IMG/VR virus record: IMGVR_UViG_2675903595_000011
Source of the DNA: a virus
Lineage: Duplodnaviria; Heunggongvirae; Uroviricota; Caudoviricetes
Direction: 5' to 3' (one strand)
Length of the DNA: 43,749 bases
The position numbers and the translations under genes were made by a program. The notes below the pieces were generated by a model. That model saw only the letters and a list, made by a program, of their open reading frames with translations. It made no database searches and had not been told where the DNA came from. Below are positions 1-43,749 of this stretch, one piece after another. How positions within the stretch are numbered: the stretch's first letter is position 1; each line of letters begins with the position of its first letter.

Positions 1-3000
1 GTTATTTCCGCTCCCCGGATCGTCATACGCTATACCGTTAAAAATAATGGGCGGAATAATAATCTGGCGGTCAAAGTTATGATCATCGCTGATGGTGACT
101 GTAACCGTACCGTCTGGTGTTTCCGTGTTACCCCACGTACCGACTTTTTTCGGGAAGGCTTTTGATACAGCTTTAACGAAATCCCCTCTGACCTGGGTCG
201 CCTCCAGCATGCCCTTAATCGTACAGTTCTGGTTAATCGTGACATTGTTGAGCGTTCCTGAGTTCGCATTCACACTACCACTGATATCCGCATTTTTAGC
301 GGTCAGCTTTCCGTCTGATGTCAGGGAAAATACCGGAGGACTGCCACCGCTGGTAATGGCGGGGGCTGTCAGGCGCTTCAGGAACACGTCGTTCATGAAT
401 ATCTGGTTGCCCTGCGCCACAAACATCGGCGTTTCATTCCCGTTTGCCGGGTCAATAAACGCGATACGATTGGCGGCAACCAGAAACTGGCTCAGCTTGC
501 CTTCCTCCGTGTCCTCCATGCTGAGGCCAATACCCGCGACATAATGTTTGCCGTCTTTGGTCTGCTCAATTTTGACGCCCCACATCGCATTCCATTTATC
601 GTTAGCGTCCTTCCACTCTTTCGAAAACTCATCCAGTCTGCTGGCGTTATCCTCCGTCAGATCAACTTTTTCCAGCAGCTCTTTACCGAGATGGGATTCG
701 GTTATCTTGCCTTTGAAAAAATCCAGGTAACCTTCCGCATCATCGCTCGCCCGACCGACGGCCTCCACGAATGCCGATTTGCCAACGGTGTTCACACTGC
801 GGATATAAAAGTAATAATCATGGCCCGGTTTGATATTGATACTGGCGGCTATCCAGTACAGCCCCGCGCCAAGGTAGCGGGCTGTGGTTTCAACCTGCCT
901 GATATCGGTAATCCGCGTTTCCGAGAACCAGAACTCAAACTGTACCGTCGGATCATAAACCGCAAGATGCGGCGTGGCAGTTATCTGAAAATAGCCCGGC
1001 GTCAGCTCAATCCGCGACGGTGCTACCGGTGCGGCAATCCTGAACGATACCGACGCCGGATCGCCCTGCTGTCCCCAGGCATTTACCGCCCGGACTGTCA
1101 GCGTGTACCGTCCCAGCGCCAGTTGCGTGAAGCGGTATGTGGTTTCCGTCGTCCGGGCCGTGCTGACCAGCCGCTCACTGCCGTCATCCGCTGCCACGGT
1201 CAGGCGAAGCATAAAGCTCACCCCCTTCACCACCTTCGGCGTGTCCCAGCGCGCCAGCACCTGATATTCCCCGCTGTCTGCGGTGACTTCGGCAGTCAGG
1301 TGCTGCACCGCTGGCGGCGTGACACCATTCACCGTGCCGCTCTGGTCGCCGTCAAAGTGCGCCCCGTTATCCACGATGGCTTCTTTTTCCGGTACATGCT
1401 GCACGGCAGTGATGGCATACGTGCCGTCATCGTTCTCACGGATACTCACACAGCGGAACAGGCGCTGGCGCAACGTCGGCAGCTTCAGCCCCCACACGCT
1501 GTATTCAGCAACGCCGTCAGGAACACGGCTCACTTTCACCTTCACGCCGTCGGTGACGGACTGAACCTCCACGCTGACCGGATTGCCACTTCCGTCAACC
1601 AGGCTTATCAGCATGGTACCGGAGGATGGCAGCGTGATTTCACGGTCGAGCGTCAGCGTCCGGGTCTGGCTGTTTACCGCCAGCACGCGCCCGCCGATGC
1701 TGATACCCGCATAGTCATCATCACAGATTTCAATGACATCGCCCGGCACATGGCGAAGCCCTTCTGCGCCCACGCTGAAGTCCACGGTCTGCGTTTCCAG
1801 CAGTTCTGTTTTAATCAGCCACAGCCCGGCGCGGTGTGCCTGCCCCCGGCTGGTACAGCCAAAAGCATCCATCTTCGTGACGTTACGACCGTAACGGGCA
1901 ATGGCCTGCGTATCCTCCACAAGCTCTGTCGCCGTCTCCCAGCCGTTATCCGGGTCAATCCAGTTCACCTCAACGGCATTATGGCGGTCTTTCAGGGCGC
2001 TGAAGCTGTAGCGGAACGGCGCGCCATCATCCGGCATCACCACATTACTGCGGTTATAGGTCCACACCTTATCCGACGGTCGGTCCTGCACGAACGTCAG
2101 CGTCTGCCCGTTCCATACCGGCATACAGCGCATCGCCGAGCAGAAATCACTGAGCACATCCCACGCCTTGCGCTGTGTGGTCAGGTACGCATTACAGGTG
2201 ATGCGCGGCTCCGTGCCGCCAAAGCCGTCCGGCACTGACTGGTCGCAGTACTGGCCGATGACATACAGCGCCCATTTGTCCACATCCGCCGCACCAAGAC
2301 GTTTCCCCATGCCGTAGCGCGGGTGGGTCAGCATATCCCACAGACACCAGGCCATGTTGTTGCTGTATGCTGGTTTTAACGTTCCGTCCCAGATACCGCT
2401 GTATTGTCGCGTCTGCGGGTTATAGTTCGACGGCACCTGCAGAATGCGCCCGCGAAGATGATAATTACGACTCACCTGCTGGCTGCCGAACTGCTCCGAG
2501 TCCACCTGTACGCCGACCAGTGCAGTGTTCGGGTAGCACTGTTTCACATCGATGATTTCGGTGTATGACGACCAGAGCGTTTTGTTCTGCAGCTGGTCTG
2601 TGGTGCTGTCCGGTGTCATCCTGCGNNNNNNNNNNNNNNNNNNNNNNNNNNNNNNNNNNNNNNNNNNNNNNNNNNNNNNNNNNNNNNNNNNNNNNNNNNN
2701 NNNNNNNNNNNNNNNNNNNNNNNNNNNNNNNNNNNNNNNNNNNNNNNNNNNNNNNNNNNNNNNNNNNNNNNNNNNNNNNNNNNNNNNNNNNNNNNNNNNN
2801 NNNNNNNNNNNNNNNNNNNNNNNNNNNNNNNNNNNNNNNNNNNNNNNNNNNNNNNNNNNNNNNNNNNNNNNNNNNNNNNNNNNNNNNNNNNNNNNNNNNN
2901 NNNNNNNNNNNNNNNNNNNTTTCACTTCCGTACCCAGCACCGTCTCGGAGCCGGAGGATTCAAATCCCTCCGGCGGTGACTGCTCCTGCTCACCTGCCCG

Positions 3001-3204
3001 GAACACCACCGTGACGCCGGAGATGTTGGTATTCCCCTCATTGTCCAGCACCGGCGTACTGTTCAGCAGCACGCTTTTTAATCCATCCACCGGACCTTCA
3101 ACCGGCCCTTCACTGATGGCATCGATCACACTCAGCAGCTGCGTGGACTTCAGGTTGTCCTTCGCTTCGCGCGGGGTATGCCCCTTACTGCTGCCTTTAC
3201 CCAT
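1..3204 (-). CDS. host-specificity / central tail fibre protein J (C-terminus beyond window start; interrupted by N gap)
   Basis: Minus-strand ATG at 3204 translates [24 protein letters not shown]..., matching lambda J N-terminus from memory; the listed plus-strand ORFs here are antisense to it. Confidence 0.8.
2626..2919. other. assembly gap (294 N) inside J
   Basis: Run of n characters; length is a multiple of 3. Confidence 1.
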
Positions 3205-3226
3205 TCCTCACGCTCCATAAACGACA

Positions 3227-3246
3227 AAACCGCCCGCAGGCGGTTT
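3227..3246 (-). terminator. terminator-like hairpin between I and J (possible attenuator)
   Basis: AAACCGCC-cgca-GGCGGTTT inverted repeat followed on the minus strand by TTTTGTCGTTT, just upstream of the J RBS. Confidence 0.3.
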
Positions 3247-3264
3247 CTCATAAAACATTTTGCA

Positions 3265-3912
3265 TCAGCGACCAATCACCACAACCTGACCACCATCCCC
3301 TTCGTCTGCCGTGCTGATCTCCTGAGAAACCACACGTGACCCCACGCGCATTTCCCCGTACAGAACAGGCAGAACATTACCCTGGGCAACCATGTTATCC
3401 AGTGACGAGAAATACGTGTTCTGTTTGCCGTTATCTGTACTGGCTGCCGTGGGCGTCCTGGCTTTCGGTGCCAGCATCTGCGCCACACCACCCAGGATCA
3501 TACTGGCCCCTGCTGCATACATACCCGATACAGCCGCGGCCCCCAGCCAGCCCACAGGGTTCCACCATGCCACCGCAATCAGCGCCGCACCCAGCACCGC
3601 CTGAAACACACCGCCACTTTTGGCACCCGCCAGACGCGGAACGATGTGGATCACGGCACCATTTGCCAGCGGTTCATTAAGACGGGCAGATAATTCATTT
3701 TCGCCTGCATCACGCCCGGCAATGCGCACCTGATACCAGCCGTCGCTCAGTTTCTGACGAAATGCCGGGAGCTGTGTGGCCAGTGCCCGGATGGCTTCGG
3801 CCCCCGTTTTCACACGAAGGTCGATGCGGCGGCCAAATCGCTGCAAATCCCCGTAAAGGCAGATGCGTGCCATGCCCGGTGACGCCAGAGGGAGTGTGTG
3901 CGTCGCTGCCAT
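3265..3912 (-). CDS. tail assembly protein I
   Basis: 215 aa; MAATHTLPLASPGMARICLYGDLQRFGRR... and C-terminal ...QVVVIGR match lambda I as recalled. Confidence 0.8.
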   Translation of the reverse strand: MAATHTLPLASPGMARICLYGDLQRFGRRIDLRVKTGAEAIRALATQLPAFRQKLSDGWYQVRIAGRDAGENELSARLNEPLANGAVIHIVPRLAGAKSGGVFQAVLGAALIAVAWWNPVGWLGAAAVSGMYAAGASMILGGVAQMLAPKARTPTAASTDNGKQNTYFSSLDNMVAQGNVLPVLYGEMRVGSRVVSQEISTADEGDGGQVVVIGR

Positions 3913-4472
3913 TTGTCGGTATACCTCTCTCGTTTGCTCAGTTGTTCAGGAATATGGTGCAGCAGCTCGCCGTCACCACAGTAAATGGCGGCATGATTCG
4001 GCACCGATGAACCAAAACAGCACAGCAGCACATCGCCCGGCTGCGCCGTTGACAACGGCACCTGATACAGCCCTGTAGCCTCCAGATTATCCAGATAGAG
4101 ATTCTGACCATTACGCCACCAGTCGTCCTCACGATGAAAATCTGGCATCTCAATTCCCGCCAGATGGTAAGCGTCCCGGAACAGCGTGTAACAGTCCGTC
4201 ACCCCGTGCTCAAAGCGCCGCCCGGTGAGATGCGGCACACAGCGGAACTTGTGAATCGCCCCGCGGCAGACCAGCCACCACGACAAATCACTCTGCACCT
4301 GCAGCCGCCGGTCGGCCTCACTCAGCCAGGGCAGACCACCGGGCGGCTCACCGGAAATATTCACGCAGGGAAAATATCTTTCCCCCTCCGGTGTTCTCAC
4401 CACGAAGCCGCACGACTCCGCTGGCGCACATCGCCGGGCGTGCGCCAGAATCGCTGATTCTGTCTGTGTCAT
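3810..4472 (-). CDS. tail assembly protein K (peptidase-like)
   Basis: 220-aa ORF immediately downstream of L on the same strand; synteny with lambda L-K-I; overlaps I start so exact ends uncertain. Confidence 0.7.
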   Translation of the reverse strand: MTQTESAILAHARRCAPAESCGFVVRTPEGERYFPCVNISGEPPGGLPWLSEADRRLQVQSDLSWWLVCRGAIHKFRCVPHLTGRRFEHGVTDCYTLFRDAYHLAGIEMPDFHREDDWWRNGQNLYLDNLEATGLYQVPLSTAQPGDVLLCCFGSSVPNHAAIYCGDGELLHHIPEQLSKRERYTDKWQRRTHSLWRHRAWHASAFTGICSDLAAASTFV

Positions 4473-4477
4473 GGGAT

Positions 4478-5176
4478 TTACTGCGAAAGTTTGTTAATGG
4501 AAAGGAAGCCGCCAAAGTTGCCGACGTTATTGCGGAACTTACAACCGCTCAGGCATTTGCTGCATTTATCCTTCGTGATATCGGACGTTGGCTGGTCATA
4601 TTCATCCGCGACAGCCGGACCGTGATAACCGCACTCATCACCGCGATAGGTCCAGGTGCAGGTATTAGCAAGCATGATGCGCCCCGGAAAAACAGCGCCG
4701 TCCGTTTCCGTCGGCGTGGACAGTACAAAGGAGGCACTGACCGCGCTCAGTTCGCTGCACTGCTCAATACGCCAGCGGCTGATCACCTCCTGCTCCGGAT
4801 CGGCGTCACTGTTTCCGTTGACGAAGTTCACCGCATCCAGAAAACGGGCGTAAACCTTACGCCTGACCACCGTTCCGCCGACCAGACTCTGCAGGTCTTC
4901 CGCCATCCCGGTGACCATGCCGTGCAGATTAGAGACTTTCAGCGTTGGCCTTGCACTGGCACCTTTGCCGTTCATCTCAAATCCACTCCCCTGAATGGGA
5001 TAGGCCTGATACTGCCGACTCTGCCAGGTGACAGACTCTCCTTTCTCGTTCTGCTCATTGCAGAAAAAGTAGCGATCCCCGCCTACCTCGGTCAGGTCGA
5101 TTTCCCAGAGCACCACGCTGGCCGACTGCTCCGCACGAATGCATTCATTCAGCGTTTCCTGTTGTATGTCCTGCAT
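4478..5176 (-). CDS. minor tail protein L
   Basis: 232 aa, same length as lambda L; position between M and K. Confidence 0.8.
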   Translation of the reverse strand: MQDIQQETLNECIRAEQSASVVLWEIDLTEVGGDRYFFCNEQNEKGESVTWQSRQYQAYPIQGSGFEMNGKGASARPTLKVSNLHGMVTGMAEDLQSLVGGTVVRRKVYARFLDAVNFVNGNSDADPEQEVISRWRIEQCSELSAVSASFVLSTPTETDGAVFPGRIMLANTCTWTYRGDECGYHGPAVADEYDQPTSDITKDKCSKCLSGCKFRNNVGNFGGFLSINKLSQ

Positions 5177-5514
5177 CAGATCACCACTTCGTCAAACTGA
5201 CACGAAAAATCGGTATAGGTGATATGTTCTGTCGCTGACCACGTTCGACACACCACTCTGATTTTTCTGTTAATACCCGGCGGGCGCCAAAAAAAAGATT
5301 TATAGCCTTCATGCCGGGCTAAAAATTTTTCAAATGAATCACGTTCATTCGCCTCAACTTTGAAATCACAGGTGAAAACGCGCAGAGAATGATTAAGTCC
5401 ATTTGGACTTCGTTGCTCATAACCATCACCAAATCTTACAGTTTTTATCGATGGTTTATTTTCTGTTTTCATTCCATCCTCTGGTAACCAGTGAAATTCT
5501 TCCGTATTAGCCAC
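5176..5514 (-). CDS. minor tail protein M
   Basis: Contains [10 protein letters not shown] motif as in lambda M; GTG start at 5514 or ATG at 5472 (MKTENK...). Confidence 0.75.
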
Positions 5515-8500
5515 TTAACATTCCCCCATCACGTCGCATATTTAACAGATTGCCCTGCACCCGCTGATCAACCATCCCCATAAGTGCTTTTATTGCCTGA
5601 GGGCCAATCTCTCCATTCTGGCCGTCATTTTGAATAGTGATTTGGTATACAGGGGCATAGGTAATATCTCCGCCTCCATTACCACTTTTACTATTAATAG
5701 CTCTGACACCAAGAGAACCATCGGAAGTTCGTGTTAATGGCATAATGGCTTCCGGTCCAGCCTCACCAAAAACACCAGCCCCTTTTGCAAAAGCAAAAAA
5801 TTGCGGGGAATCATAAATACCGTTCGAATACGTGCTCAATGACGGAGACTCATAAACACCGCCCTTTGCATTCGGAATAAATTTACTAATAGCACTCCCG
5901 ATAGTTCCTAAAATCCCCCCAGAAGAACTGTTACTAATGCTGTCGAAAATCCCAGTAATTGAAGCCTTTAATGCTATTCGACTAAGATCCGAAATCACGG
6001 AAGTAGCGAAAGAACGAAAATTTGCCTTGCCTGTCGTGACAAAATCACCCAGCGCATCGGTCATCCCATCAAACATCTGAGTCGTGGTTGATTTTATCTG
6101 CTCACTGATATCCTTAGTGTCATCCAGCCAGTTATTGAATCCCTGGGAGGCACCACTAACCCAGTCTCCTGCCTGAATATCGAGCTGCTCGTTTTTCTGT
6201 CTGACAATTTCTTTTTCCCGTTCCAGAGCATCATTCAGAGCCTGCATTTTCTCTTGAAAAACATGATCTGACATTCCACGGGATTTATCTGCATAGTCAC
6301 GTTCAAGTTGCAGACGCTGATTGTTATATCCATGTTCAATCCGCAGTAATTCCTGCTGGCGTTGCTGATTTTTATCGCCAACCCCATAACCAGCAATCTG
6401 AATATCATACCCCTGCTGACGATTATCAATCGAAGCCTGCAATGAATCACGCCATGCTGTTATTTCGGCGGATTCCTTGATTAGCCTGTTATTTTTTTCA
6501 ATCGCAACATTTTTCTCCATCAACGTGGTTATTTCTTCCCGGTGTAAGAGAAGCGATTTCTGATCCTGGGTTAATTTCGATGATGGTCGTGACTCTAGGT
6601 CGGCAATCCGCTGACGCCACTTAACCAGTTCCTGTTCAGAGGAACTTAATTTAACGGTCAACTCAGCTTGTGAACTTAGTAACGCATTCTGTTGATTCAG
6701 ATGATCAATCATTCGTTGGGCTGCATCATCAGAATAACCTTTCGCCTTTGGTTGCTTTGGATCTTTATAACGCTCATTTATTTGAGCGATAAGATTATTA
6801 TATTCTTCCTTTGAATACTGATTCTTTAGCTTTTCCAGTTTTGCAAGTTCACTAGCTCTCTGCTGCTCCCGGGTCTGATATTGTTTTGAAAAGGCATCTG
6901 CTCTCTGTCTGAGTTCAATTCCTTCCTGTTGTCGCTTGTTGTAATCGTTTATTGATGAATTTAGTACGTCCTGAGCAATTTTTTCTGCTTGAAGTACGCC
7001 CAATTGCTGCTTTAATCGTGCCAGCCTTTTATTTTGAGCTCCGCCATCTCCAATGCCACCTAACCCGAAAACTCCGGGTCGGGTATTTTTTTCTATTTCA
7101 TCAATTTGACGGAGAACATCTGAGATTTTTTGATCAAGGGAGGCCTCACGGCCAATATCCAGCATGGAATCCCATGCCCATTTTGCGGAGTCTGCGACAG
7201 CTTTCCATGCAGTCTCAAGATAACCAAGATTTTCTTTAATCTGGTTGGTGCGCTGGATCATTGAGGATGAGTATTCTTCTGTCGCAATGCGGGCGGCCTC
7301 CTGCTGGTTCCCTTCATCCTGTAGCGCCTTAATCTGGTTATAAGTCGCAAGTGTCAGAAAATGGTACTGATCATTAAGTTTTGATATGGCACTGACAGGA
7401 TCCTTTGCAATTTCATTGAAGTCATTAACCAGTTGTTCGGTTGATATTCCTGTTACTTCGCTCGTTTTTACTATCGCTGTCGTCACTTGCTCCAGCGAAC
7501 TGCTCGCTACCTTTCCCGAACGCACAAGCTGATTTAATACTGCCGCCGCAGCACCAGTTGTCGAATCAGCCGCATTCCCGGCACGTTGAGCTATATCGCC
7601 CAATTGCCCGCTGGTTGTCCCCAACTGATTTCCGGTAAGAATAAGAGATTTATTAAATTCGTCCTGCTCCTGAGAGCCTTTATAGTAAGCCAGTCCTAAG
7701 ACCCCAACGGCTGCTGCGGCCAGGGTAAAAGGATTAATTAATCCCAGCACATAAGAACCTACACCTTTGATCGCCGGGCCAATCCCACCGAACATATCTT
7801 TTAGCTGGCCGCCCTGCTGCATTAACACCATAAATGGCGACTGACCAGTGGACAACCCAACAACAATATCCGTCATTTGTACAGGCAACATGCGCATAGC
7901 AAAAGCCGTTTGTTTTGCCGACATTCCGGTTTTGCTTAATTGTGATTGAGTAACCTCAAGCTCACTCCGCATAGCACGAAGTTTTCCAGAAAGCTCCTCA
8001 TACATTTCAGGAGAAAGCATCCCCTTAGCTTTTGCTTCATTGAGCTGTTTCTGTTGTTCTACCAGACGATTAAAAGCAGTTCCGACAGGATCAAGTTGAG
8101 CAATCAGACGTTGCAAAGCAACAACCTGTTCATCATGCGCTTTTGCTGCTTCTCGCTCTGCCTGAGCCTCTCCGGTAAGCTCTCGCCGTGTTTCCTGTAT
8201 TTTTCGGCTATAATTCTCAAACTGAGAACCATTTATTTTCCCGGATGCAAACGCAGCATTAAGTTCATCATGCTGTTGTTCAAGATTTCTTAGCGCCGCA
8301 GCCAGAGGGTCGATCTTGTCCAGCATTCTTTGAAAGGCCTGAGCCTGCGCTTCCTGCTGGGCGGCAGCAAGTTTTCCGGCCTTCTCGGCTTCTCTCTGCG
8401 CTTGCGCAACCCCGCTCAATTCCTCTGTGGTTTCATTAAGTTTACGGACAAGAAATTCATATTCTTCTTTATCAATAAGCCCTTTATCGAAAAATTTCTT

Positions 8501-8740
8501 TAATTCAGAATAGCGTCGACCGACAGTATCAATTGCGGCACCAACTGGATCAATAGCTGCTTTTAATTTTGCGAGCGCGTTCTTCTCATCTTCTGTTGCC
8601 TTAGTCACTTTCCCTGCGCTATTTGCAGCAGTTTCCCCAGCCTGCGTCATTTTGACTAATGAGGAGGTCAGATTGTCAGCATTATTTTTCGCTCCAGTGC
8701 TATCAATAATTATTGCGAGACGCGAGGTTTGCTCTGCCAT
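5507..8740 (-). CDS. tail tape measure protein
   Basis: 1077 aa, coiled-coil-rich, AGGAG RBS 9 nt upstream of ATG; located between chaperone and M. Confidence 0.9.
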
Positions 8741-8760
8741 TTATTAAAACTCCTGACAAC

Positions 8761-8786
8761 AAAAAACCCACCGCGAAGTGGGTTTC
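8761..8786 (-). terminator. terminator-like hairpin immediately upstream of tape measure RBS
   Basis: AACCCAC-cgcgaa-GTGGGTT with T-run on the minus strand. Confidence 0.3.
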
Positions 8787-8905
8787 AGGCGACATAATAG
8801 TAGATATAGCGATTACGAGGCCACGCAATGCTTTTCTCCAGGAGCATCATCGATTTAATTAAAGACACCATCACATCTCTGTAACAGAGTGTACGTAATT
8901 AACAA

Positions 8906-9226
8906 CTACACACACTGCTCCTGAAAATACTGGTCATCCAGTGCAAAGATCACTGCTTCAAATTCATCGCGCTCAATCAATACCGGATGAGTGGCTAAAT
9001 ATTCATTTATCTCTGTCAGAGATAAAGGCAAAGGCACCCCAGCCATTCCAGCATAACGTCGGGCACGGGATATTACCGAATAGGCGTACAACAACTCCTT
9101 AAGCACCGGGTCTATTTCTGGTTCCGGTATCGGTGGCAACCTGAGTTTTTCTCGCTTCCATCTTGCCTTTTCCCCCCTTTCTCCCCCGAACTCCGATAAC
9201 CACCGCTGGGCAGCTATGGCTTTTTT
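8906..9226 (-). CDS. tail assembly chaperone -1 frameshift extension (GT-type fusion C-terminal part)
   Basis: The -1 frame is open from the A_AAA_AAG site at 9220..9226 through to the stop at 8906. Confidence 0.6.
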   Translation of the reverse strand, partial: KKAIAAQRWLSEFGGERGEKARWKREKLRLPPIPEPEIDPVLKELLYAYSVISRARRYAGMAGVPLPLSLTEINEYLATHPVLIERDEFEAVIFALDDQYFQEQCV

Positions 9227-9675
9227 ATCGTATCCTGCTTCTGCTGCTCTTTACCCTGGGCGATGCTGGCTGCTTCTGCAAGGATCTGCCAGTACAACTC
9301 TGGATTCTGCTTAAGCAGCGCGATCCCTCGTTCTGCCGTATATTCCAGTGCAACCTCAACACCATTAACCAGTTCACCAACCCCTTTCCAGTCTTTCAGC
9401 AGATAACGAGCGGCATTATCAATGAGTAAATCATCAACAGAATCCACCTCGGAAACCTTTGAAATATCAAACTCCTTCGTTCCGACGTGCAAACTGGCAT
9501 CCATTTTCTCAATGTGGCGACGGATTAATGCATTACGGGAGCGATACTGATCGTTATCGCTGCTTGCCACCAACAGTTTTAACCCGTCTACAGGTTTTAA
9601 GTCCTTCATTGGCGTAAACCAGCGTTCTCCACCAATGATAATTTTCTGATTAAGAATAAACATCCATAACCTCAT
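9214..9675 (-). CDS. tail assembly chaperone (G-like)
   Basis: 153 aa ORF between major tail protein and tape measure; AGGGGGA RBS; ends 7 codons after the slippery heptamer. Confidence 0.7.
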   Translation of the reverse strand: MRLWMFILNQKIIIGGERWFTPMKDLKPVDGLKLLVASSDNDQYRSRNALIRRHIEKMDASLHVGTKEFDISKVSEVDSVDDLLIDNAARYLLKDWKGVGELVNGVEVALEYTAERGIALLKQNPELYWQILAEAASIAQGKEQQKQDTIKKP

Positions 9676-9723
9676 TCAATGCGTCCCCCTGTAGGGCAGT
9701 ACCACAGGAGGAATAACGGAAAA

Positions 9724-10686
9724 TCAACTAATCGCCTCAGCACTGGCTTTTGCGATCACGGCAGCCGGGGAATTTTTTTTTCTGGTTATCGTAGGTGCTT
9801 CATCTGCTGCGGTAATGCTCAATTGAACCTGGATAATGTCGCTATTACCCCCATCAGGCCATTCACCTGACACCTGAACCTTCGGGAAACTGAAAGTGTA
9901 TGCCCCCTCTCCATTCGAAAGCGTGAAGCTGAACGGAACTGTTTCTCCAGTCAGTGTTTTACTCCAGATTTCCCACGCGGCTTTAGACCATGAAAGCGTC
10001 ACCGTACCGGACGGTGTAAAAGTAGTCGGAATATTTGCTCCTGCATAAGGCGAGCCAGTCCCGATACAACGCTGTGTCTGGAGTTTGTTATCGAACTGAA
10101 TATCAAAACTGTCGATACAAAAACCGTTACCTCCGGCAACACCATTCAGGCTTACTGCTGAAACCTCCTTAAACGAATAACGTAGCTTTCCTGCACTATC
10201 CACAGGTTCGCCTTTGATAAAATTCGTATCATCGGCCTTTGATTCCCAGTCCAGTCCGGCAAAGGTTACGGTCGCTGTAATATCGCCGTCGTTAGGGATC
10301 TGCATTTTCCATGAGCCAACCTGCGCTCCTCTGACGACAGAGGCAATTCCGACATCGGACGCATAGGTCGCCAGAGAAAATGTTATTCGCTCATTCCCCA
10401 TTGTCAGAGAATCGCCTGACCATTCCGCGCCGAAACAGGATGCAAGAAAATCATCATGTTGACCCCAGCGAAATTTGGTACCAACATCACCGCCGACATC
10501 CACAGTGCCAGGCGTCGCCCCCTGAGCCATCCGGGAGCCACCAATCTCATTATTTTCGCCTTTATTCTGGGTGGGTTTTACTCCCCAGCTTGTGCGTTTT
10601 AATAAACTCCAGTCACCACTTGCTGGCGTAGTGCCTGCAACCGTCTCCCGGATAAATGCCGAGATAACCTTTGCACCTGAACTCAC
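9724..10686 (-). CDS. major tail protein
   Basis: 320 aa, position upstream of chaperone pair. Confidence 0.7.
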   Translation of the reverse strand: MSSGAKVISAFIRETVAGTTPASGDWSLLKRTSWGVKPTQNKGENNEIGGSRMAQGATPGTVDVGGDVGTKFRWGQHDDFLASCFGAEWSGDSLTMGNERITFSLATYASDVGIASVVRGAQVGSWKMQIPNDGDITATVTFAGLDWESKADDTNFIKGEPVDSAGKLRYSFKEVSAVSLNGVAGGNGFCIDSFDIQFDNKLQTQRCIGTGSPYAGANIPTTFTPSGTVTLSWSKAAWEIWSKTLTGETVPFSFTLSNGEGAYTFSFPKVQVSGEWPDGGNSDIIQVQLSITAADEAPTITRKKNSPAAVIAKASAEAIS

Positions 10687-10712
10687 AGGAGCCTCCTATG
10701 TCATTAATTGCG

Positions 10713-11105
10713 CTAGAGCGCGCGATATGGAATTTGAAGATTAAGCTGGAACCAGCCATTCTTTTCGCCAACGGCTATTGAGGAAACAGCCTGGTAACTG
10801 AGACGATCGTCATCCTGAAACTCAAACAGTTCCCGCAATTTATCGGCTGTCTCAGTAATGAGTTTTGAACCAGAACCTGCGGGGACAAATAACTGAATAA
10901 TGATTATCCCCGTGCGATAAACAACCGGCCCCGCGCCAATTTCATTAACTCCAGCCTGCCCGGGAATATTACTTAACCGCGCCCAGATTAACTTACCGGA
11001 AGGATCGAACGTTGGCCCGTTCGGATACAATACGTCTTTTCCATCAATAATCGTCTGTGCCGTCATTCTGGAAATAACCGTATTTCTGATTTCAGTAAAC
11101 TTCAT
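10713..11105 (-). CDS. tail completion / head-tail joining protein
   Basis: 130 aa ORF in head-tail connector block; assigned by synteny. Confidence 0.5.
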   Translation of the reverse strand: MKFTEIRNTVISRMTAQTIIDGKDVLYPNGPTFDPSGKLIWARLSNIPGQAGVNEIGAGPVVYRTGIIIIQLFVPAGSGSKLITETADKLRELFEFQDDDRLSYQAVSSIAVGEKNGWFQLNLQIPYRAL

Positions 11106-11482
11106 TTGTAAGCCTGTAAAACACCATGAAAAGCGTTGGCATACACGCCAGTTGGCGCTTGTTGTGAATGACCGTTTTCAAGAGCCTCTGCATAAGGAAG
11201 GTTATTCTGGATATAAATAACCCCGTAATTTGCAGCTTTCGAAATAACCCCGATCCCACGCTGAACAGCAATCGTACCGTTCGGATCCACGTTATCAGAT
11301 ATACCAAAATCGGGATGCTGTAACGACACCAGGTTGTTATTTCTGAAACGTCCGGTATCAACCGGAGCAGCAATATCAATAGCAGTAAGAATCTGCATAG
11401 CGATGTAGCGAATCTTCAGCCCTACATCTTCCTCAATCATCCCGGCAAATATTGACGGTTCTATATCCCATGCCTTTGCCAT
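11102..11482 (-). CDS. head-tail joining protein
   Basis: 126 aa, 4-nt overlap with downstream gene; synteny. Confidence 0.5.
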   Translation of the reverse strand: MAKAWDIEPSIFAGMIEEDVGLKIRYIAMQILTAIDIAAPVDTGRFRNNNLVSLQHPDFGISDNVDPNGTIAVQRGIGVISKAANYGVIYIQNNLPYAEALENGHSQQAPTGVYANAFHGVLQAYK

Positions 11483-11866
11483 TTACGCTCTCCTTAACTG
11501 GATAGAGTAAACTGATGCGGAAGGATCTACACTTGCTGTAATTACCTCGTATCGTTGTAACTGCCTTGATACAGGATCATAAATCTCAATAATATGGTCG
11601 ACAGCTGGTTTATCCGTAACCTCGCATACCAGAGCGGTTAATTTAAGGTCACCATGCAAAATATTAATCCCATCAATTCTGCCCAGCTTATAACGTGTCA
11701 ACACGCCTCGCCCGGTATAGATTGCGGTTGATTCGCCGCCAGTTTCCGTCACAGGATCCCAGTGCCGGTGCGTAACGTAAGAACCAGAAAAATCACTCAC
11801 GGCGTCCGCTAAATCCTCATCAAAAGCAGCGGCAACCTCTGACTGAATCTCTTCACGAAGCCCCAT
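11483..11866 (-). CDS. head-tail joining protein
   Basis: 127 aa; synteny. Confidence 0.5.
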   Translation of the reverse strand: MGLREEIQSEVAAAFDEDLADAVSDFSGSYVTHRHWDPVTETGGESTAIYTGRGVLTRYKLGRIDGINILHGDLKLTALVCEVTDKPAVDHIIEIYDPVSRQLQRYEVITASVDPSASVYSIQLRRA

Positions 11867-12261
11867 TATCCCCCCCTCACAACCCTGACTTGTGAGCGAC
11901 TAAGTCCGTACGGTTTCAGCAGTGCTATCGCAAGCTGTAAATCGGGTTCAAGCAATGCAGTGCTGTTTGCTGGCAACTCAGAAAATGATTTCGATACACT
12001 GACCCCGTCAGCCGACACGGCTTTACTGATAACAACGCCAGAATCATTTTTCTGCTGAAACAACTTACCGAATGAGGCAATTCTGGCTGCATATGCTCCC
12101 GCAAGTTTTACCTCTTCCGGAATACGGGATGGGTTAATTTTCAGGTTGAAGCCATTAAGCCAGGCATTAGCCATTAAAACAGCTTTATTTTTAGCGTTCT
12201 CACTCGTCCAGGCGTTCCCAAACGCATTATCAACGTCATCACAGGTCACGTAAGTGATCAT
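11866..12261 (-). CDS. head completion / connector protein
   Basis: 131 aa; synteny. Confidence 0.5.
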   Translation of the reverse strand: MITYVTCDDVDNAFGNAWTSENAKNKAVLMANAWLNGFNLKINPSRIPEEVKLAGAYAARIASFGKLFQQKNDSGVVISKAVSADGVSVSKSFSELPANSTALLEPDLQLAIALLKPYGLSRSQVRVVRGG

Positions 12262-12483
12262 GTGTTACTCCTGAGTTTTCCAGCCCATAGCCTTCCAGTT
12301 GTCAACTTCATCAGGATGAACATTAGCGATAGTTGGTGCGCCGGGAAACATCTGATAATCGGTCACCATAACCACTAACTCAATTTGCGTTTTTTGTGCG
12401 GCTTCACGCTGTGCTCTTTGCTCTTTAGTTAATCCGGCCATATGCCCCCCATTAAAAATGGGGCCGAAGCCCCGTTTGAATGT

Positions 12484-13623
12484 TTAACCAAGAATCAGAC
12501 AACCATGTGCCGGCTTCACTGATGAAACACCCCATGCCAGTCCAACTTCATAGCGCACCTGGCGATACTGACGATACAGTGCAATCTGGAACGTAATCCC
12601 TGAAATCGGGTCCGTAACATTCATTACATCATCAGCATTATCGCCACCTTCCGGCATTGCCGGAGTACGGGATGCCAGCAGAAACGCGTTGCGATCAAAC
12701 GCCATATTTGCAGTAAAGGCCCCAACAACTGTGATGGCAGTATCATCGGCCAGATCCTGACGCAGTCCGGGCGCTGCAAGAGTAATCAGATTGCTGGTCG
12801 CTGCTGCCACAACATACTGATTCGGATCACCAGCGAACGTAACAATCTGACCTGCAGAAATACTCCCCGAACCAGTATCAATGGAAATAAGAACATCGCC
12901 TTCTTTTTTCTCTCCATTCACGAGATAACCAGTTGCAGCAACCTTTGGCGCTCGTTTCACACCTGCCGAACTGTGAATATTGAATCCCTCCAGACGCCCC
13001 AACACGCCCTCACGCAGTAGCTGTTCAGTGCCGGATTCATTCACTTTAAACAATACAGACTGTTTTCCGCGCAAATTAGCAATGGCAGTGGAGCCAAGCA
13101 CCATCTGCAGATCGGTTGTCGGTGCGCCGTTATCCTCCAGAACCTGACGAGCCAGAGCAGCATCAGAAAGATCATCTTTAACACCAAACGGCGTTGTCCC
13201 TGCGGTTCCCACGGCGCGGGAAGCACCGAAATACAACGCACCAAGATCAGCCTCAACCTCGTTTGCAAGGGCGCGAAAAGCCTGCTTGAACTGATCAGCC
13301 AGAATGGTGTTGTAAGTCCCTGAAGGGCCAAGAGCCAGTTGTTCTTCACCATTCCATTTAACCGGTGCCATTTTGGATTTAGTAATTTTTACATCAACAG
13401 TGCCAATATTTTGATCACCGGTATTCGGAGCTGACGGCCCCGGTACGATATCTTCGGTTTTCGCCTCAGGCGCAACTGGCGCGGTTACCGTCTGATCTTT
13501 TGCTGCGGCGTCAGCTTTTGCGTTTTTTGCTACCGCAGGGATAAAACCTACCTGCTCACGGGATACAACATCCAGGGCGGTATAAATAGTCGGGATCAAC
13601 CCGGTCAGGGTATTTCCAGCCAT
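12484..13623 (-). CDS. major capsid protein
   Basis: Largest ORF downstream of scaffold; probable start MAGNTLTG... at 13623. Confidence 0.65.
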   Translation of the reverse strand: MAGNTLTGLIPTIYTALDVVSREQVGFIPAVAKNAKADAAAKDQTVTAPVAPEAKTEDIVPGPSAPNTGDQNIGTVDVKITKSKMAPVKWNGEEQLALGPSGTYNTILADQFKQAFRALANEVEADLGALYFGASRAVGTAGTTPFGVKDDLSDAALARQVLEDNGAPTTDLQMVLGSTAIANLRGKQSVLFKVNESGTEQLLREGVLGRLEGFNIHSSAGVKRAPKVAATGYLVNGEKKEGDVLISIDTGSGSISAGQIVTFAGDPNQYVVAAATSNLITLAAPGLRQDLADDTAITVVGAFTANMAFDRNAFLLASRTPAMPEGGDNADDVMNVTDPISGITFQIALYRQYRQVRYEVGLAWGVSSVKPAHGCLILG

Positions 13624-13721
13624 AATTAAATATTCCTTAAAAATTTGCGTAATTGTGAATAGATGGAGTAATGAGCTATCCAGCCCTGACACCAGCTCCC
13701 ATCCGGAAGCTGACAAATGTG

Positions 13722-14486
13722 TTAATCAACGATTGTGATACCGTCTTTCAATGCGTTTTGCTTACCTGCAACATCCAGTGCATCAAAAGCAGAGCGTTTC
13801 ATCGTTTTCTGACCAATATCATGCTGTGTCGGACGGGAGCCGCCGCCATTGTTGCCACTGGCTTTCAGGATGTAGTCTTTCTGAGGGTAATTTTCGACAA
13901 GGAACTCCAGCGCCTCATCAAACTGCGCCAGTTCGCCAGGCTTCGCGCGGGAATAAATTTTGTTGCCGGAAGCGTCATAAGCAACGATCCTCCCTTCTTC
14001 CACTTTGAATGCCTGCCCGAAGCGGGCTTGTAATAAATCTGCCGGGATCGCAATTTTATCGGCAATATATTTTGAACCCGCAAAACTACCGCCAATCATA
14101 GAATCGTAAAGCTGCTTCTCCAGCATCTGAGAGCGTTGCTTTTCTTCATCTAATTGCTGCTGAAAATTTTTCGTAATTTCTGCCTTAACCTGGTCAACCT
14201 GTCCCGCATCGAGCAGCTTTTTCTGGTCGATTTTTGACAGCATTTCCAGTGCCTCGATCGCCTTCTTCGGGTCTTCGATAGCGGCAAACTTAGCCAGTTT
14301 TTCCTCTGCAGCTTCTTTAGCCAGGCGATGATTTTTTGCCTCGCCATTAAGCTCTGTAATTTTTTTTGTCGCCAGCGGTGCATCGAAGCCAATTTCTTTA
14401 CCATCGTCGTGCACATAAACTGGCAGGCCAGCAGTATCAATTTCTGCGTATTGTTTTCCGTTAATCTCGACCGTTTTCAGTTTCAT
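13722..14486 (-). CDS. scaffolding protein
   Basis: Charged coiled-coil-like protein directly upstream of capsid gene; probable start MKLKTVEING. Confidence 0.55.
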   Translation of the reverse strand: MKLKTVEINGKQYAEIDTAGLPVYVHDDGKEIGFDAPLATKKITELNGEAKNHRLAKEAAEEKLAKFAAIEDPKKAIEALEMLSKIDQKKLLDAGQVDQVKAEITKNFQQQLDEEKQRSQMLEKQLYDSMIGGSFAGSKYIADKIAIPADLLQARFGQAFKVEEGRIVAYDASGNKIYSRAKPGELAQFDEALEFLVENYPQKDYILKASGNNGGGSRPTQHDIGQKTMKRSAFDALDVAGKQNALKDGITIVD

Positions 14487-14590
14487 ATTAGTACCTGGTT
14501 TAAGTCTTCCGACAGTTACGCTGCTCACCATCCGGATCGCAGCAATAAAAAAGGCCACCCGAAGGTAGCCTGTTGTAATAAATGATTTAT

Positions 14591-15706
14591 TTAAATCCCT
14601 GCTTTTCTGAATACCTGTGCATCACGCTCACGGAGCTGCTTCAGCGTCAGCCATTCGCCTTTATCGGTGTAAAATTCATCTGGCGACATACCACCATCCC
14701 GAATCAGCTTTGCTCGGCTTTCCCCCACAATCTGTTTTTGTCTGGTGTAAGGCTGACGCAAAAACCATTCCCTGTAGGTTGTATCTCCGGCCACCACGCC
14801 ATCCATGCTGGCCCGCTCAGCCGGGGAAATATCGCGAACATCAATACCCAGTTCCTTCGCTGATTTCAGAATGAACGTTTCCGTTGAGCGGCAGCAGAAA
14901 TGAATTTTTCCCGGCCCCTGCAAATAAGGCACGCTGTGACCTACAGGTTTATTATTCAGCGTATATTTGAGGCGATCCCTGATTCGACATTGTGGCGTAG
15001 TACGATTATCAAGCGTTGATAACCATTGCTTACCCTTAATCAAATCATTATTCGCGCTGGCAAAACTCTCACGGGCAGTAGCAGCAAGATGTCCAACCGC
15101 TGTTTTTGCAATGCTGGCCGCATTAGCCCGGCTCATCTGCAATGCACCATCCTGAAATCCCTTACTGACATGTCCCCGAATTTTTCTTGCGATCTGCTCA
15201 TTGGTATCCCCCAGCAAAAAACCCTGACGCACTGTATTTGTTATGCGTCTGAGCCGATCCGCCTCAAGATCTGAGGCCCACTCACTGAGCAGTCGTCCCT
15301 GGAATGGTCGCGCCATTGCAGCGGCATAAAGTGCATCAGGAGAGATACCAACCAGAGGGTGAACATCAGCAACAAAATCAGGTAGCATAGAATCAAACAG
15401 ACTTAACTGATAACCAGCCTCATAAATTGCCAGCTCGTTCAGCTCTCCGGAGAGACTGGTAAACATGCTGTTAATAGCAGTGCGGTTAACCTCTCTGACG
15501 CTCGCCAGAAGTGACTCCAGGCGCTTAACGGTAAAACTACCTGGATCGAGGCTGTCCAGTGCTATCAGCAGGCGAGCAGTAAGTTCCGCATCGCTGTCAT
15601 TCAGTATTTTCACCATTCTGGCAGCCACGCCAGTGCTATAGCGGGATATCCAGACTGCATGAGCAATTGATTCATCACGCAGCCGTTCATTCACGGTTTG
15701 CATCAT
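14591..15706 (-). CDS. head morphogenesis protein (gpF-like)
   Basis: 371 aa immediately downstream of portal, overlapping its stop. Confidence 0.55.
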   Translation of the reverse strand: MMQTVNERLRDESIAHAVWISRYSTGVAARMVKILNDSDAELTARLLIALDSLDPGSFTVKRLESLLASVREVNRTAINSMFTSLSGELNELAIYEAGYQLSLFDSMLPDFVADVHPLVGISPDALYAAAMARPFQGRLLSEWASDLEADRLRRITNTVRQGFLLGDTNEQIARKIRGHVSKGFQDGALQMSRANAASIAKTAVGHLAATARESFASANNDLIKGKQWLSTLDNRTTPQCRIRDRLKYTLNNKPVGHSVPYLQGPGKIHFCCRSTETFILKSAKELGIDVRDISPAERASMDGVVAGDTTYREWFLRQPYTRQKQIVGESRAKLIRDGGMSPDEFYTDKGEWLTLKQLRERDAQVFRKAGI

Positions 15707-17093
15707 TGATTTCCATCAGCATTACACTCTGATTTTTTAATTCATCGATCACTTCCTCTGGACGGGAATCCTGATCGATAAATTTCAACGCCTGCAACAC
15801 CCGAACCGCATCAATCTGACGTATATCACCGCCCTGACGCAATGACTGAACAGCCAGCGCGGAGGATGAGTCAAACACCTGGGCAGATACATCCAGTTCA
15901 GTGCGCACATCCACATTGCCACCGCAACTCTCTCCGATCCATTCCGCCATTATCTGGAGAATATTATCGAGGGCATCTTCGAGGGAGTTCGCCATTGTAT
16001 AAAGCGGCGAGTTTTCCTGCATTCGCTCTTCATTAGTCTGATCAACAGATTTGGTGGATGTATTTTCAGCACGCAGAAGTTTAGCGCCGGCATGACGCAT
16101 CTGATTTTCCAGCTTCTCAAGTGATGTTTCGCCAGATTCTATCGCTGCGCCACTATGTTCAACATATTCGAGGCCATTTTTTGTTCTGTCCTCAAAAATC
16201 GTAGCGGTGGATGCACCAACCGTCAGTTCTTCATTCCTGTCCAGCCCGTAGGCCACCAGCAATGGAACGCGGGCAACATGAAGAATATTGTCCTGCTCGC
16301 TCTGGCTTTGCCAGTGCTTGATATTCAGCAAGCCAAGATTAAGCAATGGCGGTGTACCACGCATAAATCCTGTTTTCTTCGTGTACAGTGTTACCAGAGG
16401 AATATCATCACGGCTGGTATTCCATGACTCATGAAGCGTCCAGACAGATTCGCCATTAGTGCCTTCGCTACGTCGATAAATTTCAACTCGACGGGGCATA
16501 ATATGGCGGATCTGCTCCACCTTCTTCTGCCCGAAATCATCACCATCAATAATGATGACCTCTTTTATACGCAAATCAGTGAGAACAACTTTCCCTTTTT
16601 CAACTTTCGATTTCCATCCAATAACCTGGCGTGGATTCAGCATCGTAACGTACGGACGACCACCGGTCGCGTTTTCATCGGCTTTTGTCCGAATCTCTTT
16701 CATATCCGTTCGTGGATAGTCCACCAGCGCATGTGCCACACCATACTGAAATGCGAGGCTGAAAAATTGCTGCGCCCACACATCCAGTCGGCTCCCCTCC
16801 ATGTCGATATTTTCTGCATATTCCCTGATTTTTGCCGGCGTTTCCTCACTCAATACTGTCGGCTCTGCAAATATGCGCCCAATATTTTGCTTGATGCTTT
16901 CTTCATACACAGGAAGTAGCGTAGCCACAGACAGGCGTTTTTTATAAGCGTCTTCATCTTCGTTAGGCCATTTTGGGAGATAATTTTCCCCCTGCCTGCG
17001 CATTTCAAGCGTACCGCCCATCAGTGCGTCGTTAATATCCCACGCCTCCAGCATATCGTTATAGTCGAGGTTGGGTGTTGATATATCAGCCAT
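15687..17093 (-). CDS. portal protein
   Basis: 468 aa directly downstream of terminase large subunit. Confidence 0.75.
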   Translation of the reverse strand: MADISTPNLDYNDMLEAWDINDALMGGTLEMRRQGENYLPKWPNEDEDAYKKRLSVATLLPVYEESIKQNIGRIFAEPTVLSEETPAKIREYAENIDMEGSRLDVWAQQFFSLAFQYGVAHALVDYPRTDMKEIRTKADENATGGRPYVTMLNPRQVIGWKSKVEKGKVVLTDLRIKEVIIIDGDDFGQKKVEQIRHIMPRRVEIYRRSEGTNGESVWTLHESWNTSRDDIPLVTLYTKKTGFMRGTPPLLNLGLLNIKHWQSQSEQDNILHVARVPLLVAYGLDRNEELTVGASTATIFEDRTKNGLEYVEHSGAAIESGETSLEKLENQMRHAGAKLLRAENTSTKSVDQTNEERMQENSPLYTMANSLEDALDNILQIMAEWIGESCGGNVDVRTELDVSAQVFDSSSALAVQSLRQGGDIRQIDAVRVLQALKFIDQDSRPEEVIDELKNQSVMLMEINDANRE

Positions 17094-17095
17094 AA

Positions 17096-18406
17096 TTAAA
17101 TCCGAAGTGATGTGACTCTTCCGGTCGGTTTGACAATAGGGAATTGCTTAACGATGAAATAACCTCCGGCATCATTCGGGTGATCATTGCCAGATTTTTT
17201 ATCAGGCTCCCCCTTCTCATCCCAGACCTGTTGCTCCAGAGATTCGGCATATAACGGGCAACGCTTCACATTAACTTTATAGCGACGCTCACCATTGGCA
17301 TTGCAGAACATTGCATTCATTGAGTTAACGCGATCTTTTACTGGCGGGTTCGAGCTGTTCACCACAACGTTAAAACCAGCCTGCTTAAGCTGGGCTATAT
17401 CCGTCGTACTTGCGTTACTTGATTTTCTGGAATCCCCGGAAGCATCTGGATAAATATAAATTTCCCTCACTTTCCGGTAATCATTCCCATCATACAGCCA
17501 GAAGCGTTCTTTAATGATGCGGATCATATCCGGCGTATCGTAGGCATTGATGATTTCAGTTACCGCACATGGAAGCCCCAAACGCAGCACATGGACGATT
17601 CCCGCCATCTTTCCAACGTTAAAATCCATCCCAATATAAATCGGCTCCCCTGGCTGCTCCACTTCTTCGCAATTATTCAGTTTCCGGTCAAACTGATGGT
17701 AAACAGTACCACTTGTCAGGTTAGTAAACTGTCCTCGAAGATAGGCTTTAATCAGCTCTGGAGGGTATGATTCAAGAAGCGAAGGAATGTAATCTGCTGG
17801 CAGGTTCTTTTCATTATCGAAAGTAGATGCCTGCACCAGACCATACAGTGAGGCCAGCTCTGTTTTTTCACGCACGGCTTTAACAAACTGCTCGTAGACA
17901 AATTTGAATCCTTCCGGCGTGGTTGTAACGTCAATACCGTTGCGAAGTCCATCAATCTTATAACGCATACGTGCAATTATCTTGCGCCACGCCGTTCTGG
18001 CTTTTTCCTTCGGCAAAATGTCCAGTTCATCCACCAACGCATTACCAATTTTGAAACCGACGATCGTTTGTGGCTTCTCCATCGATCTGCAGATAGTGGT
18101 TCCCCGATACTGGCGTCCGTAATAAAAGTGAACCTCTTTATTTCCCTCATTAATTTTTACGTTCAATCCCCAGTCAGCAGCAACTTCTTCCACTGTAGGG
18201 TAAAAAATATCGCGAATTTGGGGATACGTTGGCGCAAAATATCCCTGATTTATACCTGGATGCTCCCAAATCCCCTTGCATATGCCGCCACACCCAACCC
18301 ATGTTTTGCCCGAGCCAAAACCAGCAATATAGGCTTTAAATTTATGGGGCATTGAAAGAAATCGCGCCTGAGGCACATTAAGCGTCGGAGAGATCATCTT
18401 CATCAC
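17096..18406 (-). CDS. terminase large subunit
   Basis: Walker A GFGSGKT near N-terminus; 436 aa. Confidence 0.85.
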   Translation of the reverse strand: MMKMISPTLNVPQARFLSMPHKFKAYIAGFGSGKTWVGCGGICKGIWEHPGINQGYFAPTYPQIRDIFYPTVEEVAADWGLNVKINEGNKEVHFYYGRQYRGTTICRSMEKPQTIVGFKIGNALVDELDILPKEKARTAWRKIIARMRYKIDGLRNGIDVTTTPEGFKFVYEQFVKAVREKTELASLYGLVQASTFDNEKNLPADYIPSLLESYPPELIKAYLRGQFTNLTSGTVYHQFDRKLNNCEEVEQPGEPIYIGMDFNVGKMAGIVHVLRLGLPCAVTEIINAYDTPDMIRIIKERFWLYDGNDYRKVREIYIYPDASGDSRKSSNASTTDIAQLKQAGFNVVVNSSNPPVKDRVNSMNAMFCNANGERRYKVNVKRCPLYAESLEQQVWDEKGEPDKKSGNDHPNDAGGYFIVKQFPIVKPTGRVTSLRI

Positions 18407-19472
18407 TCCTTACTCTGGCATCAACCACATTAATATTGATCGCCACAGGCTGGGGATGTTCATTATCTTCCACCGTTTCGATCTCTTTGCGCAGCTTCTG
18501 GTTTTCCATTCTGCGCCGTTCAATTTCCAGTTCCCGTAGCCGCTTATCTGCACATAAAGCCCCGCCAGCAGAAAACAAACGCAACAATTCACGCCGGGCG
18601 GCAGCCTTATCCTCCAGCAGGATCTCAACGCCGAATTTTCCGAATTTTGCCCCTGCATATAATTGCCGCGCATCCCCATCAAGCAGAGTGGTATCAGCCA
18701 TATAAAGCTGTCCCGTTCCCTCACCGCAGCACTTCGGGCAGTCCGGATTGGGTATGGCGTTATCAACAAAGCCGAGGCCTCCATATTCCGGTTCGGGTTT
18801 GCCATCTCTGGAAGCCTGCGCCGCTGCCTTGTCGAATTCTGCTATATCGCGCCACTGGTAGAGATGATTCTCGCCCCAGCAATAACGGCAGTTAACACGG
18901 CGAAATTGTGCAAGCTGATTGGGGTCGGCCAGGACAATAGCCATCAACTGACTCACTAGTAAATCCAGGTCTGCGGTATAGCGTTTCTGGTACTGATTGC
19001 GGAAGTAGCTGATAGCGCGAAAAACCCTGGCATTTCTAAGCATACGACTGGCGTTGCTGTTAGCTGTCGCACCTTGCCCCTCATAACCGGCTAGTCGGTA
19101 CGCCTCTGTCGGCTTTTTACCCTGAGCAACAAGCATCGCAAACTTAGCCTGCTGGTCAGAAATGCCGAATTCATCGGGACAGAACGAAAATTCCTCCGCG
19201 TCGCCCTCATTCAGGCCCGCATCGAATACTGGCTTTTTTTCCTGAGATTTTTCGTTCCGCTTTTGTGCAGTCTGCGCAGATTTTTTCTGCGCACTTTTTT
19301 GCGCAGTTTTGCACATTTCTGTCTGCGCATTTTTCGGAGTTTTTTTGATGTAACGACGGGCTGTTGCGTAATTCAGTCCCCTTGCTTCACACCATGCCAC
19401 CGGAGATATACCGGAGCGGGTGTATTCAGCAATATACTCCTGCTGCAACGCCCCCCAGTCCGGTCTGCTCAT
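18378..19472 (-). CDS. putative terminase small subunit / DNA-packaging protein with zinc-ribbon-like cysteines
   Basis: N-terminal HTH-like region, C-terminal CxxC...CxxC; immediately upstream of large subunit. Confidence 0.5.
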   Translation of the reverse strand: MSRPDWGALQQEYIAEYTRSGISPVAWCEARGLNYATARRYIKKTPKNAQTEMCKTAQKSAQKKSAQTAQKRNEKSQEKKPVFDAGLNEGDAEEFSFCPDEFGISDQQAKFAMLVAQGKKPTEAYRLAGYEGQGATANSNASRMLRNARVFRAISYFRNQYQKRYTADLDLLVSQLMAIVLADPNQLAQFRRVNCRYCWGENHLYQWRDIAEFDKAAAQASRDGKPEPEYGGLGFVDNAIPNPDCPKCCGEGTGQLYMADTTLLDGDARQLYAGAKFGKFGVEILLEDKAAARRELLRLFSAGGALCADKRLRELEIERRRMENQKLRKEIETVEDNEHPQPVAININVVDARVRSDEDDLSDA

Positions 19473-19475
19473 CAG

Positions 19476-19727
19476 TTAGTCCTGATTTTTATCCACCCTG
19501 AGTAGTTCGCGCAGAGCAAAGGCATCCCCTTTTCTGGCAAGCTTAAACAATGCCGCTCGTAACTCGGCTTCACCTTTCGCTCTGCCCTTACGGATGGCCG
19601 CATAAAAATCTGTCATTGCTTCCCGATTTTCTTTCAGTCGGTTCAGATCAACATCCAGAACGTCAGCGATTTGTTGTGCAGTCATCCGGCACGCTGCCAG
19701 AGACTCGACTTTCGAATACGGAATCAT
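19476..19727 (-). CDS. hypothetical small protein
   Basis: 83-aa ORF upstream of packaging genes; start uncertain (overlaps upstream gene). Confidence 0.3.
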   Translation of the reverse strand: MIPYSKVESLAACRMTAQQIADVLDVDLNRLKENREAMTDFYAAIRKGRAKGEAELRAALFKLARKGDAFALRELLRVDKNQD

Positions 19728-20613
19728 TTGTCACCCCCATTGATATGCAGGGTGTCTTCTTCCTGTATTTTTCGTGAAGGATTTTTACTGCAGCGTTGTT
19801 CCAGGTGACCTGATGGTGAATGCGTTTATGACTGGCACCCATAAGTGAGATTTTTACGCACGACGGCGCATACATGACGGAGTAAAAACTTTTAACGTAG
19901 GTTCCGGAATCCAGATACAGCTCGGTCATTCCGCCGCTGTTTTTCTGCGTCTGTTTCTGCCCTAACTGGACAGCACCGATCGTCATAAACAATTCACCAC
20001 AGCGACCGAGATTCGTGTACGTATTCACATCCTCGTTAATGCGCCCCATGAATGAGAACGGTCGATCAACCGAACAGATAAAGCTGTTCATTGCCTTGCG
20101 TTTCACCCACGAAGCATGGCCGCCATTGTCACCAAGAAAATCCCCGCCCTGCGACATAGCGATGGAAAGAGCAGGTATTGATTCGTAGTACGCAAGCATT
20201 TCAGAAAGGATCTCATCCAGTTTCCTTATCGGGAAATAGGCCTGGTCATAGTTGCGATCCACCCGAAACTGGAACTCGTGATAATCATCATCGAGCTGAA
20301 TGAAGTATTTACACCCGACCAGTTTTGCCTGGTCGAAACAGGCATTACGGGCGTAAAAAATTGAGCGGCGGTCACTAAAATTATCGGCTTCGTCAAAACG
20401 ACTAGCAATATCGGCTTTGGAAAATACCAGCACCTGTTCACCAAATTCAGCCATGTACTGATGCCGTGTCTTATCTTCATCATCAACAACGATAAAAATT
20501 TTCCCGGTATAGCCAGCACGACGCAACGTCCGGTAAGTCAGAACTTTGTCCGGTCGCCCGTGAGTCAGAATAAAGGCGCAAAAATCATCACGCATATTCC
20601 TCCTCCCCGCCAT
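19663..20613 (-). CDS. hypothetical protein with DxD-type motif (possible nucleotide-sugar transferase)
   Basis: 316 aa; YFIQLDDDYHE motif; function not established. Confidence 0.4.
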   Translation of the reverse strand: MAGRRNMRDDFCAFILTHGRPDKVLTYRTLRRAGYTGKIFIVVDDEDKTRHQYMAEFGEQVLVFSKADIASRFDEADNFSDRRSIFYARNACFDQAKLVGCKYFIQLDDDYHEFQFRVDRNYDQAYFPIRKLDEILSEMLAYYESIPALSIAMSQGGDFLGDNGGHASWVKRKAMNSFICSVDRPFSFMGRINEDVNTYTNLGRCGELFMTIGAVQLGQKQTQKNSGGMTELYLDSGTYVKSFYSVMYAPSCVKISLMGASHKRIHHQVTWNNAAVKILHEKYRKKTPCISMGVTNDSVFESRVSGSVPDDCTTNR

Positions 20614-21376
20614 GCATGATCTCCACCATGCGCTGCGTCATTCGGACAAATCCATTTTCAATAGCCTGCTGATAATCAATGATCACCAGCGCCGACTCCT
20701 CGAAAAGGCACTGAATTTCAGCGGGGGCATGAGCGTAATAGTCCGCAATTCTGCTGAAATTAAACACCGTGTGACGTTCTGCTGCACACAGGAGGAATTT
20801 CTCAATATCAGGATCAAGGGACGCCGAACGTATCCGGCTGATCAGCTCCTGAGTTTTCGTATCGTCGTACAGTTCACTGATATCCGGTTTACCGCCTGAC
20901 GGCTCATAAACAGGCGTATCAATTTTCGTCGTATACGGCTCCTCCTCATTTCCTGTACCGGGCAAAACATCCGTCAACAGTTCATCAATTTCTGCCGGGA
21001 TGAAGCCTGTCAGGGAGACATCAAAATCAGCATTGATTAGGTCCGACAGCTCCATCCGCAACAGATCTTCATCCCAGCCAGCATTCATCGGCAGGCGATT
21101 ATCTGCCAGGCGGTACGCCTTTTTCTGCTCATCCGTCAGGCCAGACAGAACAATGACCGGAACAGAATCCATTTTGAGCATTTCAGCCGCCATAACACGA
21201 CCGTGACCCGCAATAATTTCGCCCTTTTCGTCAATCAGCACCGGATTAGTCCAGCCGAATTGCTTAATACTTTCTACCAGTTGTGCCACCTGCTCAGTAC
21301 TGTGCGTCCTGGCGTTGTGCGCATACGGTGACAATTCTTGTAATGGGCGATAGACTATCTTTAATTTCTCGCTCAT
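20588..21376 (-). CDS. ParB-like nuclease-domain protein
   Basis: N-terminal IIAGHGRVMAA resembles the ParB/Srx GxxR core. Confidence 0.65.
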   Translation of the reverse strand: MSEKLKIVYRPLQELSPYAHNARTHSTEQVAQLVESIKQFGWTNPVLIDEKGEIIAGHGRVMAAEMLKMDSVPVIVLSGLTDEQKKAYRLADNRLPMNAGWDEDLLRMELSDLINADFDVSLTGFIPAEIDELLTDVLPGTGNEEEPYTTKIDTPVYEPSGGKPDISELYDDTKTQELISRIRSASLDPDIEKFLLCAAERHTVFNFSRIADYYAHAPAEIQCLFEESALVIIDYQQAIENGFVRMTQRMVEIMHGGEEEYA

Positions 21377-21513
21377 ACAGCCTTGCTTTATGAATAAAAC
21401 GCACCCCAGCAGCCAGTGCTACTGGGGGCGGAGGTGTTGCTGGTAAAGTTAGGTATTGGATCAATGAGTGAGTCAACATAATATTAAACTCACAATTATA
21501 AATCAGCCATATA

Positions 21514-22971
21514 TTAGGAGCGCCAAAAAAAACCTGAAAACAATATAATAACAGGATAAATTTCAAGGCGACCAAGAATCATAGCTATGCACATTAAATA
21601 TTTTGCAATGTCATTAAGCACTCCGAATGACGATGCAGTAGCCCCAAAACCTAATCCCATATTATTAATACATGCAGCCACTGTTGCAAATGATGTAAGA
21701 AAATCATATCCCATACCATTTAACACCAGTATAAAAAACACCGTGAAGAGAGTATAAAGAAAAAAGAAACTCCATACAGACCTCATTACACGATCTGTAA
21801 CTATCTTCCCTCCTACATTTACACTCAACAACGCTCTGGGATGAGAAAGCTGATTTATCTCGTGTTTGCTTTGTTTGAAAAGTATAAGAAATCGAAGTGA
21901 CTTAATTCCACCACAGGTTGAACCTATACATCCCCCAAAGAAACTTGACAACAGCAAAAACACTATCGTGTGCGTGGGCCAGTTTGCATAATCCTGCGTA
22001 GCTAAACCATTATCAGTGAGCATGGAGCTGGCAAGAAAAAACGAATGAATAAAACTTCCATGCAAGTCATACATACCTATATGCCAGACCTGGAAAGAGG
22101 TAACAATGATCACCCCTAAGGCTATTAACAGAAAGAAACGAAGTTCAATATCTCTGATTAAAGGTTTTATCGTTTTTCTGCTAATAACAATATACCAAAG
22201 AGTGAAGTTGAAAGCCGATAGCAGGGAAAAAGAACCAGCCACCAGCTCAACCAAATAGTTATTAAAATATCCGATACTCTCGCTATGAGTTGAGAAACCA
22301 CCAAGCGAAACTGTGGAAATCCCGTGACAAATAGCATCAAACAAAGGCATTCCTGCAAGTCTATAACAGACAATACAAGCAATACCTAATAAAGAATAAG
22401 TTATCCACAGTGTCCGTGACGTATCGGCCAGGCGGGGAGTGAGTTTGTCATCCTTAAATGGCCCCGGCATTTCTGACTGATAAAGCTTTGCACCACCAAT
22501 ACCCAATAATGGCAATACTGCAACCGCCAGAACAATAACTCCTAAACCACCTATAAAATTTAACTGTGACCGATAGTACAAATATGCCCGAGGTAATGAA
22601 CTAACATCATCAATTACAGTTGCTCCTGTTGTTGTTATTCCAGAAACCCCTTCAAACAGAGCATCAATGAACGTTAAATTAAGTTCTGAGTCAATCCATA
22701 AAGGGAATGCACTAATAACAGAAAACAAAATCCAAAACATTACAATTATAATAAACCCATCACGGGTACGTAATTGAATGCCAGATTTCTTAGTTGTATA
22801 CCACGCTCCGCCACCAATGCAAAAAAATATAACGAAAGTTATAAAGAAAACGAACAGGCTTTTTTCTTTATAAAACAATGCTACAACCATTGGTGGCAAC
22901 ATTGAAAGACTATAGAGCCAAACCAGGAACCCACACATATGAGTAACAACTCTTACATGAGATGTATTCAT
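21514..22971 (-). CDS. trkG: Trk potassium uptake membrane protein TrkG
   Basis: Polytopic membrane protein; N-terminus MNTSHVRVVTHMCGF... matches K-12 TrkG (a Rac prophage gene) as recalled. Confidence 0.9.
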   Translation of the reverse strand: MNTSHVRVVTHMCGFLVWLYSLSMLPPMVVALFYKEKSLFVFFITFVIFFCIGGGAWYTTKKSGIQLRTRDGFIIIVMFWILFSVISAFPLWIDSELNLTFIDALFEGVSGITTTGATVIDDVSSLPRAYLYYRSQLNFIGGLGVIVLAVAVLPLLGIGGAKLYQSEMPGPFKDDKLTPRLADTSRTLWITYSLLGIACIVCYRLAGMPLFDAICHGISTVSLGGFSTHSESIGYFNNYLVELVAGSFSLLSAFNFTLWYIVISRKTIKPLIRDIELRFFLLIALGVIIVTSFQVWHIGMYDLHGSFIHSFFLASSMLTDNGLATQDYANWPTHTIVFLLLSSFFGGCIGSTCGGIKSLRFLILFKQSKHEINQLSHPRALLSVNVGGKIVTDRVMRSVWSFFFLYTLFTVFFILVLNGMGYDFLTSFATVAACINNMGLGFGATASSFGVLNDIAKYLMCIAMILGRLEIYPVIILFSGFFWRS

Positions 22972-23108
22972 ATCTAAATATTCTTTCAATTATAACCACC
23001 TTGCTGCAATATTATGATTATACTGTATAAAATTTAACTCCTCTTAGATCTTACTTCACTGTTCCTTATGAAACAATCATCAAAATGAATCATATTGTAG
23101 TTAAGATT

Positions 23109-23573
23109 TTACTTTAAACACTGCTCGGTTATGTATTGCTGAGCACCTTCAAGTTGGGCCTGCATCATTACCAGTCGTTCCCGGAGGGTGAAATAATCCC
23201 GTTCAGCGGTGTCTGCCAGTCGGGGGGAGGCTGCATTATCCACGCCGGAGGCGGTGGTGGCTTCACGCACTGACTGACAGACTGCTTTGATGTGCAACCG
23301 ACGACGACCAGCGGCAACATCATCACGCAGAGCATCATTTTCAGCTTTCGCATCAGCTAACTCCTTCGTGTATTTTGCATCGAGCGCAGCAACATCACGC
23401 TGACGCATCTGCATGTCAGTAATTGCCGCGTTCGCCAGCTTCAGTTCTCTGGCATTTTTGTCGCGCTGGGCTTTGTAGGTAATGGCGTTATCACGGTAAT
23501 GATTAACAGCCCATGACAGGCAGACGATGATGCAGATAACCAGAGCGGAGATAATCGCGGTTACTCTGTTCAT
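23109..23573 (-). CDS. spanin inner-membrane subunit Rz
   Basis: [29 protein letters not shown]... close to lambda Rz. Confidence 0.9.
23168..23353 (-). CDS. spanin outer-membrane lipoprotein Rz1 (embedded in Rz, other frame)
   Basis: [20 protein letters not shown] lipobox plus PPPPP stretch. Confidence 0.85.
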
Positions 23574-24089
23574 TGCTGACCCCACAAACAGATTTCACGC
23601 TCAATCTCACGACGAGTCATGAGACCTTTCCATTGCTTACCGCCAGCATATGTCCAGCGACGTAGCTGATCACATGCGCCTTTGATATCGCCCTGGTTTA
23701 TTTTGCGAAGAAGCGTCGATGTTCTGAAATTGCCAGCACCCACGTTGTAAACGAATGAGTAAAGAGCGCCGCGCGTTGTTTCCGGTATATCGACTTTGAT
23801 GTACGGGTTAATTTGTCTGGCGACAGTGGCAAGGTCTTTATTCAAGAGTGTTTTGCATTCTGCTTTGGTATACGTTTTACCGAGCATGATGTCTTTTCCT
23901 GTATGCCCGTGACATACAGTCCATACACCAACAATATCTTTGTATGGTATGTAGCTGACACCTTCCAGACCATCGTTACCACTTGGGCCAGTGATTAACA
24001 CTGATGCTATAGCAATTGCTCCGCCNNNNNNNNNNNNNNNNNNNNNNNNNNNNNNNNNNNNNNNNNNNNNNNCGTAATGATGGAGGCAT
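23570..24089 (-). CDS. SAR endolysin (T4-lysozyme-like); N-terminal region interrupted by assembly gap
   Basis: [25 protein letters not shown]... read up to the gap; MPPSLR start found on the far side, overlapping the holin stop. Confidence 0.8.
24026..24072. other. assembly gap (47 N) in endolysin 5' region
   Basis: Run of n characters. Confidence 1.
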
Positions 24090-24148
24090 TATTCACCTCT
24101 CGCAGCCTTGCGTAATGATGGCGACATTATTCACCTCTCGCAGCCTTA
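24073..24148. repeat. tandem direct repeat, 2 x 38 bp, spanning holin stop / endolysin start
   Basis: cgtaatgatggaggcattattcacctctcgcagccttg followed by cgtaatgatggcgacattattcacctctcgcagcctta. Confidence 0.9.
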
Positions 24149-24342
24149 CGCTTGTCTTCTCTTATTTTGAAATACAGATTTGTCAGATAAGTCAGAAGCC
24201 CCAGAAGCAGACTTCCCAGCACACCAATCGCAGCCCACTGTGATGGACTGACCTGATCCAACCACTGCAAAAACCAGTAGCCGGCACTGCCGGCGGAGGT
24301 GCCGTAGGCAATGCCTGTTGAAATTTTGTCCATGGATTTCAT
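24127..24342 (-). CDS. pinholin (phage 21 S-like), dual start
   Basis: [28 protein letters not shown]...; GGAGGTGA RBS; second Met at 24333. Confidence 0.85.
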
Positions 24343-24593
24343 AGCCTCACCTCCGCACGGAACGGATGGCATAGTTATTATGTGTAGGCTTTCAGACACA
24401 TCAATCAGAGCCTTAATTGATATATATGCTGGAGACGATGCAATATAAAAAGCTCGCCGTAGCGAGCTAATAAAATGTATTTCTCTGATATTATGTTTAT
24501 TTGTATTAGCTCAGACTTGACATCACAGGTTTCGTATATAGAACATCATCAAATCTGTCAGTTTGCTATGAATGAGATATAGTAATTGAAGAG

Positions 24594-24989
24594 CTAACCT
24601 CGCATGTCAAAGCCAGATTTCTGAAAATCTCTGTAGACTTCCGGATTGTTGAAGGCCGGAAATTTGGCTTTATGAGCTGCGGACTTTATCGCTTCGCAAT
24701 AGGCTTTATCACCGTTACTGGTAGATATTTTTAACGCCGTGCCATCCTGAGAGAATTCCATATGCAACCTGCATTTTTTCCCTTTCCAGTTATGCGGCTC
24801 ATCAAGTTTGGCATTAATTGCAGCTCTGATTCCCCGCGCTTGCGCCCCCCATTCATCCTGATCATCCCAGCGTCCTGAACTGCAACTACCTGTAGCAGTA
24901 GTTTTGTGGCAATCTGAAGGGTGTAAAGGTGTGCATCCCGCAACAAAACCGACCCAAAAAGTCAACATAACGATTTTCTTTAATCCCAC
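24594..24989 (-). CDS. lipoprotein with TolA C-terminal-domain-like region
   Basis: Signal peptide with VAGC lipobox; C-terminal ...CRLHMEFSQDG...NPEVYRDFQKSGFDMRG paralogous to the adjacent gene. Confidence 0.6.
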   Translation of the reverse strand: MGLKKIVMLTFWVGFVAGCTPLHPSDCHKTTATGSCSSGRWDDQDEWGAQARGIRAAINAKLDEPHNWKGKKCRLHMEFSQDGTALKISTSNGDKAYCEAIKSAAHKAKFPAFNNPEVYRDFQKSGFDMRG

Positions 24990-25139
24990 TTCTTGCTCCT
25001 CAATCCATTAAAATCTCAGCAATAGTAGTTGTTACGTCCGCCACTGGCTCAGAGCTGACTATCCGCTAAATTTAGCTCAGTGCCGTAGCTGTGTCAGAAC
25101 AAACCTAAGCCGAAACCGTTTATTACAAAACAATAAATA

Positions 25140-25568
25140 TCAGGGTTTAAAATCCAGCACCCCATTTTGAAATACTTTATATACTTCCGGCGAAGGGGGG
25201 GCAGGTATATCAGCATTCTTTATCGCATTCATCGCTTCACGACATAAATCGAGGTCTCCACTTTCTCTTTTAACCTCCAGTAGAAGGCCATTCGGGGCCA
25301 TATGCATTCTCAGTGTACACTCTTTTCCTGAATACTTACTCGCATCCCCGAACTGTTTTTCGATGGCGCTCTTGATTTGATGGGCATACAGACGGATATC
25401 CTCACTAACATCAGAAGTACGTTCAGATGAACTCACATACTGTGTCTCTATTGCTTTATCGGAGTAATATGATGTACGGTCATGATAATTTGTCGATACA
25501 GCATCAGTGCACCCGATAATAATCCCACTAATAATCAACGTAAGAATTGATGCGCTACGAAAACCCAT
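25140..25568 (-). CDS. lipoprotein with TolA domain-III-like C-terminus
   Basis: IIGC lipobox; C-terminal 80 aa read like the TolA C-terminus as recalled (...CTLR...PEVYKVFQNGVLDFKP). Confidence 0.7.
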   Translation of the reverse strand: MGFRSASILTLIISGIIIGCTDAVSTNYHDRTSYYSDKAIETQYVSSSERTSDVSEDIRLYAHQIKSAIEKQFGDASKYSGKECTLRMHMAPNGLLLEVKRESGDLDLCREAMNAIKNADIPAPPSPEVYKVFQNGVLDFKP

Positions 25569-26505
25569 TTTTCCTCACATATGTCATATAGTAAAGGATT
25601 ATATATACCGTTGTTTTGGACGCTCAAACAGCGAATCAGATCAAATAAAACGCACATTTGTTAACATTTACACAAAGTCTGCGTGGGATATTCTGAAAGA
25701 ATATCCATAATGTGGAGAGAATCTATTGAAGTGCATGGTGCCGGGTGCCTCCCGGTGAACAAAATGTTCGTGATACCTGTCGGCGACAGAAAAGGTTAAT
25801 GGTATCACCCCACCGCACAGGGGGATTCACCATGCAGGAGTTTTCTTAGCAAACTCACTGCGCGCCCGGCAACTCCCAACCACATAAAATGCGGAGTTTG
25901 TGGCATTTATGCATATAACTCGCAGGAATTATCTTAAAAAACTGATGTCGATCCGGATTAAAAAGAAGCAGGTCATCATCAGATGACTGGAAAAAAGGAA
26001 AACAAAAAATACTCATCATACAGTTTTGATTGCAGGGATGAGCCTGCTATGCACAATATGCAGAATATAAGCAAGATAAAAATATGCAGGCATATTATTT
26101 CGGATCTTGTTATTAACACAACCTTTTTAATAATCATTTGGCATACAATAAACCAGCCCAAAAAGAACCGCCTAAACAGGCGGTTGGTCAATACAAAGGA
26201 TGCTTCGTCTTTATTATAGTAATCTGAGGCGTCGGGTGTCTTGTATCAGACAACATATTGTCCCGCTAAACAGCGAATTACAAACCACCCTGCAATGATC
26301 TCTCATCTCATTTTATATGAGTTGACGACATCAGGATAACGCATCATCAGCCCCTGCCAAGAAATATCAAAACTCCCGCCAGCAATGTGTTATCACAATA
26401 TTGTAAAAAAAACACAGCACCGAAACTATAACTGGTCTCTGTTATAATTTGGAGCAGAAAGACCAGTTGCCCAACTAGCAGCATTCTCCCCTGCTTTCCT
26501 GACGT

Positions 26506-26532
26506 AAAAAAACCGCATTAAGCGGTTTTTTT
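26506..26532. terminator. perfect palindromic intrinsic terminator downstream of Q
   Basis: AAAAAAACCGC-attaa-GCGGTTTTTTT. Confidence 0.5.
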
Positions 26533-26612
26533 ACGATGTCCATGTCTGCAATCCGCCTCGCGATACAGCTTTGCGAAGCATAGCAAAATTGAAGCAGTTT
26601 ATACGTAAGAAA

Positions 26613-27155
26613 TCAAGCCATTTTCTCAGCAAATGATTCACGCATGGGAATATATAGGGCATACTCAGCAACAGCTAACCAATTAGCAATCCGTTTTTCG
26701 CATGTGCTAAAACACCACTCTGGGTGTGCATCATTTAGCAATTCAGCCATTTTGCGCTTAGTCATCCCCCGCCCTTCATAGCGTTGCCGGAGAATGCAAA
26801 TCAATCCTGGATGCTCTGCCAGCACCTCACTTATGACTCGATCAATACATAACGCCTCTGCATCAGTACAATGCGCCAGCCAGCTCTTTTGCTTGCCGTT
26901 GATCATCTCTCGCAAAAACGCTTCCAGCTCAGCTTTCTCTATTCCCGCTTTTTTCATTCTGCGCAGGGCTTCATTAATGGCTGTTTTCGTCAGTTTTTTG
27001 GATGCCAACAACTGATTGAACATATTCCCTGACCTGCCACCGCCAATATACGACCAGCGCCCCCACATACGTAGTTTTCCCTGAATCCAGACACTTTCCA
27101 GCGTGGTGAGGCGAAGGTGTTCTCCGCTTTTTCCTGTATTCGTTGGGTAAATCAT
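26613..27155 (-). CDS. late-gene antiterminator Q-like protein
   Basis: 180 aa ORF directly upstream of the lysis region; family assigned from memory and synteny. Confidence 0.65.
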   Translation of the reverse strand: MIYPTNTGKSGEHLRLTTLESVWIQGKLRMWGRWSYIGGGRSGNMFNQLLASKKLTKTAINEALRRMKKAGIEKAELEAFLREMINGKQKSWLAHCTDAEALCIDRVISEVLAEHPGLICILRQRYEGRGMTKRKMAELLNDAHPEWCFSTCEKRIANWLAVAEYALYIPMRESFAEKMA

Positions 27156-27442
27156 AAATGACCTTTCTTTCTCCAGATTTCTTGTGTGCGAAAAACCCCT
27201 TCAGCATGCATCAGGCGCAATTCTTCTTTGGTGTAATCGCTGGTTTTTACCCGCCCGTCGATTAGATCGTGGCATGAGCTACAGGCTATCGCCGCCTGCA
27301 TATCATGTGGTTTTGTCGCTGTTCCGCACGTCCCCGCCAGCCTGTAATGCGCCAGCACAGAGGTTTCGGGATTGTGATTGCAGTAGCCAGGGATTCTGAT
27401 CTGGCACATCTGGCCTTTAGCCGCTTTACGTAAATTCACCAT
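27152..27442 (-). CDS. YbcO-like (DUF1364) Cys/His-rich protein
   Basis: 96 aa with conserved Cys/His pattern resembling DLP12 YbcO as recalled. Confidence 0.65.
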   Translation of the reverse strand: MVNLRKAAKGQMCQIRIPGYCNHNPETSVLAHYRLAGTCGTATKPHDMQAAIACSSCHDLIDGRVKTSDYTKEELRLMHAEGVFRTQEIWRKKGHL

Positions 27443-28041
27443 TACGCAAACTCCAGTAGTTGTGCGGCCACATTTTCAACTTCCTCCTGAGAGGAGAATT
27501 TACGGAACAGAATCCAGTTCCACAGCACATTCAGTACAGATTTATAAACCTGCTGAAACTCGACTTCGTCCATATTCGCAAAAGCGATGGATTTTGCCCG
27601 ACGCCCACGGCTACCGTCCGGATAAATATGCTCGGTGTAAAATCCGGCCTGAATGGTTACCCACTCGCGGAAAGCCTCAAACGACTTTAGCAACGCCGTA
27701 TCCCGGGTTCTACGAGTCGCAACGGTGTTAAGGTATTGCTCTGCGGCATCACTCAGGGCTGGCGTGTGTTCCCGACCAACTGATTCGCACAGGTAATCAA
27801 CGAAACCAGACAGCAGTTCTCGTTCGCGAGGCGTGATCGCCCCACCGACCGGAGTCCAGTAATCGAATCCCAGTTGCAGGAGTTTGAAAAAACGCTTGTG
27901 GAATGCGTAGTTACGCACACGCTTAAAGTCTGCGTGTATCCACTCACCTATTTTGATTTGATGCAGAAAATCGCAACTCTCCGGCGTCGCCGGGAGAAGT
28001 AAACCAGAAGAGGTTTGTTTGACCAGTTGTATATGCGCCAT
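27442..28041 (-). CDS. DUF1367-like nin-region protein
   Basis: 199 aa, stop/start overlap with downstream gene. Confidence 0.55.
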   Translation of the reverse strand: MAHIQLVKQTSSGLLLPATPESCDFLHQIKIGEWIHADFKRVRNYAFHKRFFKLLQLGFDYWTPVGGAITPRERELLSGFVDYLCESVGREHTPALSDAAEQYLNTVATRRTRDTALLKSFEAFREWVTIQAGFYTEHIYPDGSRGRRAKSIAFANMDEVEFQQVYKSVLNVLWNWILFRKFSSQEEVENVAAQLLEFA

Positions 28042-28321
28042 TTCTCAATCTCTCGATGGCGCAGCGCAGCAGATGCCAGTTGTTCAGGCTGACGAATAAA
28101 GTATAAATAAACTGGCTATGGTGTAAAGCCCCACATAGCATGAACAAACACTACATATCAAATAGCTGGTACAAGGATAGAAATACGACACTTATTATTA
28201 AAAACGATTAGATAAATTACATTTTAATGTTATGCAAAAGTTCTTTTTTATCATAACATTTCAATAAAAGCATTACAGATGCAATCATCCCGTCATCATC
28301 AATTATTTAAGGTGGTTAAAC

Positions 28322-28408
28322 ATGGAAAATAACAAGTTCGCACATCTCGCTCCTTTTTTATCCGTAATCCTTTTCGCTTGTTGTTTTATATGGGCATTAT
28401 TTTTATAA
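28322..28408 (+). CDS. candidate small hydrophobic protein (28 aa)
   Basis: AAGGTGG RBS 6 nt before ATG; translation MENNKFAHLAPFLSVILFACCFIWALFL. Confidence 0.3.
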   Translation: MENNKFAHLAPFLSVILFACCFIWALFL

Positions 28409-28816
28409 AGTAGCCACATGATAAGTTGCTGGAATCATATTTCCCACTCAAGTCATTAACATTTGATAAGATATATCTAAAAGGACGCCTTTACATTATT
28501 TATGCGTATATAATTTATTTATATACACAGTAAAGGTATCCTGGGAAAATATTTATCGTTAAAAAATACATCATAAATAATTAAGCTGAAATTTCAGAAC
28601 ACAACTAATACACACAATAAGGTTCAGTAACAGTAATCTATGTGGACTACATCGAGATTTTTTGATTAAACTTTAATAACTTATTCCTAACACACAGAAT
28701 GCATAAACTAAAAGTAAAACAAATAGTTATACGAAAAACAACCATATTTATTCTATCTTCTCCTCTAATCAACATATCAATTATGTGTTTCATAACAGCT
28801 TGACATAACCCTCCAA

Positions 28817-28839
28817 AAGATGCATTTTTAATGCATGTT
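28817..28839 (+). promoter_or_regulatory. NsrR-type palindromic operator candidate
   Basis: AAGATGCATTTTTAATGCATGTT: ATGCAT hexamers in inverted orientation, 5 nt apart, 15 nt upstream of the yeaR-like start. Confidence 0.5.
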
Positions 28840-28854
28840 TTGGAGGAGGTGGTT

Positions 28855-29193
28855 ATGACACACAAGAGAATTCCTAAAGATTGGGTAATCAAACGCTCAA
28901 CTCCGTTCTTCACAAAAGAGAACGTACCTTCAGCGTTATTAACACATCATAATACAGCAGCAGGTGTTTTTGGGCAGTTGTGCGTAATGGAAGGCACTGT
29001 AACATATTATGGTTTTACTGATGAGAATGCTACTGAACCGGAGATAAAAGTAGTCATTAATGCTGGCGCTTTTGCAACAAGCCCACCACAATACTGGCAC
29101 CGTGTTGAACTAAGCGATGATGCTCAGTTTAATATTAACTTTTGGGTCGCTCCAGACTTTTCGGGCGAAAAAGTCTATAGCACCAAAAAATAG
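28855..29193 (+). CDS. YeaR-like DUF1971 protein
   Basis: GGAGGAGG RBS; MTHKRIPKDWVIKRSTPFF... resembles E. coli YeaR as recalled. Confidence 0.8.
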   Translation: MTHKRIPKDWVIKRSTPFFTKENVPSALLTHHNTAAGVFGQLCVMEGTVTYYGFTDENATEPEIKVVINAGAFATSPPQYWHRVELSDDAQFNINFWVAPDFSGEKVYSTKK

Positions 29194-29221
29194 ATGATCA
29201 TATTAAAAATGCTTTAACAGT

Positions 29222-29262
29222 CAGACCCGGCAGGGCTATCCCCGACGGGTCTCATTTTTGTA
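29222..29262 (+). terminator. possible terminator after yeaR-like gene
   Basis: GACCCG...CGGGTC stem followed by TCATTTTTG; long loop, weak. Confidence 0.3.
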
Positions 29263-29813
29263 AATATATTGGTTCTACATTGACAGGAGACTTCAACCAT
29301 AAGAAGTAATCTGAATACTTGAGCAATAAATTTACTTAAGATTAATGAGCGCACCTTGCCGGACAAAGATAAACCAAGGTAACACCTTTTTTCTAGCCAG
29401 TATGTAATCAATCAGAAAGCCGCTCCATAAGAACAACAGCAAGACAATAAATTGCCATTACAGCCGCAATAGCCAGCGCACATTTGAGAACCAGCACGAC
29501 AACCCCCTGTATTAGACGCACACCAGTCCTGATAAATATGAGGCTGTCTCGTCAGTGATTCAATACAACTATTGGGTATAGTTTCTGTGATTTTATTCTG
29601 TAGAAATGGAACACAACAACCAGTCACCACCAGCACTTCCTTAAATGCTCTAAGTCAGAAACAAGCCAACATTTTAGTCCGCTTTGAGCGATCTGCAGAC
29701 ATTGCTAGCAGCCTTCTGTGTGAATTCTCAGGGAGCAGGTCGGCATAGCATCACGTTGAGGCTCTTACCCTACTTGTTCACACCAACCCTAACTCCACAG
29801 ACTGATTCATAAA

Positions 29814-30815
29814 TTAGTAATCTGCGTGTTTCGCACTTTTCAGAAATGCTTTCATATTTTCATTAGGTCGCTCAATTTCGAAGTTACTTCCATATAACTC
29901 TTGTAATTTTGGCCATAACTTACTTAATAACCCTCTCCTGCGATAAAATGGATGTATCCAAACGGTAGATAGGTACGGAGAATTTGCATTTGAATTGTTT
30001 ATTGTGACCAGCCCAACTAAACATTGTCGATAACCACTATTATCCATTGATTGTATTTCTTCGACGAATGGATACGCGATTACATCAGTCCAACCATGAT
30101 CGGTTGTATCCCATTGCATTCCGTCATGACATTCCTTCGACTGATAGCGGCGTAAAGCTACACACGCGAGCTTTTGCCAATCTGGAGAATTAATTGTGAT
30201 CTCTTCATCGTATGACGCGCCTATTGGAGCGGGTATTGGTCTGATTAATCCAGCATGGCATTCATCATAGAACTTCATGTTTCCCTCAGAAACGTTGTGT
30301 ACGTTGGGTTGCTCCATGTGTGCGCCATTCAAAAATAGCTCTGATAGTAGTGTATCTACACTGTAATCTTTATTGATTATTGTCGGCTTAGAGTTTTTCT
30401 TATTAAGGCCGCGAGTAACGATTTTTTGATCAATGTTAACAACATGGAATAATCCGTCGGGGAGGCTAGCGAACCACGATGGGGCATCGGACCAGAATAG
30501 CATGCCTTTTGTACTTCTTAAGAGTTTAATTAAGTTAATACAAGCTTCTTCACTAGTCTTGCCGTTGATGCGAAGTATGTTAGGACTAAAGTAATATTCA
30601 TCCATATCAGGGAATGCAGCTTCGCAAAACTCCTGTACATAATTTAGCACCTGGATTCTACAGAGATCATCATAGCTGGTAATAACTAAGGGGGTATCTT
30701 CATTACTATTATGATTATCAATAATGCAATCTATAGCGAGACTTACTGCTTTGCGTATCACTTCAGTTGAATCTAACGACTCTAAAAATTTTGTCTTTCG
30801 TGTGCGAATATCCAT
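29814..30815 (-). CDS. hypothetical protein, second gene of AT-rich two-gene cassette; GNAT-like motif at C-terminus
   Basis: 333 aa; ATG 15 nt after upstream stop; C-terminal ...YLSTVWIHPFYRRRGLLSKLWPKLQELYG. Confidence 0.65.
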   Translation of the reverse strand: MDIRTRKTKFLESLDSTEVIRKAVSLAIDCIIDNHNSNEDTPLVITSYDDLCRIQVLNYVQEFCEAAFPDMDEYYFSPNILRINGKTSEEACINLIKLLRSTKGMLFWSDAPSWFASLPDGLFHVVNIDQKIVTRGLNKKNSKPTIINKDYSVDTLLSELFLNGAHMEQPNVHNVSEGNMKFYDECHAGLIRPIPAPIGASYDEEITINSPDWQKLACVALRRYQSKECHDGMQWDTTDHGWTDVIAYPFVEEIQSMDNSGYRQCLVGLVTINNSNANSPYLSTVWIHPFYRRRGLLSKLWPKLQELYGSNFEIERPNENMKAFLKSAKHADY

Positions 30816-30830
30816 GTATGACCTGCGCTA

Positions 30831-31853
30831 TTAAAATTCATGAATGAACGGTTTGTCATCTGGTTGCAAAATGGTGGTTTTATTCGTTGCTACATTTAAA
30901 CTGTTGTAGAGCATAATTGCCAGGTTCGATGCATTTTCAATCAGCGTTTCAAGATCCTGGTCTGTAATCACTACGAGGTTCCCTTCTTTATCCTTTCCAC
31001 CACGATGCACTAAGTGATTTCGATTGAGGGTTGCCAATTCAATAGCTTCTATCGGACAGTCTTTTTGTACTTTTATATCGAATGTAGCTTCATAGCGGTC
31101 GATTACCTTTTTAGTGCTATGCCAGCTTGCACTGATCAAGTGTTCCTTGATTGACCTGATTAGCTCTCCCCTAATTTTCTCGATGGGTTCACCCTTGAAA
31201 GGCAACGCAGCAATATCTTTGCTTACTTTAAATTCAGTCTTACCTTTTTCTATACAATTGGCTATGTAGACATCATCTTTCTCTATAGAATTAATGAATA
31301 GCTCAACATAAAGCGTTTCCAAAGCTGTAATAACATTCGTGTAGAGCAAACTAAGCAAGTGGTTTTTTTGCTGTTGTTCAGTTTTATCTTTTGCAAGTTT
31401 TTTTATTTTATCGATATTATCAATGAATTTTAAATACGGATTACCGGAAGACGTTACAGCGTCGTAGATATCATCATCGTACCAATCATCTATATTATTT
31501 GAGTTTCCAGACCAGTCAAAACATTGTGTTTGTAATTCATCTACTAATTCCTCAATATACTCAGATTTAACATATTGACCGAAGATGGATTGTAGTTCTT
31601 CGCTCGCATCATACGGCCCGCCATATATGTAAGCATAGCCACCTTCTCTACTTTCATACGGACAAGCATTTGCCGGATCTTCAAAGTTTTCAAAGAACCA
31701 GTTTTTCATTACTTCGAGTTGATCTTTTTTGCTTATGTATTTTAAAGATTTTAGTGGAACTTTCTTTCCATTAACCTCGAAAACAATTTTCACGATGTAA
31801 CGCTCCCTTGTATCAATTGCGCAACTATTATACCACAGCGAAATACAGGGCAT
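30831..31853 (-). CDS. hypothetical protein, first gene of AT-rich two-gene cassette; C-terminal HEPN-like Rx4H motif
   Basis: AAGGAGG RBS 6 nt upstream of ATG at 31853 (MPCISLWY...); RNHLVH at codons 278-283 (about 31005..31022). Confidence 0.65.
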   Translation of the reverse strand: MPCISLWYNSCAIDTRERYIVKIVFEVNGKKVPLKSLKYISKKDQLEVMKNWFFENFEDPANACPYESREGGYAYIYGGPYDASEELQSIFGQYVKSEYIEELVDELQTQCFDWSGNSNNIDDWYDDDIYDAVTSSGNPYLKFIDNIDKIKKLAKDKTEQQQKNHLLSLLYTNVITALETLYVELFINSIEKDDVYIANCIEKGKTEFKVSKDIAALPFKGEPIEKIRGELIRSIKEHLISASWHSTKKVIDRYEATFDIKVQKDCPIEAIELATLNRNHLVHRGGKDKEGNLVVITDQDLETLIENASNLAIMLYNSLNVATNKTTILQPDDKPFIHEF

Positions 31854-31991
31854 AACCTGCCTCCTTAAACTAACATACCATGAGCCAGCAATGTCCGCTA
31901 TTGGCACAAAGCGGACAACCACGCTAGCTCTCCCCTGTGCCAGAAAAATGTCAATTTACATATGAACTAATGCTCTTTGATCTAGTAACGT

Positions 31992-32408
31992 CTATAAATA
32001 CCGAAGATTTCCTTGATAAAATGCCAGTACACGTTTCATAACTTCACTCTTCCGGCACTCGCGACAGATTATGTTCTGACGCCTGTCATAGCGGCGTATT
32101 TCTCCGTCTGGTAATGACCAGATAAGGTCAGGATCAACCACAACCGTTTTTTTCACCTTTGCCCTGGATAGTTTTTTGCGGGCGTTTTTCCAATCCTTAC
32201 GAGCCTGTTCAGACGGGAATAACCCATAGCCAGAGTTGTATACATCGCCACTGGCAACCAACTCTCTGGCAAGAATGCTCATCAGATATCTTGTCGCACC
32301 TGTCTTGGCCTCCAGTTGCCTTAACGTCTCGCGCCCACTCTGGCGTACCAACTCAACAACCTGCTCCTTAATTTTTTCACGCTCTTCCTGTGTAAAAACT
32401 TTTGCCAT
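31992..32408 (-). CDS. hypothetical phage protein
   Basis: GGAGG RBS, MAKVFTQEEREK...; C-terminal CxxC. Confidence 0.55.
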   Translation of the reverse strand: MAKVFTQEEREKIKEQVVELVRQSGRETLRQLEAKTGATRYLMSILARELVASGDVYNSGYGLFPSEQARKDWKNARKKLSRAKVKKTVVVDPDLIWSLPDGEIRRYDRRQNIICRECRKSEVMKRVLAFYQGNLRYL

Positions 32409-32423
32409 AAGCGCCTCCGGCAA

Positions 32424-33185
32424 TCACTTTTCCGACACAATACGACTGGAGGAATCGACAATCTGTCGGACAATATCCCGGTGCTTGTTCAGCTCCCGCA
32501 GCGCGGCGCAGACTCGCTCCCACTTCTGGACATGATTTTTCGCCCGACGCAGTTCGCGGTTTGCCATATGCAGCGATGGTAAAACTAGGTCATCCGCTTG
32601 CGTTTCAGTAAACGATGGCAGCGACTGCACAATGTCCGCCACAGTTTCTGTTTTAATATCTTCCTGTGTTGCCGCTTCCTGTACTGGTAACGCAACACCG
32701 GCTGGCTGAGGAAAGGCTTTACCATCAGTTTCCGCTACCGATGCAGCTTTCGGCTCTGCTGGTAAATTATCGCCCGGCATGCAGTAACGAAATTTACTGT
32801 TCTGGTTTACGCGAATCAGGCGTCCTTTGCTGATTGCCATTGCCAGCGTTGAAGCAACTTTGCGGGATGTTGTACCGAACAGCGTAGCCAGTTCATCCGC
32901 CGTTTGTGGTCCGCGTTGTTCAATCGTCGCGGTTAAATCGCACTCTGAGATTTTCACTACAGTTGCCGTGGTGGTTTCTTCCGGCAGTTCTGCCTGCATT
33001 GGCTGTTCCTGCTGAACGTTGTTATCAGCCACACGCCAGGTGTACGCGCTTTTATCAACGAAACCAGCTTTTTTCAGTTCCCATAGTTCGTTCAGCACTT
33101 CTTCACGACTGATATCAAGTCGCGCAGCAAGTTCTATGGATGTGGCTTTTCCCATTGCTTTCAGTGCGTCAAAAACAGTCTCCAT
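32424..33185 (-). CDS. DUF1627-like phage protein
   Basis: GGAGGA RBS before [13 protein letters not shown]; position after ydaV as in Rac. Confidence 0.55.
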
Positions 33186-33207
33186 AAAAATTTCCTCCCG
33201 GTAAAAA

Positions 33208-33954
33208 TTACTTCTCAATTCCTGGCTGGACGACATTCGGACGCCAGCTCTCCCAGTTAAAATTCACCCATCGCCCGCCGTTCATGGTCATGCGATCCAT
33301 AATCCGCTCGCCGAGCAATGTTTTCATGGCCTCATAGTTCAGGTTTGTCAGCATCCCCACGCTGCGCATCGACGCTGTCCGGCGATCAACAATCTGGTGC
33401 AGCACCACCTGCTCGTTTTTCGTCTCGCGCTGAATGCCAATTTCATCAAGAACCAGCAGATCCACTTCGCATAGTTCCCGCAAAAATTTTTCGCCTGACT
33501 GCCCATCGTCATAGCTGGCGTGCAGGGCACTCATAACATCAGCCACGGTAACCACAATCACTGTCTGACCGTCTTTCAGCAGGCGATTCCCGATAGCTGC
33601 CGCTAAGTGGTTCTTCCCGGTACCAGGTTTTCCGCTGAACGCAAAATTTGTACACCCGGTCATCAGTTCATCAGCGATGGATTTCGCCTGACTCAACGCG
33701 TATCGCTGCGCTTCGTTCTGCACCTGGTAATTCGAAAACGAGCATTTGCGGTGCAATGGCTGGATGCCAGAGCGATTCAGAATTTTTTCCACCCGCAACT
33801 GACGATTCTGACGGTTGATCTCCTCACAACGTTTCTGGCCTTCGGAAAGTTGCCACTCGCGCCACTCCGCTACCGTCTTGAATGGCGCGGTTACATGTGA
33901 CGGGGCCAGTCTGCGGATACGTTCAAGAACGTCGCCTGTCGCAATATTTTTCAT
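33208..33954 (-). CDS. ydaV: DnaC-like replication ATPase
   Basis: Walker A GKPGTGKN and Walker B LLVLDE; 248 aa. Confidence 0.85.
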
Positions 33955-33960
33955 GGTCAG

Positions 33961-34818
33961 TTACCCCCTGAAGCCTGGCGGGATCGCACTATCCGGTAAC
34001 GAGACGGTGTTAACCTGTCGGAGTAACGTCTCAGGTCGAACACCTTTCGGCGCGAACAAGCCCTGGTATTCATTGGCGATGCTGTGTCGAATCACCTGCT
34101 CAGGTGAAAAACCCTGCTGGCGGAATTTTTCCAGCTCCCGTATCGCCCCGTTAGCGCCCTGCTCCGTTCGAATCGGTTTTCGCAATGCCTGGCGAAATTC
34201 AACCCACTCACGCCAAAGCGAGACAGAAATCCAGTTCGGCAAAGCAATATCCAGAGGGTCAAACTTTTTGACACCTCGATTCCCCCGGGGGGGATTTAGG
34301 GGGGGATCTGTTTTTAGATCTTTATCTGTATCTTTATTAGTTGCCTTTGTGTTGACATCATGTTCAAACACCACTTCAACATCTGTTTGAACACCTGTTA
34401 AATTTCTCTCTTGTTTTGTTTGAACATCTGCTTCCTTTCTGCTTCTTCTGGCCTGAACAGATGCTTTTCCTGCGGCTGATTTTTTGGTTAATTTTTCCCT
34501 GACTGATGCCAGATCTTCCTCAATCCGAAGATGCACCCATTCCTCGCCGTTATCGCAAAAAAACTCCTGCAAGGATGGTTCAACATCAGCCCATCGCTCG
34601 TTAGTCAGACGGGCAATTTTTGCCAGCCTGTTTTTAGGTATTGGCTTTCCTGTTTGCCAGTAATTGAACATCAGCAACAAATACGCACCATGCTCCTCTG
34701 CTGACAAATGCATGGTGTCAGCCAGGTAATCAGCTATGTACAGTTGCATGTATGGTAATGCGGCCATAATTGCCCCGTATGATGCTGCCCGGTGGCTTAG
34801 AATAAGCACAAACAGCAT
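33961..34818 (-). CDS. ydaU: replication initiation-associated protein (YdaU-like)
   Basis: 285 aa, upstream of the DnaC-like gene. Confidence 0.75.
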   Translation of the reverse strand: MLFVLILSHRAASYGAIMAALPYMQLYIADYLADTMHLSAEEHGAYLLLMFNYWQTGKPIPKNRLAKIARLTNERWADVEPSLQEFFCDNGEEWVHLRIEEDLASVREKLTKKSAAGKASVQARRSRKEADVQTKQERNLTGVQTDVEVVFEHDVNTKATNKDTDKDLKTDPPLNPPRGNRGVKKFDPLDIALPNWISVSLWREWVEFRQALRKPIRTEQGANGAIRELEKFRQQGFSPEQVIRHSIANEYQGLFAPKGVRPETLLRQVNTVSLPDSAIPPGFRG

Positions 34819-34830
34819 GGAAACTTTTGC

Positions 34831-35253
34831 TTAATGAACAATGACAGAATCGTCGGAAGACCCGCCGCCGCTGAAATGCGCTTTCCGGTAAACGGCTTGG
34901 ACTGCATCATCATGCGCATCAATTGCCGTACTTAACGCTTCCTGCGCCGCCAGTAATGCACGGCGTTCCAGGGTATCGAAGATGCAGAGTCGGTGACGCA
35001 GCTCGCGCGGAAGGATTGCCAGAATTGCTGGGATCAGCTTCTGAATTTTTTCTCTTTGCGTTTTCGTTTCACCTTTCAACCAACGGTGATAGATATTCTG
35101 CTGATTATTCCAGTCCTTGCCTGGTACCAGGGGCAATTCGCCGCCCCCCTGGCGCAGATATTCTTCAGTAATGGCATTGGCTACCCATGCCTGCCCTTTT
35201 TCGGCTGCCAGGGCTAACAACACTGACTCGATGTGCTCATGCTTGATTTTCAT
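34831..35253 (-). CDS. ydaT: YdaT-like protein
   Basis: 140 aa MKIKHEHIESVL...; ATGA overlap with upstream Cro-like gene. Confidence 0.8.
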   Translation of the reverse strand: MKIKHEHIESVLLALAAEKGQAWVANAITEEYLRQGGGELPLVPGKDWNNQQNIYHRWLKGETKTQREKIQKLIPAILAILPRELRHRLCIFDTLERRALLAAQEALSTAIDAHDDAVQAVYRKAHFSGGGSSDDSVIVH

Positions 35254-35504
35254 GAATCAACTCCCATCAGCTTTTTCGTAGTAGTTTTATTTCTGCCAAT
35301 AGTTAAAATTACATCAGCAGAAAATAATCCGTTTGATGCATGAGCGATTTTTTCAGCGTAATTTGTTTCGCCGGTATATTCTGTGCGAGGCAATTTTCCG
35401 TTATCCATCCATTTGTAGATTGCTCTTTGGCTGACACCACAAACGTCGGCCACAACAGAAACGCGAACAGTTTTGATTACATCTTCAAGTGTTTTCTGGT
35501 TCAT
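35250..35504 (-). CDS. ydaS: Cro-like HTH regulator (YdaS-like)
   Basis: HTH-like VADVCGVSQRAIYKWMDNG; divergent from racR. Confidence 0.65.
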   Translation of the reverse strand: MNQKTLEDVIKTVRVSVVADVCGVSQRAIYKWMDNGKLPRTEYTGETNYAEKIAHASNGLFSADVILTIGRNKTTTKKLMGVDS

Positions 35505-35565
35505 ATCACCCTCACAATGTGAACTTTGAGTACATGCTATAACAGAACTGACAGTACATTCAAGA

Positions 35566-36003
35566 GTGAATATCATTGAACTTATGGTTCATGAAGATAA
35601 AGCGCGTAAAGAGTTCGCCAGTAGGCTTGCGCTAGCCTGTGAAAACGCTGGTTATGAACAACATGGAAGGCAGGCAGAAATTGCCCGTCGAATGAAATTA
35701 ACACCAAAAGCGGTTAGCAAATGGTTTAATGGCGAAACAATTCCTCGCCGAGAGAAATTAAGGGAATTAGCAACACTCATTGGAACAACACCAACCTATC
35801 TTTTGGGAGAGGATACAGAAGAAAGTGGACAGGTACGTTTCTATCAGGAGTTAAATCCAAGACAAAAAATCATCATTGACCTTCTGGACGAGCTCCCTGA
35901 CAGTGAGACAGATGAACTTTTAAAAACTCTTGAGGAGAAAAAACAGAAGTACAATGCAATTTACGAAGAGCTAGCACGAAAGAAAAAACAAAAAGCCTCT
36001 TAA
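35566..36003 (+). CDS. racR: prophage repressor RacR-like (HTH)
   Basis: HTH GRQAEIARRMKLTPKAVSKWFNG; divergent from ydaS; start may be ATG at 35584. Confidence 0.65.
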   Translation: MNIIELMVHEDKARKEFASRLALACENAGYEQHGRQAEIARRMKLTPKAVSKWFNGETIPRREKLRELATLIGTTPTYLLGEDTEESGQVRFYQELNPRQKIIIDLLDELPDSETDELLKTLEEKKQKYNAIYEELARKKKQKAS

Positions 36004-36293
36004 ACCAGCATAAATCCGGTAGCGTCCCCCTCCGGGTTTGTGCTTCACTTTATCCCATCTCATTTTTTTACACACAAAATGTACTTATAGTACTTTACAT
36101 CAATGAACACAAAGTACATTATATACCTACCAACCCACCCCGCCCCACAGAACGCAGGGCAATACTTCGAGTTACCAGGCAGTGGTCAGGGGTTAAGTAG
36201 CCAGCCCGAGGCGTATGAACATGACGGCAGGGTTCAGATTTTGCAGTGCAGCAGGTTTCAGTTCCGCCACCCGGCGTTAAGGGGAGAGATAAG

Positions 36294-36428
36294 ATGGTGC
36301 ATTACGAAGTAGTTCAGTATTTGATGGATTGTTGCGGTATCACTTACAACCAGGCTGTGCAGGCTTTACGCAGCAACGACTGGGATCTCTGGCAGGCAGA
36401 AGTCGCTATACACAGCAACAAGATGTGA
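36294..36428 (+). CDS. ydaG: YdaG-like small protein
   Basis: MVHYEVVQYLMDCCGITYNQAVQALRSNDWDLWQAEVAIHSNKM. Confidence 0.6.
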   Translation: MVHYEVVQYLMDCCGITYNQAVQALRSNDWDLWQAEVAIHSNKM

Positions 36429-36438
36429 GATTCGCAAA

Positions 36439-36594
36439 ATGCAAAAAATCGACCTCGGCAACAACGAATCCCTGGTGTGCGGCGTGTTCCCCAACCAGGA
36501 TGGAACGTTCACTGCCATGACGTATACCAAAAGCAAAACATTTAAAACCGAAACTGGTGCGCGCCGATGGTTGGAGAAGCACACAGTAAGCTAA
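36439..36594 (+). CDS. ydaF: YdaF-like small protein
   Basis: 51 codons MQKIDLGNNESLVCGVFPNQDG...; below the ORF-track size cut-off. Confidence 0.6.
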   Translation: MQKIDLGNNESLVCGVFPNQDGTFTAMTYTKSKTFKTETGARRWLEKHTVS

Positions 36595-37079
36595 CGATTA
36601 AAACGTCTACTCCTGCTGTTCCAGAATAACTTCATAAAATGGGAGTATTTTTCGGTGACGAGATAATAAGAACAGTTTGCGCTATCACTCTGATGTTGAA
36701 TGATGCCCTTCCGTTCTAATTTTTTCATAACCGGGTTACGGCAAGGAGAAGTGATAATAAGATTTCCTGTTTTAAGGAAATCTTTAAATACAGCGATTTC
36801 TTTCTCAGATAAACGAAGCAATACTCGTTGCTCTGGTAGTAATGAATAATGCTTTTGAATATGTGCTCGCAATCTTGAGAAGGAAATGGCGACCACGAAA
36901 GAAAAGGCAAAAACGATAATCTGAAAGAGCCAAGGTATTTCAGTATAAGCATTGAATGCGACAGTAAACTCTTTCGGTATCAGCCAGAGAGTGAGACCAA
37001 AAATGATAATCGTATACATAAGTATTTCGAGTGGCTCGTTAGCAAAAAGTTTCAACAATGGAGTAAATACATCCAACAT
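36591..37079 (-). CDS. sieB: superinfection exclusion protein B
   Basis: MLDVFTPLLKLFANEPLEILMYTIIIFGLTLWLIP... membrane protein. Confidence 0.8.
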   Translation of the reverse strand: MLDVFTPLLKLFANEPLEILMYTIIIFGLTLWLIPKEFTVAFNAYTEIPWLFQIIVFAFSFVVAISFSRLRAHIQKHYSLLPEQRVLLRLSEKEIAVFKDFLKTGNLIITSPCRNPVMKKLERKGIIQHQSDSANCSYYLVTEKYSHFMKLFWNSRSRRFNR

Positions 37080-37520
37080 ATCAATAACTCTCAACTGTAA
37101 GGGTATTGAAATGTTAACACAAGCTCTCGCTGTAGGGGTATAGCCGAGACCACCGAAGCCCGGAGGTGGTGAAATAAAACCGGGCACAACACGAAGGCGC
37201 ATTTCCGATATCCATAAAGAGTCGGTCTTGTCTGTTAAATTTAAATGGTGGGAGTGCGCCTCCGGTTGTAAATAACGACATTGCTGTGTGTAGTCCTGGC
37301 GGCATCAGTTTTTTTCTTGAAGTTCGGCTGATGTCCGCCCTTTTTAAAGTGAATTTTGTGATGCGGTGAATGCGGCTAAGCGCACGTGGCACAGTTAAAA
37401 GTCATGTTAGTCCTTATTGGTTTGGGTGGGAAAGCCGACTGTAATTGTTAACTGGTTGCAGTCACCTGGAGGCACCAGGCACCGCATCAACAAAGTTCAT
37501 TTGTAAAAATGGAGATAATT

Positions 37521-37742
37521 ATGATTGCACATCACTTCGGAACTGATGAAATACCACGTCAGTGTGTGACTCCTGGCGATTATGTTCTTCATGAAGGCCG
37601 GACATATATTGCCTCGGCAAACAATATTAAAAAGCGAAAACTATATATTCGTAACCTGACCACAAAAACATGCATTACTGACCGCATGATTAAAGTCTTC
37701 CTCGGTCGTGATGGTTTACCTGTAAAGGCGGAGTCATGGTGA
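37521..37742 (+). CDS. kilR: cell-division inhibitor KilR
   Basis: [21 protein letters not shown]... 73 aa. Confidence 0.85.
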
Positions 37743-37912
37743 TGACTAAGAAAATAAAATGTGCTTACCACCTTTGCAAAAAAGACGTTGAAGAAAGCAA
37801 AGCTATTGAAAGAATGCTTCACTTCATGCACGGGATTTTATCAAAAGACGAACCGAGAAAATATTGCAGTGAAGCTTGTGCCGAAAAAGACCAGATGGCA
37901 CATGAACTTTAA
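37742..37912 (+). CDS. ydaE: YdaE-like zinc-binding protein
   Basis: ATG overlapping kilR stop (TGATG); [19 protein letters not shown]... Confidence 0.6.
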   Translation: MTKKIKCAYHLCKKDVEESKAIERMLHFMHGILSKDEPRKYCSEACAEKDQMAHEL

Positions 37913-37986
37913 TTAATTGACTATTCGAAACTGAATTTATGCCAGAAATGGCAGGTATTCGCTCAACCTTAATTAAGGAGAAAAAC

Positions 37987-38262
37987 ATGATTACCAATTA
38001 TGAAGCCACTGTTGTAACTACCGATGACATTGTTCACGAGGTGAATCTGGAAGGAAAGCGCATTGGCTACGTAATTAAAACAGAAAATAAAGAAACCCCA
38101 TTCACTGTGGTTGATATCGATGGTCCATCAGGCAACGTAAAAACACTTGATGAAGGTGTCAAAAAAATGTGCCTGGTGCATATCGGAAAGAATCTGCCCG
38201 CAGAAAAAAAAGCCGAATTTCTGGCAACTCTAATTGCAATGAAATTAAAAGGTGAAATCTGA
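37987..38262 (+). CDS. racC: RacC
   Basis: MITNYEATVVTTDDIVHEVNLEGKRIGYVIK... Confidence 0.8.
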   Translation: MITNYEATVVTTDDIVHEVNLEGKRIGYVIKTENKETPFTVVDIDGPSGNVKTLDEGVKKMCLVHIGKNLPAEKKAEFLATLIAMKLKGEI

Positions 38263-38363
38263 AAGAAATAGCCTGCGTATGGCGCAGGCTATGAACAGTG
38301 TGTATCCGGCAAGATCATTCACTGAACAAAACGAATTTTAATCTGAGTTGAGGTTAAAAAACA

Positions 38364-40964
38364 ATGAGCACAAAACCACTCTTCCTGTTACGGAAAGCGA
38401 AAAAATCATCCGGTGAACCTGACGTCGTCCTGTGGGCAAGCAACGATTTTGAATCGACCTGTGCCACTCTGGACTACCTGATCGTTAAGTCAGGTAAAAA
38501 ACTGAGCAGCTATTTTAAAGCTGTTGCCACGAATTTTCCTGTCGTTAATGACCTGCCCGCTGAAGGTGAGATCGATTTTACCTGGAGTGAACGCTATCAA
38601 CTCAGCAAAGACTCCATGACATGGGAACTAAAACCGGGAGCAGCACCAGACAACGCTCACTATCAAGGCAATACCAACGTCAACGGCGAAGACATGACTG
38701 AGATTGAGGAGAATATGCTACTCCCAATTTCTGGCCAGGAACTGCCCATTCGTTGGCTTGCTCAACACGGCAGCGAAAAACCGGTAACGCACGTTTCACG
38801 CGACGGACTCCAGGCATTACACATTGCTCGGGCTGAAGAACTACCGGCTGTTACTGCCCTGGCTGTTTCCCACAAAACCAGCCTGCTCGACCCGCTGGAA
38901 ATTCGCGAACTCCACAAACTGGTTCGTGACACTGACAAAGTTTTCCCTAATCCTGGTAATTCAAACCTGGGACTGATAACTGCTTTTTTCGAAGCATACC
39001 TGAACGCTGACTACACCGATCGAGGACTGCTGACAAAAGAGTGGATGAAGGGTAATCGTGTTTCACACATCACTCGCACGGCTTCCGGTGCTAATGCTGG
39101 CGGCGGAAACCTCACCGATCGCGGCGAAGGTTTCGTACACGATCTGACGTCACTGGCGCGGGACGTAGCCACTGGCGTACTGGCCCGTTCAATGGATCTG
39201 GACATCTATAACCTTCATCCGGCACACGCTAAACGCATTGAGGAAATTATCGCTGAAAATAAACCGCCCTTTTCTGTTTTCCGCGACAAATTCATCACCA
39301 TGCCTGGCGGGCTGGATTATTCCCGCGCCATCGTGGTTGCGTCCGTAAAAGAAGCACCAATTGGGATCGAGGTCATCCCCGCGCACGTCACTGAATATCT
39401 GAACAAAGTACTGACTGAAACCGATCATGCCAACCCTGATCCGGAAATCGTGGATATTGCCTGCGGTCGCTCCTCTGCCCCGATGCCGCAGCGAGTAACA
39501 GAAGAAGGAAAACAGGATGATGAAGAAAAACCGCAACCATCTGGAACAACGGCAGTTGAACAGGGAGAGGCTGAAACAATGGAACCGGACGCAACTGAAC
39601 ATCATCAGGACACGCAGCCGCTGGATGCTCAGTCACAGGTAAATTCTGTTGATGCGAAATATCAGGAACTGCGGGCAGAACTCCATGAAGCCCGGAAAAA
39701 CATTCCATCAAAAAATCCTGTCGATGCCGATAAATTGCTTGCTGCATCACGTGGTGAATTTGTTGACGGAATTAGCGACCCGAACGATCCGAAATGGGTA
39801 AAGGGGATCCAGACTCGCGATTGTGTGTACCAGAACCAGCCAGAAACGGAAAAAACCAGCCCGGATATGAATCAACCTGAGCCAGTAGTGCAACAGGAAC
39901 CGGAAATAGCCTGCAATGCCTGCGGCCAGACTGGCGGGGATAACTGCCCTGACTGTGGTGCGGTGATGGGCGACGCAACATACCAGGAAACATTCGATGA
40001 AGAGAGTCAGGTTGAAGCTAAGGAAAATGATCCGGAGGAAATGGAAGGCGCTGAACATCCGCACAATGAGAATGCTGGCAGCGATCCGCATCGCGATTGC
40101 AGTGATGAAACTGGCGAAGTCGCAGATCCCGTAATCGTAGAAGACATAGAGCCAGGTATTTATTACGGAATTTCGAATGAGAATTACCACGCGGGTCCCG
40201 GTGTCAGTAAGTCTCAGCTCGATGACATTGCTGATACTCCGGCACTGTATTTGTGGCGTAAAAATGCCCCCGTGGACACCACAAAGACAAAAACGCTCGA
40301 TTTAGGAACCGCTTTCCACTGCCGGGTACTTGAGCCGGAAGAATTCAGTAACCGCTTTATCGTAGCACCTGAATTTAACCGCCGGACAAACTCCGGAAAA
40401 GAAGAAGAGAAAGCGTTTCTGAGGGAATGCGCAAGCACAGGAAAAACGGTTATCACTGCCGAAGAAGGCCGGAAAATTGAACTCATGTATCAGAGCGTTA
40501 TGGCTTTGCCGCTGGGGCAATGGCTTGTTGAAAGCGCCGGACACGCTGAATCATCAATTTACTGGGAAGATCCTGAAACAGCAATTTTGTGTCGGTGCCG
40601 TCCGGACAAAATTATCCCTGAATTTCACTGGATCATGGACGTGAAAACTACGGCGGATATTCAACGATTCAAAACCGCTTATTACGACTACCGCTATCAC
40701 GTTCAGGATGCATTCTACAGTGACGGTTATGAAGCACAGTTTGGAGTGCAGCCAACTTTCGTTTTTCTGGTTGCCAGCACAACTATTGAATGCGGACGTT
40801 ATCCGGTTGAAATTTTCATGATGGGCGAAGAAGCAAAACTGGCAGGTCAGCTGGAATATCACCGCAATCTGCGAACCCTGGCTGACTGCCTCAATACCGA
40901 TGAATGGCCAGCTATTAAGACGTTATCACTGCCCCGCTGGGCTAAGGAATATGCAAATGACTAA
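38364..40964 (+). CDS. recE: exodeoxyribonuclease VIII (RecE)
   Basis: 866 aa; [24 protein letters not shown]... Confidence 0.95.
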
Positions 40965-41766
40965 GCAACCACCAATCGCAAAAGCCGATCTGCAAAAAAC
41001 TCAGGGAAACCGTGCACCAGCAGCAATTAAAAATAACGACGTGATTAGTTTTATTAACCAGCCATCAATGAAAGAGCAACTGGCAGCAGCTCTTCCACGC
41101 CATATGACGGCTGAACGTATGATCCGTATCGCCACCACAGAAATTCGTAAAGTTCCGGCGTTAGGAAACTGTGACACTATGAGTTTTGTCAGTGCAATCG
41201 TACAGTGTTCACAGCTCGGACTTGAGCCCGGTAGCGCCCTCGGTCATGCATATTTACTGCCTTTTGGTAATAAAAACGAAAAGAGCGGTAAAAAAAACGT
41301 TCAGCTAATCATTGGCTATCGCGGCATGATTGATCTGGCTCGCCGTTCAGGTCAAATCGCCAGCCTGTCAGCCCGTGTTGTCCGTGAAGGTGACGAGTTT
41401 AATTTCGAATTTGGCCTTGATGAAAAGTTAATACACCGCCCAGGAGAAAACGAAGATGCCCCTGTTACCCACGTCTATGCTGTCGCAAGACTGAAAGACG
41501 GAGGTACTCAGTTTGAAGTTATGACGCGCAAACAGATTGAGCTGGTGCGCAGCCAGAGTAAAGCTGGTAATAACGGGCCGTGGGTAACTCACTGGGAAGA
41601 AATGGCAAAGAAAACGGCTATTCGTCGCCTGTTCAAATATCTGCCCGTATCAATTGAGATCCAGCGTGCAGTATCAATGGATGAAAAGGAACCACTGACA
41701 ATCGATCCTGCAGATTCCTCTGTATTAACCGGGGAATACAGTGTAATCGATAATTCAGAGGAATAA
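40957..41766 (+). CDS. recT: single-strand annealing protein RecT
   Basis: [21 protein letters not shown]...; 8-nt overlap with recE. Confidence 0.95.
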
Positions 41767-41821
41767 TTCAGCCTGGCGGTGTAATGCACCGCCAACTTGA
41801 AATATTTTTATGAGAAAAATT

Positions 41822-41971
41822 ATGAGATATGACAATGTTAAACCATGTCCATTTTGTGGTTGTCCATCAGTAACGGTGAAAGCCATTTCAGGATATTACC
41901 GAGCGAAGTGTAACGGATGCGAATCCCGAACCGGTTATGGTGGAAGTGAAAAAGAAGCACTCGAACGATGA
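41822..41971 (+). CDS. ralR: RalR/Lar-like protein, truncated by in-frame TGA (49 codons)
   Basis: MRYDNVKPCPFCGCPSVTVKAISGYYRAKCNGC...EALER then TGA; 14 more in-frame sense codons to TAA at 42014..42016. Confidence 0.6.
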   Translation: MRYDNVKPCPFCGCPSVTVKAISGYYRAKCNGCESRTGYGGSEKEALER

Positions 41972-42008
41972 AATAAACGAACCACTGGAAATAATAATGG
42001 AGGTGTTC

Positions 42009-42197
42009 ATGTATAAAATTACCGCCACTATTGAAAAGGAAGGTGGCACTCCTACTAACTGGACAAGATATTCAAAATCTAAACTAACGAAATCAGAATG
42101 CGAAAAAATGCTCTCAGGTAAAAAAGAAGCAGGCGTTTCCAGAGAGCAGAAAGTAAAACTGATAAATTTTAATTGCGAGAAACTTCAGTCCTCGTGA
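42009..42197 (+). CDS. ydaC: YdaC-like protein
   Basis: GGAGGTG RBS, MYKITATIEKEGGTPTNW... Confidence 0.6.
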   Translation: MYKITATIEKEGGTPTNWTRYSKSKLTKSECEKMLSGKKEAGVSREQKVKLINFNCEKLQSS

Positions 42198-42296
42198 ATT
42201 GCATTGTATTCAAATTAAAACTTCATAGCTGATTATTAATAATCAACATCGGGCGTCAATTTAAGTCTAACATTGGCGCCTGCCAGAGGTGATGCG

Positions 42297-42512
42297 ATGG
42301 CACAAGTAATCTTTAATGAAGAGTGGATGGTTGAATACGGCCTGATGCTTCGCACTGGTCTGGGGGCCAGACAAATTGAAGCATACCGCCAGAACTGTTG
42401 GGTGGAAGGCTTCCACTTCAAACGAGTATCTCCTTTAGGGAAGCCAGACAGTAAGCGAGGGATTATCTGGTATAACTATCCAAAGATAAATCAGTTTATC
42501 AAAGACTCATGA
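42297..42512 (+). CDS. excisionase
   Basis: [21 protein letters not shown]..., 71 aa, directly upstream of integrase. Confidence 0.8.
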
Positions 42513-42513
42513 T

Positions 42514-43749
42514 ATGTCTAAATTACCAACAGGTGTCGAGATTCGAGGTAAATACATTCGCATCTGGTTCATGTTTCGAGGAAAACGATGTCGGGAAACA
42601 TTGAAAGGCTGGGAGGTTACTAACAGTAACATTAAAAAAGCCGGGAATTTAAGAGCGTTGATAGTTCATGAAATCAATTCCGGTGAGTTTGAGTATTTAA
42701 GACGTTTTCCCCAGTCCAGCACTGGGGCAAAAATGGTGACAACGAGGGTCATAAAAACGTTCGGGGAGCTTTGTGATATCTGGACAAAAATTAAAGAAAC
42801 AGAGTTAACAACAAACACAATGAAGAAAACGAAATCACAATTAAAAACACTCAGGATAATAATTTGTGAGAGTACTCCGATATCGCATATTCGTTATAGC
42901 GATATCTTAAACTACCGGAATGAACTGCTGCATGGAGAAACGCTTTACCTGGATAATCCAAGATCCAACAAAAAAGGAAGAACCGTGCGCACAGTTGATA
43001 ACTATATCGCCCTGCTCTGTTCGTTGTTACGTTTTGCGTATCAGTCGGGATTTATATCAACCAAACCATTTGAAGGAGTAAAGAAATTACAGAGAAACAG
43101 AATAAAGCCTGACCCGTTATCTAAAACAGAATTCAATGCATTAATGGAAAGTGAAAAAGGACAGAGCCAGAACTTGTGGAAATTTGCCGTATACTCCGGG
43201 CTTCGTCACGGGGAACTGGCTGCTCTGGCGTGGGAGGATGTGGATTTCGAGAAGGGAGTTGTGAATGTCAGAAGAAACCTGACGATACTGGATATGTTCG
43301 GTCCCCCAAAAACAAATGCGGGGATCCGGACGGTAACACTACTGCAGCCTGCTCTTGAAGCACTGAAGGAGCAATACAAACTGACCGGGCATCATCGCAA
43401 AAGCGAAATCACTTTTTATCATCGGGAGTACGGCAGAACCGAAAAGCAAAAACTGCATTTTGTTTTCATGCCCAGAGTGTGTAACGGAAAACAGAAACCT
43501 TATTACTCGGTAAGCAGTTTGGGTGCGAGATGGAATGCAGCAGTAAAACGTGCTGGTATTCGCCGCCGTAATCCGTACCATACGCGGCATACTTTTGCCT
43601 GCTGGCTGTTGACGGCAGGAGCGAACCCGGCGTTTATAGCCAGCCAGATGGGGCATGAAACTGCGCAGATGGTGTATGAAATTTACGGTATGTGGATTGA
43701 TGACATGAACGACGAACAGGTAGCCATGTTGAATGCGCGGTTATCGTAG
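42514..43749 (+). CDS. intR: tyrosine integrase
   Basis: 411 aa; C-terminal catalytic-region residues (R...HxxR...Y); stop codon is the last 3 nt of the window. Confidence 0.95.
   Translation: MSKLPTGVEIRGKYIRIWFMFRGKRCRETLKGWEVTNSNIKKAGNLRALIVHEINSGEFEYLRRFPQSSTGAKMVTTRVIKTFGELCDIWTKIKETELTTNTMKKTKSQLKTLRIIICESTPISHIRYSDILNYRNELLHGETLYLDNPRSNKKGRTVRTVDNYIALLCSLLRFAYQSGFISTKPFEGVKKLQRNRIKPDPLSKTEFNALMESEKGQSQNLWKFAVYSGLRHGELAALAWEDVDFEKGVVNVRRNLTILDMFGPPKTNAGIRTVTLLQPALEALKEQYKLTGHHRKSEITFYHREYGRTEKQKLHFVFMPRVCNGKQKPYYSVSSLGARWNAAVKRAGIRRRNPYHTRHTFACWLLTAGANPAFIASQMGHETAQMVYEIYGMWIDDMNDEQVAMLNARLS

Follow-up and report, generated by a model that had tools for sequence, protein, structure and literature searches.

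The closest described counterparts of the locus analysed here are the S21/R21/Rz/Rz1 lysis cassette of phage 21 and its copies in E. coli prophages (essD/rrrD/rzpD), which share their gene order with the window, i.e., the whole 43,749-nt stretch of DNA under analysis. The phage 21 cassette and the window also have in common the GAGGTG sequence ahead of the endolysin gene and the overlapping stop and start codons (TAATG). With respect to the assembly, a second counterpart is found in false tandem duplications at contig boundaries beside gaps, a recognised class of errors (Rhie et al., bioRxiv 10.1101/2020.05.22.110833). Like the members of this class, the window carries a duplicate beside a gap, the units stem from different repeat copies, and their size is smaller than the read length. 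The class has been described mainly in diploid eukaryote assemblies, whereas the 'haplotypes' in the window are two prophage alleles in one bacterial genome.

The window is part of scaffold CWVZ01000012.1 from the draft E. coli assembly GCA_001257995.1 and represents a Rac-like prophage; a literature search for the assembly accession found no paper mentioning it. As reference, we used the Rac prophage in the complete E. coli genome NCTC10444 (NZ_LR134092.1, 2.72-2.77 Mb), the annotation of which includes trkG, recE/recT, intR and ttcA. This prophage is collinear with the window over ~39 kb with the same flanks (trkG, recET, intR, ttcA), and a 24-kb stretch around the locus is 99.8% identical. 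When the ~39 kb were compared base by base, 13 scattered differences were found outside the patch and gap described below (~99.97% identical), while ~30 of the 43 real differences cluster within 24113-24292. Present in the window only were a patch of a foreign allele, here termed allele X, a 38-nt repeat, two N gaps and an 81-nt deletion in a C40 peptidase gene.

The lysis cassette

Pfam searches assigned four lysis proteins in the window, PF04971 (P21 holin S), PF00959 (phage lysozyme), PF03245 (Rz) and PF06085 (Rz1). The corresponding features are:

24127..24342, minus strand: gene for a class II holin of the phage 21 S type, with 71 codons before the stop and a dual-start MKSM motif (open reading frame; PF04971, E=1e-35)
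24026..24072, no strand: scaffold gap of 47 N, occupied by 25 nt in NCTC10444 (AAAAGTCGTTGCTGCTGCTATTGGT, minus strand) (sequence, reference alignment)
23570..24025, minus strand: rest of the R21-type SAR endolysin gene, codons 15-165 plus stop, native Rac allele (PF00959, E=2e-45; 0 differences from NCTC10444)
23109..23573, minus strand: gene for the i-spanin Rz, within which the gene for the o-spanin Rz1 lies at 23168-23353 (PF03245, PF06085; NCTC10444 annotation)

The holin begins with MKSMDK and thus has the dual start, Met1 and Met4, of the class II S21 family; 68 of its 71 residues are identical to those of S21 of phage 21, and exactly the same protein is widespread (742 blocks of the public collection). 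As assembled, the gene is a hybrid, the first 50 nt of which are common to both alleles while the remainder belongs to allele X. The holin stop overlaps the endolysin start (TAATG) and is followed further downstream by Rz with the embedded Rz1, the arrangement of a lysis cassette of this type; owing to the repeat, the TAATG overlap is present twice in the window. The endolysin of such a cassette is a lysozyme-family protein with a Gly/Ala-rich signal-anchor-release (SAR) segment at its N-terminus. The catalytic part encoded in the window matches PF00959, but the 47 N conceal codons 7-14 of the SAR segment and the reading frame is broken. After repair of the gap, there is no biological difference between the window and the phage 21 cassette, and the extra 38 nt together with a 12-codon mini-ORF are absent from phage 21 and from every other record searched. 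The underlying locus is an ordinary and probably intact pinholin/SAR-endolysin/spanin cassette of a Rac prophage.

Just upstream of the lysis cassette lie two small open reading frames (24594-24989 and 25140-25568, both on the minus strand), which code for TolA C-terminal-domain proteins according to the annotation of NCTC10444 (Pfam PF06519) and resemble prophage cargo between the start of the late operon and the holin gene. On the other side, the potassium transporter gene trkG (21514-22989, minus strand) directly follows Rz/Rz1 and separates the lysis genes from the packaging genes. It represents a host-type gene carried as prophage cargo at a position typical of Rac.

Allelic composition and occurrence of the repeat

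A first-pass annotation of the window, made without database searches, had noted two near-identical 38-bp units with three mismatches at the junction of the holin and endolysin genes, and these were recovered both by repeat searches and by Tandem Repeats Finder. The units at 24073-24110 and 24111-24148 are identical at 35/38 positions (92%, 3 mismatches). Tandem Repeats Finder placed a period-38 array at 24073-24147 (2.0 copies, 94% matches, score 136), the sole tandem repeat in the whole 43.7-kb window. As ~7e-11 repeats of this kind would be expected by chance in the window, chance cannot account for it. The features of the region are:

24293..24321, minus strand: 29-nt run common to the Rac and X alleles, inside which the sequence switches from Rac to X (alignment, k-mer test)
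24103..24321, minus strand: patch of the foreign allele X, comprising the C-terminal part of the holin gene and the first 25 nt of an MSPSLRKA-type endolysin gene (100% match to L075 and L017)
24111..24148, minus strand: holin-proximal 38-nt unit (allele X) with the holin end, GAGGTG, TAATG and the MSPSLR codons (repeat searches)
24103..24112, minus strand: 10-nt overlap CGCAAGGCTG, a join between R-K-A of the X endolysin and R-K-A at the end of the native Rac holin that is out of register by 38 nt (alignment, k-mer test)
24089..24127, minus strand: 12-codon mini-ORF, a product of the chimeric join (translation)
24073..24110, minus strand: distal 38-nt unit (native Rac allele) with the holin-end codons, GAGGTG, TAATG and the MPPSLR codons, adjoining the gap (identical to NCTC10444 Rac, ...CGCAAGGCTGCGAGAGGTGAATAATGCCTCCATCATTACG)

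On the minus strand, the end of the holin gene in the proximal unit overlaps a short frame reading ATG TCG CCA TCA TTA CGC AAG GCT GCG AGA GGT GAA TAA, the stop of which overlaps a second ATG that continues as ATG CCT CCA TCA TTA CG (MPPSLR) and then enters the Ns. In this text, further elements of the first-pass annotation could be retraced: each unit does carry holin C-terminal codons, GAGGTG and an ATG overlapping the stop, the holin-proximal copy does give rise to a mini-ORF of 12 codons (24127..24089), and the distal copy, with its ATG at 24089, does open with MPPSLR and run into the 47 N at 24026-24072. The span of 24026-24148 that had been given contains the repeat, but its start is the first N and not the first base of the repeat, which ends at 24073 and is directly adjoined by Ns from 24072. 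The chimeric junction reads ...CCATCATTACGCAAGGCTGCGAGAGGTGAATAATGCC... (ACGCAAGGCTGC), the native junction in NCTC10444 ...AAGCGCAAGGCTGCGAGAGGTGAATAATGCCTCCATCATTACGAAAAGTCGTTGCTGCTGCTATTGGTGGCGGAGC..., and the X-type holin/endolysin sequence ATGTCGCCATCATTACGCAAGGCTGTTGC.

All 219 nt at 24103-24321 are 100% identical to allele X in the IMG/VR loci L075 and L017, in which the sequence runs on as ...CGCAAGGCTGTTGCAGCTGC..., a normal endolysin. X-type alignments from dozens of loci all terminate exactly at window position 24103. From 24112 down to 24073, the window again corresponds exactly to the Rac text of NCTC10444, 38 nt out of register, and the 10-mer CGCAAGGCTG shared by both parts has a single occurrence in the window. 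The order in the window is thus Rac, X, Rac from 38 nt earlier in register, Ns and again Rac. From the join to the Ns, native sequence occupies 40 nt and ends at the last base before the starts of the Rac and X endolysin genes diverge. The fault, with its chimeric 10-nt join out of register, is thus not a miscounted repeat. Nor do the two units have the common origin of a genuine tandem duplication, since the proximal one matches allele X and the distal one native Rac, each at 100%; judged by these alignments, the repeat units are two alleles and not two copies.

These identities also bear on a tandem duplication of the native junction in place, by replication slippage and later divergence of the copies, which would produce a head-to-tail arrangement with a period of 38. 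However, the proximal unit is continuous with 181 further nt of the foreign allele at a 100% match, and with the prophage elsewhere ~99.97% identical to the reference, three differences in 38 nt are not explained by local divergence. Slippage is, therefore, hardly conceivable as the source of the repeat.

The chimeric structure was found nowhere else. A 138-nt query across the repeat had 0 single-piece full-length matches in 5,426 complete E. coli genomes and likewise 0 in 50,697 phage records, and an exact-pattern scan for the junction returned 0 matches in GTDB representative genomes, IMG/VR and JGI metagenome contigs. As a positive control for the pattern scan, the natural X junction gave at least 120 matches in IMG/VR alone. 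A genuine tandem duplication would be expected to recur in independent assemblies, but none in these five collections contains the junction. Similarly, Rac upstream sequence joined to the X holin occurred in no complete genome, the best full-length identity (94.5%) being to an ordinary Rac allele. The full 219-nt X patch was present in complete E. coli genomes in 3 records at 99.1% and in 0 at 100%. An apparent presence of allele X at >=99% in ~2,600 genomes was rejected, as the matches were short and partial.

The gap in the endolysin gene

The 47 N next to the repeat are already present in the public record CWVZ01000012.1. The distance from the ATG at 24089 to the first post-gap codon at 24025 is 64 nt, and 64 mod 3 = 1, so that the ATG and the endolysin beyond the gap indeed clash in frame, as the first-pass annotation had pointed out. 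Its further suggestions, an arbitrary gap length and an incompletely assembled SAR domain, were supported by the reference: when the 25 nt of NCTC10444 take the place of the 47 N, the frame is restored and an intact 498-nt gene for a 165-aa SAR endolysin results. Only with these 25 nt is the full N-terminal SAR segment seen, and the repaired protein is identical to RrrD of NCTC10444 (WP_001135310.1) and to R21 at 162/165 positions.

Several other readings of the N run were rejected. It is not a mask of the true length, as the Ns stand in the public record and differ in number from the reference both here (47 vs. 25) and in a second gap (294 vs. 258). A third repeat unit inside the gap would require 25+38=63 nt rather than 47, and the frame is already closed with the sequence of the reference. 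An insertion sequence (IS) element in the gap was considered as well. In other assemblies (L135 1-60, L137 1-85, L136 1-130), the same Rac endolysin gene is broken within or just after the SAR codons, with apparent insertion-sequence ends at ~+35 from the ATG (L135, L137) and ~+61 (L136). As these IS-like interruptions leave the same 143-aa open reading frame with a GTG start, the endolysin gene appears to be recurrently inactivated in nature. The insertion points in L135, L136 and L137 differ from the gap edges of the window, and a gap length of 47 nt estimated from read pairs is incompatible with a 1.3-kb insert; an IS element in the gap was, therefore, also rejected.

The left contig of the window starts at +42 of the endolysin gene. 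Five independent metagenome contigs assembled by MEGAHIT from short reads (L139-L143) start at +40 to +42, i.e., within 2 nt of this edge. The position is a recurrent repeat-induced breakpoint for short-read assemblers. At this same position, lambdoid lysis cassettes change abruptly between allele-specific and shared sequence.

Origin of the chimeric join

In the k-mer test, every 30-mer across the right crossover was found in either Rac or X and novel k-mers appeared only from k=31, while at the left join novel k-mers occurred for every k>=12. As the left join needs k<=11, the exit from X requires an end-merge at ~10 nt, and an artefact at this position requires a step which merges ends on a small overlap. 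Plain de Bruijn path switching was thus rejected as a full explanation, as it fails at the left join and is possible only for the entry into X. Merging of this kind is performed by GapFiller, which extends gap edges base by base with 30-mers (overlap m=29), takes a majority vote where alleles differ, and closes a gap at an overlap of at least n=10 nt provided that the length inserted deviates from the estimate by no more than d=50 nt (PMC3446322). The Sanger high-throughput pipeline combines SSPACE with 120 GapFiller iterations, and its authors describe the tools as greedy, with false joins possible (PMC5320598).

When an extension along X was emulated, the in-register overlap failed (CGTAAGGCTG vs. 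CGCAAGGCTG), and an exact match of 10 nt or more to the native piece was first reached 38 nt beyond the true position, within the 50-nt tolerance. The 29-nt shared run, the 10-nt overlap and the 38-nt overshoot fit the GapFiller defaults of 29/10/50, and from this fit we infer that a GapFiller-type software step was behind the join. In addition, the anomaly is situated at a contig end beside an open gap of wrong length, as is characteristic of a false join by a gap closer or scaffolder.

Taken with the sequence comparisons, these results make it very probable that the 38-nt repeat is an assembly artefact of the draft scaffold and not a feature of the phage. Of the two alternatives left by the first-pass annotation, a repeat-induced misassembly is supported by the foreign patch, the wrong gap length and the unique junction, while a real junction duplication affecting holin/endolysin coupling is not, given the two alleles and the 0 matches in the five collections searched. 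The strain would carry a normal Rac-type lysis cassette (pinholin, SAR endolysin, Rz/Rz1), and the read set would also have contained a second phage-21-type cassette, allele X. Extension of the contig end into a gap may have slipped from Rac to X within the shared 29-nt stretch and then have followed X through the end of the holin gene and 25 nt into the X endolysin gene. At this point, the last 10 bases of the extension (CGCAAGGCTG) would have equalled the first 10 of the next native piece, and the two were presumably merged on that overlap. As the overlap lies 38 nt past the true position, 38 nt would be present in duplicate, with one version from each allele. The following gap, which covers the signal-anchor codons of the endolysin, would have been left open with 47 N estimated where 25 nt belong. 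A small intermediate contig has to be assumed to account for the 40-nt native piece between the closed join and the open gap. Against an artefact counts that allele X is uncommon in complete E. coli genomes.

The same structure could also have arisen by a real and recent recombination, in which ~220 nt of the lysis cassette of another lambdoid prophage replaced the Rac counterpart. One crossover would have taken place in the 29-nt identity, while the other would be an illegitimate join at the microhomology of 10 nt (homology-facilitated illegitimate recombination). As a result, 38 nt would genuinely be duplicated, and a coupling ORF of 12 codons would separate the pinholin gene from that of the SAR endolysin. 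The window would then show a freshly formed mosaic joint before selection tidied it, and the nearby gap would be an unrelated consequence of the repeat. Recombination requires both crossovers to lie in shared sequence, as they do, and would provide the 10-nt join that simple de Bruijn path switching cannot yield; lambdoid prophages are mosaic, this one encodes RecE and RecT, and the duplication would be translationally tolerable, since each stop overlaps the next ATG. However, recombination predicts neither a repeat touching the N run, with the foreign patch forming the last ~250 nt of the contig, nor the mere 40 nt of native sequence following the patch. The contig ends 17 nt past the second ATG, and with real reads and k>=17 that 17-mer would be unique, so that no break would be expected there. 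As, in addition, the structure is unique among all collections searched and the values of 29, 10 and 38 match gap-closer defaults, we consider recombination unlikely.

An artefact may also have come about in another way, i.e., by a chimeric library molecule, a mixed culture, or a scaffolder or merger other than GapFiller that butt-joined contig ends of the two alleles. The anatomical evidence is the same as that for the gap-closing error, from which this possibility differs only in the tool or step responsible, and false tandem duplications beside gaps are a described class of errors. It explains the coincidence of 29, 10 and 38 less neatly, and we regard it as very unlikely.

For phage biology, the locus is of very little importance, its genes being those of a textbook cassette of the phage 21 type within a common Rac prophage. 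The deposited scaffold, with its chimeric holin, spurious mini-ORF and frame-broken endolysin, rather constitutes a data-quality flag: automated annotation would report the lysozyme as truncated or pseudogenised and the pair of holin and endolysin as a new combination. The scaffold from ~24073 to 24321 should be treated as misassembled, and the mini-ORF and the frame-broken endolysin should not be interpreted. The region clearly illustrates how a tandem duplication can result when a gap is closed greedily between two alleles of a prophage gene cassette; if the join were true, it would be a rare snapshot of lambdoid mosaic boundaries arising at very short homologies.

Two further deviations from NCTC10444 were observed at a distance from the lysis genes. 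The gene for a lambda-K-like C40 family peptidase (open reading frame 3810..4472, minus strand) has an in-frame deletion of 81 nt (27 codons) at 4343/4344, with no microhomology at the breakpoint. Among the top matches listed from the E. coli and phage collections, none had this deletion, all aligning in two pieces (281 nt vs. 200). By comparison with lambda K, the lost segment would include the HSH metal-binding motif of the N-terminal MPN/JAMM domain. The deletion may be real and inactivating, or the assembly may have gone wrong a second time, in a prophage gene present in several copies.

The second gap, at 2626-2919 inside the tail-tip gene gpJ, has 294 N in place of 258 nt in NCTC10444. 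A chimera signature like that at the lysis genes was sought at this gap and not found, differences from the reference being evenly spread over gpJ; the flanks of the gap are 96-99% identical to NCTC10444. Two different prophages of NCTC10444 encode identical J, I-like and K-like proteins, with the same WP accessions, indicating that this gap is situated in an intra-genome repeat.

Follow-up and report, generated by a model that had tools for sequence, protein, structure and literature searches.

The window analysed here is the whole 43,749-nucleotide stretch of DNA of a virus of the class Caudoviricetes (Duplodnaviria; Heunggongvirae; Uroviricota), IMG/VR record IMGVR_UViG_2675903595_000011. 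Two adjacent genes for small lipoproteins of 142 and 131 amino acids, both confirmed by an ORF check of the window, are located between a Q-like antiterminator with pR′/tR′-like signals and a P21-type holin, that is, in the Q-to-holin cargo slot where the original prediction had placed them. Genes and signals of this region are listed below in descending order of position:

26613..27155, minus strand, Q-like antiterminator (Pfam DUF1133, E=2.5e-107; Phage_antitermQ PF06530, 26.1 bits, cut-off 26)
26213-26242, minus strand, late promoter-like site (AAGACA, 18-nt spacer, TATAAT)
26166-26185, minus strand, terminator-like hairpin after the late promoter-like site (z=-1.9, modestly better than shuffles)
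25598..25627, minus strand, sigma-70 promoter-like site of the 142-aa gene (TTGAGC, 18-nt spacer, TATAAT; 10/12 consensus matches)
25140..25568, minus strand, 142-aa lipoprotein gene (ATG start; ORF, Pfam, PDB, AF2/Foldseek)
25069..25097, minus strand, weaker promoter-like site upstream of the 131-aa gene (CTGACA, 17-nt spacer, TAAATT; 9/12 consensus matches)
24594..24989, minus strand, 131-aa lipoprotein gene (GTG start, GAGGAG Shine-Dalgarno; ORF, Pfam, PDB, AF2/Foldseek)
24451..24468, minus strand, intrinsic-terminator hairpin that closes the cassette after the 131-aa gene, ahead of the holin (AGCUCGC-UACG-GCGAGCU, then UUUUUAUAUU)
24127..24342, minus strand, P21-type holin (essD-like), first gene of the lysis cassette (Pfam PF04971, E=1e-35)

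Lysozyme and Rz/Rz1 genes are also found downstream of the pair.

Both proteins start with a signal peptide ending in a lipobox, exactly as had been read from the sequence alone. The N-terminus of the 142-aa protein, MGFRSASILTLIISGIIIGC, contains the lipobox IIGC with Cys20 at codon 25509-25511, whereas that of the 131-aa protein, MGLKKIVMLTFWVGFVAGC, shows VAGC with Cys19 at codon 24933-24935; each motif conforms to the pattern [LVI][ASTVI][GAS]C and is followed by a T. The residue at position +2 after the lipid-modified Cys predicts sorting to the outer membrane for both proteins. Among 54 family representatives, 46 carry a strict lipobox, none of these 46 with Asp at +2, and a lipobox or lipobox-like motif is present in all the near-full-length family members examined. 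In the 142-aa protein the signal peptide is followed by a disordered linker (residues 21-50) and a TolA domain III (TolA-III; residues 51-142, about 25143-25418) with the C-terminal sequence LDFKP, which is identical to the end of TolA and includes the terminal DFKP pointed out in the original prediction. The 131-aa protein has a linker at residues 20-45, conserved as C-x7-C-HKTTATGS-C-SSGRWDDQDEWG, and a TolA-III at residues 46-131 ending in FDMRG. The colicin TolB box (core DG[ST]GWSSE) was considered as a candidate motif for the SSGRWDDQDEWG portion of the 131-family linker and rejected, as the core is missing, the tryptophan alone aligns and the W-to-W spacing is 6 and not 7 (compare PMC2821528).

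The resemblance of the C-terminal regions to TolA, initially noticed from the letters alone, goes far beyond chance. Both copies exceed the gathering cut-off of 25 bits of Pfam PF06519 (TolA_C), with E=2.4e-23 and 82.6 bits for the 142-aa protein and E=1.3e-14 and 54.6 bits for the 131-aa protein, and phmmer searches against the TolA chains of the PDB give E values of about 1e-27 and about 5e-9, respectively. Alignment with residues 334-421 of Escherichia coli TolA shows 52/88 identical positions (59%) for the former and 27/85 (32%) for the latter. The structure comparison points the same way: AlphaFold2 models of the two copies, with domain pLDDT values above 90, superpose on solved structures of E. 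coli TolA-III, and the best PDB matches in Foldseek are 3qdp, 3qdr, 2x9a and 1tol (TM 0.81-0.96 overall; 0.85-0.96 for the 142-aa copy, with 2x9a_B at the top, and 0.81-0.90 for the 131-aa copy). The cysteine pair of TolA-III, C363/C388 in E. coli TolA, is aligned in both copies and invariant in the family alignments, and the domain of each is a predicted disulfide-stabilised TolA-III with the same fold and cysteine pair as the E. coli domain (1TOL, 1S62, 2X9A, 3QDP/3QDR).

The rest of TolA is absent. The full-length TolA profile NF007065 scores 107.8 and 53.7 for the two proteins, against a cut-off of 213, and matches at profile positions 293-387 only. In place of the N-terminal transmembrane domain I, which couples TolA to TolQ and TolR, both copies have the lipoprotein signal peptide, and instead of the long helical domain II a linker of 25-30 amino acids, modelled by AF2 with low confidence, precedes the domain. 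TolA, with its domains I and II and the TolQR motor, reaches out from the inner membrane, whereas here a predicted lipid anchor would hang the domain from the outer membrane.

The two genes had been described as tandem paralogues, and they are indeed adjacent and paralogous. However, a recent local tandem duplication is ruled out by the 29% identity between the proteins and by the occurrence of each type alone elsewhere, and for the same two reasons we regard the pair, on sequence grounds, as distant paralogues set side by side. By homology, the two proteins are members of an extensive and diverse family of lipoproteins built on a stand-alone TolA-III, on which strong purifying selection acts. 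At E<1e-3 this family counts 574 representatives of clusters, a good number of them 118-150 aa long, and its protein clusters hold hundreds of members. In the 131-family, dN/dS is 0.06-0.12 overall, and the linker is as constrained as the domain.

The transcription signals suggest an accessory cassette within a lambdoid late region. By analogy with such regions, positions 26154..26242 would correspond to the pR′/tR′ arrangement expected downstream of a Q gene. The -10 hexamer of the promoter-like site of the 142-aa gene ends 30 nt upstream of the ATG and is followed by a GAGGA Shine-Dalgarno. A terminator scan detected none between the 142-aa and the 131-aa genes, which may therefore be co-transcribed. 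After them, the hairpin at 24451-24468 folds with -13 kcal/mol (z=-4.2; equalled by 0/200 shuffles). A near-consensus promoter-like site of its own and a strong terminator would give the cassette a moron layout, in which the former presumably acts as a promoter. About 110 nt upstream of 131-type genes are conserved across genera and contexts; within them only the Shine-Dalgarno and the GTG start are clear, and neither a convincing sigma-70 promoter nor the box of a known regulator was seen.

In Stx-phage-like late regions the same slot holds a relative with 66% identity to the 142-aa gene, adjoining a nanS-p-like esterase, in line with the earlier remark that stx and other conversion genes sit at this location in related phages. 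No tRNA genes were found in the late region of the window, whereas Stx-type relatives have some. In the E. coli genomes searched there was no empty site joining both flanks of the cassette, and no clean insertion boundary can be drawn.

The pair is carried, identical or nearly so in sequence, by 772 of 5426 complete E. coli genomes (~14%). Its two members differ widely in their distribution. The 142-aa type was found only in proteins named after E. coli or Shigella, and in prophage late regions wherever the context was examined; the one “plasmid” record that spans the gene is a 4.9-Mb replicon. Homologues of the 131-aa type, on the other hand, are found on about 600 plasmids (607), with pO157 and an IncK2/Z plasmid among the examples examined, and, amid housekeeping genes, in the chromosomes of at least 12 genera of Enterobacterales. 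The family is thus not limited to phages. A tblastn search with the 142-aa protein against 50,697 phage records returned mEp460_ev081 only, and the TolA-III fold was not found in the BFVD library of viral structures.

Known ligands of TolA-III bind at defined edges of the domain, and the two copies have preserved these edges to different degrees. On TolA, g3p-N1, ColN and the N-terminus of TolB all dock by strand addition to the β3 strand, and the substitutions D418P or K420P abolish binding (PMC4339652). The 142-aa copy has the same five β3 residues as TolA (L417, D418, F419, K420 and P421) and thus the LDFKP docking edge, while this strand of the 131-aa copy has changed to FDMRG, with D418 and β-forming residues kept. 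The ColA site on TolA consists of K368, L375-P380 and K396 (PMC3365938). There, the 142-aa copy has kept K379 and K396, two of the three contact lysines, and most of β2, which reads LLEVKR versus LLDIKP in TolA, while the 131-aa copy has lost the contact lysines. Judged by these residues, the 142-aa copy should bind the host partners of TolA-III (g3p-N1, ColN and the TolB N-terminus), and its predicted partners probably include ColA as well. The 131-aa copy, diverged at both edges, probably has a different ligand range: as it lacks the ColA lysines and has an altered β3, the two copies probably differ in specificity.

Among the possible roles of the pair, we favour one to which we assign a probability of roughly 0.45: the two proteins would be outer-membrane-tethered mimics of TolA-III, uncoupled from the proton motive force, that capture the ligands of TolA. 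Because the domain I anchor and the helical domain II are missing, the proteins cannot be energised by TolQR, and without this coupling they would be unpowered mimics of the TolA tip. From this anatomy we infer where they would sit, what they would bind, when they would be made and what they would confer. Each small lipoprotein, built of a lipid anchor, a linker of 25-30 residues and a TolA-III, would be positioned at the TolB-Pal complexes, where the translocation domains of colicins and g3p-N1 enter the periplasm, and invaders requiring TolA would be captured on a dead-end receptor. As a result, the lysogen or plasmid host would tolerate Tol-dependent bacteriocins and exclude TolA-dependent filamentous phages. 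In the lysogen, expression would come from the promoter of the cassette itself, and Q-antiterminated late transcripts would provide high-level expression during lytic growth. With regard to the final outcome, tolerance to colicins and filamentous phages and modulation of the envelope are both plausible, since decoy and modulator alike would fit the anatomy of the proteins. The original prediction also cited an interaction between TolA and Pal, which is disputed (PMC7391070).

Several known systems compare with the favoured reading, two of them as experimental precedents. One is the immunity of Ff-infected cells, which targets the same interaction: periplasmic pIII-N1 sequesters TolA, leading to colicin A resistance and a 4-log lower phage uptake (PMC10424213). 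It would be the mirror image of the mechanism proposed here: pIII immunity relies on a surplus of the ligand to fill TolA, while in our case the ligand would be bound up by an extra TolA tip. A free periplasmic TolA-III has also been obtained artificially, as a signal sequence-TolAIII fusion that lacks all other parts of TolA, and this recombinant TolAIII reportedly perturbs the outer membrane (Levengood-Freyermuth 1993 and Wan & Baneyx 1998, both cited through PMC6195910). The recombinant domain is soluble, overexpressed and used to release periplasmic proteins, whereas the proteins of our window are natural, predicted to be lipid-anchored, borne by mobile elements and conserved by selection. 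These natural proteins also bring to mind, by their possible way of working, a group of small phage lipoproteins that sit in the outer membrane, at its inner leaflet, and keep other phages and colicins from entering. They are Llp of T5 and Cor of phi80, N15 and HK022, all encoded by accessory genes. The likeness is one of working only, with no relation in sequence or fold; moreover, it is the receptor itself, FhuA, that Llp and Cor obstruct, whereas our proteins, by analogy, would imitate a periplasmic co-receptor. Colicin tolerance was reportedly observed in the 1993 work of Levengood-Freyermuth too. If1 and Ff phages, for which TolA-III is the co-receptor, enter by way of I-type and F-type pili, and 2x9a and 1tol are among the fold matches given above.

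Some observations count against decoys. One is the changed β3 strand and the lost ColA contacts of the 131-aa copy; the strong conservation of the 131-family linker suggests an activity outside a simple decoy model. Across genera, no conserved bacteriocin, immunity or defence neighbours were found next to 29 chromosomal, plasmid or unassigned homologues, and no family of the PADLOC defence models was matched at E<=1. The promoter-like site of the 142-aa gene is a consensus match only and is not conserved upstream of a 66%-identical homologue. Any competitor of this kind should draw TolB away as well and could harm Tol-Pal function, which would call for low expression or a tuned affinity.

Other explanations have to be weighed against unpowered TolA-tip mimics, and the position of the pair suggests one of them. 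The proteins could help in lysis or vesiculation if, expressed late and at a high level under Q control before the holin, they titrated the TolB N-terminus away from TolA, blocking the Tol-driven release of Pal and loosening the outer membrane, which would hasten the final stage of lysis or increase the release of vesicles. The pair lies downstream of pR′/tR′-like signals and just upstream of the holin, which follows it at a fixed spacing in related prophages among the IMG/VR loci listed, while the Q and endolysin modules beside it vary between those loci. In biotechnology, periplasmic TolAIII makes the outer membrane leaky (Wan & Baneyx 1998, as cited in PMC6195910), and a review on Tol-Pal considers that modulated TolB interactions could regulate vesicle production (PMC7391070). 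However, the cassette has a promoter-like site of its own, a terminator separates it from the holin, and 131-type homologues reside in chromosomes and plasmids away from any lysis genes, an occurrence that we count as a sign of function outside lysis. Moreover, with such a gene in only one of the 50,697 phage records and no TolA-III fold in the viral structure library, this is not a usual lysis component, and we consider a lysis helper unlikely. The same chromosomal homologues, whose neighbours are constant within Leclercia and within Enterobacter, would fit an endogenous factor of the envelope: an ordinary accessory lipoprotein of the enterobacterial (Enterobacterales) periplasm that, together with some physiological partner such as TolB, CpoB or another protein bound by the linker, tunes Tol-Pal or the outer membrane, the prophage and plasmid copies being passengers that give envelope fitness and not protection from invaders. 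The strong purifying selection, the size and diversity of the stand-alone family and a 131-family linker constrained like the domain all agree with it. Yet the chromosomal positions differ between genera, as is typical of horizontally moved accessory genes, plasmids and prophages have recruited the gene repeatedly, and a pair present in 14% of complete E. coli genomes does not serve a core function, so that this explanation seems improbable to us as well.

The plasmid copies have led us to consider a role in conjugation, where the 131-type protein would be a factor of the IncI-complex transfer region, either relaxing the envelope for the pilus or channel or acting in entry exclusion, and the prophage copy a by-product of recombination. 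The IncK2/Z plasmid examined has the gene 67 bp after nikB, on the same strand as the relaxase genes nikA-nikB and facing trbABC; the order nikA, nikB, TolA-like gene is repeated in two further contigs, and the pO157 copy adjoins a truncated nikB-like ORF. Nevertheless, 302 of the 607 carrying plasmids are non-mobilisable, no transfer genes surround the chromosomal and prophage copies, and the 142-aa type, aside from the 4.9-Mb record, was not found on plasmids, all of which makes this role very unlikely. Finally, the label “tolA, incomplete, missing N-terminus” given by RefSeq to the 142-aa gene would suit decaying pieces of a captured tolA. Such an origin as non-functional debris is hardly credible and conflicts with the data: the two ORFs are unbroken and encode a signal peptide, a lipobox and a complete domain, they are maintained with little or no change in 772 complete genomes and in clusters of hundreds of members, and dN/dS is about 0.1.

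If the favoured reading of the pair as unpowered TolA-tip mimics is right, such decoys would constitute a new type of exclusion or tolerance, based on mimicry of a periplasmic co-receptor and not on the blocking of a surface receptor. TolA-III is the common entry point of group A colicins and filamentous phages, and decoys of this domain, carried by about one in seven complete E. coli genomes, would affect antibacterials based on colicins or filamentous phages, hosts for phage display and competition in the gut. The proteins could also serve as a natural probe of the TolA-TolB interaction. In a broader and rather doubtful version, stand-alone TolA-III lipoproteins of prophages, plasmids and chromosomes would form an unrecognised and widespread immunity layer of Enterobacterales through periplasmic receptor mimicry, with subfamilies, like the two present here side by side, covering different invaders and the conserved linker of the 131-aa subfamily, rich in cysteine and tryptophan, as a second functional element.

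Our literature search found no functional study of these or similar prophage TolA-like proteins, whether as decoys, in colicin tolerance or among morons, and the PHROGs entry for the family gives its function as unknown. In a comparison of UPEC, a 1,355-bp prophage-specific segment was listed as “TolA protein, hypothetical protein” (PMC6854850). RefSeq names both genes by their domain only, and the 142-aa gene appears there systematically as a tolA pseudogene, with a locus of 261 nt. The reason for this label is the cut-off of TIGR02794, which the C-terminal domain passes by itself (75.6 versus 59.45 bits). As for the 131-aa gene, the start given in RefSeq is probably seven codons too late.

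The window holds a complete Rac-like lambdoid prophage of Escherichia coli, which also encodes a RecE-like exonuclease, a tape-measure protein, terminase genes and trkG, and whose lysis cassette is composed of a P21-type holin, a lysozyme and Rz/Rz1. Two small genes lie, where the original prediction had placed them, between a Q-like gene and the holin.

Features of the late region and the integrase (window positions)
42514-43749, integrase
26613-27155, minus strand, Q-like gene (DUF1133; Phage_antitermQ match at threshold)
26213-26242, minus strand, promoter-like site downstream of the Q-like gene
26166-26185, minus strand, terminator-like hairpin after that site
25598-25627, minus strand, near-consensus promoter (TTGAGC, 18-nt spacer, TATAAT)
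25140-25568, minus strand, 142-aa ORF, between the Q-like gene and the holin
24594-24989, minus strand, 131-aa ORF, between the Q-like gene and the holin
24451-24468, minus strand, strong hairpin with U-tract between the 131-aa gene and the holin (-13 kcal/mol, z=-4.2)
24127-24342, minus strand, P21-type holin

Both products are predicted to be secreted proteins with typical lipoprotein signal peptides (MGFRSASILTLIISGIIIG-C20 in the 142-aa protein, MGLKKIVMLTFWVGFVAG-C19 in the 131-aa one). Each carries Thr at +2, and therefore outer-membrane sorting is predicted for both by the Asp(+2) retention rule, an established sorting rule for lipoproteins. Their C-terminal regions correspond to domain III of the host protein TolA (TolA-III), a co-receptor for colicins and filamentous phages: Pfam TolA_C is matched with E=2.4e-23 (142-aa) and 1.3e-14 (131-aa), and full-length TolA models of NCBIfam are matched over the last 80-95 positions only, TolA domains I and II being absent. 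In a search against solved structures, residues 55-142 of the 142-aa protein align with E. coli TolA 334-421 (E about 1e-27, 52/88 identical) and residues 50-129 of the 131-aa protein also align with E. coli TolA (E about 5e-9, 27/85 identical). AlphaFold2 gives both a confident domain (pLDDT about 90 or more) with the TolA-III order of secondary-structure elements, preceded by 40-50 low-confidence residues that comprise the signal peptide and linker. The top Foldseek entries are E. coli TolA-III structures (3qdp, 3qdr, 2x9a and 1tol; TM 0.81-0.96, normalised to target), with TonB C-terminal domains ranking far below. The proposal of two lipoproteins ending in TolA-III is thus fully borne out, and its description was accurate.

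These proteins are already flagged by domain in databases, and their function is unstudied; we found no paper on it in the literature. Both belong to phrog_5772 ('function unknown') in PHROGs. In RefSeq (NZ_CP033250, 6195-7001, matching window 24594-25568) the 131-aa gene goes under the name 'cell envelope integrity TolA C-terminal domain-containing protein' and is started at Met8; since this cuts the charged n-region off the signal peptide, a more likely start is the GTG that homologues conserve. The 142-aa gene, which is intact, is listed there as a tolA pseudogene 'missing N-terminus', because the domain alone passes TIGR02794. The arrangement is a new architectural variant of a well-known domain, in which mobile elements carry TolA-III by itself as a predicted outer-membrane lipoprotein.

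The two copies differ at the edges through which TolA is recognised. By strand addition, its C-terminal beta3 strand (A415-K420) binds g3p-N1, ColN and the N-terminus of TolB, interactions that are lost with D418P or K420P (PMC4339652, PMC7391070), while colicin A docks on beta2 (L375-P380) plus K368, K379 and K396 (PMC3365938). The terminal DFKP noticed in the 142-aa copy is part of an LDFKP identical to TolA beta3; its beta2 reads LLEVKR against LLDIKP, and K379 and K396 are kept, with K368 replaced by His. This protein retains an intact TolA-III docking surface. In the 131-aa protein, by contrast, beta3 reads FDMRG, Glu, Ser and His stand in place of the three lysines, and D377 has become Lys. 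The TolA-III cysteine pair is kept in both. Of the two, the 142-aa protein is thus the one that closely mimics the tip of host TolA, and the 131-aa protein is a diverged mimic.

Consensus matches around the genes suggest a moron, a self-contained unit that Q-modified late transcription would also read through. The promoter-like site and hairpin downstream of the Q-like gene resemble a pR'/tR' arrangement. The -10 hexamer of the near-consensus promoter ends 30 nt ahead of the 142-aa ATG and is followed by a GAGGA ribosome-binding site, and a weaker promoter-like site precedes the 131-aa gene on the minus strand. A strong, full-length match to the Rfam sRNA family STnc100 (RF02076; 25679-25865, minus strand; 86.6 bits, gathering score 47) lies after the tR'-like terminator and ahead of the 142-aa promoter. 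The Hfq-binding sRNA isrK gives weak matches below threshold immediately downstream of the Q-like gene (26451-26579, both strands; about 21 bits, gathering score 50), probably by chance or through a distant relative.

DNA spanning both genes (query 24400-25800, at least 80% coverage) occurs in 772 of 5426 complete E. coli genomes, nearly always at 99% identity or above, and a UPEC comparison records the 1,355-bp segment as prophage-specific (PMC6854850). Among the IMG/VR prophage contigs listed, the pair and the holin keep a fixed spacing, with variation in the Q module and the type of endolysin. Either gene is found in a single one of 50,697 sequenced phage records, mEp460_ev081 (LR597641.1, annotated 'TolA protein'), whose name ('ev081') suggests an evolved derivative; as its Q and endolysin modules differ from those of the window, recombination with a prophage resident in the host may have given it the cassette. 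The DNA common to both stops at about 25759, within the STnc100 element. The TolA-III fold was not found in the viral structure library.

The two genes, 29% identical to each other, have separate histories. All proteins of the 142-aa type that were found bear the name E. coli or Shigella; a 66%-identical relative stands by itself between Q and holin in Stx-phage-like late regions, next to an AraC-like gene and a nanS-p-like esterase. The 131-aa type is carried by about 600 plasmids (about 87% DNA identity). In a Shigella sonnei IncK2/Z plasmid (L004, 5001-8555) it is the third gene after nikA-nikB of the relaxase operon, on the same strand and 67 bp after nikB, and the copy of a pO157-type plasmid (L003) adjoins a truncated nikB-like ORF, which suggests descent from an IncI-type relaxase module. 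Two 8-kb contigs from Lachnospiraceae and Treponemataceae MAGs hold an enterobacterial nikA-nikB-TolA-like module (89% protein identity), and are probably binning contaminants from an IncI-type plasmid. On chromosomes the 131-aa type is a single gene (65-89% identity), present in Klebsiella, Enterobacter, Citrobacter, Leclercia, Pantoea, Raoultella, Serratia, Rouxiella and others, among housekeeping neighbours that differ among genera and are constant inside a genus. About 110 nt upstream of the 131-aa gene move together with it. Searched exhaustively with a profile, 1.84 billion cluster representatives gave 574 matches, many of them stand-alone proteins of 118-150 aa. Other settings include an IncFII plasmid of Klebsiella and a chromosome of Enterobacter. 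A strict lipobox is present in 46 of the 54 members fetched (Asp at +2 in none of the 46), and many of the 54 terminate in LDF[KR][PL]. Members of the family are mobile and widespread, and purifying selection acts on them.

Between the 131-aa gene and its plasmid or chromosomal homologues dN/dS is 0.06-0.12, so the genes are functional, and non-functional debris, contradicted by these data, is highly improbable. The predicted disordered linker of the 131-aa protein (residues 20-45, 24855-24932; C-x7-CHKTTATGSC-SSGRWDDQDEWG) contains two extra cysteines and two tryptophans in an acidic stretch, and its sequence, CTPLHPSDCHKTTATGSCSSGRWDDQDEWG, is nearly invariant across genera. With a dN/dS of 0.02-0.10 it is as constrained as the folded domain, and should therefore have a specific role. 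Its resemblance to a colicin TolB box is loose, the core DG[ST]GWSSE being absent (PMC2821528), and that reading was rejected.

Both proteins would be anchored at the outer membrane's inner face, where they would bind TolA ligands but could not pass on TolQR force. The likeliest outcome would be that they capture invaders that require TolA (group A colicins, related bacteriocins, Ff/If1 g3p) and confer tolerance on the lysogen or plasmid host, a tentative reading to which we give a probability of about 0.45. Filamentous phages that depend on TolA are attracted by I and F pili, which makes the plasmid link suggestive of such capture. Precedents also favour it: periplasmic pIII-N1, by sequestering TolA, blocks colicin A and lowers phage uptake four logs (PMC10424213), and free periplasmic TolAIII is reported to perturb the envelope (PMC6195910 and references it cites). 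The original decoy idea is reasonable and moderately interesting. A helper of lysis or vesiculation, titrating TolB during late expression, seems unlikely, and equally so an endogenous envelope factor with a physiological partner; a conjugation-related role is a good deal less probable than either.

Directly after Rz/Rz1 lies another late-region cargo gene, the potassium transporter gene trkG (21514-22989, minus strand; 37.7% GC, the lowest in the region), as in Rac. Masked N runs cover 2626-2919 and 24026-24072; the latter falls in the 5′ part of the endolysin gene, which is why the lysozyme ORF looks shortened (143 aa from a GTG, against an rrrD of 498 nt in an identical prophage). The stretch from the terminase genes to trkG encodes a TET-associated glycosyltransferase (PF20691, E=4e-34) together with a protein bearing a ParB_N domain (19663-21376, minus strand); the two may form a DNA-modification or anti-restriction module of the prophage.

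Follow-up and report, generated by a model that had tools for sequence, protein, structure and literature searches.

The type I toxins of Escherichia coli are peptides of 19-50 aa that form a single hydrophobic helix and are encoded behind a long conserved leader; Ibs/Sib, ShoB/OhsC, ZorO/OrzO, TisB/IstR-1 and Hok/Sok are the systems with which we compare the locus described here. The same organism makes small inner-membrane proteins that are not toxic, such as YohP, YnhF, CydX, AcrZ and MgtS, which typically bind a larger membrane protein and whose genes, supported by experiment, belong to the chromosomal core or to regulons. On the phage side, the moron concept reportedly goes back to Juhala et al. 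in 2000, and lambda bor and lom and HK97 gp15 are examples of such genes. A fourth point of reference is the 'Entero67K' catalogue of 67,297 clusters of intergenic smORFs under purifying selection in Enterobacteriaceae (PMC11188072).

The ORF that we compared with these systems lies in a 43,749-nt stretch of Caudoviricetes DNA (IMG/VR record IMGVR_UViG_2675903595_000011), referred to below as the window. The prophage around the ORF is Rac-like and lambdoid, and carries trkG, essD, rrrD, kilR, sieB and recE. Between the DUF1367 gene, a nin-region neighbour (27442-28041, minus strand; Pfam PF07105, E = 6e-98), and a YeaR-like DUF1971 gene, which belongs to a separate downstream cargo cassette (28855-29193, plus strand; Pfam PF09313, E = 2e-26), there is a gap of 813 nt with 31% GC, compared with 46% GC for the window. 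The first-pass annotation had placed a 28-codon hydrophobic ORF in an AT-rich gap of about 800 bp between a nin-region gene and a yeaR-like gene, with AAGGTGG 6 nt before an ATG at 28322; sequence and ORF list bear out both the ORF and its location. The ORF (28322-28408, plus strand) is divergent from DUF1367, ends with a TAA at 28406-28408 and encodes MENNKFAHLAPFLSVILFACCFIWALFL. Its Shine-Dalgarno-like AAGGTGG (28309-28315) is separated from the ATG by the spacer TTAAAC, agrees with AAGGAGG at 6 of 7 positions and contains the perfect 5-mer AGGTG. This ribosome-binding site had been called strong; it is present, and it is good rather than exceptional.

On the comparative evidence given below, the ORF is probably an unannotated gene for a 28-residue single-pass membrane microprotein, carried on a moron-like cassette of ~220 bp. 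The predicted peptide has a polar N-terminus, MENNKFAH, followed by one hydrophobic segment of ~19 residues that reaches the C-terminus; its best 18-residue Kyte-Doolittle mean is 2.49, and residues 10-28 are free of charge in all variants. At 28 aa and with this hydrophobicity it qualifies as a small hydrophobic membrane peptide of the kind found among type I toxins, whose size class and single hydrophobic helix it shares; it differs from them in having no polar or charged C-terminal tail. It is also similar in form to YohP, YnhF, CydX, AcrZ and MgtS, with fewer than 50 aa, one transmembrane helix, a short polar end and a history of being missed by gene callers. Unlike those proteins, it is prophage cargo limited to Escherichia/Shigella and is known from sequence.

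How often such an ORF arises by chance was estimated by counting, in the window and in Markov-1 random sequence, the ORFs that start with ATG, encode 20-50 aa and have a 5-mer SD core. The window holds 26 of them against an expectation of 27.3 +/- 5.5, and the combination of ORF and SD by itself is not above chance. When a hydrophobic stretch is added to the combination, one is observed, against expectations of 0.08 for a window and 0.006 for just the gap. The T content of the ORF is 44%, and because T-rich DNA encodes hydrophobic residues by default, the hydrophobic residues are in part a by-product of composition; the hydrophobicity of enterobacterial smORFs has been attributed to AT-rich intergenic DNA in the same way (PMC11188072). 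Since ORF plus SD does not exceed chance and hydrophobicity is expected from T-richness, the case rests on comparative data rather than on the features of a single sequence.

We compared the gap with complete genomes and viral sequence collections to follow the distribution of the ORF and its surroundings. An 811-nt query matched 850 of 5426 complete E. coli genomes; NCTC9066 and LD39-1 are among the carrier strains, with a locus 100% identical to that of the window. In 366 of the 850 the match had ~76% identity and covered query positions 1-360/375 only, i.e. it stopped at the stop codon of the ORF; in the alignment these copies keep the SD and the whole 28-codon ORF with its ATG and TAA. The sequence past the stop varies by genome, and consists of iteS/iteA, hokD-relBE, a hok gene, or DUF1971 with hok and KilA-N. 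Homology with the E. coli clade to which the window does not belong runs out at the stop codon or just beyond it. A more sensitive search recovered the module in 1176 of the 5426 genomes, and it is also found in Shigella flexneri, E. ruysiae and four deposited E. coli phage genomes, in which it lies between replication genes (DnaC-like, YdaW, LygF) and DUF1367-YbcO-Q. The element is absent from K-12, including the K-12 Qin prophage (ydfU-rem-hokD).

A third lineage is represented by L117, an IMG/VR locus of IMG genome 2547132270, and L260, from a metagenome, both of which encode MENNKSAHYAPFLSIILFVCCFIWALFL. By blastn, positions 641-866 of L117 correspond to 28189-28409 of the window with 76% identity, and no other part is common to both; in L117 the module has no DUF1367 beside it and adjoins a tail-fibre gene and likely a hok-like region, the latter judged by eye from sequence resemblance. 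No copy more than 90% identical to the L117 module was found among the 5426 complete E. coli genomes, and a scan that omitted the two common clades returned only L117 in IMG/VR, and L260 plus four chance matches in metagenomes. A further candidate lineage with a seemingly new leader, H115, was rejected as an IS5 insertion.

Presence or absence was read from 75 loci anchored on a DUF1367 gene at least 97% identical to that of the window, a sample that informs presence and absence and not divergence. Ten of the 75 lack ~28092-28412, and in these GTTGTTCAAGCT runs straight into a hok terminator; the segment 28092-28412 is therefore an indel relative to cassette-less prophages, larger than the unit shared with L117. 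As L117 has only 28189-28409 in common with the window, in another phage context, and as the segment beside DUF1367 is present in some loci and absent from others, leader, SD and ORF make up a discrete mobile cassette, with 28189-28409 (plus strand) as the minimal unit. Judged by these alignments, leader and ORF behave as an independently moving unit of ~220 bp whose right edge is the stop codon.

These properties are those of a moron: a polymorphic, discrete insertion between conserved phage genes, with atypical composition (31% versus 46% GC in its surroundings). Further points of likeness are that the cassette is oriented against the flanking phage operon and that it occurs in more than one phage context. 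It differs from the described morons in being far smaller (~220 bp, with an 87-nt gene), and its promoter and terminator are putative.

Since the first search pattern had fixed some codon positions, a sample blind to the ORF was drawn from IMG/VR with a 29-nt anchor ~230 nt upstream. The ATG, the 28 codons and the stop are kept in 115 of these 117 loci; in the other two an IS element has inserted upstream, and the ORF has not decayed. Start, length and stop are retained in all three lineages, with 28 codons each. The conservation in related prophages that the first-pass annotation had proposed as a check thus held for the reading frame, and the loss of frame in homologous regions that it had named as grounds for dropping the gene was not seen. 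The check held less well for the ribosome-binding site: most loci have AAGGTG(G/A), and ~34 of 126 (~27%) have the weaker AAAGTGAG or AAAGCGAG; L117 has AAGGTAG. The pattern sample yields 15 peptide variants and the anchor sample 14, each 28 aa long. Replacements are hydrophobic-for-hydrophobic, and MENN, P11-F12, S14, W24 and at least one Cys are kept.

The substitutions point in the same direction. Pairwise dN/dS between lineages (NG86) was 0.04-0.45, and at most 0.15 against L117, where dN is biased downward since L117 and L260 were found by patterns that fix some amino-acid positions. Between lineages dS was 0.5-1.8, comparable with the ~40% divergence of the adjacent linker, and the ORF of L117 and L260 differs mainly at synonymous sites. 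No indel falls in the 87-nt ORF; the alignment of the 300 nt upstream has 75 columns with gaps. On a minimum-spanning network of 19 haplotypes, the 51 events comprised 26 synonymous and 25 non-synonymous changes and no stop in frame +0; the other five frames had 8-22 synonymous events, and every one of them either incurs stops or is interrupted internally in at least some haplotypes. No frame but +0 stays open in every haplotype, and +0 also has the highest synonymous count. A 38-aa ORF on the antisense strand (28303-28419) was considered and rejected: its start lies outside the conserved unit, and all minus-strand frames have stop events or internal stops in some haplotypes.

By the measures of dN/dS, synonymous excess and best of six frames, the purifying selection expected of a coding gene is present at moderate strength, and selection at the protein level has likely acted on the ORF in the three lineages, a shallow sample that consists entirely of Escherichia/Shigella-type prophages. 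Against a null matched for mutation type, the synonymous excess at pattern-free positions had P = 0.015. For fully unconstrained codons P was 0.12; this set is biased the opposite way, since the constrained codons had been picked for being conserved. Whether the small peptide is a toxin or not, we consider it quite likely that the ORF is a real gene. The original suggestion of a small membrane protein with one predicted transmembrane segment gains support from the retention of frame, start, stop and hydrophobic segment across lineages, from dN/dS well below 1, from the lack of indels and from the closure of every other frame. The ORF thereby resembles the Entero67K smORFs, which are intergenic, 15-70 codons long, hydrophobic and conserved, with dN/dS < 1 (PMC11188072); it differs from them in that independent mobility and a leader hairpin are documented for this cassette.

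A non-coding element, either a regulatory region or an sRNA, could also underlie the conservation, with an incidental ORF whose frame survives because the lineages are close and stops seldom arise in T-rich DNA. Several results fit this explanation. The block at 28187-28231 has a nucleotide diversity of 0.02-0.04, which makes it the most conserved part of the cassette and more conserved than the ORF, so that the unit owes some of its conservation to non-coding sequence. Of 36 events in the strictly unbiased two-clade sample, 13 were synonymous where 9.5 +/- 2.5 were expected (P = 0.11), and the absence of stops had P = 0.23. ORF and SD occur together at chance frequency, and roughly one locus in four has a degenerate SD, as given above. 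The pattern of change within the ORF is nonetheless the opposite of what constraint on nucleotides would produce: 17 of its variable columns fall at third codon positions and 6 and 8 at the others (counts that are partly pattern-biased), and about half of the events on the network are synonymous. The linker next to the ORF (28260-28308) has indels and ~40% divergence, and the ORF has no indels. The right boundary of the unit lies exactly at the stop codon in three contexts, and the element has neither an Rfam match nor a thermodynamic signal. We regard an incidental ORF in a non-coding element as unlikely, and continue with the coding interpretation.

Upstream of the ORF the cassette has a structured leader. 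Its left edge and most conserved block (28189-28226) holds a 5-bp hairpin and a weak candidate promoter, and homology with L117 starts at 28189. This first hairpin (28189-28206) has 5 bp and an 8-nt A/U loop; on the minus strand it is held by G-U pairs in the window type and shows a G-C to A-U double change in L117. The second hairpin, ATGTTATG-N17-CATAACAT (28227-28259, plus strand, 33 nt), has an 8-bp outer stem and a variable inner stem, as predicted by RNAalifold from seven representatives. Its outer pairs are kept in 7/7, with changes of G-C to G-U and U-A to U-G that work only on the plus strand, and its inner stem shows changes on both sides. The hairpin is exactly 33 nt long in 16/16 distinct variants, and the minus-strand fold loses pairs in most. 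The linker between hairpin 2 and the SD is variable (~60% identity and 5-13 gapped columns between lineages, diversity ~0.2), and served as a near-neutral comparator for the ORF. The putative mRNA as a whole folded no more stably than its shuffled versions (z = -1.0 to -1.8), and there was no global stability signal on either strand.

A PWM scan of the plus strand gave no sigma-70 promoter above background that is common to all lineages. By inspection, TTATTA-17-TACATT (28195-28200 and 28218-28223, plus strand) is a candidate; it matches at 7/12 positions, below the PWM threshold, is kept in all three lineages and would start an RNA at hairpin 2. The top-scoring site in the gap (PWM score 9.3) lies on the minus strand, outside the ORF unit: TTTACA-16-TATACT (28100-28127) points toward DUF1367/YbcO/Q, is found in 59/61 haplotypes with invariant hexamers and a variable spacer, and accounts for the conserved left part of the gap. 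The window has no terminator of the cassette's own after the ORF. Downstream hairpins in other loci belong to convergent genes, and one, in L002, is bidirectional.

Should the gene encode a membrane-damaging toxin, it would be a special case of the real gene discussed above, and its translation would be held in check by an antisense RNA of ~110 nt that starts from a promoter-like site overlapping the start codon and SD and runs leftward across the leader, from ~28295 to ~28185, as far as the hairpin at 28189-28206. The setting invites the comparison: the peptide is small and hydrophobic, and its gene occupies a slot used elsewhere by hok, hokD-relBE and IteAS. In its mobile prophage location next to other toxin-antitoxin loci, and in its long conserved leader (at least 90 nt), the cassette is similar to the type I systems, and the SD can pair with upstream sequence in the folds. 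A promoter-like antisense site that overlaps the SD and start codon (28302-28328, minus strand) is present in all three lineages; it reads TTTCCA-15-AATAAT in the window and TTTCCA-16-TATGAT in the other E. coli clade, with 9/12 matches in loci L002 and L003. Hairpin 1 is maintained on the minus strand, and the left edge of the mobile unit coincides with it.

Other results weigh against a toxin-antitoxin locus. The PWM found the antisense site in 53/61 haplotypes and the window lineage fell below threshold, and the -35 element TTTCCA is merely the reverse complement of sequence from ATGGAAA. Hairpin 1 is too weak for a credible terminator, with its 5 bp and 8-nt A/U loop, and in L117 no U-tract follows it. 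There is one copy of the cassette per locus; an nhmmer profile found no diverged second copy, and no trans-complementary partner was found. No inactivated alleles were seen, though IS insertions in the leader occur. No match to a toxin family was found in Pfam or NCBIfam, nor any antitoxin family in Rfam, and neither peptide nor RNA belongs to a described type I family (Hok_Gef, Ldr, Ibs, ShoB, TisB and ZorO; Sok, Sib, Rdl, IstR, OhsC and OrzO). The locus differs from the type I systems accordingly, in that the 28-aa peptide has no sequence match, the cassette is single-copy, and there is neither an Rfam antitoxin RNA nor a demonstrable antisense gene with terminator. The resemblance to type I toxin peptides noted in the first-pass annotation finds no support beyond the resemblance itself, with no family match in Pfam, NCBIfam, PHROGs or Rfam. 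The antisense sRNA for which it had proposed a search yielded no convincing gene: the one candidate promoter scores poorly in the window lineage and lacks a real terminator downstream. We therefore rate a type I toxin-antitoxin locus as improbable.

In its broadest form the same idea would make the ~220-bp cassette a minimal mobile module, so far overlooked, of the type I toxin-antitoxin or abortive-infection-like kind. A 28-aa membrane toxin would then be encoded behind a structured leader overlapped by a divergent antisense RNA, and the module would move from one cargo slot to another in lambdoid prophages, in the company of hok, relBE and IteAS. About 22% of E. coli genomes would carry such a module, and no annotation pipeline would show it. 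We hold this to be doubtful as well, and retain the membrane microprotein of the moron-like cassette as the preferred reading.

The peptide has left almost no trace in existing resources. Common gene callers apply a minimum of 90 nt, and the absence of the ORF from databases follows from its length of 87 nt, 3 nt under that limit. PGAP has no annotation under the ORF in any genome listed. An exact look-up of 7 peptide variants in a collection of 15 billion proteins found none of them, and a full-text literature search by peptide string gave no matches. Pfam gave no matches for the peptide; NCBIfam (E = 0.03) and PHROGs (E >= 0.1) gave noise only. Rfam, searched over 26000-31000 on both strands at E <= 1, had no match in the cassette and two sub-threshold isrK matches outside it. 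Those parts of the supplements of a Sakai Ribo-seq paper (PMC5597208) and of the smORF survey (PMC11188072) that were searched do not include the peptide.

Some of the sub-cut-off matches raise a different explanation, namely that the ORF is the relic 5' end of a longer gene, truncated when cargo was inserted. The relic would encode an N-terminal transmembrane segment or a signal peptide, that of a lipoprotein perhaps. Weak signal-peptide-like profile matches to the Lp6.6 lipoprotein and an Rz-like spanin (E = 0.03-0.24) would fit such an origin, as would the end of homology right after the stop codon and the LFAC and FAGC of some variants, which resemble a lipobox. However, a tblastn search (E <= 10) of 50,697 phage and 72,556 plasmid records recovered only the 28-aa form, in E. 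coli, and no longer parent. All three lineages end at the same stop, and what follows it differs in each. FVLC or FVFC, found in the commonest clade, is not a lipobox, and the 7-8 hydrophobic residues after the Cys make no sensible mature part; the peptide has neither the lipobox ([LVI][ASTVI][GAS]C) nor the mature domain of a lipoprotein. Purifying selection after truncation would in any case still imply a functional ORF. A truncated relic is thus a very remote alternative to a gene of 28 codons.

The position of DUF1971 raises the question of a leader peptide (uORF) that controls it, since the gene lies on the same strand, 446 nt downstream of the ORF, in the window's lineage. The genes that come next in the other lineages are unrelated or run convergently (hokD, hok, iteS). 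A promoter region and a 17-nt inverted repeat belong to DUF1971 itself, and the window shows neither a terminator nor an attenuator after the ORF. The alternative contexts effectively refute control of DUF1971 by a uORF, which we rank as the least probable of the explanations considered.

For the preferred reading, a membrane microprotein on a moron-like cassette, we propose the following course of expression. The cassette (28189-28409) occupies a variable cargo position in Rac-like lambdoid prophages, with the replication module on one side and nin/Q on the other. Transcription would run rightward from the weak AT-rich promoter TTATTA-17-TACATT, independently of the leftward early/nin transcription of the phage, and a start at this promoter would place the beginning of the mRNA at or near hairpin 2, which may serve as a 5' stabiliser; the predicted RNA would be ~180-230 nt long, with its 5' end near 28225-28231. 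Translation would start from the AAGGTGG/ATG pair and proceed through A-rich early codons. The peptide is predicted to insert as a tail-anchored-like helix of residues ~10-28, its short polar N-terminus (MENNK) staying cytoplasmic. Once in the lysogen's inner membrane, the peptide might perturb the membrane in the manner of a toxin, modulate a membrane protein, or exclude phage. We rank a benign membrane modulator or exclusion factor somewhat above a toxin; the data do not discriminate between them.

As a class, conserved hydrophobic smORFs of prophages are already known; the ORF itself is unannotated and has no family match. Its existence would not surprise a specialist, given that comparable smORFs, conserved and hydrophobic, are catalogued from Enterobacteriaceae by the tens of thousands (PMC11188072). 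The cassette is a clean example of how small mobile gene cassettes can be. If translated, its ORF would represent a widespread prophage-borne membrane microprotein, encoded in ~22% of complete E. coli genomes (1176/5426) and in Shigella and E. ruysiae. Because the slot in which it resides carries toxin-antitoxin and anti-phage cargo, the microprotein could plausibly contribute to membrane toxicity, to the exclusion of phages or to the maintenance of the prophage.

The slot that runs from the replication genes (DnaC-like, YdaW and LygF) to the DUF1367 gene is a hotspot for cargo. We compared its contents in the window (~28410-29800) with those of the related loci L002, L003, L004, L005, L264 and L265. 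Among prophages that are otherwise nearly identical, the cargo differed, consisting of IteAS, hokD-relBE, a lone hok, or DUF1971 together with hok and KilA-N. IteAS, comprising an S8 peptidase and an ATPase, is an anti-phage system.

In the E. coli clade of the small ORF that does not include the window, a G+C-rich hairpin, AAACCCGC-NNNN-GCGGGTTT, lies ~22 nt past the ORF stop (L002, 3368-3401). The hairpin serves as terminator for the hok or iteS gene that converges on the ORF, and in L002 it is bidirectional and has 15 pairs. It could also end the transcript of the small ORF. On the other side of the ORF, the leader of its cassette and the DNA just upstream have received IS elements. An IS5 copy has inserted between hairpin 2 of the leader and the Shine-Dalgarno element in strain 3PT (L266, 1321-2613), and two IMG/VR loci (L130 and L133) carry an IS element at the position equivalent to ~28165 of the window, with an end that resembles IS2.

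Farther upstream, a promoter-like sequence on the minus strand (TTTACA-16-TATACT, 28100-28127) is directed toward DUF1367, YbcO and Q. Its hexamers were invariant in 59 of 61 haplotypes while the spacer varied, and the site probably provides the nin/Q operon with an internal promoter independent of pR. Just 3' of the Q-like gene, both strands of 26451-26579 gave weak matches to isrK, an sRNA of Salmonella prophages; these are probably noise (E = 0.16-0.39; scores of 20-22 bits, where the gathering score is 50). In two stretches of the window, 2626-2919 and 24026-24072, the sequence consists of non-ACGT characters, either masked or N, which amount to 341 bases altogether.

Two uncharacterized minus-strand genes (29814-31922) adjoin the cargo slot. 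The 333-aa product weakly matched GNAT (E = 9e-4) and the 363-aa product weakly matched a HEPN/RES N-terminal domain (E = 2e-4); PADLOC returned no match for either gene. The two could constitute an undescribed conflict or defence pair.

Directly 5' of the DUF1971 (yeaR-like) gene is a 17-nt inverted repeat, CCTCCAAAAGATGCATT-TTT-AATGCATGTTTTGGAGG (28810-28846), with arms that are 94% complementary. As RNA, its CCUCC would pair with the GGAGG Shine-Dalgarno element of the DUF1971 gene. The repeat resembles the NsrR operator of K-12 yeaR, AAGATGCATTT-n-AAATGCATnTT. This suggests that the DUF1971 gene is prophage cargo under nitrosative-stress regulation.

Follow-up and report, generated by a model that had tools for sequence, protein, structure and literature searches.

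We consider it highly probable that the Rac-type prophage analysed here carries a lysogenic-conversion cassette, in which an STM1808-family gene has been captured together with its own NsrR operator. Since the prophage carries this operator with the gene, the lysogen would most likely switch the gene on under nitrosative stress. The window, by which we mean the whole 43,749-nucleotide stretch of DNA that was analysed, is a fairly complete Rac prophage adjoining ttcA, which bears out the prophage-borne origin proposed for the gene in an earlier reading made without database searches (the sequence-only reading). The features of the cassette and its surroundings are collected in Table 1.

Table 1. 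Positions in the window of the cassette's features and of the sequences around them
Feature	Position	Strand	Basis
ORF-poor, AT-rich spacer (30.5% GC) travelling with the cassette	28042..28799		Conservation; breaks in the homology of relatives
TTGACA, -35 hexamer of the predicted cassette promoter	28800..28805	+	Sequence; invariance; ortholog geometry
Extended 17-3-17 palindrome around the operator, right arm ending GGAGG	28810..28846		Inverted-repeat search
NsrR-type 11-1-11 operator (predicted), AAGATGCATTT-T-TAATGCATGTT	28817..28839		PWM match, half-site identity, ortholog conservation
CATTTT, -10-like hexamer (3/6; A at position 2, T at position 6)	28823..28828	+	Geometry
Shine-Dalgarno AGGAGGT	28844..28850	+	4 nt 5' of ATG; sequence
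DUF1971 gene, STM1808-family ortholog	28855..29193	+	112 aa (stop included); Pfam, PDB, identity, dN/dS
Terminator-like hairpin AGACCCG...CGGGTCT, then CATTTTT	29223..29259	+	Fold; inverted repeat

The gene is a 112-codon frame running from an ATG at 28855 to a stop codon that ends at 29193, and the RefSeq protein (WP_000149055.1) has the same start. A longer ORF from 28831 (120 aa), which appears in some annotations, was rejected: the Shine-Dalgarno sequence precedes 28855, and the orthologs begin MSH/MTH-(L/R/K)-RIP. Pfam identifies a DUF1971 domain (PF09313, E=2.3e-26) over residues 14-94 of 112. Among solved structures the best match is 3DL3, a Vibrio 'tellurite resistance protein B' (E=3.5e-59, 201 bits), and matches are also seen to the YeaR structure 3BB6 (E=1.6e-24, 89 bits) and to the N-domain of Haemophilus influenzae TehB (3M70; E=5e-11, 46 bits). 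His32 and His82 are kept in the phage protein, in all three of these structures, and in the proteins P0014, P0019, P0006 and P0021. STM1808 is reportedly a zinc protein that requires both of these histidines. No PADLOC match was obtained for the DUF1971 protein or for two neighbouring cargo genes.

The phage protein is 79% identical over its full length to S. enterica P0014/P0019, compared with 41% identity to K-12 YeaR. A large protein search returned a close family of 111-114-aa proteins, 72-82% identical to the phage protein, from Kluyvera, Leclercia, Citrobacter, Klebsiella, Raoultella, Salmonella, Vibrio, Aliivibrio, Photobacterium and Shewanella. The S. enterica gene lies directly after dadA-ycgB-fadR-nhaB-dsbB, and the operator upstream of it is, with one serovar difference, the predicted NsrR site listed by Rodionov et al. 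2005 in their Table S4 ('STM1808 (tehB^) -49 GgTGtATaTTAAATaCATC'). Based on the two identities, the structure matches, the dsbB neighbourhood and the operator match, sequence comparison makes the phage gene the ortholog of STM1808, and YeaR a paralog. The label 'yeaR-like' given by the sequence-only reading therefore holds for the shared DUF1971 fold family, but it does not name the closest relative.

The operator was scored with a palindrome-symmetrised position weight matrix (PWM) built from 26 distinct published E. coli 11-1-11 NsrR sites (Mehta et al. 2015, Table 4, PMC5320621), with the phage operator not among the training sites. The full site, AAGATGCATTTTTAATGCATGTT (28817-28839), contains ATGCAT at 28820-28825 and at 28831-28836 with a 5-nt spacer, TTTTA, between them. 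It scores 27.2 bits against the window background and 28.2 bits against a uniform one (exact P=7e-11; ln P -23.4 to -24.0); chance matches at this score are expected 3e-6 times in the window and about 2-4x10^-4 times per 5 Mb, and the P value is still 1e-9 under the local AT-rich (28% GC) background. When ranked against the 26 published sites it is second to ytfE alone, and the leave-one-out scores of hcp, tehA and yeaR (22-25 bits) come next below it. The published NsrR cut-off corresponds to much weaker sites than this one (PMC5320621, Table 4). The runner-up 23-mer in the 43.7-kb window reaches 12.1 bits, and a degenerate pattern search of both strands of the window found the operator as its sole match, where shuffles led us to expect 0.01.

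The PWM consensus is the ytfE site, AAGATGCATTTAAAATGCATCTT, in agreement with the 11-1-11 consensus given in the sequence-only reading (PMC5320621, Table 4), and the left half of the phage site, AAGATGCATTT, is the half-site that scores highest in ytfE and hmp (PMC5320621). The phage operator lies 27 bp from the ATG; the corresponding distances for hcp, ytfE and hmp are 24-37 bp. By the matrix, the phage site is a strong predicted operator of the E. coli NsrR type, and we infer that NsrR binds it. NarL 7-2-7, FNR and IscR type-1 motifs were all absent from 28600-28870, where the best 7-2-7 match has 4 mismatches, and the ORF list contains no plus-strand ORF, and no yoaG, between the DUF1971 gene and the terminator-like hairpin. 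Control of the yeaR type by NarL is rejected on these results. The positions originally assigned to the -35 hexamer, the gene, the operator and its two inverted ATGCAT hexamers 5 nt apart were all exact, although the symmetry of the palindrome had been understated (17-3-17), and the proposed NsrR site stood out clearly in the matrix scan (27-28 bits, with the next window match at 12), so that the outcome which that reading had named as refuting it, a scan with no NsrR match above background, did not occur. Our results thus support the earlier reading, except that STM1808 replaces yeaR as the closest relative and that control by NarL is dropped.

The predicted promoter partly overlaps the operator. 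CATTTT sits 17 bp from TTGACA and occupies operator positions 7-12, inside the left half. TTGACA is invariant across 39 E. coli phage and prophage copies, and of 67 distinct orthologous loci, 64% have a TTGACA-like hexamer (at least 5/6) 16-18 bp 5' of operator positions 7-12, as against 1.2% at random positions. The ortholog promoters include TTTACA-17-TATTTT, TTGACG-17-CATATT and TTGCCT-18-TATATT, and their -10-like forms (TATTTT, TATATT, CATATT) fall on the same operator positions. From the TTGACA-17-CATTTT geometry, transcription is predicted to begin near 28835, leaving a leader of ~20 nt. The operator overlaps both the predicted -10 and the predicted +1, in a geometry that is conserved in the orthologs; an operator over the -10 and +1 is the usual layout for repression by occlusion. 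The phage -10 is weak (3/6). In the orthologs, GGAGG or GGAG stands where the phage has its Shine-Dalgarno sequence. A generic promoter scan called no plus-strand promoter for the cassette. At the other end of the gene, 30 nt past the stop codon, the hairpin at 29223-29252 and its U-run fold with -19.4 kcal/mol (z=-2.1). A simple terminator scan did not call this hairpin because its stem has an internal loop. An A-tract at 29204-29211, 5' of the hairpin, could make the terminator bidirectional.

The 300 bp upstream of every retrieved locus was also scored with the NsrR PWM. Among the enterobacterial chromosomal orthologs examined, the best operator occupies a fixed position 27-39 bp before the ATG and scores 24-31 bits. 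The Kluyvera/Leclercia group and the phage have the operator centre 27-30 bp before the ATG; for Citrobacter, Klebsiella, Raoultella and Salmonella the distance is 37-39 bp. Lower scores were found at one Leclercia locus (L011), where a 1-bp deletion in the left half leaves 12 bits in the same register, and in two Salmonella subspecies, at 20.8 and 23.8 bits. In most Vibrio, Aliivibrio and Shewanella loci, the 300 bp upstream contain no NsrR site. The Vibrio orthologs form the last cistron of norV-norW-fpr, and the norVW-linked Vibrio ortholog is listed under NorR (Rodionov et al. 2005). With an NsrR operator at the enterobacterial loci and NorR at the Vibrio loci, the STM1808 family of DUF1971 proteins is tied to an NO sensor throughout.

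At the nucleotide level, the phage locus is homologous (72-74%) to chromosomal loci of the Kluyvera/Leclercia type from 28814-28817 to 29190-29201, so that the unit held in common consists of the operator, the Shine-Dalgarno sequence and the coding sequence. As this homology spans from the left edge of the operator to the stop codon, we conclude that gene and operator were captured together. The best chromosomal match, with 82% amino-acid and 73% nucleotide identity and with dS saturated, does not single out a donor lineage. A near-consensus Fur box lies just 5' of the -35 in the Kluyvera, Leclercia and Photobacterium orthologs; the best Fur-box match in the phage copy is 11/19, which is background level.

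The gene order of the Rac prophage runs through intR-xisR-ralR-recT-recE-racC-kilR-sieB, the immunity region, ydaT-ydaU-ydaV, DUF1627, DUF977 and two hypothetical genes to the DUF1971 gene, and then continues with DUF1367, ybcO, a DUF1133/Q-like gene, the lysis genes and trkG. The early-right operon is on the minus strand and the cassette on the plus strand, so the cassette lies antisense within that operon, head-on to ydaS-ydaV...DUF1367-ybcO-Q, at a point about 1.7 kb upstream of the Q-like gene. A block made up of Q-ybcO-DUF1367, the AT-rich spacer and DUF1971 is common to all E. coli carriers, and the spacer is 94-100% conserved in every carrier. On the right, homology among carriers breaks at 29194, 29567, 29691 or 29725, with variable cargo beyond. 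DUF1367-module phages without the cassette also exist (Rac-SA53, vB_EcoS-683R6, vB_EcoS-473R12 and Rac), and the homology of such relatives ends at 28041, 28106 or 28409; three sequenced inducible phages, the vB_EcoS-666R9 group, do have it. The GC content is 41% in the DUF1971 gene (GC3 34%), 27-31% upstream and 50% in the adjacent phage genes, compared with 47-55% in the enterobacterial orthologs. The cassette is therefore moron-like in its atypical composition and its presence or absence among relatives, and it is predicted to have its own promoter and terminator.

This position raises the question of whether the operator serves the phage instead of the cargo gene, either because bound NsrR, or NO-induced convergent transcription from the cassette, modulates the early-right transcription that reaches the Q-like antiterminator, or because phage DNA, as it replicates, titrates scarce NsrR and thereby derepresses the host regulon. 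Such a role would fit a cassette that lies head-on in the early-right operon and is always linked to DUF1367-ybcO-Q. Titration of NsrR by multicopy sites is moreover an established experimental tool, having been used to find NsrR targets (Bodenmiller & Spiro 2006, as cited in PMC5320621). However, chromosomes carry the same operator-gene unit without any phage context, so that no phage-specific role is needed to account for it. Many related phages lack the cassette, and we have no evidence that NsrR blocks an elongating RNA polymerase. We therefore regard service to the phage as very improbable, and capture of a gene with its own NsrR switch as the better account.

Among 5426 complete E. coli genomes, the gene is present in 457 (about 8%), always in the Rac prophage block, and it is also found in Shigella flexneri. 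The carrier isolates come from humans, poultry, pigs and cattle, with Shigella flexneri again represented. Every E. coli copy in the complete genomes is at least 95% identical, even in a sensitive search mode, which implies that E. coli has no divergent chromosomal ortholog. The two main phage alleles differ at 12 nucleotides and 3 amino acids, giving a dN/dS of 0.08, and the ORF is full-length in 453 of the 457 carrier genomes. Operator alleles span 17.6-28.9 bits. The commonest allele, AACACGCATTTATAATGCATGTT, has a degraded left half-site and, at 20 bits, comes close to the hmp site in score. Variable columns in the E. coli copies make up 43% of the palindrome, 14% of the upstream region and 6% of the coding sequence. 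Since the commonest left half-site is degraded and the palindrome is the most variable stretch, the strength of repression probably differs among alleles.

Variation of this kind could also be expected of a silent or decaying passenger whose operator is a relic of the donor, kept quiet, for example, by H-NS silencing of the AT-rich block together with a weak -10. The 760-bp AT-rich tract upstream could attract H-NS silencing. The weak -10, the generic scan without a plus-strand promoter, the upstream GC content of 27-31%, the degraded left half-site of the commonest allele and the concentration of variability in the operator region all fit a passenger. Against this, the coding sequence is under constraint (dN/dS 0.08, with the ORF intact in nearly all carriers), the -35 is invariant, the Shine-Dalgarno sequence is preserved, all operator variants stay within the range of 17.6-28.9 bits, and the cassette is found in inducible phages. 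A passenger is, in our judgement, an unlikely explanation for a unit preserved in this way, and a cassette that works under NsrR is favoured.

The symmetry around the operator extends well beyond its 23-bp core. The arms CCTCCAAAAGATGCATT (28810-28826) and AATGCATGTTTTGGAGG (28830-28846) form a 17-3-17 palindrome with one mismatch, which is predicted to fold as RNA with -22.9 kcal/mol on the plus strand (z=-4.85) and -20.6 kcal/mol on the minus strand, z being about -5. Symmetry reaching 7-11 bp past the core is seen in the phage, the Citrobacter freundii group, S. enterica, Yokenella, C. sedlakii and some Raoultella, with flank sequences that vary by lineage around a conserved core. The flanks change in a compensatory manner, as TTTAT/ATAAA, TCTAT/ATAGA and CCTAT/ATAGG in Citrobacter and as CCTCC/GGAGG, CCTCA/TGAGG and CCATCA/TGATG in the phages, where one uncompensated intermediate was also found. 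An extension of at least 7 bp occurs in 17 of the 67 distinct loci, compared with one at most in flank shuffles, and covariation between the flanks is 0.45, as against 0.09-0.18 for slid partners. The extension is absent from Klebsiella, most Kluyvera and Leclercia, and the 666R9-type allele of the inducible phages, and in K-12 the symmetry of the ytfE, hmp, hcp and yeaR sites goes just 0-3 bp further than the core. These observations led us to reject extended flanks as a general requirement of NsrR; the extension is neither needed for NsrR nor universal.

One explanation for such a structure is that the palindrome is not an NsrR operator but acts mainly on translation, stability or transcription, either as an RNA stem-loop in antisense or read-through transcripts or as a cruciform in the DNA. 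The 17-3-17 repeat is longer than any NsrR site needs, it folds as RNA on both strands, compensatory flank changes occur in the phage, Citrobacter, Salmonella and Yokenella, and the right arm touches GGAGG. On the other hand, the 23-bp core is kept in sequence and not in pairing alone, with a match to the NsrR matrix at P of about 1e-10, and the extension is missing from the lineages named above. The cassette mRNA would not contain the left arm, because the predicted start (about 28835) lies inside the right arm, and there is no U-run after the palindrome on either strand. Sequestration of the Shine-Dalgarno sequence by the hairpin was rejected as a general mechanism, as the arm stops short of it in other genera. 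An Rfam scan of 27900-29900 gave one sub-threshold match of a miRNA model to the hairpin, at 22 bits where the gathering score is 100, which we take as chance. Control through a stem-loop or cruciform instead of NsrR therefore appears improbable.

The left flank falls in the spacer between the -35 and -10, the right flank covers the start of the leader, and constraint on both is loose. For this reason, our preferred reading is that the strong core seeded quasi-palindrome template-switch mutation and that the extension probably arose in this way, although it could be a selected hairpin or cruciform. We attach a low probability to the proposal that the extended palindrome is a selected structure and that the cassette, with a high-affinity NsrR operator and a head-on, NO-inducible promoter close to the Q-like antiterminator on its upstream side, couples the lytic programme or, by titration, the host NsrR regulon to NO.

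Taken together, the evidence suggests the following scheme for an NsrR-controlled cassette. In the lysogen, the cassette would be read from its own sigma-70 promoter (TTGACA, 17 bp, CATTTT), in the direction opposite to the early-right operon. The host [4Fe-4S] repressor NsrR, bound to the 11-1-11 operator, would cover the -10 and the predicted start and keep the gene off. Nitric oxide would nitrosylate the NsrR cluster, NsrR would leave, and a short-leader mRNA (about 20 nt) would be made. This mRNA would be translated from the strong Shine-Dalgarno sequence and would have its 3' end at the hairpin terminator about 30 nt past the stop codon. Its product, a predicted small cupin-like protein with the conserved His32 and His82, may help growth under nitrosative stress, by analogy with Salmonella STM1808. 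As E. coli has no chromosomal ortholog, this function would otherwise be absent from the species.

Such a mechanism is as expected from known biology, and its interest lies in where it is found. Few genes of the NsrR regulon are reported to affect how Salmonella grows under nitrosative stress and in mice, and STM1808 is one of them; about 8% of complete E. coli genomes have regained a gene of this type through a Rac-type prophage, with the switch intact. With this cassette, a prophage would have connected its cargo gene directly to a stress regulon of the host, and differences between strains in NO tolerance may be due in part to it. It also adds to the E. coli NsrR regulon a very strong predicted site that is invisible to studies of K-12 and CFT073. 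The literature searched on DUF1971, STM1808 and NsrR with prophages yielded no account of the Rac prophage copy and no prophage-borne, NsrR-controlled cargo gene. The parts (an NsrR-regulated family, its operator and the moron concept) are known, and it is their combination in a prophage that is new; no new mechanism is involved.

The closest known system is Salmonella STM1808, which was reportedly shown by Karlinsey et al. 2012 to be NsrR-regulated and important under nitrosative stress. The two share their ortholog group, residue numbering, an 11-1-11 operator near the ATG that overlaps a -10-like hexamer, a -35 placed 17-18 bp upstream and a monocistronic arrangement. STM1808, however, is chromosomal and stands beside dsbB, whereas the phage unit is in the Rac prophage and antisense to the early-right operon; the GC content is 52% in STM1808 and 41% in the phage gene; and the distance from operator to ATG is 39 bp in STM1808 and 27 bp in the phage, where the -35 is the consensus TTGACA. 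PMC7527575 and PMC7082413, citing Karlinsey et al. 2012, place STM1808 in the NsrR regulon and link it to virulence.

More distant parallels exist within the same fold family. The phage gene resembles E. coli yeaR-yoaG, an operon repressed by NsrR and activated by NarL, in its DUF1971 fold and in having an upstream NsrR 11-1-11 site (for yeaR, AAATGGTATTTAAAATGCAAATT, 24 bits), but differs in its 41% identity, in the lack of yoaG and of a NarL 7-2-7 site, and in an operator-to-ATG distance of 27 bp compared with about 70 bp for yeaR. The gene of the norVW-(fpr)-'tehB^' loci of Vibrio and Aliivibrio belongs to the same ortholog group (75-80% identity) and is likewise wired to an NO sensor, yet it ends a flavorubredoxin operon under the activator NorR and sigma-54 and has no NsrR site.

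As a prophage element, finally, the cassette can be compared with morons controlled by host regulators, such as the Fur-regulated stx1 and the PhoPQ-regulated sodCI of Gifsy-2. It resembles these in its predicted autonomous unit of promoter, gene and terminator, in its location in a variable lambdoid slot and in the use of a host transcription factor, in place of the phage repressor, as the predicted switch; it differs from them in that the predicted regulator is NsrR and the signal NO.

Variation among the E. coli copies of the cassette is concentrated in its operator. Across 39 copies, the palindrome (28810-28846) is a variation hotspot with 43% of its columns variable, compared with 14% in the upstream region (28605-28799) and 6% in the coding sequence (28855-29190), and the predicted -35 element is invariant over the same set. 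Scored on the weight matrix from 26 published NsrR sites, the E. coli operator alleles span 17.6 to 28.9 bits, and the strength of repression therefore probably differs from strain to strain.

In several lineages the palindrome continues for 7-11 bp past the NsrR core, both in the window and in the operators of ortholog loci L027, L030, L122, L061, L031 and L072. The sequence of these flanks differs by lineage, with compensatory double substitutions. The extension is absent from Klebsiella, from most Kluyvera and Leclercia, and from the K-12 ytfE, hmp, hcp and yeaR sites. It may have arisen by quasi-palindrome template-switch mutation, or it may be a hairpin maintained by selection.

The phage gene itself stands apart in composition, with a GC3 of 34% (28855-29190) versus 48-66% in all enterobacterial orthologs. 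Its closest match shares 82% amino-acid and 73% nucleotide identity, and dS between the phage copy and the enterobacterial orthologs is saturated. This points either to an unsampled donor or to an old capture followed by drift of the gene toward the AT-rich composition of the phage.

The features flanking the cassette, together with the Fur boxes of chromosomal orthologs, are listed below.

Coordinates of features around the cassette and at chromosomal ortholog loci (L-numbers)
Feature	Location	Strand	Remarks
AT-rich tract	28042-28799		760 bp, 30.5% GC; without convincing ORFs; co-travels with cassette
Promoter-like site	28127-28100	minus	TTTACA-16-TATACT, 10/12; directly 5' of DUF1367 gene
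Terminator-like hairpin	29204-29259		A-tract one side, U-tract other side
Two cargo genes	29814-31922	minus	variable slot
Fur box	L005 2916-2934		near-consensus match
Fur box	L026 2806-2824		near-consensus match
Fur box	L006 2918-2936		near-consensus match
Fur box	L057 2722-2740		near-consensus match

It seems likely that the AT-rich tract is an H-NS target. Since its A- and U-tracts lie on opposite sides, the hairpin could terminate transcription both ways, including early-right phage transcription without antitermination. The two cargo genes encode products of 333 aa (weak GNAT match) and 363 aa (weak HEPN/RES-NTD1 match), and are replaced by different genes in other Rac variants such as L001. 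PADLOC returned no matches for these genes, which could form an as yet uncharacterised pair with a defence or toxin role.

Elsewhere in the window, two N runs (294 bases at 2626-2919 and 47 bases at 24026-24072) represent masked or unresolved sequence. The DUF1367 gene of 'Actinobacillus pleuropneumoniae' phage vB_Apl-pPE4 (PP818812.1) shares 94% identity with its E. coli Rac counterpart. Such similarity would not be expected in a phage of the stated host, and it may indicate mis-assignment of the host or contamination.

Chromosomal orthologs of Kluyvera, Buttiauxella, Pantoea sp. IMH, Leclercia and Photobacterium carry a near-consensus Fur box directly 5' of the -35, for example GATAATGAGATTCATTATC, which agrees at 17/19 consensus positions. 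Judged from these sites, such orthologs appear to be under dual Fur and NsrR control. The box is missing from the phage copy and from the dsbB-linked loci of Citrobacter, Klebsiella and Salmonella.

Outside the enterics, this ortholog family is linked to genes for NO detoxification. In Aliivibrio fischeri (L074 10-3336), as in other Vibrio loci, its member is the final gene of a norV-norW-fpr-DUF1971 operon, an order that agrees with the 'norVW-fpr-tehB^' arrangement placed under NorR regulation by Rodionov.

What the first reader, a model, noticed from the sequence alone, without database searches (positions are those of the whole stretch)
29814..31922. AT-rich two-gene operon (HEPN-like + GNAT-like proteins) between replication and Q modules: candidate undescribed defence/abortive-infection system
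Two tightly coupled minus-strand genes (15-nt spacer) sit in a visibly AT-rich block between the replication and nin/Q modules, a position where lambdoid prophages commonly carry accessory cargo. Gene A (30831..31853; AAGGAGG RBS) ends with RNHLVH, which fits the Rx4-6H motif of HEPN RNase domains. Gene B (29814..30815) ends with VWIHPFYRRRGLLSKL, resembling the beta4-alpha3 acetyl-CoA-binding region of GNAT acetyltransferases. Both folds are typical toxin/effector domains, but I do not recognise this pairing or either N-terminal region as a named system.
Basis: partly seen in the sequence, partly recalled or inferred. Interest (0 to 1): 0.85.

Follow-up and report, generated by a model that had tools for sequence, protein, structure and literature searches.

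The report
Known HEPN phage-defence gene plus GNAT passenger
The two genes are real and sit in a Rac-like E. coli prophage, but the pair has already been published and tested as anti-phage system DS-33, where the HEPN nuclease gene alone gives the protection and the acetyltransferase-like gene is dispensable.

Summary
Two minus-strand ORFs lie 15 nt apart in an AT-rich block of a Rac-like lambdoid prophage.

- **Gene A** is a HEPN/RES-NTD1 domain followed by a RiboL-PSP-type HEPN domain, with an invariant R-x4-H motif.

The pair is not undescribed. Gene A in its 320-aa form is 100% identical to DS-33A, and gene B is 332/333 identical to DS-33B. DS-33 comes from DefensePredictor (DeWeirdt et al., bioRxiv 2025 / Science 2026). 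Their Table S7 gives these results:

- The pair cuts plating of T7, T3, Bas67 and Bas26 by 2-6 logs.
- Deleting the HEPN gene, or mutating R258A, abolishes defence.
- Deleting the GNAT gene leaves defence intact.

My comparative genomics agrees. A and B are adjacent only in one closely related cassette (A ≥87%, B ≥80% identity). Elsewhere each occurs alone in cargo slots of mobile elements.

Gene A most likely starts at GTG 31793, not ATG 31853.

What remains open is A's trigger and RNA target, and the function of B. The published B allele carries L at the otherwise invariant P289, so wild-type B has not been tested.

Verdict: already known, modest residual interest.

The parts
30831..31793 (-). 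Gene A = DS-33A (WP_014639476.1), 320 aa, HEPN/RES-NTD1 + RiboL-PSP-type HEPN. This is the defence effector.
   Evidence: ORF. It is 100% identical to the published DS-33A sequence. Homolog alignment. Pfam on homologs. RefSeq annotation.
31494..31793 (-). HEPN/RES N-terminal domain 1 (residues ~1-100), the most conserved part of A. I infer it is the sensor or regulatory module.
   Evidence: Pfam PF18870 scores E 2.5e-4 on the window protein, below the family threshold. Homologs score E about 1e-5 to 7e-6, just below threshold, and P0116 is just above it. Invariant residues P45, G58, G59, P60, F71, W94. The domain was defined in PMC3710099. It is also found fused to PIN and to tails ending in a hydrophobic helix.
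30879..31451 (-). HEPN domain of A (residues ~115-305), all-helical.
   Evidence: The AF2 model has mean pLDDT 85, with helices spanning residues 119-308. Homologs P0101 and P0060 match PF18735 HEPN_RiboL-PSP above the family threshold. E159 is invariant.
31005..31022 (-). R-x4-H catalytic motif RNHLVH (R258...H263).
   Evidence: Read directly from the sequence. R258, H263 and R264 are invariant in 107 sequences. R258A abolishes defence in the published Table S7.
31803..31835 (-). Probable native promoter -10 and ribosome-binding site of A: extended -10 TGgTATAAT (31835..31827) and Shine-Dalgarno AGGGAG (31808..31803), ahead of GTG 31793.
   Evidence: The element is conserved as TACAAT + SD + GTG in Serratia grimesii (L011) and Aeromonas caviae (L120/L121), although their upstream flanks differ. 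This is an inference from conservation; no transcript data exist. The consensus scan did not list it, because the -35 is weak.
30816..30830 (-). 15-nt A-B spacer (TAGCGCAGGTCATAC).
   Evidence: Length and most bases are kept in the Serratia, IMG/VR and Aeromonas copies of the cassette.
29814..30815 (-). Gene B (WP_000354966.1), 333 aa. It equals DS-33B except for P289 versus L289. Residues ~1-200 form a family-specific alpha/beta N-terminal domain, and residues ~205-333 form a GNAT fold. It is dispensable for the published defence; its function is unknown.
29916..29963 (-). GNAT beta4-alpha3 region VWIHPFYRRRGLLSKL (residues 285-300). The P289 codon is 29949..29951.
   Evidence: P289 is present in 58/58 homologs and in 48/48 near-identical copies in fetched loci. 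All 209 complete E. coli genomes holding this 63-mer match it exactly.

Best explanation
The locus is the published anti-phage system DS-33, carried as accessory cargo of a Rac-like prophage.

**Gene A** is the whole defence function measured so far. It is a single-chain protein: a conserved HEPN/RES-NTD1 module followed by a RiboL-PSP-type HEPN ribonuclease domain whose R258-x4-H263 site is required.

Inferred mechanism for A:
- It is made constitutively from its own promoter and held inactive.
- On infection by T7-like and some other phages, the N-terminal module senses a phage product or a phage-induced change.
- That releases the HEPN RNase, which cuts host and/or phage RNA (tRNA or mRNA) and stops phage production, probably at the cost of the infected cell.

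**Gene B** is a separate cargo gene that became linked to A in one lineage. It has a family-specific N-terminal domain plus a GNAT acyl-CoA transferase fold. It is not needed for A's defence. Its own role is unknown; the two candidates are an independent conflict effector or a mild modulator of A.

**Shown:** identity to DS-33, the defence phenotype, the need for A and R258, and the dispensability of B.
**Inferred:** sensing by the NTD, an RNA target, abortive outcome, and any role for B.
For: **Identity**
- A is 320/320 identical to DS-33A and B is 332/333 identical to DS-33B. The sequences and accessions come from the supplement of PMC13092281.

**Published plating data, two replicates, log10 reduction**

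| Construct | T7 | T3 | Bas67 | Bas26 |
|---|---|---|---|---|
| Wild type | 3.8 / 2.6 | 3.3 / 2.4 | 4.0 / 2.0 | 5.0 / 5.9 |
| dGNAT | 4.8 / 4.3 | 3.3 / 3.3 | 4.0 / 3.3 | 5.0 / 4.9 |

- dHEPN gives about 0 for every phage, and R258A gives 0-0.8.
- The unit was cloned with its native promoter on a low-copy plasmid.

**HEPN assignment**
- R258, H263, R264 and E159 are invariant.
- Homologs exceed the PF18735 threshold.
- The paper's own HHpred table gives 96.1% probability to PD-T4-2_B, a RiboL-PSP-HEPN protein.

**A and B are independent**
- Of 12 species-representative genomes with B, only 2 have A beside it, and those are near-identical copies.
- In viral contigs, the pair occurs only where A is ≥96% identical. 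All 11 A homologs at 56-74% identity, and all more distant ones, lack B within the 0.5-4 kb of downstream sequence held (4 kb for most). B at 86% identity lacks A.
- Solo A sits in known cargo slots: between P2 gpA and the portal gene, beside integrases, and beside DUF2326. It also sits at a prophage end in Aeromonas.

**The N-terminal domain is modular**
- The same domain is joined to PIN, to RES and other domains (PMC3710099), and to tails ending in a hydrophobic helix.
Against: - No experiment shows what A cleaves, what triggers it, or whether defence is abortive. DS-33 is not discussed in the paper's main text.
- Foldseek of the A model against the PDB found no significant match, and a profile search of PDB sequences found none. 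The HEPN fold therefore rests on sequence profiles, the motif and the R258A result.
- The A-B cassette keeps its 15-nt spacer across three kinds of mobile element: a lambdoid prophage, a Serratia island beside McrBC, and an Aeromonas mobilisable island. This could mean the link has a function.
- dGNAT defence averages about 0.5 log higher than wild type over 10 comparisons, so some interaction cannot be excluded.
- The B allele tested carried L289 at an invariant position.
Confidence: 0.88

Rival explanations
1. Obligate two-component system: the HEPN and GNAT proteins work together as sensor/effector or toxin/antitoxin, and both are needed for defence.
For: - The 15-nt coupling and co-orientation are confirmed.
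- The cassette is conserved as a unit at A 87% / B 80% identity in Aeromonas, and at 98% / 95% in Serratia.
Against: - dGNAT retains full defence in two replicates and is viable. B alone (dHEPN) gives none.
- A is solo at ≤76% identity and B is solo at ≤86% identity in many genomes.
- No PADLOC, toxin-antitoxin or MNT-type partner domains were found.
Confidence: 0.05
2. B is a negative modulator or self-immunity factor for A. For example, it could acetylate A, its RNA target or a trigger. That would damp A's activity so the carrying prophage, or the cell, tolerates it.
For: - dGNAT defence is equal to or higher than wild type in 9 of 10 phage-by-replicate comparisons, with a mean difference of about +0.5 log.
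- The tight operon link is kept across three element types.
Against: - The differences are within one or two ten-fold dilution steps and could reflect altered expression of A.
- dGNAT cells are viable, so B is not an antitoxin.
- Most A homologs live without B, and most B homologs without A.
- The tested B allele may be impaired (L289), which makes the comparison hard to read.
Confidence: 0.15
3. B is an independent single-gene conflict or defence protein. Its N-terminal domain would sense, and its GNAT domain would acetylate a translation component or a phage molecule. It merely sits next to A in a small defence cluster.
For: **Solo B lies in mobile-element cargo and defence neighbourhoods**
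- After a P4-like primase, beside RadC/antirestriction, and beside conjugative TraD.
- Next to HigBA-like genes (by eye from the translated sequences; not checked by profile).
- In an island with TerB_N, BrxC/D-like ATPase, helicase, Mrr_cat and HEPN_Toprim_N.
- The A-B cassette itself lies beside SIR2 in Aeromonas.

**The family looks functional**
- It is highly conserved (55% mean column identity) with many invariant residues.
- The GNAT fold is confident.
Against: - B alone gave no defence against five phages, though with the L289 allele.
- Its DefensePredictor score was low: 1.08 against 9.45 for A.
- The second glycine or alanine of the acetyl-CoA motif is missing (RRRGLL).
- The family is small: 21 hits among 1.84 billion representatives, all with the same architecture.
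Confidence: 0.3

Closest known systems
DS-33 (DS-33A/DS-33B; working name 'GNAT') of DefensePredictor, DeWeirdt et al., Science 2026 / bioRxiv 10.1101/2025.01.08.631726 (PMC13092281)
   Same: It is the same locus. A is 320/320 identical and B is 332/333 identical, with the same order and spacing. It was cloned from an ECOR strain contig (NZ_QOWT01000046.1:6922-8901) and shown to defend against T7, T3, Bas67 and Bas26.
   Different: The window's B has the consensus P289, where the tested allele has L289. The paper gives no mechanism and no genomic-context analysis for DS-33 in its main text.
HepS, solo HEPN abortive-infection protein of Salmonella prophage Gifsy-1 (PMC13043305)
   Same: - A prophage-encoded HEPN protein that works alone.
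- It lies in the accessory slot next to the replication genes of a lambdoid prophage.
- Its RX4-6H site is required for defence.
- It is an anticodon nuclease activated by a phage structural protein.

HepS is a good working model for how gene A may act.
   Different: - HepS is under 250 aa with its motif at R100-H105 and has no HEPN/RES-NTD1 domain.
- A profile of A found nothing significant in a 2026 copy of PDB sequences, which should include the HepS entries 9OIJ/9OIK named in the paper.
- HepS restricts siphoviruses through the J tail tip, whereas DS-33 acts on T7-like phages.
- No trigger or target is known for A.
PD-T4-2 component B (RiboL-PSP-HEPN protein; Vassallo et al. 2022, PMC9519451)
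   Same: It is the nearest known defence protein by profile comparison. HHpred probability is 96.1% over 55% of A, as listed in the DefensePredictor table. Both belong to the RiboL-PSP branch of HEPN.
   Different: The relationship is remote. No PADLOC model, including those for PD-T4-2, matched A at E ≤ 1. A also has the HEPN/RES-NTD1 domain, and its phage range differs (PD-T4-2 was selected on T4).
HEPN/RES-NTD1-containing conflict proteins (Anantharaman et al. 2013, PMC3710099)
   Same: The architecture of HEPN/RES-NTD1 followed by a HEPN domain was catalogued computationally, with KPK_1764 of Klebsiella as the example. The domain is also fused to RES and other effector domains.
   Different: That survey places the fused HEPN in the MAE_28990 group. 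Homologs of A hit the RiboL-PSP model instead. No function was tested there.
GNAT toxins of type II toxin-antitoxin systems (AtaT, TacT, KacT; from my own knowledge)
   Same: They share the GNAT fold and are carried on mobile elements. Acetylating aminoacyl-tRNA would be a plausible way for a GNAT to stop translation.
   Different: Those toxins are about 170-180 aa and have an adjacent small antitoxin. B is 333 aa with a unique N-terminal domain, has no antitoxin-like neighbour when solo, and its deletion or presence had no reported toxicity phenotype.

Membership tests
DS-33 (DefensePredictor) | Sequence identity of both proteins to the published DS-33A and DS-33B, with the same gene order | tested here: met
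   A is 320/320 identical. B is 332/333 identical, the only difference being P289L. The published sequences were read from supplement file 7. The name mapping GNAT = DS-33 is in files 2, 6 and 7.
DS-33 (DefensePredictor) | Anti-phage phenotype of this exact allele pair | not testable with these tools
   Published plating data exist for the ECOR allele. The window's allele, with P289 in B, has not been assayed.
HEPN superfamily (gene A) | Conserved R-x4-6-H motif | tested here: met
   RNHLVH at residues 258-263. R258, H263 and R264 are invariant in 107 sequences.
HEPN superfamily (gene A) | Profile match to a curated HEPN family above its threshold | tested here: inconclusive
   The window protein itself gives no PF18735 hit at E ≤ 1. 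Homologs at 32-58% identity do pass: P0101 at 36.1 bits and P0060 at 28.5 bits, against a cut-off of 28.4. The published HHpred result is 96.1% to a RiboL-PSP-HEPN protein.
HEPN superfamily (gene A) | Alpha-helical HEPN fold seen by structure comparison | tested here: inconclusive
   The model is all-helical over residues 119-308, with mean pLDDT 85. Foldseek against the PDB gave no hit with E ≤ 0.001.
HEPN superfamily (gene A) | Function depends on the motif arginine | not testable with these tools
   Published: R258A reduces defence to 0-0.8 log.
HEPN/RES-NTD1 (PF18870) (gene A N-terminus) | Profile match above Pfam's threshold | tested here: inconclusive
   The window protein scores 21.8 bits against a cut-off of 27.4. 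Full-length homologs score 25.4-26.8 bits, and P0116 scores 28.7 bits. The precomputed PF18870 label is attached to many homologs.
GNAT acyl-CoA N-acyltransferase superfamily (gene B C-terminus) | GNAT fold | tested here: met
GNAT acyl-CoA N-acyltransferase superfamily (gene B C-terminus) | Pfam Acetyltransf_1 match above threshold | tested here: inconclusive
   The window protein scores 19.9 bits against a cut-off of 20.7. Homologs P0164 (27.0 bits) and P0166 (26.2 bits) pass.
GNAT acyl-CoA N-acyltransferase superfamily (gene B C-terminus) | Acetyl-CoA pyrophosphate-binding motif Q/R-x-x-G-x-G/A | tested here: inconclusive
   YRRRGLLS has R-x-x-G but L in place of the final G/A. The family consensus is RRxGKL.
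Type II toxin-antitoxin pairs (HEPN-MNT, or GNAT toxin with RHH/HTH antitoxin) | A cognate antitoxin partner (an MNT nucleotidyltransferase, or a small DNA-binding antitoxin) and toxicity when the partner is removed | tested here: not met
   No MNT, RHH or HTH domain is found in either protein. Each gene occurs alone in many genomes. The dGNAT and dHEPN strains were both viable in the published work.
HepS family | Stand-alone HEPN protein under 250 aa that is homologous to HepS | tested here: not met
   A is 320 aa with an extra N-terminal domain. A profile search of PDB sequences found no match with E < 0.05; the HepS entries 9OIJ/9OIK should be in that 2026 copy.

The most novel reading that the evidence does not exclude
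Gene B in its natural form (P289) may be an active, so-far untested player. It could be an autonomous GNAT-based conflict effector, with a sensor-like N-terminal domain unique to this family. Or it could be a tuner of the HEPN nuclease that lets the prophage tolerate its own defence. The only published test used a rare allele mutated at an invariant residue next to the predicted acetyl-CoA loop, so 'dispensable and inactive' may understate it.
Probability: 0.3. Interest if true: 0.55.

Novelty: already known. Interest (0 to 1): 0.22.

Why it matters
As a discovery it adds little, because the pair has been found, named and validated. It is still useful in three ways.

1. **Context for DS-33.** It places DS-33 in its natural setting, the accessory slot of Rac-like prophages, in about 4% of complete E. 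coli genomes including the type strain. It also shows that the active HEPN gene travels alone through classic defence hotspots such as the P2 gpA-portal slot.
2. **Independent agreement.** Comparative genomics predicts that the HEPN gene is self-sufficient, which matches the published deletion data.
3. **A gap in the published test.** The GNAT gene assayed carried a private substitution at an invariant proline, so its function is still open.

The trigger and RNA target of a HEPN/RES-NTD1 protein have not been determined for any member. This well-behaved E. coli example would be a good place to determine them.

Tried and rejected
- **PADLOC models:** no credible hit for either protein.
- **NCBIfam:** nothing above noise.
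- **PHROGs:** both proteins fall in families of unknown function.
- **Foldseek of the A model against the PDB:** no significant match, only generic helical bundles.
- **Profile searches of PDB sequences with both alignments:** no relatives with solved structures.
- **Consensus promoter/terminator scan:** counts were no higher than in shuffled sequence. It missed the conserved extended -10, and the two terminator-like sites about 340 nt beyond B are not evidence.
- **Phage GenBank records:** only the neighbouring DUF977 gene matched, so the pair is absent from deposited phage genomes at ≥85% identity.
- **Literature:** no paper text mentions the accessions or discusses DS-33 beyond the DefensePredictor tables.
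- **HEPN-MNT or GNAT toxin-antitoxin pair:** considered and rejected (see membership test).
considered and rejected.
Full report
**What is in the sequence**

- The window is a Rac-like lambdoid prophage of E. coli. It runs from tail and head genes, through lysis genes and trkG, to ydaS/T/U/V-type replication genes, then sieB, kilR, recET, ralR and intR next to ttcA.
- Two minus-strand ORFs lie between the DUF977 gene (31992..32423) and the late-regulation genes (DUF1367, DUF1364, DUF1133). They run 30831..31922 and 29814..30815, and are separated by 15 nt.
- GC content is 0.34-0.43 across them, against about 0.5 in the replication module.
- RefSeq calls both genes 'hypothetical protein' (WP_014639476.1 and WP_000354966.1).
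- The 2.35-kb block is present at ≥80% coverage in 205 of 5,426 complete E. coli genomes, including the type strain ATCC 11775.

**Start of gene A**

That sequence is there, but four things favour GTG 31793 (320 aa):

1. All aligned homologs begin at MKIVF....
2. RefSeq annotates the 320-aa form.
3. The stretch between the two candidate starts holds an extended -10 (TGgTATAAT, 31835..31827) and a Shine-Dalgarno sequence. Both are conserved, together with the GTG, in the Serratia grimesii and Aeromonas caviae copies.
4. In the Aeromonas copy, homology begins only at this promoter-like element, and the upstream ATG is missing.

The motif residues are therefore R258 and H263.

**What gene A is**

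- The window protein gives only a sub-threshold Pfam hit to HEPN/RES N-terminal domain 1.
- A search of 5.8 billion proteins found 121 clusters of relatives. Members at 32-58% identity pass Pfam's threshold for HEPN_RiboL-PSP, and fall just under or over it for HEPN_RES_NTD1.
- In a 107-sequence alignment, R258, H263 and R264 are invariant, as is E159 in the first long helix. The N-terminal domain is even better conserved (P45, G58-G59-P60, F71, W94).
- The AlphaFold model (mean pLDDT 85) has a small alpha/beta N-terminal domain followed by a helical domain.
- Foldseek against the PDB and a profile search of PDB sequences gave nothing significant. The HEPN call therefore rests on profiles, the motif and published mutagenesis.
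- The NTD1-plus-HEPN architecture was catalogued in 2013 (PMC3710099).
- The same N-terminal domain is joined to PIN (P0116) and, in viral contigs, to tails that end in a hydrophobic helix. This fits a sensor or adaptor that can drive different effectors. That reading is an inference.

**What gene B is**

- Sixty-six clusters of relatives were found, nearly all 327-347 aa and strongly conserved.
- The AlphaFold model is confident (pLDDT 90, pTM 0.82).
- Two homologs pass Pfam's Acetyltransf_1 threshold.
- The acetyl-CoA loop reads RRRGLL, so it lacks the usual last glycine or alanine.
- An exhaustive search with the N-terminal ~200 residues found only 21 hits among 1.84 billion representatives. 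Essentially all were fragments or proteins with the same architecture.

**The pair is already published**

- Supplement tables of DefensePredictor (PMC13092281; preprint January 2025) list WP_014639476.1 and WP_000354965.1 from an ECOR contig. The working name is 'GNAT' and the formal name is DS-33, marked as replicated.
- The printed sequences are 320/320 identical to gene A and 332/333 identical to gene B.
- Transcription units were cloned with native promoters on a low-copy plasmid in MG1655.

Table S7 gives two replicates of log10 plating reduction:

| Construct | T7 | T3 | Bas67 | Bas26 | T5 |
|---|---|---|---|---|---|
| Wild type | 3.8 / 2.6 | 3.3 / 2.4 | 4.0 / 2.0 | 5.0 / 5.9 | 0.8 / 0.1 |
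| GNAT gene deleted | 4.8 / 4.3 | 3.3 / 3.3 | 4.0 / 3.3 | 5.0 / 4.9 | 1.7 / 0.5 |
| HEPN gene deleted | about 0 | about 0 | about 0 | about 0 | about 0 |
| R258A | 0-0.8 | 0-0.8 | 0-0.8 | 0-0.8 | 0-0.8 |

DS-33 is not discussed in the main text, and I found no other paper on it.

**Comparative genomics gives the same answer independently**

- Twelve species-representative genomes carry B. Only two have A next to it, and both are near-identical copies: a likely E. coli contig in a MAG, and Serratia grimesii. The other ten, at 86% down to 39% identity, do not.
- In IMG/VR, every A at ≥96% identity has B. Every A at 56-74% identity (11 loci), and all more distant relatives, lack it within the 0.5-4 kb of downstream sequence held (4 kb for most). 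B at 86% identity lacks A.
- The cassette does occur at A 87% / B 80% identity in Aeromonas caviae. It keeps the same 15-nt spacer there, on a mobilisable island beside a SIR2 gene.
- In Serratia the cassette lies beside McrBC.
- A at 76% identity is solo in a chromosome.
- Solo A sits between P2 gpA and the portal gene, next to integrases, and next to a DUF2326 protein.
- Solo B sits after a P4-like primase, and beside RadC/antirestriction and TraD. It also occurs in an island with TerB_N, a BrxC/D-like ATPase, Mrr_cat and HEPN_Toprim_N.

Both are therefore independent cargo genes of mobile elements that were joined once, after which the cassette spread.

**How it most likely works**

- *Shown:* A with an intact R258 is necessary and sufficient for the measured defence.
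- *Inferred:* A is a latent RNase whose N-terminal module detects infection and releases HEPN activity against tRNA or mRNA, probably as abortive infection.
- This mirrors HepS of Gifsy-1, which occupies the equivalent prophage slot and is a tail-tip-activated anticodon nuclease. A is not a HepS homolog.
- *B remains unexplained.* It may be an independent effector, a mild damper of A, or a passenger. The damper idea rests on GNAT-deletion defence averaging about 0.5 log higher.

**A caveat in the published test**

- The B allele assayed has L289.
- P289 is present in 58/58 homologs and in 48/48 near-identical copies in fetched loci.
- All 209 complete E. coli genomes carrying this segment have the P codon.
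- The residue lies in HPFYRRRG, next to the predicted cofactor loop.
- The finding that B alone gives no defence, and any effect of B on A, therefore still need testing with the natural allele.

**Verdict**

The system is already known as DS-33, and it is functionally a one-gene HEPN defence with a linked GNAT gene. Residual interest lies in the unknown trigger and target of A and in the untested wild-type B.

Noticed in passing
window 29949-29951 (codon P289 of gene B): The DS-33B allele tested in the published work has L at this position. P is invariant in 58/58 homologs and is present in all 209 complete E. coli genomes that carry the segment. Wild-type B has therefore not been assayed.
   Followed up: yes
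window 31827-31835 and 31803-31808: An extended -10 (TGgTATAAT) and a Shine-Dalgarno sequence are conserved with the GTG start in the Serratia and Aeromonas copies. They lie inside the 20-codon extension that the ATG 31853 start would add.
   Followed up: yes
L128 (E. coli MB56, NZ_CP073936.1) and L127 (E. coli O78 strain 3): In MB56, two ISSen4 copies flank gene A alone, one upstream and one in the A-B spacer. This separates A from B while leaving both ORFs open. In O78 strain 3, an IS2 sits about 265 nt upstream of A.
   Followed up: partly
L065-L074 (IMG/VR contigs): Proteins of about 260-440 aa carry the HEPN/RES-NTD1 motif block (WF..N[FY]EDP...GGPY) but no HEPN domain. After an acidic linker they end in a hydrophobic, possibly membrane-inserting helix (...AWLHALPWPF).
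   Followed up: partly
window 28042-28830: This is the most AT-rich stretch of the region (GC 0.29-0.34). It has no annotated gene and no long ORF, and lies between the DUF1367 gene and a plus-strand DUF1971 gene (28831-29193) that is itself an oppositely oriented insert.
   Followed up: no
window 25679-25865 (-): Rfam match to the sRNA STnc100 (86.6 bits against a gathering score of 47), in the gap between the tolA-like genes and the DUF1133 gene.
   Followed up: no
window 42015-42193 (-): Rfam match to RalA (225 bits), the antitoxin sRNA of the RalR type I toxin-antitoxin pair of Rac. It lies just downstream of the annotated ralR gene.
   Followed up: no
L014:4256-5212 (Colwellia MAG): A 318-aa ORF lies about 800 nt upstream of a solo B homolog (with a 104-aa ORF between them) and contains an R-x4-H-like string (LRNVVQHH). 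It has no Pfam match and could be another unclassified HEPN-like protein.
   Followed up: partly
window 21514-22989 and 24594-25568: This more complete Rac relative carries trkG (a potassium transporter) and two TolA-like ORFs as further prophage cargo.
   Followed up: no
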